Assembly (NCBI GenBank): GCA_029258835.1 | Contig: JAPDJY010000048.1 | Span: 33,195-57,194, forward strand | Direction: 5' to 3' | DNA: 24,000 nt | DNA from: Thermoproteota archaeon | GTDB lineage: Archaea; Asgardarchaeota; Jordiarchaeia; Jordiarchaeales; Freyrarchaeaceae | Shown here: in pieces, positions 1-24,000 of the stretch | Position numbering within the stretch: position 1 is the stretch's first letter | How the letters are laid out: the number at the start of each line of letters is the position of its first letter | Program-made: the position numbers and the translations under genes | Notes under the pieces: generated by a model | What the model was told of the DNA's origin: nothing | Databases searched by the model: none | What the model saw: only the letters and a program-made list of their open reading frames with translations

Positions 1-1
1 T

Positions 2-1827
<1,826 letters not shown>

Positions 1828-2070
1828 CATATTTTGTTTCGTGACGCGTTTTTCGCTTGAAATTTATATTATTCTTTAATAAAAAGTTGCATTTCATTGT
1901 AATTTTCAATCAACAGTGAGTTCACGGAAATAATCAAAAATACTGCCAAATAATTTATATTTAGCACTTTATTATTATTGATGATTGAGATATTAAACAT
2001 CGAGATCGAGACTTCTTCCCTACCAAATACTCTTTAGAGGGTTTACCTAAAGTAGCATGGGGGTTTCTCT

Positions 2071-2934
2071 TTGATAGTTGAAAATATTGCAAATAGAAAT
2101 GTGGTCTATGTAGCGGTGCCTGGCACACGTGATGAAGTTTTAGATGTTATGCGCCGCTACAATATCAGCGTCGTCCCGGTAGTTAAAAAGGGAACGAAAA
2201 CCCTTGTAGGTATAATCACTCATCGTGATTTAATGGAGAAGCCAGATGAAACTCAACTGGCTCTCTTAATGAAGAGAGATCCAATGACTATCTCAAAAAA
2301 CGCTACTTTAAAGGAACTTGTTGAGTTAATGCTGAAGAATAATATTTTCCATTTACCTGTAACTGAAAACGAAAAAACCTTGGTTGGTTTAGTTTCCCTC
2401 TCCGACATTGTCCGGAAAGCAATTACGGTTGAAAAGGAGACTGTTACAATAAGGCCATTTGTCCGTCATGTAATAATAGCGGTTTGGGAGGAAACCCCCT
2501 TGCCAGTTGCCTACATGATGATGAAGCTTGCCAAAGCCACCGTTTTACACGTTTTAGATGATAAAGGCAAGCTGGTCGGAGTGATAGACGAGTCAGACTT
2601 CCTGAAAGCCAGCGAAGTAATTTCAGAGGAAAAAATTTCTAGCATACCCTCAACTGGAGAAGGAACCGACTGGAGCTGGGATGTCAGCAGTATATTCTAT
2701 ATTATGACTAAGAGGCTCAACCTTCCCGAAAAGCCCGTTAAAGAAGTTATGACTAAAGATGTAATCACCGTAAGTGAGCATGCCACTCTTAGCGAATGCG
2801 CCCTTAAAATGATGAAATTCGACCTGGATCAGCTACCCGTTAAGAATGCTAAAGGAGAGCTGGTAGGAGTAATCAACGAACTAGACTTGGTTAGAGGATA
2901 TTACGAAACAGTATTGTCAAAGAGAAACGGTTAG
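2071..2934 (+). CDS. CBS-domain protein (four CBS repeats, two Bateman modules)
   Basis: Repeated CBS signatures are visible: ..ISVVPVVKKGTKTLVGIITHRDL.., ..IFHLPVTENEKTLVGLVSLSDI.., ..VLHVLDDKGKLVGVIDESDF.., ..LDQLPVKNAKGELVGVINELDL... It uses a TTG start. Confidence 0.85.
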   Translation: MIVENIANRNVVYVAVPGTRDEVLDVMRRYNISVVPVVKKGTKTLVGIITHRDLMEKPDETQLALLMKRDPMTISKNATLKELVELMLKNNIFHLPVTENEKTLVGLVSLSDIVRKAITVEKETVTIRPFVRHVIIAVWEETPLPVAYMMMKLAKATVLHVLDDKGKLVGVIDESDFLKASEVISEEKISSIPSTGEGTDWSWDVSSIFYIMTKRLNLPEKPVKEVMTKDVITVSEHATLSECALKMMKFDLDQLPVKNAKGELVGVINELDLVRGYYETVLSKRNG

Positions 2935-2942
2935 AAAAGGAG

Positions 2943-3095
2943 TTACTTCCTCTTTTTAAGTCTAAGCCTTTTAGATCTACATCGCCTACACCTTGTAGCG
3001 GATAAGGGGTTTCTTGCATAACATTTCCTGCAAATTTTCATTTGTAAAAGGTGGTATGCAGCAATACGCCTCTTATCTGGGTCTCCTATAGGCAT
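2943..3095 (-). CDS. rpl40e: 50S ribosomal protein L40e (eL40), 50 aa, below the ORF-track size cutoff
   Basis: My own minus-strand translation gives MPIGDPDKRRIAAYHLLQMKICRKCYARNPLSATRCRRCRSKRLRLKKRK*. It has the C-x2-C...C-x2-C zinc ribbon and basic tail typical of eL40. The ATG is the reverse complement of 3093-3095 and the TAA is the reverse complement of 2943-2945. Confidence 0.85.
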   Translation of the reverse strand: MPIGDPDKRRIAAYHLLQMKICRKCYARNPLSATRCRRCRSKRLRLKKRK

Positions 3096-3282
3096 CACGT
3101 CACCACCATAAGCTGCTGCTATAACAATCTATTACTCCAAAAAAAGAAAAGGCATTTAAGTTTTCCGCAAACCTATCAGCCACTAAGTTAACTATTTAAC
3201 TATGCCGCCTTGCTCTCCCCTTTTCCGAAGACTTAACTTAGGAAAAAATAAAGAATGGAGAATGAACATGTCTATTTGAATT

Positions 3283-3831
3283 TTGAAATTAGAATCTTTT
3301 TGGTTGAAATGTTCGACGGAGGCTGAGGTTTTGGATGTACGCTTTCCACATTATATACTCATTCCAGAGAAAGGTGAATATGTTAGAGGGAAAAGACCAG
3401 ATGTAGATTGCATCTTTTGTGCAATAGCGCGCGAAGACCCCAAGGTTCCCTCAAAACTCGTCTATAAAAACAAAGATTTCATGGTTCTTCTCAACATCTA
3501 CCCCTACAATCCTGGACATTTAATGGTCGCTCCTGTCAAACACGTAGAAAACCTTGAAGAATTAGATGAAGAGGAAATTAAAGGTCTCTTTGTTTTGGTT
3601 CAAAGAAGCATCAAGCTTCTTAGGGAAGTATATAACCCACATGGGTTTAACATTGGGATTAATCAGGGTAAAGCTGCAGGTGCAAGCATCAACCATCTTC
3701 ATGTACACGTAGTGCCAAGATACCTTGGCGAGTTAGGTTTCATAGACCTCTCCGGCTCAAGAATAATCGTTGAAAACCTAGAGGTAACCCTCAGAAAACT
3801 CAAATCAAAAGTTGCCCTCTTAGAGGGGTAA
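3283..3831 (+). CDS. HIT-family nucleotide hydrolase/transferase (Ap4A-phosphorylase/GalT-like branch)
   Basis: The histidine triad is INHLHVHVVPR, preceded by NIYPYNPGHLMVAP and an N-terminal CIFC. The exact start is uncertain: the ORF opens at TTG 3283 and an internal TTG is possible. Confidence 0.85.
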   Translation: MKLESFWLKCSTEAEVLDVRFPHYILIPEKGEYVRGKRPDVDCIFCAIAREDPKVPSKLVYKNKDFMVLLNIYPYNPGHLMVAPVKHVENLEELDEEEIKGLFVLVQRSIKLLREVYNPHGFNIGINQGKAAGASINHLHVHVVPRYLGELGFIDLSGSRIIVENLEVTLRKLKSKVALLEG

Positions 3832-3942
3832 AGTAACTCCACTCTCCCTGTTACAATAAAATCAGCTTTTTTATGGTTCAAAAGCAATTTACGGAAAAAG
3901 AGGGTAATCCTCTATTAGAAGCATTACTGCGAGGTGATGTAG

Positions 3943-4524
3943 GTGATCCACGATTTTGAAAAGATAAAGGTTAACGCTGTGCTAAATATCGTTTATCAGA
4001 TGGCTATTGCAGCTAAAACTGCTCCTAAAGCAAAGGGTGAAGACTCTGTTGAAATAGCGGTAGTGGATAATAAAGATAAAGATAAGGTAGCGAAGGTCAT
4101 GCATGAGATCGGTGCAATAACAAAAGATGAAAGATGGCATAGGGATGCAGTAAACGTTGAACAAGCTGACTTTATCCTACTTCTAGGAATAAAGCGAAGT
4201 GATGTTTTAGGAGCAAACTGTGGAGCATGCGGTTTTCCTACATGCGAGAAAATGCTCTCAGCAAGAAGCAAGGATACCACCTTTCCCGGGCCATTCTGCG
4301 CTTTTAAGCTTATCGACCTCGGAATCGCAGCTGGTAGTGCGGCGAAAACGGCATCCATACTTAACCTTGATAATCGCATAATGTTCCGAGTGGGGGTAGC
4401 GGCTAAACAACTTAACTTAATTAATGCTGATTATATTCTCGGAATACCCGTCTCAGCAACAGAGAAGAACCCGTTCTTCGACAGGACAAAAGAACTTTAC
4501 GAACAACACCTCGATCAATCATAG
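3943..4524 (+). CDS. DUF2148-type protein with a ferredoxin-like Cys cluster
   Basis: It contains AAKTAPKAKGED and the Cys motif GANCGACGFPTCEKM, as I recall for COG4739/DUF2148. The GTG start is preceded by GAGGTGAT (3931-3938). Confidence 0.7.
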   Translation: MIHDFEKIKVNAVLNIVYQMAIAAKTAPKAKGEDSVEIAVVDNKDKDKVAKVMHEIGAITKDERWHRDAVNVEQADFILLLGIKRSDVLGANCGACGFPTCEKMLSARSKDTTFPGPFCAFKLIDLGIAAGSAAKTASILNLDNRIMFRVGVAAKQLNLINADYILGIPVSATEKNPFFDRTKELYEQHLDQS

Positions 4525-4540
4525 TAAGAGTGTTTATTTC

Positions 4541-5110
4541 TCATCTTTTTATTATTTCTAGCAATTTGCTTAATATCCTGGCCGATGCCCCCCATATCTT
4601 ATGTTTATCGTAAAGGTAATATTTCCCAAACATATCTTGGTGTGCCTCTTCCATTAGATGAGAAAGTGGAGGGAGAATGACCTCCTCTACCTCCTTCGGG
4701 TTAACGTTGAACGTGAATCCCTCCGGCATCGATAAAAGTCCTACAACCGGTACGATGCTAAAATTTGTGATGTACGTTCGAATTGAAGGAAGAAAACCTA
4801 AAACCTCCACAAAATCCTTTTTTATCCCTAATTCCTCTTCAGCTTCCCTAAATGCCGTCTGAAGGGGGGTTTCATCGTTCTCCTTTACTCCTCCTGGAAA
4901 GCCATACTCCCCACCATGATACTTTAATTTTTTAGAACGCCTTATGAGTATGACATAGAGTTGACCATTAATCATCACGAGAGGTATCAGAACTGCGGCA
5001 GGCTTCCCGTCTTCTATGAACTTAGCGTCTTTGGATAGCGTTCTCCTTAAAAGTGTAATGATCTCTTCGCTACTTTTCTTAGTTATATTTCCATCCGACT
5101 CAGTCAACAA
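4541..5110 (-). CDS. NUDIX hydrolase, CoA-pyrophosphatase-like
   Basis: The Nudix box is GGEYGFPGGVKENDETPLQTAFREAEEELGI. The upstream VILIRRSKKLKYHGG resembles the CoA pyrophosphatase signature. It uses a TTG start. Confidence 0.85.
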   Translation of the reverse strand: MLTESDGNITKKSSEEIITLLRRTLSKDAKFIEDGKPAAVLIPLVMINGQLYVILIRRSKKLKYHGGEYGFPGGVKENDETPLQTAFREAEEELGIKKDFVEVLGFLPSIRTYITNFSIVPVVGLLSMPEGFTFNVNPKEVEEVILPPLSHLMEEAHQDMFGKYYLYDKHKIWGASARILSKLLEIIKR

Positions 5111-5471
5111 ATCCCCTCTTAAGAAACCATTAGTCTATTCCTCCACAGCTTCATTTTTTTACATTGTTCCCTTTAAAATTAATTGATTTTTAGCTCCCCA
5201 AATTATAGTTTTGATCCATAATTCATATTGAAAATTTTGCATAAGCCATTAGGAAACTTTGTGCTTTGAAAAAAGCATTTTCCCGCCCTGAATGTTTTCC
5301 GCTCATGTTGCAACCTTCATATTCATGTTGCTCTCCTTAGTTTTCCACCCGTCTTTCCAATCCTCTTTAGTGTTTAACATTTTAAGGTGCGAAGGAAAAA
5401 CGGTTATTTAAGTTTACCGAAATCTTTAAATATGTAAACGTTCGGGTTTCAAGCCGTACCTAATCTATATC

Positions 5472-5480
5472 TTTTATAAA
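5472..5480 (+). promoter_or_regulatory. Putative TATA box (TTTTATAAA) for tfb, implying a leaderless or short-leader mRNA
   Basis: An A/T hexamer matching the archaeal TATA consensus is centred about 24 nt upstream of ATG 5500. No experimental support. Confidence 0.4.
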
Positions 5481-5499
5481 CTTTTCGGATGATGAAAAG

Positions 5500-6444
5500 A
5501 TGGTGTCAGATTCTCTCCCTGAAAATGAAATATCCGATATACCTCGAACTTGCCCTGAATGTGGCTCTGCTTCTTTAATACAAGACGCGTCCCGTGGAGA
5601 AATAGTATGCGGTGAGTGCGGCCTTGTCATCGTCCATCACATCATAGATACTGGACCCGAGTGGAGGGCTTTTTGCAATGAGGAACGGCTGAAGAGAAGC
5701 CGAGTCGGATCCCCTACCTCCCTTACAGTTCATGATAAAGGTTTAAGTACAGTGATTGATTGGCGGGATAGGGATGTTCACGGGAAAAAACTGGCTCCGA
5801 GGCGCCGCGCTCAGGTTTATAGGTTACGTAAGTGGCAGATCAGGACTAGGGTTCATTCAGCAACCGACCGAAACTTAGCTTACGCTATGAGCGAGCTCGA
5901 GCGGATTTCCAGCCAGATTGGGATTCCAAATCCTGTTAAGCAAACAGCAGCTAATTTGTACCGGAAAGTTATTAAGAAGAGTTTAATTAGAGGTCGCTCA
6001 ATCGAGGCCATGGTCGCTGCTACAATCTATGGGGCGTGCAGAATCAGGCGGATTCCCAGAACACTAGAAGAAATTGCCAAGCACTCTCACGTAAGTAAAA
6101 AAGAGCTCGGTCGATGTTATCGCTTAGTGCTAAGGGAGCTGGAAATGAGCATTCCCATATCTGATCCTCGTGATTTTATTCCTCGCTTCAGCGCTGAACT
6201 ACAGCTTTCAGGGCGGGTTCAGAGTCAAGCTATGGAGATTCTGGAAAAAGCCAAAAAAGCAGGTATTACCGCTGGTAAGGACCCAACTGGTTTAGCAGCT
6301 GCTGCCCTTTATATCGCCGCTATTCTAGAGGATGAGCGAAGGACGCAAAGGGAAATCTCTGAGGTTGCACATGTAACCGAAGTCACGGTGAGGAATCGTT
6401 ACAAAGAACTTGTAAAAAAATTAGGATTGGACGTAGAAATCTAA
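5500..6444 (+). CDS. tfb: Transcription initiation factor IIB (TFB)
   Basis: The N-terminal zinc ribbon is CPECGS...CGECGLV. It is followed by the B-linker (GPEWRAF) and two cyclin-like repeats, including HVTEVTVRNRYKEL at the C-terminus. Confidence 0.95.
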   Translation: MVSDSLPENEISDIPRTCPECGSASLIQDASRGEIVCGECGLVIVHHIIDTGPEWRAFCNEERLKRSRVGSPTSLTVHDKGLSTVIDWRDRDVHGKKLAPRRRAQVYRLRKWQIRTRVHSATDRNLAYAMSELERISSQIGIPNPVKQTAANLYRKVIKKSLIRGRSIEAMVAATIYGACRIRRIPRTLEEIAKHSHVSKKELGRCYRLVLRELEMSIPISDPRDFIPRFSAELQLSGRVQSQAMEILEKAKKAGITAGKDPTGLAAAALYIAAILEDERRTQREISEVAHVTEVTVRNRYKELVKKLGLDVEI

Positions 6445-6472
6445 TTGCACCTCTTTTTCTTTTGAATCCCTG

Positions 6473-6784
6473 TTAGGTTATGTCTATTTTCTCTGGAGAA
6501 AAACCGACTGAAACCAAGAAATCCCGCGCCTTATACCTGTGATCTCCTTGCAGCTCTATTCTCCCTTCCTTATAAGTTCCTCCACAAGCACAGTATGACT
6601 TCAATTTCGCTGCAAGCTCTTCCAGGTTGACGTCCTTACTGTCTATCCCTTCTATTATTGTTACTTCCCTGCCCCACTTTCTTTTCTCAACCCTAAGCTT
6701 AACTCTCTGCTCCTCTTTTCCGATTTCTTGGCAAACACACAAGTCTTTAGGTAACCCACATACAGGACATATTTGGTGCGCCAT
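6473..6784 (-). CDS. sui1: Translation initiation factor aSUI1 (eIF1 homologue)
   Basis: MAHQICPVCGLPKDLCVCQEIGKEEQRVKLRVEKRKWGREVTIIEGI...CACGGTYKEGRIELQGDHR matches archaeal SUI1 end to end. I chose the ATG at 6784. The ORF extends to 6817, which would add 11 non-conserved residues. Confidence 0.9.
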   Translation of the reverse strand: MAHQICPVCGLPKDLCVCQEIGKEEQRVKLRVEKRKWGREVTIIEGIDSKDVNLEELAAKLKSYCACGGTYKEGRIELQGDHRYKARDFLVSVGFSPEKIDIT

Positions 6785-7061
6785 CAGTACACCATTCCAT
6801 ATTTTTATGAGAATCATCTAATCCTTAACGGGTAGCGTGTATTATTTTAATGTTATGGTTGCCTAATTCTCTCTTGATAAAGACTAGCAAATATTTCTTT
6901 CATTCAATTAATTCAACTTTTTCTAAATTTAAGGTTAGCATTAATTTACGGTGCATTCAGCAACATTTCCCTCTCTTTTCTATTTACTTTCATTAGTAAA
7001 ATATATGACTATTTGACTATAACTTGAATATGTGGACTTGATTATCACATTTTTATCGCAT

Positions 7062-7778
7062 TTATACGGTACTGGCCTCTCTCCATATTTTTTCTACTTC
7101 TCCCGGTGTCAGCTTTCTCAGTCTCTCTTTCTTTTCCTCTATTACTGCTATTTCTACTTGGTCAGGACTGAGCTTATCAGTTATTTTTATTAGCGTTTGC
7201 ATTGCCAGCCTTATTGCCTCGTTAGTTGACATATCTCTCCTATATTTTTCTTTAAGGTATTCCGTCGCTTTATCTTCGTTTTCACCTATAGCTGTCGCCA
7301 TATAACTTATAGCGGCACCACTTGTATCGATAAGCATAAGCTTGGCTCCCTCAGCATCTACACCGCCAAATATTAAGGCGCAGCCAAATGGCCTAGTTCC
7401 TCCAAACTGAGTGTACTGCTGCATTATGGATGAAAGCCTTCTTGCCAGAAATTCTAGTTTAATTTTCTCTCCATATGTTAACCTATACCTTTGGGCTATG
7501 TTCCTCGCTGCATCCATTAAAACTCTTGAGTCGGACATATATCCAGCTCCCACTGCTCCTATGTGCTCATCGATCATTACAATCTTGTCGTAATCCTCAA
7601 GGAGTCTATCATGCCTCCTTTTAACCCCTGCTAGGACAGCACCATCCTTAGCTCTTATACCTAATGCTGGTGCCCCTCTTCTGACAGCATTTTTAGAATA
7701 TTCAACTTGGAATATTCTCCCTTCAGGAGAGAACATAGCTATTGTTTTATCATACTCTGCCGTTCTTGGAGGCTCCAT
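7062..7778 (-). CDS. psmA: Proteasome subunit alpha
   Basis: The alpha-subunit N-terminal signature YDKTIAMFSPEGRIFQVEYSKNAV is present, together with GGTRPFGCALIFGG. Confidence 0.95.
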   Translation of the reverse strand: MEPPRTAEYDKTIAMFSPEGRIFQVEYSKNAVRRGAPALGIRAKDGAVLAGVKRRHDRLLEDYDKIVMIDEHIGAVGAGYMSDSRVLMDAARNIAQRYRLTYGEKIKLEFLARRLSSIMQQYTQFGGTRPFGCALIFGGVDAEGAKLMLIDTSGAAISYMATAIGENEDKATEYLKEKYRRDMSTNEAIRLAMQTLIKITDKLSPDQVEIAVIEEKKERLRKLTPGEVEKIWREASTV

Positions 7779-7950
7779 TCTCTTCCCTCTTTCATGGTTG
7801 TTTTTCCTAGACGATCCTCATTTTCTCTTAACATAAAGTTTTCCTAACCTTTAGCTAGGTTTGGTGGAATATAACATCAGAGTAACACCAAATTATTTTT
7901 GGTCGTTGTCTCATGTTACCTTACCCTTTTTCTGAGAAGGTGAAGCTGCA

Positions 7951-9426
7951 TTGAGACTTCTTAACGATCACGTGTGCCCTATATGCGGGAATGAAGAGGT
8001 GAGTTATTACTGCGAGTCATGTAGCTCTCTTTTTTGTACTTCATGCGTTAAGGTTCTAAAGACAAACTACGCAGTGTGTGATACTTGTGGAACCATTTAC
8101 CATTTAGACCCTCCCTTGAATAAACCGTTTTTCTGCAAGTCGTGTAAGGGTACTGTCTTTAGGGTTGGTGTTAAGAGATCTCTTCTTTGTCCTCAATGCG
8201 GCTCAAATAATGTAGTGAGTGTGCTTAGAAAGAAAGAATTACAACTGAGTAGGGTTAAAGGCCTCGGAAGCGACTTCCTCGATGTTTCCCCGTTTATGAT
8301 GAATGTCTTAAATGCTCTCTCAAAGATTAAAGCTCGTCTTCTGAAGCTTAGAAGAAACGGTTTTCTTCATCACCCTGACCTTGAAGAAGCAATTATAAAC
8401 TCTTATGTCTCTTTTTCATCACTTAAACTTAAGGCTCTTTCTAGAGTAGAGCGAATAGTAAGTGGGTTAGCCTCCAGCATCATTAACCTCTTTAGGGAAT
8501 GGTCTCCTCTGAAAATTAAGGAGATAGACGCTTACCTTGACCAAGTTAGTGGTGCTGTAGAGGAGTATAAAGGATTCGTGAAAGATGAATGCCAAAGCAT
8601 CATAAGCAAAATACGTGAAGTAAGCGCAGTCATAGAATACCTGGAATTTCATCATAACTTCTTTGAACGTTTTAAGAGCATACTCGACTTAAAGGATCAT
8701 GAAAGGCCCGTTTGCGTTATTCCTGAAGTCAAGTATACTGGCAGCGATTTTCTCTCTTCAGACAAAGGTGAAGGCTTATTATTCTTTACAAGTGAACGAG
8801 CCATATTCATAAGGCGGGAAGGGCTTCTTAAGAAGATGTTTAAAAGGCAGTTTAGTTTCCCATTAAACGATGTTGAACTTTTAGTTAAACGTGGTCTGCG
8901 GCGTGCTTTTATCCTTAAAACGGGCAAGGGGAAGGTCTGCTTTACGTCTTCAAGGCATGTTATAGAAAAAATTGAATCTTACTTTGAACTGGCAAAAAAC
9001 TTTAAGTCTCTCTCTTTGGCAGATGATACATTAACAAAAAGGCTTGAATCCATGAGTGTAGGCTTAAATGATTTCAAAAGAAAAATAACGTCTCTAATGC
9101 ATTCGCTTTTAAACCCAAAGAAAGCTGAATCTGAACACTCTCAACAAGTTCCTTCCCATCTTAACATTCCCTTTCCCCCTTCGCTCCCTCCCCCCCGCCC
9201 TTCTTGCTCAGTAATTCCACCTTACAGAAACGAGAATGACCGTAGAAAAGAGCTTCTCCTTCTAGAGAAGGAGAGGTTCGCGGTGGAGCAGAACCTCAAA
9301 AAACTCGAAGAGTTATGGGATAAAGGAGAAATTTCACTTGAAGACTACTTTAAACTTTCAAGGAAATTCAAGGGTGAACTTTACGAGCTTAACGCCAAAA
9401 TTCAGGAATTGACGTGCCGCCTCTAG
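7951..9426 (+). CDS. Hypothetical multidomain protein: triple zinc ribbon, helical region, PH/GRAM-like domain, Pro-rich linker, SHOCT-like C-terminal helix
   Basis: The TTG start lies 7 nt after AAGGTGA (7937-7943). Six CxxC pairs occur at C9/12, C21/24, C29/32, C43/46, C62/65 and C80/83. Residues about 255-347 (GEGLLFFTSERAIFIRREG...RAFILKTGKGKVCFTS) read as a PH-like fold. A Pro-rich stretch IPFPPSLPPPRPSCSVIPPY follows. The tail is LKKLEELWDKGEISLEDYFKLSRKF. The domain calls rest on pattern recognition only. Confidence 0.8.
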   Translation: MRLLNDHVCPICGNEEVSYYCESCSSLFCTSCVKVLKTNYAVCDTCGTIYHLDPPLNKPFFCKSCKGTVFRVGVKRSLLCPQCGSNNVVSVLRKKELQLSRVKGLGSDFLDVSPFMMNVLNALSKIKARLLKLRRNGFLHHPDLEEAIINSYVSFSSLKLKALSRVERIVSGLASSIINLFREWSPLKIKEIDAYLDQVSGAVEEYKGFVKDECQSIISKIREVSAVIEYLEFHHNFFERFKSILDLKDHERPVCVIPEVKYTGSDFLSSDKGEGLLFFTSERAIFIRREGLLKKMFKRQFSFPLNDVELLVKRGLRRAFILKTGKGKVCFTSSRHVIEKIESYFELAKNFKSLSLADDTLTKRLESMSVGLNDFKRKITSLMHSLLNPKKAESEHSQQVPSHLNIPFPPSLPPPRPSCSVIPPYRNENDRRKELLLLEKERFAVEQNLKKLEELWDKGEISLEDYFKLSRKFKGELYELNAKIQELTCRL

Positions 9427-9440
9427 CATCCTCTTCCTAA

Positions 9441-10088
9441 TCATCCTTTCTCCTCGGCTTTCTCCTTTTTCTCTCCTTCTTCAAGCTCCTTCCTTAAGCT
9501 TTCTAGGTCTTCTAGAAGTACTTCCTTGTCGGGTATTGGCGGCTCCGTTGGGACTTCCGGCTCTTTAACCCCCTCGAGAGCTATTTCCGCTTCAAGTTTG
9601 TCCAACTCGGCGCTTACGTCTATGCCCTCCCCCATGCTTACCGGCGATGACAGTAACTCTCCGCTCCTATCTATTTCCTCCATCATCTGTTCGTGCCTTA
9701 TAGTCATCTCCATTATTTCATCCGAGCTGGCAAGCTTCATTGCGTCTTCCATGATCTTCCCAGCAGCAGCAACGCTTTCCTTAACCTGCACTATGTCATG
9801 GGCTTGCTCTATAGCGAAAAGCCGTGTTTCAAGGTTCTCTATAAACCCGGCATACCTGTTAAGGGCATTTAGATAGAAGTGGTATCGCCTCAAAGCGAGT
9901 TCAGCACCTTTTCTATTACCCGCTCTAAGATACATTTTCGCGGTTTCTCTAGCCCTTCTCGCCTGTTGCTCATACCTCTTTGACTTAGCGATTAAATTGT
10001 TTATGGTAGCCCTTATCTCACTAATTATTTGATCTCTGCTCTTAGGTCTCTTACCAAACAGCTTGTCTTTTAAGCTCATTCGAACCAT
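9441..10088 (-). CDS. ESCRT-III / Snf7 (CdvB-like) superfamily protein, paralogue A
   Basis: It shows MSLKDKLFGKRPK.., then a long helical hairpin with tip ..AKMYLRAGNRKGAELALRRY.., then IEQAHD..V..ESVAAAGKIMEDAMK, acidic helices (ELDKLEAEIALEG), and a Pro-rich and helical tail EPEVPTEPPIPDKEVLLEDLESLRKELEE. The likely true start is the second ATG (10079, giving MSLK..). Confidence 0.8.
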   Translation of the reverse strand: MVRMSLKDKLFGKRPKSRDQIISEIRATINNLIAKSKRYEQQARRARETAKMYLRAGNRKGAELALRRYHFYLNALNRYAGFIENLETRLFAIEQAHDIVQVKESVAAAGKIMEDAMKLASSDEIMEMTIRHEQMMEEIDRSGELLSSPVSMGEGIDVSAELDKLEAEIALEGVKEPEVPTEPPIPDKEVLLEDLESLRKELEEGEKKEKAEEKG

Positions 10089-10108
10089 TTTCCCCCTTCA
10101 TGTTCCAG

Positions 10109-10116
10109 TATAAATA
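10109..10116 (-). promoter_or_regulatory. Putative TATA box (minus-strand TATTTATA) for ESCRT-III paralogue A
   Basis: The A/T box lies 21-28 nt upstream of ATG 10088, within the 73-nt gap after the ATPase stop. It suggests an internal promoter and a near-leaderless transcript. Sequence only. Confidence 0.4.
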
Positions 10117-10161
10117 GCACATAACTACTAATTAAATCTCTCTCTTAAGGCACGTAGCGGC

Positions 10162-13125
10162 TTATCCGCTTCCTAACATCCTCCTAAGCTCTTCTATCTT
10201 CTTGAACGCCTTCTTCCTAAGGAAGCTATACTCTTCCTCGGTCATCCTACCAAGCAAGTAATACTCGTGTAAACTTCGAAGATACTTCTGGATTCTTCCA
10301 ATTTTCGAAATAATTTCCTCATCGCTCATCCCTTCTCTTGCAAGCTCCCTTCCTAATCGTGTTTCTCCTTCGGCACTCGCCTTAACCTCCACTTTCCCTC
10401 TTTCAGCACTTTCATCAACACTAGGCTTCTCCCTTACCATCATGCTTACCGCTTTCATTTCTTTCTCCTCTTTTCCTTTCCTCCTTTCCACCTTGACTTT
10501 TGGTGGCGGAATCCACCCTCCTTCTCTACTAATCTCTTGGAGAATGTTTTCTATCAATTCTTTGGCCGTCATTGCTTCCCCTTTGCTTGGCGCTGTGACC
10601 TCAAACGCTATTACTGATGCGGTGTTGGTCCAAGCCAAGCTAAATCCTATTCTAACGTTTCCTTTCTGTCCCAGAAAAACTAGGGCATCCCCCTCTAAGC
10701 AAGTGAGCTCCCAGCCTTGAAGCGTGAGCTTCTCTCTTAACGTAGAAAGCATCTTCTCAGGGTCTACTCTGAGAGCCTTCTGAAAGTTTACCCCTTGAAT
10801 CTTGGAAGATGGGTAAAGGTACTCGTTAAACCTATACTTTATAAGCCTTGAAAGATAGTCTCCTGCCAAGTCATCCGAAACGTCTAATATCGGAATTCTC
10901 TTTTTAGCAACACCAACCCTCTCCTCACCACCAACCATCCCAACTCCACTTTCATCCATCTTAACTTCCACTTTCTCCCCTATTTTTTCTGGAATCAAAG
11001 ATGTAACTTCTTCGCTTCTCCCCTCCTCCAAGAGAGAGGCCGATCCTGGCCTGGCTAGTCCTGGTATAGCCTCCCTGCCAGCATGTTGGCTTTGCCTAGG
11101 CCTAATCTTAACCGCTAAAACCCGTCCTGTATCTATCGAAGCATCCGAGATCAAAGCCATACCTATAGGGATCCTACGTATAAAGTCTCTTGACATCTCT
11201 TGGGGGACCTTATTTGGCGATCTTCGCATGAACGCCTCTATATCCGCCTCAAATGTTAAATAATGTGTAATTATCATGTCAACTTGAGACAGGATTTGGT
11301 CGCTGGTTGCTGAGGGTTGCTGGGTGGCTAGAACTAAAGCGCACCCCGGCTTTCTTCCAAGCTTAGCATACTCTATTAACGGTCCAGAAGCAGCCGTCTC
11401 CCCCCTAGCAGGGGCAAGTATATGTGCCTCATCGACCATTAGCCAAGTGACAGGGATCTCTTCCTTAATAGCGCCCACGGAACCAAACTGTAATCCCTCC
11501 TCCCTCCTCGCCAGCTGCATCCTCTTCTCAAGTATCTTCCTTGCCAGTAACCCAACAACTAGCCCGCGCAGCCCCTCTGTTAAATAGCTTACATCAACTA
11601 CAGTAACCATATTTGGAACGGCAATTTGGTCTAATGGAGTTCCTTCCCGGGAAAATATCCCCCATTCCTTTGCAGATAAAAGTCTAGAAATGACGGCCCT
11701 CCTAGTGTCGGTTCTGAAGCCTCTGTCTTTAGAAAGAAGTTCTAGAGACGTTTCAACACATTTGATCATGTCGTCTATGGTGTACTCGTCTCTCTTCCCC
11801 TCCACCCTAATTTTCTCGTCTCCTTCAACTGCTTCATACCCTTCTCTTACCTGTATTAGGGCACGTTCAAGCAGTAATCCCATAGCGCCGAATCTCTCCA
11901 CTCCGAACGCATAGCACCAGTCATCTACTGTTAGGTCGGAAGGCTTTATAGAGAACGCCATATCCCTCGTAGCATCAGGCAGCTTATCGTAGACGCCTAA
12001 AGGCACGAGCACTCTGATGTTGGTAAACCCTCGAGGCTTAAGCCCCCATCTTCTAAGCTCTTCAACTTCCTTCTCCTCCCTGTTTGGATACTTCATACTC
12101 CAGAAAATCCCCACCGGATCTACTATTACAACTGCTAACCCTAAGCCTGACCTTGCAAGCTCCTCAGCTAAAACACCCATCGTGTAAGACTTACCTGACC
12201 CACGCTGGCCACATATGAATATAACGTGTGGTTTAAGGGCATCCACTAGAACAGGTTTGCCAAGGAAATTATTTTCTTCCGCCCGCTCACATATACATCC
12301 AATGTACATAAGCCCCTTAGCACCGAAGGTTTGCAACTTATCCCTACTTCTACCAAGCACAACCCCTTCCCCTACCGGATCCTCAAGAACCCTAAGCTTC
12401 GAGGAAACCTCCAATGGTTCCTTTACGATTCTTCCTCTCTCCTCCTCTCTAACTTTTAATTCTCCTAGAAATGCAGAGAAGCGGCGCCACATCCCCTCGT
12501 CATAGAAGTTTAATGACTCAAATATCATATCCCTAGCTTTTTCATCCTTTGGATACACGTCTACTTCAAAGCCACATAACTCCCAGCATGATACGGCTAC
12601 ATCGCTCTCACTTAATCCCTTTCTACCCAGCTCCTCAACGGCTCTCTCAAAGTACTCGCTTTTTCTGGTAGCTCCGTAAAGTATCAGCAATCCCTTCGCT
12701 TTTTCTTCTTGAGGAAGTTGCTCAACCATTTCTCTCATCTTAGAAAGGATCTCCTCTTTTCCACTCCTTCGAAATTCTTCAAGGAGAACTCGGAGGATTT
12801 GTAAGTCCACAGGTTTCGTGCGAAACGCGTACTCAACCATTTTACTTAAGGCATTTTTAACATCGTCTAAGCCCTGCCCATCAACTTGGAGAATGAGTCT
12901 GAACGCGTGGGCAAGGGATGAAAGGTCATTTTCAAGTTCTCTTCCCTCTAAAATATTCTTTGCAAGCTTCACCGCTCCCTTCCTTGCCCTTTCAAGGTAC
13001 TCATCCATTCCAGTAAGCCGGTAGGCGATCAACAACGCGTTAATGATGTCGCTACTAAGCTTCACGTCTTTAAGTGCTTCTAGGGAAACATATAGAAATT
13101 CGTAAATCGGTCTACCTCTTTCCAA
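10162..13125 (-). CDS. 987-aa HerA/FtsK-superfamily (DUF87-like) P-loop ATPase with a helical N-terminal extension and a C-terminal extra domain plus SHOCT-like tail
   Basis: Walker A is LKPHVIFICGQRGSGKSYT (GQRGSGKS at 12187-12210). Walker B is VTWLMVDEAHILAP (11422-11445). It is followed by KLGRKPGCALVLATQQPS and VDMIITHYLT, the layout I associate with HerA/COG0433. Residues 1-230 are helical repeats. Residues 745-870 form an unassigned alpha/beta region. A K/E-rich linker leads to the tail LRSLHEYYLLGRMTEEEYSFLRKKAFKKIEEL. Confidence 0.85.
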   Translation of the reverse strand: MERGRPIYEFLYVSLEALKDVKLSSDIINALLIAYRLTGMDEYLERARKGAVKLAKNILEGRELENDLSSLAHAFRLILQVDGQGLDDVKNALSKMVEYAFRTKPVDLQILRVLLEEFRRSGKEEILSKMREMVEQLPQEEKAKGLLILYGATRKSEYFERAVEELGRKGLSESDVAVSCWELCGFEVDVYPKDEKARDMIFESLNFYDEGMWRRFSAFLGELKVREEERGRIVKEPLEVSSKLRVLEDPVGEGVVLGRSRDKLQTFGAKGLMYIGCICERAEENNFLGKPVLVDALKPHVIFICGQRGSGKSYTMGVLAEELARSGLGLAVVIVDPVGIFWSMKYPNREEKEVEELRRWGLKPRGFTNIRVLVPLGVYDKLPDATRDMAFSIKPSDLTVDDWCYAFGVERFGAMGLLLERALIQVREGYEAVEGDEKIRVEGKRDEYTIDDMIKCVETSLELLSKDRGFRTDTRRAVISRLLSAKEWGIFSREGTPLDQIAVPNMVTVVDVSYLTEGLRGLVVGLLARKILEKRMQLARREEGLQFGSVGAIKEEIPVTWLMVDEAHILAPARGETAASGPLIEYAKLGRKPGCALVLATQQPSATSDQILSQVDMIITHYLTFEADIEAFMRRSPNKVPQEMSRDFIRRIPIGMALISDASIDTGRVLAVKIRPRQSQHAGREAIPGLARPGSASLLEEGRSEEVTSLIPEKIGEKVEVKMDESGVGMVGGEERVGVAKKRIPILDVSDDLAGDYLSRLIKYRFNEYLYPSSKIQGVNFQKALRVDPEKMLSTLREKLTLQGWELTCLEGDALVFLGQKGNVRIGFSLAWTNTASVIAFEVTAPSKGEAMTAKELIENILQEISREGGWIPPPKVKVERRKGKEEKEMKAVSMMVREKPSVDESAERGKVEVKASAEGETRLGRELAREGMSDEEIISKIGRIQKYLRSLHEYYLLGRMTEEEYSFLRKKAFKKIEELRRMLGSG

Positions 13126-13133
13126 CTAATACG

Positions 13134-13139
13134 CCTCCC
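13134..13139 (-). promoter_or_regulatory. Shine-Dalgarno-like GGGAGG 8 nt upstream of the ATPase TTG start
   Basis: The reverse complement of CCTCCC at 13134-13139 is complementary to the archaeal 16S 3' end. It supports TTG 13125 as the start and co-transcription with the upstream ESCRT-III gene. Confidence 0.5.
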
Positions 13140-13178
13140 TTTCAGAGGAAAATTCTGAAAGAAGAAATGATGTTGCCG

Positions 13179-13805
13179 TTAAAGCTCTTCCTTAAGCTTC
13201 TTTATATCCTTCTCAAGCTCTGCGATTTTACCTGCAGGAACAGAAGGAAGCTTCACACCCGTTTCAACACCTATCTCTTGATCTATCTCTGAAAGGGTTT
13301 CAGCTACCTCCTTTGAGGTCACATCGGTTGAAACAGTCATCCTCTCAAATCCAGCTTCCGTCACATCTTGAGCTATATCAAACTCCTGCATTGAAGCATC
13401 GATCTCATCTACAAGCTGCGAAATGTCCGGGAGATTAACCGTGCTTTTTAACCCTTCCAATGCTGCCCTAATACCAGAGAGAGTGCTTGCGACCTCGTAA
13501 ACGGACTGGCTCTGCCGTAGTTTAACAACCATCCCGTGAATTCTAAGCCTATAAGAATCAGTAGCTAAAGCCCATTTTTGATATCTCAGGTAATGCTCAG
13601 CATACATCTTCGCCGCCTCATTATTACCCATCATGCGGTAACGCTTCGCTTCCTCCCTGTTCTTCCTAGCCTCCCTTTCCAACTGTTTCTTATGGTATTC
13701 AAGTTTCCTCGTGAACACTTCAAGCTTGAAAATCACGTCTTTAAGTTTTGGGCCACCCTTAAGCCAGTTTATGAACTTCCTTAGCGACATAGAAACCACC
13801 AGCAT
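13179..13805 (-). CDS. ESCRT-III / Snf7 (CdvB-like) superfamily protein, paralogue B
   Basis: It shows MSLRKFINWLKGGPK.., then a hairpin with tip ..AKRYRMMGNNEAAKMYAEHY.. that I could align by eye to paralogue A. It continues with ..VASTLSGIRAALEGLK.., acidic helices, and the tail GVKLPSVPAGKIAELEKDIKKLKEEL. The likely true start is ATG 13790 (MSLR..). Confidence 0.75.
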   Translation of the reverse strand: MLVVSMSLRKFINWLKGGPKLKDVIFKLEVFTRKLEYHKKQLEREARKNREEAKRYRMMGNNEAAKMYAEHYLRYQKWALATDSYRLRIHGMVVKLRQSQSVYEVASTLSGIRAALEGLKSTVNLPDISQLVDEIDASMQEFDIAQDVTEAGFERMTVSTDVTSKEVAETLSEIDQEIGVETGVKLPSVPAGKIAELEKDIKKLKEEL

Positions 13806-13836
13806 GTCCTTCCATACAAAGATTGGAAAGCCTAGG

Positions 13837-13842
13837 TTATAA
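13837..13842 (-). promoter_or_regulatory. Possible TATA element (TTATAA) upstream of ESCRT-III paralogue B
   Basis: A palindromic A/T hexamer lies about 32 nt upstream of ATG 13805, in the 86-nt gap after trmY. Weak, sequence only. Confidence 0.3.
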
Positions 13843-13891
13843 CACTTTCCTAAAAGGCATCGAACAAGTTAGCATTTTTACATTTGGTTGC

Positions 13892-14488
13892 TCATTTCAC
13901 CTCTACTACTTCTCCCCCTTTTCTATCCAATTCGTCATGAACCATAACAATACAGTGGCTTCCTAAATACCTCTTCGGCCCTAAACTTACCTTGAAGGCA
14001 CCTAGCTTCTCCAGCAACCTCTCGCTACGAGGAGGAAGCCCCAAGTGATCCCCAAGCACAAATAACACGTCCTTTCTATGAGGAAAATTAACCATCCTTA
14101 TCGGTTTCCCACTCTCATGAAGATAGTATACCTCCGCTTTTCGCCTAACCTCAGACACCGCTTCAATGAAGCTTTTCCTTTCAACATTGAATCCCTTTAT
14201 TTTTTCCCCTTTAAGTAGTTTTTTTAAAGTAAGTGCCAGCTGGAGCTCTGACCCTGAAATGTTATCGATTTCTGCGCCATCCACCTTTAACGTTAAGGGA
14301 GGGGCAGGAGGCCCCTCTAGAACAGCGTAAAATACGGTGTTCAACCGAACCCCCCCGCCAAACTTCAAAGCAGCTATTACGCATCTGCAAACAATATCAA
14401 GTCGCCCAGAGGTCCCTGGAAGGTCTTTAATGTTAAAGCTGTTCGAGGTACATGCTTTACGTGCTTCCATAATGAAAATGCGTCTCAT
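13892..14488 (-). CDS. trmY: tRNA (pseudouridine54-N1)-methyltransferase TrmY (SPOUT, COG1901)
   Basis: NIKDLPGTSGRLDIVCRCV, VFYAVLEGPPAPP, YYLHESG, FVLGDHLGL and LGSHCIVMVHDELD align with my memory of M. jannaschii MJ1640. Confidence 0.85.
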   Translation of the reverse strand: MRRIFIMEARKACTSNSFNIKDLPGTSGRLDIVCRCVIAALKFGGGVRLNTVFYAVLEGPPAPPLTLKVDGAEIDNISGSELQLALTLKKLLKGEKIKGFNVERKSFIEAVSEVRRKAEVYYLHESGKPIRMVNFPHRKDVLFVLGDHLGLPPRSERLLEKLGAFKVSLGPKRYLGSHCIVMVHDELDRKGGEVVEVK

Positions 14489-14491
14489 ACA

Positions 14492-15316
14492 TTACCCCCA
14501 AACAGCCAAGTAGAACATATAGATTCCAATACAAACCATAAAAAACCCGAAAAGCCGTCGAAGACCCCGTGCAGTAAATTTCCCAGAAATCCTCGAGCCT
14601 ACTTGGCCGCCTAACACTGCTCCTGCTCCCATGGCTAATGCGTAAACAGTGTTTACATGTCCAAGCATAGCATGCTCGGTAATTCCAACCAATGCGGTTA
14701 ATAAGATCATGAAACAGGATGTCGCGACTGCAATATGAATTGGAACTCCTAAAAGGGTGAGAAGTGGAACCTTAAGTATTCCTCCTCCTATTCCGAGGAA
14801 ACCTGACGCCATGCCAGCAATGAAGCATCCTCCGAAAGCGATTGGAAGATTAATACTATATTTGAGAACTCTACCCTCGCCATCCTCTAGTTGCCTTCTC
14901 AGGTGGACGCTGTGTAGCCAGCTTATTCTAGCGGAAACTTCCCTCTTTACGCCTAAAATCATTCCTGTACCAACGATGATTAAGCCAGCAGCAAAGACCC
15001 CCTCTAACATAAAGGATTTTATTATGCCTGTTAGGTAGGCTCCTATAAATGCTCCTGGCATGGTGGCTCCTTCAAGTATCAACCCTAGCACCAAGTCAAC
15101 TTTTCCCTGGCGGCAGTAGCTTAAAGTAGCCGAAGAGGCTGTGAATGCTATTACACATAGGCTTGTCCCAACAGCATTCTTCATGTTTACCCCCCCAATA
15201 AGATGGAGAACCGGAACGTTTAAGAATCCGCCTCCTACACCAAGAAGCGACGCTACAACACCTACCAGTAAGCCAATAATACTTAATACAATAACTAAAA
15301 TCATGGTCGCTTCCAC
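14492..15316 (-). CDS. TauE/SafE (DUF81) family anion-exporter membrane protein
   Basis: The protein is polytopic and hydrophobic, with the duplicated motif LLGVGGGFLNVPVL / FLGIGGGILKVPLL. Confidence 0.85.
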   Translation of the reverse strand: MEATMILVIVLSIIGLLVGVVASLLGVGGGFLNVPVLHLIGGVNMKNAVGTSLCVIAFTASSATLSYCRQGKVDLVLGLILEGATMPGAFIGAYLTGIIKSFMLEGVFAAGLIIVGTGMILGVKREVSARISWLHSVHLRRQLEDGEGRVLKYSINLPIAFGGCFIAGMASGFLGIGGGILKVPLLTLLGVPIHIAVATSCFMILLTALVGITEHAMLGHVNTVYALAMGAGAVLGGQVGSRISGKFTARGLRRLFGFFMVCIGIYMFYLAVWG

Positions 15317-15429
15317 CCGTCCTTCTTTTTAGCAACTGAAAAGAGGTTATCATCCAGTAAGCAAAAACATAAATAACCCTTTCCTTCTTTAAGGAGGTAT
15401 TGACCTTAATTGTGAAGAAGGTGTGTACA

Positions 15430-15708
15430 TTGCCGAAAAAACGTAAAAGCAGGGGGAGAGCAAAAGGTTCTGCTGGAAGAAAAGAACTTATACCCTGTGC
15501 TTTCTGCGGTAAATTAATCCCCCGAGACAAAGCGAAAAAAGTGACAAGGTATACCACGTTGGTGGATCCAGTAATTGCCCGTGAACTGCGAAAACAGGGA
15601 GCGTACATTCCACGGGAAAAAGTCGTCCTTCACTACTGTATCTCTTGCGGCATTCATAGAGGCCTAATTAAAGTTCGCGCCGAAGCCGAGAGGAAAAGTA
15701 GACGCTAA
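15430..15708 (+). CDS. rps26e: 30S ribosomal protein S26e (eS26)
   Basis: PKKRKSRGRAKGSAGRKELIPCAFCGKLIPRDKAKK...HYCISCGIH matches the eS26 pattern. I chose TTG 15430, which lies 6 nt after AAGGTG (15418-15423). The ORF track opens at 15400. Confidence 0.9.
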   Translation: MPKKRKSRGRAKGSAGRKELIPCAFCGKLIPRDKAKKVTRYTTLVDPVIARELRKQGAYIPREKVVLHYCISCGIHRGLIKVRAEAERKSRR

Positions 15709-15718
15709 GGGAGATCGG

Positions 15719-16675
15719 TTGGCGAGAAAATACGAGGTAACGATTATAGGACACGTATGTAACGACTCGATTATCACTCCAAGTGGCCTACGGCGTGCTA
15801 AAGGGGGACCCCCGCTTTATGGTGGACTAACTGCCTGTCGGTTGGGGGTTAGAGTTGCCGTAGTTTCAAAAGTAGGCTCAGCAAAAGATTTACGTGATTT
15901 CTCCTCTCTATTTAGAAGGTATGGCATCTCCCCCTATATCTTGCTAGGCAAGGGAAAAACCACTACCTTTGAAATAGCTTATAGTGATGAAGGACGTACG
16001 ATAAAATTATCTTCCAACGCTGGTGAAATACTCTTCGAAGAAATACCCAAGGAAGCCCTTAACACGTCATCTGTCTTAATAAGCCCGGTTGCAAAAGAAA
16101 TTAGCTATAACACTGTAAAAAGTTTTTTCCGATATTTGAAACGAAGGAGAGCCTTGCTCTCAGCTGACTTGCAAGGCTTCACTAGGTGCTTCCTTAGGGA
16201 TGGTCGTCTCACTTTCAAACCCCCAAAAGGAGACCTTCTAAAGTTTTTTGATATTGTTAAGGGATCAGAAAGAGAGGTTAAAGCTGCTACAGGATGTGAA
16301 AACTTAGAGGAAGCATTAAGAAGACTCGTTGAGCAAGGCCCTAAAATCGCCATCGTCACGCTGGGTGAGCAAGGATGCATAGCTCGCTGTAGTAACTCAA
16401 TTTTCTATGTTTCCCCATTAAAACCTAGATCAGTCATCGACCCGACAGGGGCCGGAGACGCGTTCATAGCGACTTTTTTAGCATACTACATTCAGTCTAA
16501 AAGCTTAGAAGAATGCTTGCGTCTTGCTTCTGCAGCAGCCACCTACATAGTTGAACGGCGCTTACCATTTGGCAACGTAACAAAAAATGAAATTGAAGAG
16601 CTTGCAAAGAACGTTAAAGTGAAAAGGAGAAACGTTGCCCCCCTTAAAAACAGTTCCCCAAACACTTCCTCGTAA
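15719..16675 (+). CDS. PfkB-family (ribokinase-like) sugar/nucleoside kinase
   Basis: The C-terminal PfkB signature DPTGAGDAFIATF is present, along with an N-terminal GG dipeptide region (GGPPLYGG). The substrate cannot be determined from sequence. Confidence 0.8.
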   Translation: MARKYEVTIIGHVCNDSIITPSGLRRAKGGPPLYGGLTACRLGVRVAVVSKVGSAKDLRDFSSLFRRYGISPYILLGKGKTTTFEIAYSDEGRTIKLSSNAGEILFEEIPKEALNTSSVLISPVAKEISYNTVKSFFRYLKRRRALLSADLQGFTRCFLRDGRLTFKPPKGDLLKFFDIVKGSEREVKAATGCENLEEALRRLVEQGPKIAIVTLGEQGCIARCSNSIFYVSPLKPRSVIDPTGAGDAFIATFLAYYIQSKSLEECLRLASAAATYIVERRLPFGNVTKNEIEELAKNVKVKRRNVAPLKNSSPNTSS

Positions 16676-16768
16676 ATCTTCCCTTACTGAACTTCCTCAC
16701 GTTTTATTATAACTTTTTAAATGAATAGCCTCATTATTTCCTCTTAAAGAACGGCAGGTGTCAAAGCT

Positions 16769-17059
16769 TTGATTTGTGTTGAAGAGTTTTACGTCGAAGG
16801 CAAACCCGTAATAGGGCTAAAAGTGAACCTGACCCCTGCACCCTTCCTTATGATTGTCTGTCAGAAGGGGGTTCTCTCATGCGGGCTCTTTAACGTGGAA
16901 GTTGCAAATAAACTTGGTACATCAGCAGCTATGGTTACAGGAGTCTCGTCTTTTAAAGACATGCTTAACGCAAAGGTGGTAAAGGCTACTGCTAAGGCAA
17001 GGGAACTTGGCGTTACTGAAGGAATCAGTGGAAGAGAGGCGGTTTTACGGCTAACATAG
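16769..17059 (+). CDS. DUF1805 (YunC-like) small protein
   Basis: ..KPVIGLKVNL..APFLMIVCQKGVLSCGLFNVEVANKLG..AAMVTGVSSFKDMLNAKVVKATAKARELGV..G.. matches my recollection of the DUF1805 pattern. Confidence 0.7.
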   Translation: MICVEEFYVEGKPVIGLKVNLTPAPFLMIVCQKGVLSCGLFNVEVANKLGTSAAMVTGVSSFKDMLNAKVVKATAKARELGVTEGISGREAVLRLT

Positions 17060-17259
17060 CAATTTTCCCAAAAGGTTGTTCGAAAGGTAAACCCGCAGGC
17101 GGCCACTCCACATGTTACACCATTCTTTTATCATGCCTTAATGTGAGGTGATGGGATCCGAGAAACGCTTAAAAACAGCATTTTCCTACACGGTAGTGTC
17201 AAGCGTTCCTTATGTTCCACCCTTCTCACACTTTAGCAGGGAAAGACGAGGTGCCCTTA

Positions 17260-18714
17260 ATGTCAAAGAAGGAGGAAGCCCCTCTCCCAGACAAGTATGA
17301 TAACTTTAATGAATGGTACAATGAGATCCTACAGAAAGCCGAGCTTATAGACCTAAGATACGGCGTTAAGGGATTCATAGTTTACAGGCCGAACTCCATG
17401 ACCATAATAAGGCAGATCTACCGCCTTTTTGAGAATGAATTAGACAAGTGCGGGCATTCCCCTTGCCTTTTCCCCGTAGTGATTCCCCTTGAATTTTTCG
17501 AGAAGGAGGCACAGCACATTAAGGGCTTCCTCGAAGAAGTTTTCTGGGTAACCAAGGCAGGCGAGCACGAACTCAATAAGCCCCTAGTGTTGCGTCCCAC
17601 GTCGGAGACAGCTATGTATCCTTTATACTCCCTCTGGATTCGCTCCTATAGAGACCTCCCCCTCAAATTATACCAGTCCAATGCCGTTTACAGGTATGAA
17701 ACCAAGGCCACTAAACCCTTGCTTAGGGGGAGAGAGTTCCTATGGATTGAAGCTCATTGTGCCCACCGAACGAAGGAAGACGCCGAACGCCAAGTTTTAG
17801 AGGACATGGAAATCATGAGCAGAGTCCTCCACGACATCTTAGGAATCCCTTTTCTGTTATTAGAGAGGCCTCCATGGGACAGGTTTGCAGGGGCCAATAG
17901 AACATACGCTTTCGACGTCTTATTCCCAGATAACTCCATACTTCAAATAGCAACCACACATATTCTAGGTGAAAACTTCTCTAAGGCCTTCGAGATAATG
18001 TTTAAAGATGAGGATGGAAAGCTCAAATATGTTCAGCAAACATGTTTTGGGATAGGTATTTCAAGGATCCTAGCTACCCTGATTAGCGTCCATGGCGACG
18101 AGTACGGAATGGTCCTCCCATTTGATATCGCCCCATTTCAGGTGGTAATAGTCCCCATTCTGTTTAAGGAAAGCGGTGGGCCTGTCATGGACAAATGTAA
18201 GGAAATACGTAAGCGTCTTTGTGAGAGAGGTTATAGAGTCATACTTGACGATTCCGATGATCGTCCAGGTGCAAAATTTTACAAGTGGGAGCTCTTAGGG
18301 GTGCCTGTCAGGGTAGAGGTGGGGCCAAGAGACCTTGAAAAAGGGGTTGTCACCCTTTTTAGGCGTGATACACGTGAAAGGCTTATCGTTGAGGATGGAA
18401 TGCTTGAAGGAAAGATCGAAGAGCTACGATCCGACATTTTAAGGGTTTTGAGGAGGCGAGGTGAAGCACGGTTAAAGAAGTGTCTGAAGGAGGTTAAGAA
18501 TAGAAGCGAGCTTCTAGAGGTTGCGAGGAAACGAGAGGGGATAATAAGAATGGCATTTTGTGGAAGAGAGGAATGCGCTGACGAAATAAAAGCTGAAACT
18601 GGGGGTTTCGAGGTAAGAGGCATAAAGGTTGGCGAGGAAGCAGGGGAACTGGGTGTTTGTGCCGCTTGTGGGAGGTCTGCAACCCAGATTGTCTATGTAG
18701 CTAAACCTTACTAA
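17260..18714 (+). CDS. proS: Prolyl-tRNA synthetase, archaeal/eukaryotic type
   Basis: It contains FNEWYNEILQKAELIDLRYGVKG, LRPTSETAMYPLY and YRYETKATKPLLRGREFLWIEAH (class II motifs). A C-terminal Zn domain ends in the conserved ..AKPY. ATG 17260 lies 6 nt after GAGGTG. The ORF opens at 17212. Confidence 0.95.
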   Translation: MSKKEEAPLPDKYDNFNEWYNEILQKAELIDLRYGVKGFIVYRPNSMTIIRQIYRLFENELDKCGHSPCLFPVVIPLEFFEKEAQHIKGFLEEVFWVTKAGEHELNKPLVLRPTSETAMYPLYSLWIRSYRDLPLKLYQSNAVYRYETKATKPLLRGREFLWIEAHCAHRTKEDAERQVLEDMEIMSRVLHDILGIPFLLLERPPWDRFAGANRTYAFDVLFPDNSILQIATTHILGENFSKAFEIMFKDEDGKLKYVQQTCFGIGISRILATLISVHGDEYGMVLPFDIAPFQVVIVPILFKESGGPVMDKCKEIRKRLCERGYRVILDDSDDRPGAKFYKWELLGVPVRVEVGPRDLEKGVVTLFRRDTRERLIVEDGMLEGKIEELRSDILRVLRRRGEARLKKCLKEVKNRSELLEVARKREGIIRMAFCGREECADEIKAETGGFEVRGIKVGEEAGELGVCAACGRSATQIVYVAKPY

Positions 18715-18816
18715 TTGGCATGCAAAATCTTTTTCTTGGTCTTCCTCACTCTTTTAAGAGAAAATGCTTATTTCCTATTTGTAGGAGGCTTAATCGTCCT
18801 TGTTGGAGGGTGAACG

Positions 18817-20146
18817 TTGCTTTTCTTCGCAGATTTACACATCCACAGCAAGTATAGTAGAGCTACTAGTTCAAGCATGGACTTGCCGATCTTGTACTCA
18901 TTCGCCAAGGTAAAGGGGCTTAACCTACTCGGTACAGGAGACTTTTCTCATCCTAAATGGCTTAAAGAAGTTAAAGAGCAGCTGGAGCAGATAAACGATT
19001 CTGGCTTTTACGTATTAAAAGGAAAAGGAGACGTTTACTTCCTCTTAACGAACGAGGTCAGCACTAACTTCCAGTTCGAAAAGGAAACTAAAAAGATCCA
19101 CCATTTACTCATAGTTGAAAGCTTCGACGTGGTAGATCAGGTGAACGAGGCTATTAGCAAGTACGGGGATTTAAAGTCCGATGGAAGACCTGTGTTAAAC
19201 TGTACCCCCGCCGAACTCGTGGAAACCATTATGGAATTAGACCGTAACATACTGATCGTCCCAGCCCACATCTGGACGAGTTGGTTTGGCGCCCTTGGAG
19301 ACAAAGGTTTTAACAGCTTAGAGGAATGCTACGGGGATCAAGTGAAGCATATTCATGCCATTGAGACGGGGCTAAGCTCCGACCCGCCGATGAACTGGAG
19401 GCTGAGCAGACTTGACAAGTACGTCCTTATAAGCAACAGTGACGCCCATAGCCCTTGGTCTTGGAGGCTAGGCAGAGAAGCAAACGTTTTCCATCTTGAT
19501 ACCCTTTCATTCAGGGAACTCGTAAACGCAGTGAAGAGAAAAGATAGGCAGAAAATTCTTATGACTATTGAAGTCAGCCCGGAGTACGGAAACAATCCCC
19601 TTTAGAGGGGTAGCCGTAAAATACCACTATGACGGGCATAGAGGTGACCGACAAGGACATAACGGCATAGACGTGTGCATGCATCCTAGAGAAGCCATGA
19701 AGCACCATAACATTTGCCCTGTATGTGGGAAAAAGTTAACTATAGGAGTGCAGCATAGGGTAGAGGAACTGGCCGATAGGGAGGAGGGGTTTACCCCCAA
19801 AGATTTCATACCATTTAAGAGGCTGATCCCATTAGCTGAACTAATAGCCGTGGCAACCGGAACAGACAACCTCCACGCACGAGCGGTCAGGTTAGAGTAT
19901 GAACGCCTCATAAAGACGTTCGGGAACGAGTACAAGGTTCTTCTGGAAGCACCACAGCAAGAACTCGAAAAGGTAACACATCAGAGAATAGTGCAACTTA
20001 TACTTCTTAATAGAGATGGAAAAATAAAGATAAAACCCGGATTCGATGGTGTTTACGGAAAAATAATATTAGAAGACACCGTCAAGGACGAACCAGAAAA
20101 ACTTTCTTGGAAAACAGGTCAACAAAGTTTAGACAGTTATTTCTAA
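18817..20146 (+). pseudogene. endoQ: Endonuclease Q (PHP domain plus Zn ribbon) interrupted by a +1 frame change at 19591-19605; a pseudogene, a recoded gene or an assembly error
   Basis: The N-terminal part (18817-19605) has FADLHIHSKYSRA, VPAHIWTSWF and SNSDAHSP, then a TAG stop. The remainder (KYHYDGHR, ICPVCGKKLTIGVQHRVEELADR, PGFDGVYGKI) continues in the +1 frame to 20146. Confidence 0.75.
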
Positions 20147-20196
20147 GTTTTGCTAGGCTGGAGAGCTTCGTCATTAAACTACATTATCAAAACGCT

Positions 20197-21219
20197 CTAA
20201 CATACTCGTGGTATCGGCTCGCCATAGGGCTCTTCCACTATTCTCCGTCCACCTACTAGAGTTTCCATTATGACGTATCCTGGTCTCTCCTGCTTTACCT
20301 CCCCTATTATGCTTGCATCCCTCCCATACTTCGTTTCTTTCACCCTCTTAAGAACTTCCTCAGCCTTATCTGGTCTTACAGCTATGATAGCTTTTCCTTC
20401 ACAAGTGACCTCTAGGGGATCCAATCCAAGCATCTCTGATGCTGCGGCAACCTCCTCCCTAATAGGAATGTCCTCTTCTCTGATCCATATGCTAACGTTA
20501 CACTTCTTAGCCCATTCATTCAATGCTGAAGCCAGCCCGCCTCTTGTAGGGTCCTTCATTGCCGTTATCCCCCCAACGCTTAACGCTGCCTTAATCGTTT
20601 CATTTAAAGGCGCGACGTCCGACTTAAGCTTTGTTTCAAAGTTTAGCCCTTCTCGAGTGGCGAGGAGAGCTATTCCATGGTCTCCCACCGTCCCTGTCAC
20701 TATTATTTTGTCTCCAACTTGTAGTCCTCCGTCCTGCACCACTCCCCCCCTAACTACACCTATACCCGTCGTAGCAATAACCATTTTGTCGATGTGACCC
20801 TTAGGCATAACTTTTGTGTCTCCAGCTATCAACGCCACTTCAGCTTCTAAGCATGTTTCATTCATTGAGCGGATTATCCTTCTTAAGTCCTCTACTGGAA
20901 GTCCTTCCTCCAGTATCATCGCACAAGTGATGGCAAAAGGGTCAGCGCCCATCATTAAAAGATCGTTAACAGTACCTGCGACAGCTAACCTTCCTAGGTC
21001 ACCTCCCGGGAAGAACAAGGGGTCAACCGTATGTCCATCAGTAGTCACCACAACCTGTACATCGCCTATAGGTATTGATGCGCCATCATCAAGCTCGTCT
21101 AAGCCGATCCCTCCAGCAAACCTGCGTTTTTCGATGAGTGGCAGGATTACTTCCCTGAGAAGCCTTCCCATGGCTGTCCCACCGCCTCCATGGGATAACT
21201 CTATTACCTCCACTTTCAC
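20197..21219 (-). CDS. hypE: [NiFe]-hydrogenase maturation protein HypE
   Basis: It has an AIR-synthase-like fold with ELSHGGGG near the N-terminus and the diagnostic C-terminal ..GEPIPRVC. Confidence 0.95.
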   Translation of the reverse strand: MKVEVIELSHGGGGTAMGRLLREVILPLIEKRRFAGGIGLDELDDGASIPIGDVQVVVTTDGHTVDPLFFPGGDLGRLAVAGTVNDLLMMGADPFAITCAMILEEGLPVEDLRRIIRSMNETCLEAEVALIAGDTKVMPKGHIDKMVIATTGIGVVRGGVVQDGGLQVGDKIIVTGTVGDHGIALLATREGLNFETKLKSDVAPLNETIKAALSVGGITAMKDPTRGGLASALNEWAKKCNVSIWIREEDIPIREEVAAASEMLGLDPLEVTCEGKAIIAVRPDKAEEVLKRVKETKYGRDASIIGEVKQERPGYVIMETLVGGRRIVEEPYGEPIPRVC

Positions 21220-21362
21220 CCACCATTCTTCACCTTTCTACTCCACGGATCGTACGTTTCCTTAAAAACTTTAAAGCTAGAAAAAGCGTGTTTTATCGAT
21301 GGATTTATATTTCTTCCCAACCTTCTCTGAGTTCAAGGCTTACATTCCATGGAGGGTAAGCT

Positions 21363-21749
21363 GTGGGCGTATGGCATGGTAGGTCTAAACGTAAGCCTAG
21401 CGGTGGAAAACTTAGGGTTGCTAGGGGAAAACGGAAGTATGAAATGGGCCGTGAACCCGTTAAAACTACTATTGGAGAGGAAAGAAGAAAGGTAGTCCGG
21501 GTTAGAGGCGGAAACCTAAAGGTTAAACTAAGAGCCGCGATGTACGCTAATGTTACAGATCCGTCCTCAGGGAAAACAATGAAGGCAAAAATACTTGACG
21601 TGGAACGTAACCCTGCAAACGTTGACTATTCCCGCCGGAAAATAATAACTAAGGGCGCCATTATAGAAACCGAGCTAGGCCTCGCTAGGGTAACCAGTAG
21701 ACCCGGGCAGGACGGTGTCGTCAACGCCGTTCTGATAAGAAAGTCATGA
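21363..21749 (+). CDS. rps8e: 30S ribosomal protein S8e (eS8)
   Basis: [15 protein letters not shown]...[12 protein letters not shown]...[21 protein letters not shown]... is present. The GTG start is preceded by GGAGGGT. Confidence 0.95.
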
Positions 21750-21753
21750 AGAA

Positions 21754-22140
21754 TTATGCCTTTATTTGTATGTTTTTTATGTTACATTCCCGTCCACCTA
21801 TCACCTCGGTCATGTTGCTTCCGCATCTAGGACATTTTAGCGATAACGATAAAAGGGCGGACACGTGGGGGATATCTTCAATTCCTTCTTTTTTGGTTTC
21901 CCCTTCGTAACCGCACTCTAAGCATCGGATAACCCCTGCCTTAACCGTTATGTTAACCTTAGCACCTTCAATTATTGTTCCTTCAGATGCTACTTCTATG
22001 CCGTACTTTAAGTACTCTGGGTTTAGAAGCGTAAGTTCCCCTATTTCTAGGTTTATCTCTGTGACTTGGACTGCGTTGTTCTCCATAGCGACTTTGAGTA
22101 CGGTCTGTACAACTGATTGTGCGATGGAGAACTCGTGCAT
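21754..22140 (-). CDS. hypA: Hydrogenase nickel-incorporation protein HypA
   Basis: The N-terminal MHEFSIAQ nickel site is present, with CLECG...CPRCG zinc motifs. Confidence 0.9.
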   Translation of the reverse strand: MHEFSIAQSVVQTVLKVAMENNAVQVTEINLEIGELTLLNPEYLKYGIEVASEGTIIEGAKVNITVKAGVIRCLECGYEGETKKEGIEDIPHVSALLSLSLKCPRCGSNMTEVIGGRECNIKNIQIKA

Positions 22141-22211
22141 GATTGCTCCCTGTGAGGCTTTACGGCTAAAGGTTTAAAAGTTTTTTCTGAAACTAAAGGT
22201 AGGGGATAACG

Positions 22212-22517
22212 TTGAGAAGTAGGAACGTATTCATCATATATCCTGAATATTTTGATGCAAAATTGAGTAGACGTGAAGGGCGAAGGGTTCCATTAAGCTT
22301 GGCCGTTTCAAACCCTCGCGTTGAGGAGCTTGCCCTTGTAGCTCACAGGCTGGGTTGGAAGATAAACGTTGAACCTGATGCGGCTTACCCTAGATGTTGG
22401 TGGAATAGGAGAGGCAGAATTTTGGTTGAGAAAGATAATATGAAGAAAACTAAAGCTATTGTTACCTTAGCGAGGATCCTAAAGAAAGCACGTGAGGCGA
22501 AAGCCGCTAAAAGTTAA
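22212..22517 (+). CDS. srp19: Signal recognition particle protein SRP19
   Basis: IIYPEYFDAKLSRREGRRVP...NPRVEEL... is the typical SRP19 core. It uses a TTG start. Confidence 0.9.
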   Translation: MRSRNVFIIYPEYFDAKLSRREGRRVPLSLAVSNPRVEELALVAHRLGWKINVEPDAAYPRCWWNRRGRILVEKDNMKKTKAIVTLARILKKAREAKAAKS

Positions 22518-22540
22518 ATCAAGTTAAAGAGGTTTTCTAA

Positions 22541-22825
22541 GTGAAGCGATTGGGGAAAGTTCTCCACGTCTCCTCAACGGGAAACATTGTTTTACGTGCT
22601 GTGAGGGTGCCTGAAATAGGTACTAAAGTAGTAGATGAAAGAATGAAGGAGATAGGCGCCGTCTATGATATTATCGGTCCTGTCGGCAGTCCCTATGTCC
22701 TTGTGAAACCTGGCAAGGATATTAACCCGGAATTGCTCCATGGAAAGCCATTGTACGTTCTTAAACTGGATGAAAGAAAGCGTACTCGGAGGAGGAAAAA
22801 AGCCAAAAAACAATCTAAAACCTAA
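22541..22825 (+). CDS. gar1: H/ACA RNP component Gar1
   Basis: KRLGKVLHVSSTGNIVLRA...IGTKVVDERMKEIGAVYDIIGPVGSPYVLVKP is present, with a basic tail. Confidence 0.85.
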   Translation: MKRLGKVLHVSSTGNIVLRAVRVPEIGTKVVDERMKEIGAVYDIIGPVGSPYVLVKPGKDINPELLHGKPLYVLKLDERKRTRRRKKAKKQSKT

Positions 22826-22876
22826 AAATCGTCAAAGTATGTAACTCGTAATCCTTAACCTACATTTTTCAACTTA

Positions 22877-24000
22877 TCAGTCTTTCTCTAGGGCAAGCTC
22901 CCTCAACGTGTCCAGTATTATTCCGGATGAAGCGTTTGTTTTAATGGAGAACCTACTAAAATGTGTTCTGTAAACGGCGAATCCCTTCTCCATTAACCTG
23001 CGAATTACATTCTCTATTGGAGGACATGAAACGCCTGCAATAGAGCTTAACTTGTGCATGTTATAGTAGGTAGGAGGAGCATCAGCTTCCTCTAAAATCT
23101 GTCTCAAAACCTTAGAAGCCTCCCTGTTCCCTTCTTTTTCAGCTATTTTCGCTACGCGCCTTACAAACTCCTTGTTCTGTATTGGGCCGCACCATAATGG
23201 TCCTGCCACTTCAAGCCGTCTTCCACAGTTAGGACACTCTTCATGGGTGAATACTGTAGGGTAGCCTTGAACTAGCTTTCTAAATGAGCAGCTGAAGCAG
23301 TGAAGTAAGTATCCAATCATCCTCATTTTCTCATCGGCAGCCCTAGCCCCCAGCCTGCATTTAAAGTATATTCTAACGTAATGTTCTGCGTAATGTGAAA
23401 GAACAGGCTCTAATGCAAGATCGTACTTTGCAGCTATGGATAAAGAGTGGAACGTAAGGATCCTAACGGCGACCTCATGGCAGTACTCCACCCTCAATGG
23501 TTTACTTCCATACTTCCTTAAGCATGCCCGAGGGTGGGTGCCGCAGAGGGGTGCAAGATCCGTTGCCGTGATACACAAGAGTGCTCCTTTAGGATTTAAG
23601 GCGCGTATAGCCGAATCCGTAAACGGTGCTGGAGATCCAAATGGATCCAAGTCTATTAAGTCAAATCTTTCCCTTTTCGACGCGTACTTGGATAGGAGTG
23701 CATTCGCGTCTTCGCAGGAAACAGTGATGTTCCCTTTAACCTTGTTAAACTCAAGGTTTTTTCTAATTAATTCCACTGCTCTCGGATTTATGTCGTTTAT
23801 AACGATGCTTTTAACTCCCACGGTTTCCATTACGAATCTTATGGCTCTAACTCCGCAGCCAGCCATGGGGGTGCAAACCATTAAGCCTCTCTTTTTCTCA
23901 TCGGCATAGGCCTGAAGAGAATACACTGCAATGTCTCTGTTAAGCATCATTTTGGGATTATAGAAGACAGGAGTCCTACCTGGTATGTAGCTTCCTCTTT
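22877..24000 (-). CDS. trm1: tRNA (guanine26-N2)-dimethyltransferase Trm1, N-terminus runs off the window
   Basis: The frame stays open upstream of the listed ATG (..RTPVFYNPKMMLNRD..), which is the conserved Trm1 motif. Also present are the SAM-binding region MAGCGVRAIRF, DLDPFGSPAPF and a Cys cluster CFSC...CPNCG. Confidence 0.9.
   Translation of the reverse strand, partial: RGSYIPGRTPVFYNPKMMLNRDIAVYSLQAYADEKKRGLMVCTPMAGCGVRAIRFVMETVGVKSIVINDINPRAVELIRKNLEFNKVKGNITVSCEDANALLSKYASKRERFDLIDLDPFGSPAPFTDSAIRALNPKGALLCITATDLAPLCGTHPRACLRKYGSKPLRVEYCHEVAVRILTFHSLSIAAKYDLALEPVLSHYAEHYVRIYFKCRLGARAADEKMRMIGYLLHCFSCSFRKLVQGYPTVFTHEECPNCGRRLEVAGPLWCGPIQNKEFVRRVAKIAEKEGNREASKVLRQILEEADAPPTYYNMHKLSSIAGVSCPPIENVIRRLMEKGFAVYRTHFSRFSIKTNASSGIILDTLRELALEKD

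Follow-up and report, generated by a model that had tools for sequence, protein, structure and literature searches.

The region analysed here is the ESCRT-III core locus of an Asgard archaeon; the source lineage of the window (the whole 24-kb stretch of DNA under analysis) is Freyarchaeia (= Jordarchaeia). Its two ESCRT-III genes and the zinc-ribbon adaptor are ordinary, and the unusual part is a HerA-family ATPase encoded between the ESCRT-III genes. The conserved presence of this ATPase in an ESCRT-III locus goes unmentioned in the ESCRT papers searched, ESCRT-IIIA, ESCRT-IIIB and the adaptor being already known. We favour, with modest confidence, the explanation that the ATPase is an accessory hexameric translocase coupled to ESCRT-III, possibly acting on DNA, in a lineage that has kept Vps4.

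Components of the ESCRT-III core locus

The open reading frame list places the four genes as in the original prediction, three on the minus strand (208 aa, 13179–13805; 987 aa, 10162–13125; 215 aa, 9441–10088) and one on the plus strand (491 aa, 7951–9426). The 14 nt between the convergent stops of the 491-aa and ESCRT-IIIB genes (9427–9440) and the GGGAGG lying 8 nt 5' of the TTG start of the ATPase gene were also correctly described. The core genes named as flanks, trmY and psmA, are present, together with ribosomal proteins and ProRS, and the GC content is even over the region. The 24-kb window holds neither a Vps4 nor a CdvA gene, as had been stated, and ESCRT-II and ubiquitin genes are absent from the cluster in this genome. 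The AAA+ gene at 59–1810 encodes a double-AAA Cdc48-type protein.

Both small proteins had been predicted to be ESCRT-III subunits, and the Pfam Snf7 scores (71 and 67.9 bits against a gathering score of 27.3 bits) confirm it. The higher-scoring one (13179–13805, minus strand) is ESCRT-IIIA, a Vps2/24/46- or CHMP1/2/3-like Snf7 protein whose closest PDB relatives are CHMP1A/1B, CHMP3, and CHMP2A. The other (9441–10088, minus strand) is ESCRT-IIIB, Vps20/32/60- or Snf7-like, and is closest to Heimdallarchaeota ESCRT-IIIB (9ftl), a Vps20/32/60-like structure (9fn1), and yeast Snf7. Judged from sequence, the pair represents the canonical Asgard ESCRT-IIIA and ESCRT-IIIB paralogues. The MSL[KR] N-termini noted earlier match internal MSL methionines at which the public gene calls begin (203 aa from 13790 and 212 aa from 10079), and the true starts are probably 13790 for ESCRT-IIIA (MSLRKF...) and 10079 for ESCRT-IIIB (MSLKDK...). 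The ESCRT-IIIA C-terminus carries the motif IAELEKDIKKLKEEL, kept in 9 orthologues, which we take to be MIM1-like on comparison by eye with the MIM1 motif. On comparison of the tails, the Pro-rich tail of ESCRT-IIIB (EPEVPTEPPIP) is MIM2-like. Conservation of these MIM1-like and MIM2-like tails argues that an MIT partner is still in use. Reading of the upstream sequences revealed a TATA-like box, CTATTTATAC, before the ESCRT-IIIB gene and none in the 53-nt gap between the ESCRT-IIIA and ATPase genes, where an RBS is present; these two genes are probably co-transcribed.

The 491-aa protein (7951–9426, plus strand) is an Asgard-specific adaptor, recognised by its CxxC pairs, Pfam matches, and Vps23-like C-terminus. 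Three Zn ribbons, corresponding to six CxxC pairs, are followed by a helical region, a putative PH-like β-rich region (~250–345), a linker rich in Pro, and, at the C-terminus, a coiled coil with a steadiness-box-like hairpin (~426–487). Pfam gave weak hits to zf-B_box, DZR, and Zn ribbons. The C-terminus is 32–38% identical to the Vps23_core region of Helarchaeota UEV proteins (E 3e-9 to 9e-9), and the family profile matches the yeast Vps23 C-terminus weakly (2caz, 2p22, 2f66; E 0.4–0.6). An Asgard protein with Zn ribbons, PH, coiled coil, and steadiness box has been described as a putative ESCRT-I component (Makarova et al. 2024, PMC11188069), and the sequence of the 491-aa protein fits membership of this class. 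Of the earlier Zn-ribbon/PH-like/SHOCT label, the Zn ribbons stand and the PH-like region agrees with the published class, and SHOCT is withdrawn, as no Pfam SHOCT hit was obtained at E ≤ 1. Its proposed part as a recruiter in place of CdvA gives way to that of a putative ESCRT-I component (PMC11188069), not CdvA-like.

The Asgard ESCRT system comprises ESCRT-IIIA/IIIB, Vps4, ESCRT-II/Vps25, ESCRT-I-like proteins, and ubiquitin machinery (Hatano et al. 2022, PMC9192718; Makarova et al. 2024, PMC11188069; Souza et al. 2025, PMC11804906). The present locus resembles it in having a single ESCRT-III gene of each type, A preceding B, and an adjoining Zn-ribbon/PH-like/coiled-coil/steadiness-box adaptor, with Vps4 and Vps25 in the lineage. 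It differs in that Vps4, ESCRT-II, and ubiquitin genes lie outside the cluster and in that a HerA-family ATPase, missing from canonical Heimdallarchaeota loci, splits the ESCRT-III pair. ESCRT-III-family polymers are shared with the CdvA-CdvB-CdvC system of crenarchaea and thaumarchaea. Unlike that system, the window has no CdvA, the sole similarity being a sub-threshold coiled-coil match (E 0.02–0.95, 10–15 bits; cut-off 30). With the NCBIfam CdvB equivalog the score is 14 bits against 370, and both ESCRT-III proteins belong with the eukaryote-like A and B types.

A HerA-family ATPase with lineage-specific domains

DUF87, Foldseek, and the Walker motifs identify the 987-aa protein (10162–13125, minus strand, TTG start) as a HerA/FtsK-superfamily P-loop ATPase, bearing out the original assignment to this class and not to AAA+. 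It scores 51.2 bits with Pfam DUF87 (HerA central; gathering score 23.2) and also matches the HerA_C signature, and its AlphaFold model aligns with subunits of solved HerA hexamers (Foldseek E ~1e-15). An AAA+ reading was rejected, since the AAA match (PF00004) reaches merely E 0.13 and is confined to the P-loop. GQRGSGKS (Walker A), VDEAH (Walker B), and TQQP are invariant in an alignment of 21 homologues, and on sequence grounds the enzyme is catalytically intact. The TTG start is supported by conservation of the MERGRP N-terminus in homologues.

The model and Foldseek delimit a β-rich segment (probable HAS barrel) and RecA-like ATPase core at residues ~238–685 (11071–12414, minus strand), which align with HerA chains over 430–525 columns. 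Homologues in Hadarchaeota, Thermoplasmata, Thermococci, and Methanofastidiosa share 47–54% identity with the core. HerA-NurA is a DNA end-resection complex. As in its HerA subunit (Sulfolobus 4D2I, Thermococcus 9X1M, Deinococcus 7WRX), the RecA-like core follows a β-rich domain and carries DUF87 and HerA_C signatures, and the protein is presumably a hexameric ring translocase; the structural match (Foldseek E 1e-15, TM up to 0.56 on the target) comes with identity of merely 13–19%. It departs from HerA in scoring 49 and 41 bits with the NCBIfam HerA equivalogs (cut-offs 970 and 800), in lacking NurA, Mre11, and Rad50 neighbours at the loci examined, and in having an additional 235-aa N-terminal α/α domain and a C-terminal α/β domain. 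FtsK, the DNA translocase of the bacterial divisome, belongs to the same ATPase superfamily. In contrast to FtsK, the locus ATPase has no transmembrane anchor, no detected γ/winged-helix domain, and no Pfam FtsK_SpoIIIE hit, and its partner is ESCRT-III, not FtsZ.

The N-terminal domain (residues 1–235; 12421–13125, minus strand), characterised by AF2 modelling, Foldseek, and phmmer, consists of twelve helices in an (α/α)6-toroid-like fold (pLDDT 91.4). Model and Foldseek/Pfam searches ruled out a MIT domain. The best Foldseek matches, to GH76 (TM 0.60), GH88, and LanC-like proteins, are weak (E ~1e-2), and phmmer against 1.8 billion representative proteins returned 3 hits, all in the same ATPase family. 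Y35, Y150, W181, Y191, P192, and R198 are invariant. These searches indicate that the domain is specific to the Asgard ESCRT-linked ATPase clade. A C-terminal α/β domain (residues ~751–868; 10522–10875, minus strand; model pLDDT ~80–90) is conserved throughout that clade in the alignment, with R760 and Y764 invariant, and had no Pfam hit. The alignment and model also define a C-terminal helical hairpin (residues 935–985; 10171–10323, minus strand) with a 'G+MTEEEY'-type motif, restricted in the alignment to the Freyarchaeia/Jordarchaeia orthologues (P0001–P0006 only). Neither the steadiness-box profile nor Pfam SHOCT matched it.

LanC-like toroids form a central substrate-binding pocket, and the FtsK-HerA superfamily includes protein-secretion ATPases. 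An ESCRT-III-coupled ATPase could then move protein, not DNA, recognising ESCRT-III or cargo tails and serving as a second remodeller or cargo loader, on the model of the FtsK/SpoIIIE-type EccC/EssC ATPases of type VII secretion, which recognise protein substrates. The LanC-like resemblance of the N-domain makes peptide binding conceivable, and the gene linkage described below would serve this reading as well as the preferred one. We nevertheless consider it unlikely: every one of the nearest solved folds is a HerA protein that translocates DNA, and similarity to EssC/EccC is not significant (NCBIfam EssC, 11 bits).

Conservation of the ATPase/ESCRT-III linkage

A Snf7 gene adjoins the ATPase gene at 19 of 23 Asgard-type loci, which differ in their flanks, compared with 0 of 23 loci of non-Asgard homologues. 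The order ESCRT-IIIA, ATPase, ESCRT-IIIB, and convergent adaptor recurs in other Freyarchaeia/Jordarchaeia. Hod- and Helarchaeota have Vps4 divergent from ESCRT-IIIA-ATPase followed by ESCRT-IIIB or a 344-aa gene, in ESCRT-II/ubiquitin clusters, and Heimdallarchaeota-labelled MAGs have ATPase, the 344-aa gene, and ESCRT-IIIB. Intergenic gaps are short (6–76 nt in many loci). The points on which the original prediction had staked itself, namely Snf7 identity, conservation of the Snf7-ATPase-Snf7 order in related genomes, and orthologues standing apart from NurA/Mre11/Rad50 or conjugation genes, all held, the last two in the orthologue loci examined. In a rough neighbour-joining tree of the core, the ESCRT-linked ATPases of Frey-/Jord-, Hod-, and Helarchaeota form one clade, with the Heimdall-labelled, ESCRT-IIIB-linked ATPases just outside it. 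The ESCRT-adjacent ATPase belongs to an Asgard-specific clade whose N- and C-terminal domains are its own. The main texts of the Asgard ESCRT papers searched make no mention of this ATPase.

The linkage might instead have arisen by historical or regulatory accident, with the ATPase performing an ESCRT-unrelated housekeeping function, perhaps in DNA metabolism, that it shares with its homologues in Euryarchaeota, Hadarchaeota, and DPANN, and merely being in one operon with ESCRT-III in some Asgard lineages. High conservation of its core extends to many archaeal phyla in which no Snf7 gene lies nearby; the wider family occurs broadly across the three groups just named, likewise with no Snf7 neighbour, which implies that its ancestral job was unrelated to ESCRT. 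Some homologues contain inteins, typical of essential housekeeping proteins, and the gene recurs beside Cdc48 in non-Asgard and Heimdall-type loci. Heimdallarchaeota AB_125 and LC_2 have canonical ESCRT loci in which Vps24 directly adjoins Vps20, no ATPase lying between them, so the ATPase is not a universal Asgard component. Against this, its adjacency to ESCRT-III persists across at least four different sets of flanking genes, with every other neighbour varying, the ESCRT-linked clade has gained unique domains at both its N- and C-termini, and the gene is inserted between ESCRT-III paralogues that otherwise adjoin. We regard an accident as a serious contender, though an improbable one.

Derivation from a defence system or mobile element (HerA-Sir2, HerA-DUF4297, MADS-like, or conjugative VirB4-like) inserted beside ESCRT-III was suggested by PADLOC hits to mad8 (62 bits) and several defence HerA models, and by weak NCBIfam anti-phage HerA and VirB4 hits. 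All scores fall far under the family cut-offs (e.g., 36 against 850 bits), and no Sir2, DUF4297, or nuclease effector lies nearby in the window or in the relatives' loci. Together with the core-gene flanks, the even GC content, and the stable position of the ATPase over Asgard classes, this makes such an origin very unlikely.

Relation to Vps4 and proposed role

At least one Vps4 is tabulated in each of seven Atabeyarchaeia/Freyarchaeia genomes, with one Vps24-type gene (0 in one genome), one Vps20-type gene, and one Vps25 per genome (Valentin-Alvarado et al., PMC11291895 supplement). In Hod- and Helarchaeota, the divergent MIT-AAA Vps4 gene lies directly beside the orthologous ESCRT-IIIA-ATPase unit, within the ESCRT-II/ubiquitin cluster. 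It follows that the ATPase is an addition to Vps4. The original prediction had seen a non-canonical module without Vps4, in which a HerA/FtsK-type pump replaces it and the 491-aa protein recruits instead of CdvA. The absence of Vps4 and CdvA genes from the window and the position of the ATPase between both ESCRT-III genes spoke for that view. Given an Asgard lineage with canonical ESCRT-IIIA/-IIIB, the two Vps4 observations above, the MIM-like tails retained on both ESCRT-III proteins, and an N-domain that is not MIT, it is already largely refuted, and we hold it to be very improbable. The ATPase resembles Vps4/CdvC, the MIT-AAA+ disassemblase, in lying beside ESCRT-III genes, and differs in being HerA/FtsK RecA-like, not AAA+, in having no MIT domain, and in co-occurring with genuine Vps4 in relatives.

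In the accessory-translocase explanation that we prefer, established ESCRT knowledge suggests that ESCRT-IIIB would nucleate on the membrane, recruited by ESCRT-II/Vps25 or by the PH/steadiness-box adaptor, and would in turn recruit ESCRT-IIIA, with polymer remodelling by a Vps4 encoded elsewhere in the lineage. Possible coupling of the ATPase to ESCRT-III is read from gene order only. The ATPase would form a hexameric ring docked onto the ESCRT-III assembly by its N-terminal α/α toroid and/or its C-terminal domain, and a ~345-aa helical partner protein, found in many relatives, may help. At the membrane neck, the ring would use ATP to thread a polymer, by analogy with HerA and FtsK most likely DNA, through its pore. 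The logic proposed here, a DNA pump at a membrane-constriction machine, would be that of FtsK, a likeness that is functional speculation. The HerA-type ATPase would thus be an accessory to Vps4, no substitute for it, either clearing DNA from the scission site or loading it into the bud, and the coupling of scission to DNA translocation is a possibility.

Genes of the locus and the ESCRT-III pair

All four genes predicted for the locus are reproduced exactly in the ORF list: the 208-aa ESCRT-IIIA (13805-13179, minus strand), the 987-aa ATPase with a TTG start (13125-10162, minus strand), the 215-aa ESCRT-IIIB (10088-9441, minus strand), and the 491-aa adaptor (7951-9426, plus strand), which is convergent on ESCRT-IIIB. 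The GGGAGG motif 8 nt upstream of the ATPase TTG and the 14 nt separating the convergent stops of ESCRT-IIIB and the adaptor were likewise read in the sequence. The TTG start is supported because homologues share the N-terminal MERGRP. In public gene calls, the two small Snf7 genes begin at internal MSL.. methionines, yielding proteins of 203 and 212 aa. By eye, the 53-nt gap upstream of the ATPase (13126-13178) contains a ribosome-binding site only, and the region upstream of ESCRT-IIIB (10089-10161) contains a TATA-like box (CTATTTATAC) and a GGGGGA ribosome-binding site. This arrangement suggests that ESCRT-IIIA and the ATPase are co-transcribed and that ESCRT-IIIB is under its own promoter. 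Base composition is uniform over the region, and the flanks carry core genes encoding proteasome α, SUI1, TFB, a TrmY-type methyltransferase, TauE, S26e, and ProRS, together with a Cdc48-type double-AAA protein (59-1810). Two ORFs downstream of ProRS (18817-19605 and 19568-20146) have no Pfam match, and in the contig's precomputed annotation, MJ0043_C is assigned to one neighbouring product.

Both small proteins proved to be ESCRT-III proteins, as predicted. ESCRT-IIIA and ESCRT-IIIB score 71 and 67.9 bits against Pfam Snf7 (PF03357; cut-off 27.3) and cover positions 6-170 and 2-170 of the 171-position profile, respectively, which is the full helical core. Types were assigned by the closest PDB relatives, the A type comprising Vps2/24/46 and CHMP1-3 and the B type Vps20/32/60, Snf7, and CHMP4-7. 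Among all PDB sequences, the best relatives of ESCRT-IIIA are CHMP1A/1B, CHMP3, and CHMP2A, and those of ESCRT-IIIB are Heimdallarchaeota ESCRT-IIIB (9ftl), a "Vps20/32/60-like" Asgard protein (9fn1), and yeast Snf7. These relationships identify the two proteins, at the sequence level, as canonical Asgard ESCRT-IIIA and ESCRT-IIIB. The C-terminal end of ESCRT-IIIA, IAELEKDIKKLKEEL, is kept in 9 orthologues, and ESCRT-IIIB contains EPEVPTEPPIP. Judged by eye against the consensus patterns, these segments may resemble MIM1 and MIM2, the motifs bound by the MIT domain of Vps4.

The original prediction had stressed that no Vps4 or CdvA is present. Asgard archaea carry a eukaryote-like ESCRT set, and this observation must be read differently because the window is from an Asgard genome. 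At the level of 90% identity, proteins of the window cluster with entries deposited as "Candidatus Freyrarchaeum guaymaensis" and "Candidatus Freyarchaeota archaeon". The nearest homologues of the ATPase carry Jordarchaeales or Jordarchaeum labels, and Freyarchaeia and Jordarchaeia are one Asgard class under two names (PMC11291895). Seven Atabeyarchaeia/Freyarchaeia genomes tabulated in the supplement of that study each have one Vps24-type gene (none in one genome), one Vps20-type gene, one Vps25, and one or more Vps4 (PMC11291895). Given these counts, the organism probably has no canonical ESCRT-III pair besides ESCRT-IIIA and ESCRT-IIIB, and Vps4 is encoded elsewhere in the lineage. The matter of Vps4 in Jordarchaeia is settled by Valentin-Alvarado et al. 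(PMC11291895) and not by the text or supplements of Eme et al. 2023.

The adaptor carries six CxxC pairs in residues 9-83, with three N-terminal zinc ribbons; 6 homologues keep the last three pairs unchanged, and Pfam gives weak zf-B_box, DZR, and Zn ribbon matches. These are followed by an extended helical segment, a β-rich region and then a helix, a Pro-rich linker, and a C-terminal coiled coil. No Pfam match covers residues 245-360, where the β-rich pattern and the helix after it are consistent with a PH domain. At 32-38% identity (E 3e-9 to 9e-9), residues 426-487 can be aligned with the C-terminal ends of three Helarchaeota UEV-domain proteins whose genes lie in ESCRT clusters. In one of these proteins, the aligned part overlaps a Pfam Vps23_core (steadiness box) match at residues 253-296 (E 3.9e-5; 24 bits, slightly under the cut-off of 26.8). 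A profile of six adaptor-family members weakly matches the yeast Vps23 C-terminus in three PDB entries (E 0.4-0.6). The adaptor was thus found to have a C-terminal coiled coil with a steadiness box. Makarova et al. 2024 (PMC11188069) present the combination of three Zn ribbons, a PH domain, a coiled coil, and a steadiness box as the Asgard-specific and probably ancestral architecture of a putative ESCRT-I component; in their tables, the neighbours of Vps24-Vps20-Vps4 in Heimdallarchaeota AB_125 include a gene listed as "triple Zn ribbon fused to PH". The architecture of the adaptor, with a putative PH domain, fits this Asgard Znr_PH_CC_SB protein (asCOG cog.011556 / cog.006820).

Two large database searches, with the single sequence and then with a profile, found no adaptor relatives outside Freyarchaeia and returned 3 homologues only. 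The SHOCT domain (PF09851) originally proposed for the adaptor was not borne out, with no Pfam match at E<=1 in the adaptor as a whole or in the C-terminal hairpin of either the adaptor or the ATPase. Identity with CdvA was rejected as well, since PF18822 reaches 9.9-15.2 bits against a cut-off of 30, over the C-terminal coiled coil only, and the CdvA equivalog NF041007 reaches 13 bits against a cut-off of 350. A P[ST]xP motif in the Pro-rich linker is not kept among homologues.

Class and domain organization of the ATPase

Assignment of the ATPase to the HerA/FtsK class rather than to AAA+ held up. It scores 51.2 bits against PF01935 (DUF87/HerA central; cut-off 23.2), and PF00004 (AAA) matches at E 0.13 over the P-loop only. 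In a Foldseek search against the PDB, HerA chains make up all of the best 50 matches (E 1e-15 to 4e-11, probability 1.00), at 13-19% identity and including HerA-NurA and the Sir2-HerA and DUF4297-HerA defence complexes. GQRGSGKS (Walker A) and VDEAH (Walker B) are invariant in 21 homologues; because these motifs and many core residues are invariant, the ATPase should be active. It differs from Vps4/CdvC, which has an AAA+ fold and an N-terminal MIT domain, in its HerA-like fold and in having no Pfam MIT match.

HerA proper, the end-resection helicase of the HerA-NurA pair, lies in an operon with NurA and usually with Mre11/Rad50. The ATPase reaches 49 bits against NF040819 (cut-off 970) and 41.5 bits against NF040937 (cut-off 800). 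In line with the original expectation, neither NurA, Mre11, or Rad50 nor conjugation genes were found adjoining ATPase orthologues in 46 loci or in annotated contexts. With equivalog scores this far under the cut-offs and none of NurA, Mre11, and Rad50 nearby, the ATPase is not orthologous to HerA proper.

The AlphaFold model of the full ATPase (mean pLDDT 78.8) has six regions: an N-terminal domain of 12 helices (residues 1-235), a β-rich segment with the RecA-like core (residues about 238-685), a disordered linker, an α/β domain (residues 751-868), a second linker, and a C-terminal helical hairpin (residues 935-985). The N-domain modelled by itself has a pLDDT of 91.4 and weakly resembles (α/α)6-toroid enzymes, namely GH76 (TM 0.60), GH88, and LanC-like proteins, at E about 1e-2. 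This 12-helix, α/α toroid-like model (pLDDT 91) rules out an MIT-like domain. In a HMMER scan of 1.8 billion representative proteins, the N-domain was found in this ATPase family only. The alignment shows the C-terminal hairpin confined to Freyarchaeia/Jordarchaeia ATPases; the idea that it is a steadiness box joining the adaptor was rejected (profile best E 13, pairwise E 0.3).

The wider ATPase family is strongly conserved over archaeal phyla and uncharacterised. Some of its core homologues (among P0073, P0082, P0093, P0113, P0035, P0036, P0041, P0057, and P0058) carry additional segments: several, some of them labelled Diapherotrites or Micrarchaeota (DPANN), contain inteins (PF14528/PF14890), and in others, one of which is labelled Thermoplasmatota, DUF835 is fused to the N-terminus.

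Gene neighbourhoods in related genomes

We took 46 loci from genomes limited to one per species and clustered every ORF in them; 23 loci are Asgard-type and 23 contain non-Asgard homologues. Snf7 adjoins the ATPase in 19 of the 23 Asgard-type loci, and several of the other 4 lie on contigs that stop at or just past the ATPase. No Snf7 gene adjoins the homologue in any of the 23 non-Asgard loci, and these homologues have only the core in common. Gene order of ESCRT-III and the ATPase is therefore kept in related genomes, as had been anticipated. Other Freyarchaeia/Jordarchaeia have TauE-TrmY-ESCRT-IIIA-ATPase-ESCRT-IIIB-<adaptor-PsmA, and a second Jordarchaeia clade has ESCRT-IIIA-ATPase-344aa-ESCRT-IIIB-<adaptor, where 344aa denotes a predicted helical protein that the window does not encode. 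Helarchaeota, including Hel_GB_B, have UEV ... Vps4< >ESCRT-IIIA-ATPase-ESCRT-IIIB. Hodarchaeota-labelled and related MAGs have ESCRT-II<Vps4< >ESCRT-IIIA-ATPase-344aa, followed by genes for an Arf-like GTPase, RING, ubiquitin, E2, and E1, and Heimdallarchaeota-labelled MAGs have ATPase-344aa-ESCRT-IIIB-<Cdc48. Hatano et al. 2022 (PMC9192718) show the Hel_GB_B locus in a drawing that gives colour to no genes other than those of Ub/ESCRT. A rough neighbour-joining tree of the ATPase core places the ESCRT-linked proteins of Freyarchaeia/Jordarchaeia, Hodarchaeota, and Helarchaeota in one clade, with the Heimdallarchaeota-labelled group beside it. The ATPase is widespread and not universal, because in the canonical Heimdallarchaeota AB_125 and LC_2 loci, as listed in the Makarova tables (PMC11188069), Vps24 and Vps20 are adjacent without it.

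A defence or mobile-element origin of the ATPase is unlikely, since its flanks are core genes, its position is stable, and its scores are sub-threshold.

Asgard-type ESCRT-III/ATPase loci also occur under the names Deferrimicrobium, Bathyarchaeia, and Korarchaeota (loci L016 and L037; homologue P0125, HDD69287.1), on contigs that are probably mis-binned or mislabelled. In Jordarchaeia RPF2 (L013:14683-15303, minus strand), a gene about 2.5 kb from the adaptor gene encodes a 206-aa protein that weakly matches MIT (E 5e-4) and faintly HEPN; nothing corresponding to it was seen in the window.

The 344-aa (~345-aa) gene lies directly after the ATPase in 15 Asgard-type loci of the 46 clustered (L004:9633-10667, L012:3885-4922, L028:10725-11753, and 12 other loci) and occurs in neither the window's clade nor Helarchaeota. 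Its ORF abuts or overlaps that of the ATPase in several loci, and the protein probably partners the ATPase as a subunit. Helices alone are predicted for it, and neither Pfam, the PDB, nor PADLOC gives a match, so a NurA-like nuclease is unsupported.

Proximity of HerA-like and Cdc48-type genes is recurrent. A Cdc48-type double-AAA gene is convergent with, and immediately after, the ATPase module in Heimdall-type loci, and one also immediately follows non-Asgard ATPase homologues in Theionarchaea and Thermococci. Such genes were seen at L028:13628-15829, L032:11084-13309, and L042:4639-6864 and in L025, L030, and L041. In the window and in L003, the Cdc48-type gene is several kb off, on the psmA side.

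Possible role of the ATPase

The proposal that the HerA-type ATPase replaces Vps4 fails because Vps4 co-occurs with it, often directly adjoining. The best reading is that the ATPase would act as an accessory, ESCRT-III-coupled ring translocase. DNA is the favoured substrate by analogy, on the ground of every solved close fold and of FtsK, a DNA pump stationed at a constriction machine. Alternatively, the ATPase may move a protein substrate, or it may adjoin ESCRT-III without functional coupling. If the adjacency is functionally meaningless, the locus amounts to the known Asgard ESCRT cluster in dispersed form.

It is possible, but rather doubtful, that the accessory translocase truly is an ancient fifth component of Asgard ESCRT-III, a ring docked on the polymers (with the ~345-aa helical partner in many lineages) that links membrane scission or budding with the transport of DNA or some other polymer, that has no eukaryote or Cdv counterpart, and that was overlooked because studies colour only eukaryote-like genes. 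A full-text literature search of incomplete coverage found no paper discussing a HerA/FtsK/DUF87 ATPase in Asgard ESCRT loci. Such an ATPase goes unmentioned in the main texts of Makarova 2024 (PMC11188069), a 2025 review, Hatano 2022 (PMC9192718), and Souza 2025 (PMC11804906). ESCRT-IIIA/B, the Zn-ribbon/PH/steadiness-box adaptor, and the Freyarchaeia ESCRT complement are already described.

Interest in Asgard ESCRT stems from its place as the prokaryotic root of eukaryotic membrane trafficking and abscission. If the fifth-component reading is true, a conserved, non-eukaryote-like motor wired into an ESCRT-III operon would offer a concrete, testable handle on the cellular role of Asgard ESCRT; possibilities include a link between the membrane neck and DNA, as with FtsK in bacteria, or DNA-containing vesicles. 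It would also mean that the ancestral Asgard machinery included components later lost by eukaryotes.

Follow-up and report, generated by a model that had tools for sequence, protein, structure and literature searches.

A Freyarchaeia/Jordarchaeia member of the Asgard Znr_CC_PH_SB family encoded beside ESCRT-III genes

The closest described relatives of the protein considered here belong to an Asgard archaeal family, Znr_CC_PH_SB (asCOG cog.011556), which was described computationally by Makarova, Tobiasson, Wolf & Koonin (mBio 2024; PMC10936438) and proposed by them as a probable part of ESCRT-I whose PH domain associates with the membrane. The same paper reports that its C-terminal steadiness box (SB) hairpin resembles CdvA by HHpred. 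Neither "Frey" nor "Jord" occurs in the text of PMC10936438, and Freyarchaeia/Jordarchaeia are not among its 12 lineages. We analysed a stretch of 24,000 nucleotides (the window), in which a complete gene at 7951..9426 on the + strand is the Freyarchaeia/Jordarchaeia (Frey/Jord) orthologue of this family. The architecture, which the original prediction did not recognise, is therefore not new, the family having been published in 2024.

The gene starts with TTG and encodes 491 amino acids. A Shine-Dalgarno-like GGTGA at 7939-7943 lies 7 nt upstream of the start, a contig of 99% identity was annotated by its gene caller with the identical start, and the N-terminus MRL(L/F) is common to the orthologues (P0002, P0118 and that in L003, 44-48% identical to the window protein), so that the predicted reading frame can be taken as real. 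No tRNA or Rfam element was found in a scan of the 24,000 nt. Word-index protein searches recovered only 3 relatives, even with a 35-sequence profile, and it was an exhaustive HMMER scan that revealed the family: 103 cluster representatives sharing one architecture from end to end, of which 75 reach E <= 1e-10. The named members are without exception Asgard (Jordarchaeales, Lokiarchaeota, Promethearchaeota). A profile of the window protein and an orthologue matches one of them, P0130, at E 2.8e-42, and the gene order around P0130 (L35Ae - X - MetE - Snf7(-) - DHQS - GH57) is identical to that given by Makarova et al. 2024 (PMC10936438) around the Lokiarchaeum GC14_75 member of cog.011556, As_004-p_01543; the tie between the two was made through this synteny. 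The features of cog.011556 are all present in the window protein, namely the zinc CxxC units, the helical region, the PH domain, the C-terminal SB, the homology itself and an Asgard host, the last indicated by neighbouring Snf7 proteins identical to entries of Ca. Freyrarchaeum guaymaensis. Orthologous loci occur in Jordarchaeum, Jordarchaeales and Freyarchaeota.

The C-terminal hairpin and the adjoining ESCRT-III gene

The C-terminus had been predicted to be a helix in a SHOCT tail. It is indeed helical, but residues 428-490 (9232..9420, + strand) form a two-helix hairpin (428-457 and 463-490) rather than a single helix, and from its homology, in pairwise as well as profile comparisons, to a Vps23-like protein of Asgard archaea we identify this hairpin as a steadiness box, the module of the ESCRT-I headpiece, similar to the Vps23 core. 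In BLASTP it matches the C-terminus of a Helarchaeota UEV/Vps23-like protein (L007:4588-5532) with 32% identity over 59 aa (E 3e-10), hhalign aligns the same two segments with 97% probability, and the SB HMM of the family finds that protein at 9e-15. The family profile also matches the yeast Vps23 core (2f66/2p22/2caz, E 4.5e-5), TSG101 (0.0095) and Vps37B (0.049). Among 26 family hairpins Pfam recognised Vps23_core in 16 and SHOCT in 4 (best SHOCT E 6.7e-4), the Vps23_core matches being the stronger. The window hairpin alone gave no Vps23_core match at E <= 1, and does match CdvA (0.018) and other coiled-coil families; SHOCT (PF09851) has no match at E <= 1 in either the whole window protein or the isolated hairpin.

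The gene is convergent with an ESCRT-III (Snf7 family) gene at 9441..10088 on the - strand (Pfam Snf7 E 1e-18), the two ending tail-to-tail at 9426 and 9441, as originally noted. The product, which is identical to MDO8062763.1 of Ca. Freyrarchaeum guaymaensis, is classed here as Vps20-type: it is the only Snf7 protein of the window to match the Snf7 near P0130 in L012, which occupies the position of the Lokiarchaeum GC14_75 "Vps20 family" gene. A second ESCRT-III gene at 13179..13805 (- strand; Pfam Snf7 E 1.2e-19) is of the Vps24 type, being 46-56% identical to the Snf7 proteins adjoining Vps4 in L004, L005 and L007 and having a Lokiarchaeum counterpart annotated "Vps24 family". The family gene adjoins Snf7 in all the Frey/Jord loci (L001, L003, L010, L013-L018), a region that is syntenic throughout, from SUI1 and proteasome alpha to S26e, which makes the adjacency there weak evidence by itself. 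It recurs, however, in independent genomic contexts: in a third lineage with unrelated flanks (L011) the gene lies tail-to-tail with two Snf7 genes, and in Promethearchaeota (L012 and L019) a Vps20-type Snf7 gene is found about 1.5 kb away. No Snf7 gene is present within 10 kb of P0120 (L009). In Heimdall AB_125, a related gene, cog.006820 ("triple Zn ribbon fused to PH"), is found two genes away from Vps24-Vps20-Vps4-Vps25. Taken together, adjacency to Vps20-type ESCRT-III in Frey/Jordarchaeia, Lokiarchaeia and a third lineage supports an ESCRT role.

Building on the observed domain composition, module homologies, family membership and conserved neighbourhood, we infer that the protein is probably an ESCRT-I-like, membrane-targeting scaffold, a reading to which we give a probability of roughly 0.6. 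The SB hairpin, carried on a flexible linker, would pack with the SB hairpins of Asgard Vps23-like (UEV) and Vps28-like proteins into an ESCRT-I-type headpiece, which in turn might hand over, directly or via ESCRT-II/Vps25, to the Vps20-type ESCRT-III encoded alongside. The window itself holds no Vps23, Vps28, Vps25 or Vps4 gene, and their presence in this genome is taken solely from a statement in the literature.

The original prediction had instead drawn an analogy with CdvA, including a C-terminal peptide that binds ESCRT-III. In such a scheme the PH domain would sit on the membrane and the protein would nucleate the neighbouring Vps20-type ESCRT-III directly, bypassing ESCRT-I and ESCRT-II. 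We consider this unlikely, although several observations are compatible with it: the adjacency in three lineages is specifically to Vps20-type Snf7, the window is devoid of ESCRT-I and ESCRT-II genes, the likeness of SB and CdvA hairpins is published (PMC10936438), and CdvA models do match the tail weakly, Pfam PF18822 at E 0.95 with the full protein and 0.018 with the hairpin alone, both under the 30-bit cut-off, and NCBIfam NF041007 at E 0.037 over residues 420-487. The likeness thus stands, but membership of the CdvA family does not, NF041007 scoring 13.4 bits where its cut-off demands 350, and the hairpin is far nearer to the Vps23 SB. Moreover, Pfam finds no PRC-barrel in the N-terminus, where a Cys-rich zinc module lies instead, and no winged helix to receive a CdvA-type E3B peptide on the two Snf7 proteins encoded nearby (215 and 208 aa), whose Snf7 domains are approximately full length; complete ESCRT-I and ESCRT-II sets also accompany the family in Lokiarchaeum. 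As the tail is homologous to the Vps23 core rather than to an ESCRT-III-binding peptide, it would be expected to join other SB proteins in building an ESCRT-I-like headpiece instead of binding ESCRT-III directly. What survives of the adaptor or recruiter idea is an ESCRT-linked multidomain protein with zinc, helical, PH and C-terminal interaction modules and a conserved ESCRT-III neighbour.

Zinc module, helices and PH domain

For the scaffold reading, the PH domain would provide the membrane contact. A PH/GRAM/GLUE-type segment had been predicted from the sequence, and a model of residues 245-400 (mc536787d938a, built on a 22-sequence alignment) has a mean pLDDT of 86.5; at residues 258-349 (8722..8997, + strand), a sandwich of seven beta-strands closed off by a C-terminal helix, the value exceeds 93. 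The best 50 Foldseek matches in the PDB are all PH domains, including the Vps36 GLUE domain 2cay (E 5.5e-4), the EAP45 GLUE domain 2hth, the MTMR2 GRAM domain and Lam6, so that the alternative of a non-PH fold at about 250-350 was not seen. Pfam places 15 of 35 members in bPH_3 (P0130 passes its cut-off), 2 in GRAM and 1 in Vps36 GLUE, the last with a Vps36_ESCRT-II match at E 4.3e-5. The domain is basic (net charge +8 in the window protein, family mean +7.1), with conserved K/R at 272, 283, 294, 295, 318 and 319; it would attach to the anionic cytoplasmic membrane and, by comparison with GLUE-type PH domains, may also bind ubiquitin. Matches of the full-length model to DH-PH, BAR-PH and dynamin structures have TM of about 0.2 and rmsd of 20-29 Å, which amounts to "helices plus PH" and gives no reason to infer GEF or BAR homology.

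Towards the N-terminus, residues 9-83 (7975..8199, + strand) contain the six CxxC pairs of the original prediction (9/12, 21/24, 29/32, 43/46, 62/65 and 80/83), for which a total of three bound Zn is predicted. None of the 12 Cys varies in an alignment of 35 homologues with a mean column identity of 20%, a conservation far above chance. The first four pairs have a B-box1/RING-like spacing, C-x2-C-x8-C-x2-C-x4-C-x2-C-x10-C-x2-C, and the last two resemble a zinc ribbon and are accompanied by an invariant P81. Pfam zf-B_box matches the window protein at E 4.4e-5 (24.0 bits, cut-off 24.1), and among the 35 members it finds zf-B_box in 13, an ANCHR-like B-box in 7 and DZR in 4. The module may consist of three sequential ribbons, or of a B-box/RING-like cross-brace plus one ribbon, the region having a pLDDT of 38-54 in the full-length AlphaFold2 model. 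It could offer the scaffold an extra protein- or ubiquitin-binding surface.

Between the zinc module and the PH domain, a helical ("coiled-coil") region at residues 87-244 (8209..8682, + strand) is modelled by AlphaFold2 (full-length model m06aa415990d5) with long helices at 113-135, 142-182 and 188-244, pLDDT mostly 82-95; the helical stretch of about 150 aa expected after the Cys pairs is thus borne out at a pLDDT mostly above 80. No Pfam family matched this region, which might act as a stalk or oligomerisation element. Beyond the PH domain, short helices at residues 351-396 (9001..9138, + strand) are modelled with lower confidence (pLDDT 65-78) and carry LAKNF...L(E/D)...D motifs conserved across the family. 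They lead into a proline-rich disordered linker, residues 397-426 (9139..9228, + strand), of low pLDDT, with residues 391-426 predicted by AlphaFold2 to be disordered (pLDDT <50). The proline-rich stretch at 9148-9225 falls, as originally described, within residues 400-425. In the family alignment the linker varies in composition and in length, the shortest having about 20 residues and the longest more than 250.

These N-terminal modules also invite a reading in which the protein is a component of the ubiquitin pathway, its B-box/RING-like zinc module being E3-like or ubiquitin-binding and the protein itself mainly a cargo (ubiquitin) receptor, nearer to ESCRT-0 or to the NZF/GLUE part of Vps36. 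The B-box counts given above speak for it, as do matches of the family profile to structures of the RNF4 and TRIM21 RING and B-box type and of PHD fingers (E 2e-4 to 0.02, with RING structures at 2e-4 to 0.01), the resemblance of the PH domain to the ubiquitin-binding GLUE domains 2cay and 2hth, and the Ub, E1, E2 and RING genes found in Asgard ESCRT loci. Yet the zinc-finger matches are all at or below the curated cut-offs and largely driven by Cys spacing, the zinc region is modelled at low confidence, and the Frey/Jord locus is devoid of ubiquitin-system genes. The P[ST]xP late-domain motif, which would point to an ESCRT-0-like role and is present as PSLP in the window protein's linker, is not enriched, occurring 15 times in 57 members against 14.5 expected from shuffles. 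We therefore regard a primarily ubiquitin-directed function as rather improbable, and keep to the ESCRT-I-like scaffold.

The neighbouring ATPase

A HerA/FtsK-type (DUF87) P-loop ATPase of 987 aa is encoded between the two ESCRT-III genes (10162..13125, - strand; Pfam DUF87 E 2.4e-13), with weak NCBIfam HerA matches; it keeps this position in several Asgard classes, and at 10162-10320 (- strand) it has a C-terminal helical tail that is absent outside Frey/Jord. A specific tie between the family protein and this ATPase, as the original prediction implied, finds no support in their distribution, since in the loci compared each occurs without the other: family members lie beside Snf7 without the ATPase in L011, L012 and L019, and the ATPase occurs with no Zn-PH-SB gene within 8 kb in L004, L005, L007 and L021, in L007 and L021 as the ATPase triad. 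That the protein is a lineage-specific partner or regulator of the ATPase, its SB hairpin pairing with the Frey/Jord-specific tail, is very improbable on these grounds, and although both genes share the locus in all Frey/Jord genomes, tail and SB have a common motif, L..L.E.Y..G.(I/M)(S/T)xEEY, aligned by hhalign at E 1e-3 over 24 columns, and both give weak GvpG-type matches, the hhalign probability is 21% and the SB HMM scores the ATPase tails at E 0.11-10.

One could also speculate that in Frey/Jord the Zn-CC-PH-SB protein, the Vps20-type and Vps24-type proteins and the ATPase form one compact machine, placed on the membrane by the PH-SB protein, with the ATPase acting as an Asgard-wide ESCRT-III partner so far unremarked and tethered to the SB by its tail hairpin. 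We consider this a long shot; in such a machine the ATPase may, for example, be a DNA translocase coupling chromosome clearance to ESCRT scission, or else a remodelling motor that works in addition to Vps4. The HerA-like ATPase between ESCRT-III genes may nevertheless be a more original lead than the family protein.

Comparison with known systems

Asgard ESCRT-I-like modules bear on the origin of the eukaryotic membrane-remodelling machinery. Znr_CC_PH_SB is now extended to Freyarchaeia/Jordarchaeia, which strengthens the view of the family as ancestral in Asgard archaea, and independent fold and profile evidence has been gained for its PH domain and steadiness box. The repeated link to Vps20-type (nucleating) ESCRT-III suggests a point of action in the pathway and provides, with the family protein, a concrete pair for testing, for which the compact, thermophile-derived Frey/Jord version with its short linker may suit biochemical and structural work.

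Relative to the published members of Znr_CC_PH_SB (PMC10936438), the window protein has the same module order (three Zn CxxC units, a helical/coiled-coil region, PH and SB), an Asgard host and a link to ESCRT-III, but its linker is about 30 aa long, where those of Lokiarchaeia can reach 250 or more, and its gene is directly convergent with a compact block of Vps20, HerA-like ATPase and Vps24. With Vps23/TSG101 and Vps37 of ESCRT-I it shares a helical stalk and a flexible proline-rich region that come before a C-terminal SB hairpin; its stalk, however, is N-terminal to the PH domain, a disordered linker separates PH from SB, and in place of the UEV of Vps23/TSG101 (Pfam gives no UEV or UQ_con match) it has a zinc module and a PH domain. 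The combination of a PH fold with zinc fingers recalls Vps36/EAP45 of ESCRT-II, whose domains 2cay and 2hth are matched by fold at E of about 6e-4, but Pfam detects no EAP30 or winged helix in the window protein, its zinc fingers stand at the N-terminus instead of interrupting the PH domain, and the PH sequence is nearer to bPH_3/GRAM. CdvA, from the cell division system of Thermoproteota, is similar in its succession of targeting domain, coiled coil and C-terminal helical module and in the weak hairpin matches; it differs in that the window protein has neither a PRC barrel nor an E3B peptide and the neighbouring ESCRT-III proteins show no wH in Pfam. The Thermoproteales proteins of arCOG03733 (Zn ribbon-CC-CdvA-like) likewise begin with a zinc ribbon. 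Finally, SHOCT (PF09851) has a comparable short C-terminal helix-Gly-helix motif, "G(E/x)IS.E(D/E)(Y/F)", whereas the family hairpins match Vps23_core four times as often and more strongly.

Architecture and family of the zinc–PH protein

The 491-codon reading frame at 7951-9426 (+) in the original prediction is real, and has a TTG start with GGTGA 7 nt upstream: a gene caller chose the identical start on a 99%-identical 104-kb contig, and the N-terminus MRL(L/F) is common to the protein and its orthologues. In a full-length AlphaFold2 model, for which the input alignment held two sequences and the mean pLDDT was 70, the zinc region is poorly defined, residues 87-244 form confident helices, residues 262-349 fold as seven strands and a helix, and residues 391-426, within which the proline-rich segment (9148-9225) lies, are disordered. 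The expected C-terminal helix is confidently helical, being modelled as a two-helix hairpin (428-457 and 463-490). Since these features, together with a convergent Snf7 gene whose 3' end lies 14 bp from that of the protein's gene, agree with the list drawn up from sequence, every element of that observation is confirmed.

The twelve cysteines, arranged as six CxxC pairs (9/12, 21/24, 29/32, 43/46, 62/65, 80/83), are all invariant in a 35-sequence alignment with a mean column identity of only 20%. Pairs 1-4 have B-box1-type spacing, and pairs 5-6, in which P81 is invariant, resemble a zinc ribbon. The Pfam zf-B_box model scored 24.0 bits on the window protein against a cut-off of 24.1, and 13 of the 35 members matched a B-box model and 7 an ANCHR-like B-box; the top PDB sequence matches for the region are RING, PHD and B-box structures. 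The model of the module is compatible alike with three ribbons and with a cross-brace plus ribbon.

A separate model of residues 245-400 (22-sequence alignment) reached a pLDDT of 86.5 overall and >93 across the sandwich, and bore out the suggested PH-like fold: the 50 top-ranking PDB structures by Foldseek are without exception PH domains, among them Brag2, BBS5, Vav1, collybistin, MTMR2 GRAM-PH and Lam6 as well as the GLUE domains of Vps36 (2cay) and EAP45 (2hth). By Pfam, the 35 members matched bPH_3 (15), GRAM (2) and Vps36 GLUE (1), and P0130, a family member from Promethearchaeota, exceeds the bPH_3 cut-off. The domain carries a net charge of +8 (family average +7.1), with conserved K/R at 272, 283, 294, 295, 318 and 319, a pattern compatible with membrane binding.

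While a word-indexed search returned one distant homologue only, scanning 1.84 billion cluster representatives exhaustively with HMMER gave 103 proteins within E <= 1e-3, most of which align end to end; for 75, E was <= 1e-10. All members compared have the six CxxC pairs at near-identical positions, and the family shares the helical region, a beta segment G-x-G-(hydrophobic)3-T..R..F, a P/N/Q-rich linker of variable length (~20 to >250 residues) and the C-terminal motif L..LE...F.....L..L...F..G.IS..dYfk.Y..Lq.ELY. Every named member is Asgard (Jordarchaeales, Lokiarchaeota, Promethearchaeota), one bearing the NCBI name 'PH domain-containing protein'.

The architecture, which the original prediction did not recognise, had already been published as a computational prediction: Znr_CC_PH_SB (cog.011556), 'a likely ESCRT-I component' whose PH domain 'is expected to be membrane associated' (Makarova et al. 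2024, PMC10936438). The supplementary table of that paper assigns Lokiarchaeum GC14_75 As_004-p_01543 to cog.011556, with L35Ae, MetE, a minus-strand 'Vps20 family' ESCRT-III, 3-dehydroquinate synthase and GH57 as neighbours. Because P0130 is matched by the window-based profile (E 2.8e-42) and lies in a gene order exactly that around As_004-p_01543, the window protein belongs to the same family, as a new Frey/Jordarchaeial member. The paper makes no mention of Frey- or Jordarchaeia, and no second paper mentioning the architecture was found in the literature searched. One further protein, P0003 (343 aa, on a 1.8-kb ENA contig), matches about residues 143-346 at 96% identity, but its N-terminus is unrelated and its C-terminus TIR-like (PF10137); as this metagenomic contig is so short, an assembly chimera is much the likeliest explanation, ahead of a true fusion.

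The C-terminal hairpin

The family profile matched the C-terminal core of yeast Vps23 in ESCRT-I crystal structures (2f66, 2p22, 2caz; E 4.5e-5), TSG101 (E 0.0095) and Vps37B (0.049). Run against every ORF of the fetched loci, the family-hairpin HMM matched (9e-15) the C-terminus of a Helarchaeota protein that is an Asgard Vps23 homologue by its Pfam content (UQ_con/UEV, Vps23_core and Mod_r); the window hairpin is 32% identical to it over 59 residues (E 3e-10; hhalign probability 97%). When 26 hairpins were scanned by themselves, Vps23_core was matched by 16, CdvA by 5 and SHOCT by 4. Taken together, these matches and counts identify the tail, at the level of sequence, as a steadiness box. 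The SHOCT tail originally proposed is rejected on the same counts, its likeness being a shared helix-Gly-helix motif.

A ribophorin-I-like gene (11889-13673 (+) at locus L009; Pfam Ribophorin_I E 1.8e-8) adjoins that of the family member P0120. The steadiness-box HMM finds a weak match in residues 468-522 of its product (domain E 0.0015), and PDB 8whn, 'Ribophorin 1 superfamily protein', is matched by the family profile (E 0.004); for a homologue of an OST subunit to carry such a hairpin would, if real, be odd.

Linkage to ESCRT-III genes, and a neighbouring HerA/FtsK-type ATPase

The convergent neighbour Snf7_A (9441-10088 (-)) is followed by a 987-aa HerA/FtsK-type DUF87 ATPase (10162-13125 (-)) and a second Snf7 gene, Snf7_B (13179-13805 (-)). 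By best matches and synteny, Snf7_A is assigned as the Vps20-type paralogue and Snf7_B as Vps24-type. Both proteins are identical to Candidatus Freyrarchaeum guaymaensis / Freyarchaeota entries, Freyarchaeia and Jordarchaeia being two names for one Asgard class. A 169-aa fragment in the Snf7_A 90% cluster (P0254, HDD69286.1), labelled 'Candidatus Korarchaeota archaeon', probably comes from a mis-binned or mislabelled Frey/Jordarchaeial contig. The remaining window genes are housekeeping (Cdc48, TFIIB, SUI1, proteasome alpha, S26e, ProRS, S8e, SRP19, Gar1, Trm1), and the window holds no Vps4, ESCRT-I, ESCRT-II or ubiquitin genes and no tRNA or Rfam elements. Downstream of ProRS, overlapping ORFs at 18817-19605 (+) and 19568-20146 (+) (262 and 192 aa) matched nothing in Pfam at E <= 1e-3.

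Eleven Frey/Jord loci keep the order proteasome-alpha(-), zinc–PH gene(+), Snf7_A(-), ATPase(-), Snf7_B(-), which alone is weak evidence, because the whole region is syntenic. In one subgroup an extra 355-aa gene without Pfam match lies between Snf7_A and the ATPase (L010, 4978-6045 (-)), and gaps between the two matches also occur in L015-L018. A 23%-identical member with entirely different flanks (L011) is tail-to-tail with two Snf7 genes, the ATPase being absent there; in Promethearchaeota and Lokiarchaeum a Vps20-type Snf7 lies ~1.5 kb from the family gene; and in Heimdall AB_125 a related family, cog.006820 ('triple Zn ribbon fused to PH'), is encoded two genes away from Vps24-Vps20-Vps4-Vps25. 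The L009 member has no Snf7 within 10 kb.

The ATPase conserved between two ESCRT-III genes is the most original lead of the analysis. Across the ESCRT loci compared it measures ~870-1030 aa (8001-10625 in L004/L005, 8001-10694 in L007, 8001-10787 in L021). Frey/Jordarchaeia share the Snf7-ATPase-Snf7 triad with Helarchaeota, where it stands in two unrelated contexts, and Hod/Promethearchaeota loci have the order Vps25-Vps4-Snf7-ATPase with Vps28, Vps22, Ub, E1 and E2 nearby. Just past the ATPase in the latter is an all-helical 344-aa gene without Pfam match (L004, 10633-11667). No Snf7 was found near a Bathyarchaeota homologue (L008), and no paper in the literature searched ties DUF87, HerA or FtsK to Asgard ESCRT.

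A possible role in ESCRT recruitment

The best-supported reading is that of an ESCRT-I-like membrane adaptor, in which we infer each step. The PH domain, possibly with the zinc module, would target the protein to membrane or ubiquitylated cargo, the helices would serve as a stalk, and the steadiness-box hairpin would join those of Vps23-like and Vps28-like proteins in a complex that would then lead into Vps20-type ESCRT-III nucleation. The rival explanations are not mutually exclusive: the protein might nucleate Vps20-type ESCRT-III directly, as a CdvA-like factor, or its zinc module might act in the ubiquitin system or in an E3-like way. A third rival, partnership with the ATPase in this lineage specifically, is based on the helical C-terminal ATPase tail (10162-10320 (-)), conserved in Frey/Jordarchaeia only, whose motif IQ.YL.SLHEYY.LG.MTEEEY.FL.RK...EEL resembles the steadiness-box/SHOCT turn 'G.IS.E(D/E)Y'; the resemblance is weak, however, and homology not significant (hhalign probability 21%, HMM E 0.11-10). 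Weak Pfam GvpG matches fall over one profile region in 8/8 ATPase tails and 11/26 steadiness-box hairpins.

The functional idea first proposed, of an ESCRT adaptor combining a targeting domain with helices and a C-terminal module for interaction, is broadly right, although the protein itself is not a CdvA.

What the first reader, a model, noticed from the sequence alone, without database searches (positions are those of the whole stretch)
10162..13125. HerA/FtsK-type ATPase with a 230-aa all-helical N-terminal extension that could be an MIT-like ESCRT-III receptor
Seen in the sequence: upstream of a short beta-rich segment and the Walker A motif, residues 1-230 are predicted helix-turn-helix repeats. 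Examples are ..IINALLIAYRLTGMDEYLERARKGAVKLAKNILEG.., ..LSSLAHAFRLILQ.. and ..LQILRVLLEEFRRSGKEEILSKMREMVEQL... Downstream of the ATPase core lie an unassigned alpha/beta region (residues 745-870), a K/E-rich linker and a SHOCT-like helix.

Established knowledge: canonical HerA has only a small HAS barrel N-terminal to the P-loop domain. Vps4 recognises ESCRT-III tails through an N-terminal three-helix MIT bundle.

Inference: the N-terminal repeats could be tandem MIT/TPR-like bundles that read the Pro-rich tails of the flanking ESCRT-III proteins. This would be a domain fusion convergent with Vps4 on a different ATPase scaffold.
Basis: partly seen in the sequence, partly recalled or inferred. 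Interest (0 to 1): 0.75.

Follow-up and report, generated by a model that had tools for sequence, protein, structure and literature searches.

The report
HerA-type ATPase inside Asgard ESCRT cluster
An Asgard archaeon encodes a 987-residue HerA/FtsK-type ATPase between its two ESCRT-III genes; this arrangement recurs across Asgard lineages, is tied to two lineage-specific extra domains (neither is MIT-like), and I found no description of it in the literature I could search.

Summary

The MIT/TPR reading of residues 1-237 is not supported. A confident AF2 model (pLDDT 91.6) has 12 helices. Its best matches are (alpha/alpha)6-toroid enzymes, and no MIT domain is among the 50 best.

The ESCRT link is strongly supported by gene context:
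- The flanking genes are the canonical Asgard ESCRT-IIIA (upstream) and ESCRT-IIIB (downstream).
- Among 80 relatives in species genomes, 13 of 18 loci with the N-domain have Snf7 within 3 kb, against 0 of 62 without it.
- In Loki/Hel/Hod loci the gene lies in the ubiquitin-ESCRT cluster next to Vps4.
- One variant keeps the N- and C-domains, lacks the ATPase core, and still sits between two Snf7 genes.

A true MIT-Vps4 coexists in these lineages, and the ESCRT-III tails look like ordinary MIM motifs. The Pro-rich tails therefore do not call for a new reader.

Best reading: a second, HerA-type motor tethered to ESCRT-III by lineage-specific N/C adaptor domains. Its substrate (ESCRT-III polymer or DNA) is unresolved. 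No paper I could search links these components.

The parts
12415..13125 (-). N-terminal 12-helix domain (residues 1-237), (alpha/alpha)-toroid-like; specific to the ESCRT-linked clade
   Evidence: AF2 model: pLDDT 91.6, 12 helices. Foldseek top hits are GH76, GH88 and LanCL1 toroids. The profile finds only this ATPase family, plus weak hits to toroid enzymes. Absent from non-Asgard homologues.
12226..12414 (-). Short beta-rich segment (residues 238-300) where the conserved core of the wider family begins; possibly a HAS-barrel-like element (not modelled)
   Evidence: Non-Asgard homologues align from query residue about 238-255. Invariant G258, G271, G276 and E280.
11056..12225 (-). HerA/FtsK-superfamily P-loop ATPase core (residues 301-690); Walker A 306-313 (nt 12187-12210), Walker B 561-568 (nt 11422-11445)
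   Evidence: Pfam DUF87 51.2 bits and a weak HerA_C match. PDB HerA chains match at E=1.6e-9 to 1e-4. Core is 45-51% identical across archaea. Motifs located and invariant.
10894..11055 (-). Acidic, low-confidence linker (residues 691-744)
   Evidence: pLDDT about 40 in the model of residues 690-987.
10522..10893 (-). C-terminal alpha+beta domain (residues 745-868), TBP-like/helix-grip-like
   Evidence: pLDDT >90, topology H-H-E-H-E-E-E-E-H. Foldseek hits to Bet v1/PYR1, the phosphoglucomutase C-domain and the spermine synthase N-domain at E about 2e-4, TMt 0.4-0.47. R760, Y764, P789 and W805 are nearly invariant.
10324..10521 (-). K/E-rich disordered linker (residues 869-934); Jord/Frey lineage only
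   Evidence: pLDDT <50 for most of it. 32% K+E. Orthologues from Hod, Hel, Loki and Heimdall end at about query residue 865.
10165..10323 (-). C-terminal helical hairpin (residues 935-985); Jord/Frey lineage only; not a Pfam SHOCT
   Evidence: Two helices with pLDDT about 95. No SHOCT hit at E<=10, only a weak GvpG match.
13179..13805 (-). ESCRT-IIIA (Vps2/24/46 = CHMP1-3 type), 208 aa, upstream; tail ...LPSVPAGKIAELEKDIKKLKEEL
   Evidence: Pfam Snf7 E=1.2e-19. Best PDB matches are CHMP1A and CHMP1B at E about 1e-11. Always the upstream partner in related loci.
9441..10088 (-). ESCRT-IIIB (Vps20/32/60 type), 215 aa, downstream; tail ...EPEVPTEPPIPDKEVLLEDLESLRKEL...
   Evidence: Pfam Snf7 E=1.1e-18. 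Best PDB match is Heimdallarchaeota AB_125 ESCRT-IIIB at E=2e-12. Always the downstream partner. A TTTATA box lies about 25 nt upstream of its ATG.
7951..9426 (+). Convergent 491-aa Zn-ribbon protein; architecture resembles the Asgard ESCRT-I-like 'Znr_PH_CC_SB' protein
   Evidence: B-box/Zn-ribbon hits. The orthologue in L011 has a weak bPH_3 hit. Conserved at this position in 5 Jord/Frey loci (family 22). The architecture is described in PMC10936438, section 6. Assignment is by architecture only.

Best explanation
The gene encodes an accessory motor of the Asgard ESCRT machinery. It is a HerA/FtsK-superfamily P-loop ATPase, and such ATPases are presumed to be hexameric.

Its ancestral core is widespread in archaea. 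In the ESCRT-linked clade the core carries two extra domains: an N-terminal (alpha/alpha)-toroid-like domain and a C-terminal TBP-like alpha+beta domain.

I propose that these two domains form an adaptor module that docks the ring onto ESCRT-IIIA/B subunits or polymers. The ring would then use ATP to act on the polymer or on what the polymer encloses, in parallel with Vps4 rather than in place of it. My preferred client is the ESCRT-III assembly itself (assembly, turnover or remodelling).

Shown here: domain anatomy, intact catalytic motifs, the identities of the ESCRT-III neighbours, conserved gene order, co-occurrence of the N-domain with ESCRT-III, the motor-less N+C variant, and coexistence with Vps4.

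Inferred: hexamer formation, physical binding of the N/C domains to ESCRT-III, and the nature of the substrate.
For: 1. The order ESCRT-IIIA, ATPase, ESCRT-IIIB on one strand, with 53-bp and 73-bp gaps, is seen in the window. The same order holds in Jord, Frey, Hel and Loki-type loci: L001, L003, L010, L011, L013, L015, L016 and L089.

2. In Hodarchaeota and Lokiarchaeota the gene sits inside the ubiquitin-ESCRT cluster. L089 reads E2, ubiquitin, RING, Vps23-like, EAP30, Vps25, Vps4, IIIA, ATPase, IIIB.

3. In the species-genome survey, 13 of 18 N-domain loci have Snf7 within 3 kb, against 0 of 62 loci without the domain (Fisher p=3e-11). Three of the five negatives have 3.1 kb or less of contig beyond the ATPase gene, two of them under 0.5 kb.

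4. The N-domain occurs nowhere else among 1.84 billion representatives.

5. The motor-less variant P0247 has the N-domain (E=5e-16) and the C-domain (E=3e-14) but no ATPase core. No core remnant is found in its locus. It still lies in the order Vps25, Vps4, then Snf7, P0247, Snf7. This suggests the N+C module carries the ESCRT-related function.

6. Walker A and B motifs and many Arg residues are invariant in the clade, so the motor is probably active.

7. One relative carries a subtilase fusion (P0055). From background knowledge, VirB4 and EssC are FtsK/HerA-class ATPases that act on proteins, so protein clients are possible for this class.
Against: - No interaction was tested. All support is gene context plus structural models.
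- A canonical MIT-Vps4 coexists, often two genes away. An ESCRT-III-directed motor would therefore be partly redundant.
- From background knowledge, most FtsK/HerA-superfamily members move DNA, not protein.
- Copies with the N-domain in a Bathyarchaeia MAG (L088), in L046 and in L066 have no Snf7 within the available flanks.
- The family was found in only part of Asgard diversity here. Thor homologues lack the N-domain and the Snf7 link.
- From background knowledge, eukaryotes have no such ATPase, so it is not essential to ESCRT function in general.
- My NJ tree did not recover the N-domain clade as monophyletic.
Confidence: 0.45

Rival explanations
1. FtsK/SpoIIIE-like DNA pump tethered to ESCRT-III. 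The N/C domains localise the ring to an ESCRT-III-constricted membrane neck. There it translocates DNA, either clearing the neck before scission or loading DNA into budding vesicles.
For: - DUF87/HerA membership and the closest solved relatives are DNA-acting HerA proteins.
- Sister-clade proteins carry winged-helix domains after the core: TrmB in P0039 and PaaX-like in P0055.
- Several DPANN members carry inteins. From background knowledge, inteins are typical of DNA-metabolism proteins.
- Coexistence with Vps4 is natural if the two motors have different substrates.
- From background knowledge, Iyer et al. 2004 proposed HerA as an archaeal FtsK analogue.
Against: - The Asgard form has no recognisable DNA-binding domain.
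- No nuclease, Xer, Par or SMC genes appear in any of about 90 neighbourhoods.
- The motor-less N+C variant retained between the ESCRT-III genes is hard to explain if N+C is only a tether for a DNA pump.
- Asgard archaea retain FtsZ, probably for division, according to a review (PMC7619361). The need for neck clearance is therefore unclear.
Confidence: 0.28
2. Residues 1-230 are tandem MIT/TPR-like bundles that read the Pro-rich C-terminal tails of the flanking ESCRT-III proteins, as the Vps4 MIT domain does.
For: - The extension is helical and strictly linked to ESCRT-III genes.
- The tails carry conserved Pro-rich and amphipathic motifs.
- From background knowledge, the central cavity of some (alpha/alpha)-toroids binds peptide tails, as in protein prenyltransferase beta and LanC. 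Tail binding by a different fold therefore remains conceivable.
Against: - No MIT structure is among the 50 best Foldseek hits. TPR hits have TM 0.2-0.3, against 0.43-0.6 for toroids.
- There are no Pfam MIT or TPR hits.
- The weak profile hits go to GH88, GH76, GH127 and LanC proteins.
- The tail motifs resemble ordinary MIM1/MIM2. The cognate MIT-Vps4 is present in the same lineages and clusters.
Confidence: 0.08
3. No functional link. A housekeeping archaeal DUF87 ATPase happens to sit between the ESCRT-III genes through inherited synteny, and its extra domains serve an unrelated role.
For: - The core family is widespread and highly conserved in archaea that show no Snf7 neighbour.
- Some N-domain copies have no Snf7 nearby: L088, L046 and L066.
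- Surrounding genes in the window (TrmY, proteasome alpha, S26e) are unrelated housekeeping genes.
Against: - The linkage persists through rearrangements in at least five lineages. Flanks differ, an extra 345-aa gene appears, and Vps4 is adjacent or not.
- The linkage tracks the N-domain exactly.
- A version that lost the ATPase keeps the position.
Confidence: 0.1

Closest known systems
HerA / DUF87-DUF853 clade of the FtsK-HerA superfamily (archaeal HerA-NurA repair helicase; anti-phage HerA scaffolds)
   Same: P-loop core with a Pfam DUF87 hit above threshold and a weak HerA_C hit. Sequence matches to solved HerA chains over residues about 505-665. A short beta-rich segment precedes Walker A.
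   Different: NCBIfam HerA equivalog scores are 33-49 bits against cutoffs of 800-970, so it is not an orthologue of HerA proper. No NurA, Mre11, Rad50, Sir2 or other nuclease partner appears in any neighbourhood. It has unique N (toroid-like) and C (TBP-like) domains and ESCRT-III neighbours.
Vps4 / CdvC (ESCRT-IV AAA+ ATPase with N-terminal MIT domain)
   Same: An ATPase with an N-terminal all-helical accessory domain, encoded next to ESCRT-III genes. It could in principle act on ESCRT-III.
   Different: A different ATPase class (HerA/FtsK type, not AAA+), with no MIT and no Vps4_C. A true Vps4 coexists in the same lineages and clusters. It is an addition to Vps4, not a replacement.
FtsK/SpoIIIE septal DNA translocases
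   Same: Same superfamily. A motor brought to a membrane-constriction apparatus by accessory domains would be functionally analogous.
   Different: No FtsK_SpoIIIE Pfam hit, no transmembrane anchor and no gamma/winged-helix DNA-recognition domain. The partner would be ESCRT-III rather than FtsZ. DNA translocation is untested.
(alpha/alpha)6-toroid ('six-hairpin') enzymes: GH76, GH88, GH127, LanC-like
   Same: These are the best structural matches of the N-domain (TMq 0.43-0.60, prob about 1.0). They are also the only non-family profile hits (E=1e-6 to 1e-3). The model has twelve helices, which equals six hairpins.
   Different: The domain is only about 235 aa, against 330-400 aa for the enzymes. 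Identity is about 10% and Foldseek E is only about 6e-3. Catalytic residues were not examined, and closure of the toroid could not be checked. It probably binds something rather than catalysing a reaction.
MIT-domain ATPases recruited to ESCRT-III for a second job (e.g. spastin)
   Same: The concept, from background knowledge: ESCRT-III recruits a second motor besides Vps4 to act on the contents of the neck.
   Different: There is no homology. This is analogy only.

Membership tests
FtsK-HerA superfamily, DUF87/HerA-like clade | P-loop core recognised by the DUF87 (HerA central) model above the curated threshold | tested here: met
   PF01935 scores 51.2 bits against a cutoff of 23.2, over residues 304-531.
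FtsK-HerA superfamily, DUF87/HerA-like clade | Intact Walker A and Walker B motifs | tested here: met
   GQRGSGKS at 306-313 and WLMVDEAH at 561-568. Both invariant in 20 orthologues.
HerA proper (HerA-NurA DNA end-resection helicase) | Equivalog-level sequence score | tested here: not met
   NF040819 scores 49.4 bits against a cutoff of 970, and NF040937 scores 41.5 against 800.
HerA proper (HerA-NurA DNA end-resection helicase) | Adjacent nurA / mre11 / rad50 genes | tested here: not met
   None in the window or in about 90 related loci.
HerA proper | Hexameric ring with N-terminal HAS barrel | not tested
Vps4 / ESCRT-IV | AAA+ ATPase domain plus Vps4_C | tested here: not met
   There is no significant PF00004 or PF09336 hit. 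Only sub-threshold P-loop matches appear.
Vps4 / ESCRT-IV | N-terminal MIT three-helix bundle | tested here: not met
   No PF04212 hit, even at E<=10 on the isolated N-domain. No MIT structure among the 50 best Foldseek hits.
TPR repeat proteins | 34-residue helix-turn-helix repeats forming an open superhelix | tested here: not met
   No Pfam TPR hit. Designed and natural TPR structures align with TM of only 0.2-0.3 and rmsd 14-20 A.
(alpha/alpha)6-toroid superfamily | Six helical hairpins arranged as a closed toroid | tested here: inconclusive
SHOCT domain (C-terminal helix) | Match to the Pfam SHOCT model | tested here: not met
   No hit at E<=10. Only a weak GvpG match at E=0.0065. The model shows a two-helix hairpin.
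Asgard ESCRT-III A/B pair (flanking genes) | Snf7 domain, with one paralogue of CHMP1-3 type and one of Vps20/32/60 type | tested here: met
.
ESCRT machinery component (as a claim about this ATPase) | Physical interaction with ESCRT subunits or an ESCRT-dependent phenotype | not testable with these tools
   Only conserved gene neighbourhood and domain co-occurrence are available.

The most novel reading that the evidence does not exclude
Asgard archaea have an unrecognised ESCRT component: a HerA/FtsK-type motor. It is encoded between ESCRT-IIIA and ESCRT-IIIB and docks on ESCRT-III through a dedicated toroid-like/TBP-like adaptor module. It works alongside Vps4 and is not present in eukaryotes. 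The closest archaeal model of the eukaryotic ESCRT pathway would then use two unrelated motors.
Probability: 0.5. Interest if true: 0.85.

Novelty: new variant of a known kind. Interest (0 to 1): 0.75.

Why it matters
Asgard ESCRT clusters are the main genomic evidence for a eukaryote-like membrane-remodelling system in the archaeal relatives of eukaryotes. They have been analysed repeatedly using Vps4 and known ESCRT domains as guides.

A large, catalytically intact ATPase of a different superfamily sits at the centre of that cluster in several classes. I found no discussion of it:
- No hit for HerA, FtsK or DUF87 in the main ESCRT survey text, and in its supplements only two unrelated HerA-NurA rows.
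- No paper holds both 'DUF87' and 'ESCRT'.
- Reviews name only Vps4 as the ATPase partner of archaeal ESCRT-III.

If the link is functional, in-vitro reconstitutions using only ESCRT-IIIA/B and Vps4 lack a component. It would also give a concrete handle on what Asgard ESCRT-III does: polymer turnover, or handling of DNA at membrane necks or in vesicles. The motor-less natural variant and the N/C adaptor domains are ready-made reagents for binding tests.

Tried and rejected
- Scanning genomes with the N-domain alignment alone failed because no stretch was conserved enough. I used the full-length alignment instead.
- I tested whether the C-terminal hairpin is homologous to the C-terminus of the neighbouring 491-aa Zn-ribbon protein. 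BLASTP was not significant. Both give only the same weak GvpG hit, so I make no claim.
- SHOCT assignment is rejected.
- I tested whether the HerA-like ATPase replaces Vps4 in Jord/Frey lineages. This is rejected, because bona fide Vps4 proteins are named from Jordarchaeales, Jordarchaeaceae and Freyarchaeota.
- An NJ tree of the core was meant to show a single origin of the N-domain clade. The Heimdall-type and Jord/Hod/Hel-type groups did not come out as sisters, with short internal branches, so this is unresolved.
- I looked for a conserved partner of the wider family to infer an ancestral function. The +1 gene is always co-directional but lineage-specific: an unknown 123-aa protein in Thor, DUF8179 in Methanofastidiosa, and membrane or transglutaminase-like proteins in Thermoplasmatota. 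No common theme emerged.
- An AF2 test of N-domain plus ESCRT-III tail was considered but not run.
- The bacterial promoter/terminator scan was not used because the organism is archaeal.
Full report
**Source and observation**

The window is archaeal. A 987-aa member of the same 90%-identity cluster as the ORF product is named from Candidatus Freyrarchaeum guaymaensis (MDO8062762.1) and from Freyarchaeota MAGs. The nearest named relatives, at 50-54% identity, are Jordarchaeales.

ORF 10162-13125(-) encodes 987 aa from a TTG start preceded by GGGAGG.

Pfam assigns DUF87 (HerA central domain) above threshold and gives a weak HerA_C match. NCBIfam HerA equivalogs score far below their cutoffs. PDB sequence matches are HerA proteins over residues about 505-665. 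Walker A (306-313) and Walker B (561-568) are intact and invariant in 20 orthologues. The two flanking ORFs are Snf7-family proteins.

**Anatomy**

Non-Asgard homologues align only from query residue about 238-255 to about 690, at 45-51% identity. Residues 1-237 are therefore a real extension.

I aligned 22 orthologous N-regions and obtained a confident AF2 model with pLDDT 91.6, pTM 0.88 and 12 helices.
- Foldseek against PDB puts (alpha/alpha)6-toroid enzymes first: GH76 mannanase, GH88 glucuronyl hydrolase and LanCL1. TMq is 0.43-0.60 and probability about 1.0, but E is only about 6e-3 and identity about 10%.
- TPR designs align at TM 0.2-0.3.
- No MIT protein is among the 50 best.

An HMM of the N-domain searched against 1.84 billion representatives gave independent support.
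- It finds only about 13 clusters at E<1e-8. All are N-termini of this ATPase or fragments of it.
- It also gives weak hits at E=1e-6 to 1e-3. Seven of the nine I scanned with Pfam are GH88, GH76, GH127, LanC-like or pectic-acid-lyase proteins. The other two are a repetitive MucBP protein and the motor-less variant described below.

Pfam gives no MIT or TPR hit. The N-domain is best described as a small, divergent toroid-like or six-hairpin domain.

A second model covered residues 690-987.
- Residues 691-744 are a disordered acidic linker.
- Residues 745-868 form a confident alpha+beta domain. Its Foldseek hits are Bet v1/PYR1, the phosphoglucomutase C-domain and the spermine synthase N-domain (E about 2e-4, TMt 0.4-0.47). 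I read these as TBP-like or helix-grip folds.
- Residues about 869-934 are a disordered K/E-rich linker.
- Residues 935-985 form a confident helical hairpin.

The last two elements exist only in Jord/Frey proteins. SHOCT is not detected.

**The neighbours are the canonical ESCRT-III pair**

The upstream Snf7 best matches CHMP1A/B and CHMP3/2A. The downstream Snf7 best matches Heimdallarchaeota AB_125 ESCRT-IIIB and yeast Snf7.

In every related locus the upstream gene is the A type and the downstream gene the B type.

Their tails are conserved:
- A type: ...LP(S/T)xP...ELEK(D/E)IK(K/R)LKEE.
- B type: a Pro-rich stretch followed by an amphipathic L..EL..L(R/K) segment.

From my knowledge of the MIM1/MIM2 consensus, these look like ordinary Vps4-MIT ligands.

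The convergent 491-aa gene (7951-9426) has three Zn-ribbons, a PH-like middle and a coiled-coil C-terminus. This matches the 'Znr_PH_CC_SB' ESCRT-I-like architecture described by Makarova et al. 2024.

**Comparative genomics**

Individual look-ups gave the following neighbourhoods.
- Snf7-ATPase-Snf7 in a Jordarchaeales genome and a Helarchaeota genome.
- In Hodarchaeota: Vps28, EAP30, Vps25, Vps4, Snf7, ATPase, then a 344-aa ORF, with ubiquitin, E2 and E1 further on.
- In a Lokiarchaeota MAG: E2, ubiquitin, RING, Vps23-like, EAP30, Vps25, Vps4, ESCRT-IIIA, ATPase, ESCRT-IIIB.
- Core-only homologues from Methanofastidiosum, a Hadarchaeales-like archaeon, a DPANN-like archaeon and Thorarchaeota have no Snf7 neighbour.

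A scan of one genome per species returned 80 loci. I called ORFs and built Snf7 and N-domain HMMs.
- 18 loci carry the N-domain: Jord, Frey, Hod, Hel/Loki-type, Heimdall-type and Asgardarchaeum.
- 13 of these 18 have Snf7 within 3 kb on the same strand.
- 0 of the 62 loci without the domain do (Fisher p=2.7e-11). This is not corrected for phylogeny.
- Three of the five negatives have 3.1 kb or less of contig beyond the ATPase gene, two of them under 0.5 kb.

Clear exceptions exist. L046 has no Snf7 in its full 6-kb flanks. L066 has only 0.3 kb upstream and no Snf7 in 3.6 kb downstream. A Bathyarchaeia MAG copy (L088) has no Snf7 within 8 kb.

The arrangement varies between lineages.
- In Hel/Loki-type and Hod loci, Vps4 is divergent from ESCRT-IIIA.
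- A conserved 282-373-aa all-helical protein with no Pfam hit follows the ATPase in 12 loci, but not in the window.

Linkage that survives such rearrangements argues against simple inherited synteny.

**A motor-less variant**

P0247 (457 aa) came up in the N-domain profile search.
- It contains the N-domain (E=5e-16) and the C-domain (E=3e-14), joined by an acidic linker.
- It has no ATPase core, and no core remnant is found in six-frame translation of its 15.8-kb locus.
- It lies in the order Vps25, Vps4, then Snf7, P0247, Snf7.

This rests on one assembled contig and needs confirmation. If real, the N+C module rather than the motor carries the ESCRT-specific role.

**Vps4 is not replaced**

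A search with the Hodarchaeota Vps4 returned MIT+AAA+Vps4_C proteins named from Jordarchaeales, Jordarchaeaceae and Freyarchaeota (P0179, P0150, P0182). Several Vps4 hits share contig lengths with ATPase hits. In L002, L012, L013, L016, L089 and L090 the two genes are one or two genes apart.

**Mechanism**

The functional association with ESCRT-III is well supported by context, and I put it at about 0.85. Everything else is inference.

I favour a second motor docked on ESCRT-III by the N/C adaptor module and acting on the ESCRT-III assembly (0.45 for this chain as a whole). Three points support it:
- the gene lies between the two polymer subunits;
- the N+C module persists without the motor;
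- one relative carries a subtilase fusion, which shows protein-directed roles are possible.

The main rival is an FtsK-like DNA pump tethered to ESCRT-III (0.28).
- For it: superfamily precedent, winged-helix fusions in relatives, and natural coexistence with Vps4.
- Against it: no DNA-binding domain and no DNA-related neighbours, and the motor-less variant.

Pure hitch-hiking gets 0.10.

**What is known**

None of the following mentions a HerA/FtsK/DUF87 ATPase in Asgard ESCRT clusters:
- The main survey of archaeal ESCRT systems, which used Vps4 as its scaffold. Its text has no occurrence of HerA, FtsK, DUF87 or P-loop. Its supplements contain only unrelated HerA-NurA rows.
- 'DUF87' together with 'ESCRT' returns no paper.
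- Searches for 'HerA-like' with ESCRT, and for FtsK with Asgard and ESCRT-III, return nothing relevant.
- Hatano et al. 2022 plotted Hel_GB_B synteny, the genome from which L016 comes, and coloured only genes with diagnostic Ub/ESCRT domains.
- A 2025 review lists only Vps4 as the ATPase partner of archaeal ESCRT-III.
- Other Asgard papers I checked are silent on it.

The held library is incomplete, so prior mention elsewhere cannot be excluded.

**Verdict**

- The ESCRT link is real at the genomic level and appears to be undescribed.
- The MIT-like fold and the Pro-rich-tail reasoning are not supported.
- I classify this as a new variant of a known kind: an ESCRT-III system with an additional, unrelated motor. 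Interest 0.75.

Noticed in passing
L090:6444-7817 (protein P0247): A natural variant has the N- and C-domains joined by an acidic linker. It has no ATPase core yet still lies between two Snf7 genes next to Vps4 and Vps25. It comes from a single Logan contig.
   Followed up: yes
L011:8802-9839, L002:10633-11667, L029:8725-9753 and 9 further loci: A conserved 282-373-aa all-helical soluble protein family with no Pfam hit sits directly downstream of the ATPase and in the same direction. It occurs in Jord RPF2, Freyarchaeota SQRJ, Hod and Heimdall-type loci but not in the window or in Hel/Loki loci. It may be a further partner.
   Followed up: partly
window 7951-9426 (+): A 491-aa protein with three Zn-ribbons, a PH-like middle and a coiled-coil C-terminus lies convergent with ESCRT-IIIB. 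It is conserved at this position in five Jord/Frey loci. Its architecture matches the published Asgard 'Znr_PH_CC_SB' ESCRT-I-like protein.
   Followed up: partly
L088:8001-10661 (P0019, Bathyarchaeota RBG_16_48_13): A full-length copy with the N-domain sits in a MAG labelled Bathyarchaeia, with no Snf7 within 8 kb. This could be horizontal transfer, mis-binning or a genuinely unlinked copy.
   Followed up: partly
proteins P0073, P0082, P0093, P0113 (DPANN homologues): The ATPase core of several Diapherotrites and Micrarchaeota homologues is interrupted by inteins (Pfam Intein_splicing and LAGLIDADG_3).
   Followed up: no
proteins P0055, P0039, P0057: Non-Asgard relatives carry other fusions. 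P0055 has an N-terminal subtilase plus a C-terminal PaaX-like winged helix. P0039 has a C-terminal TrmB winged helix. P0057 (Thermoplasmatota) has DUF835.
   Followed up: partly
L029:2618-5731(-), L037, L046, L055, L025: In Heimdall-type loci a roughly 1040-1085-aa protein with no Pfam hit is always divergent from the ATPase. Its conserved N-terminus reads ...QIIIS.E..TSFFS.GSVQDDA.LVSALGGAL....
   Followed up: no
window 10089-10161: A TTTATA box lies about 25 nt upstream of the ESCRT-IIIB ATG, in the 73-bp gap after the ATPase stop codon. ESCRT-IIIB may therefore have its own promoter.
   Followed up: no
window 59-1810 (+): A double-AAA Cdc48-type ATPase ORF runs from near the window start; the equivalent gene in L001 carries CDC48_N domains that this ORF lacks. 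No Vps4 is encoded in the 24-kb window.
   Followed up: partly
L013 (record titled Candidatus Deferrimicrobium sp.) and L046 (titled Bathyarchaeia): The organism labels are at odds with the contig content. L013 carries an Asgard-type cluster of Vps4, ESCRT-IIIA, ATPase and ESCRT-IIIB, and L046 carries a Heimdall-type ATPase locus. Mis-binning is likely.
   Followed up: no
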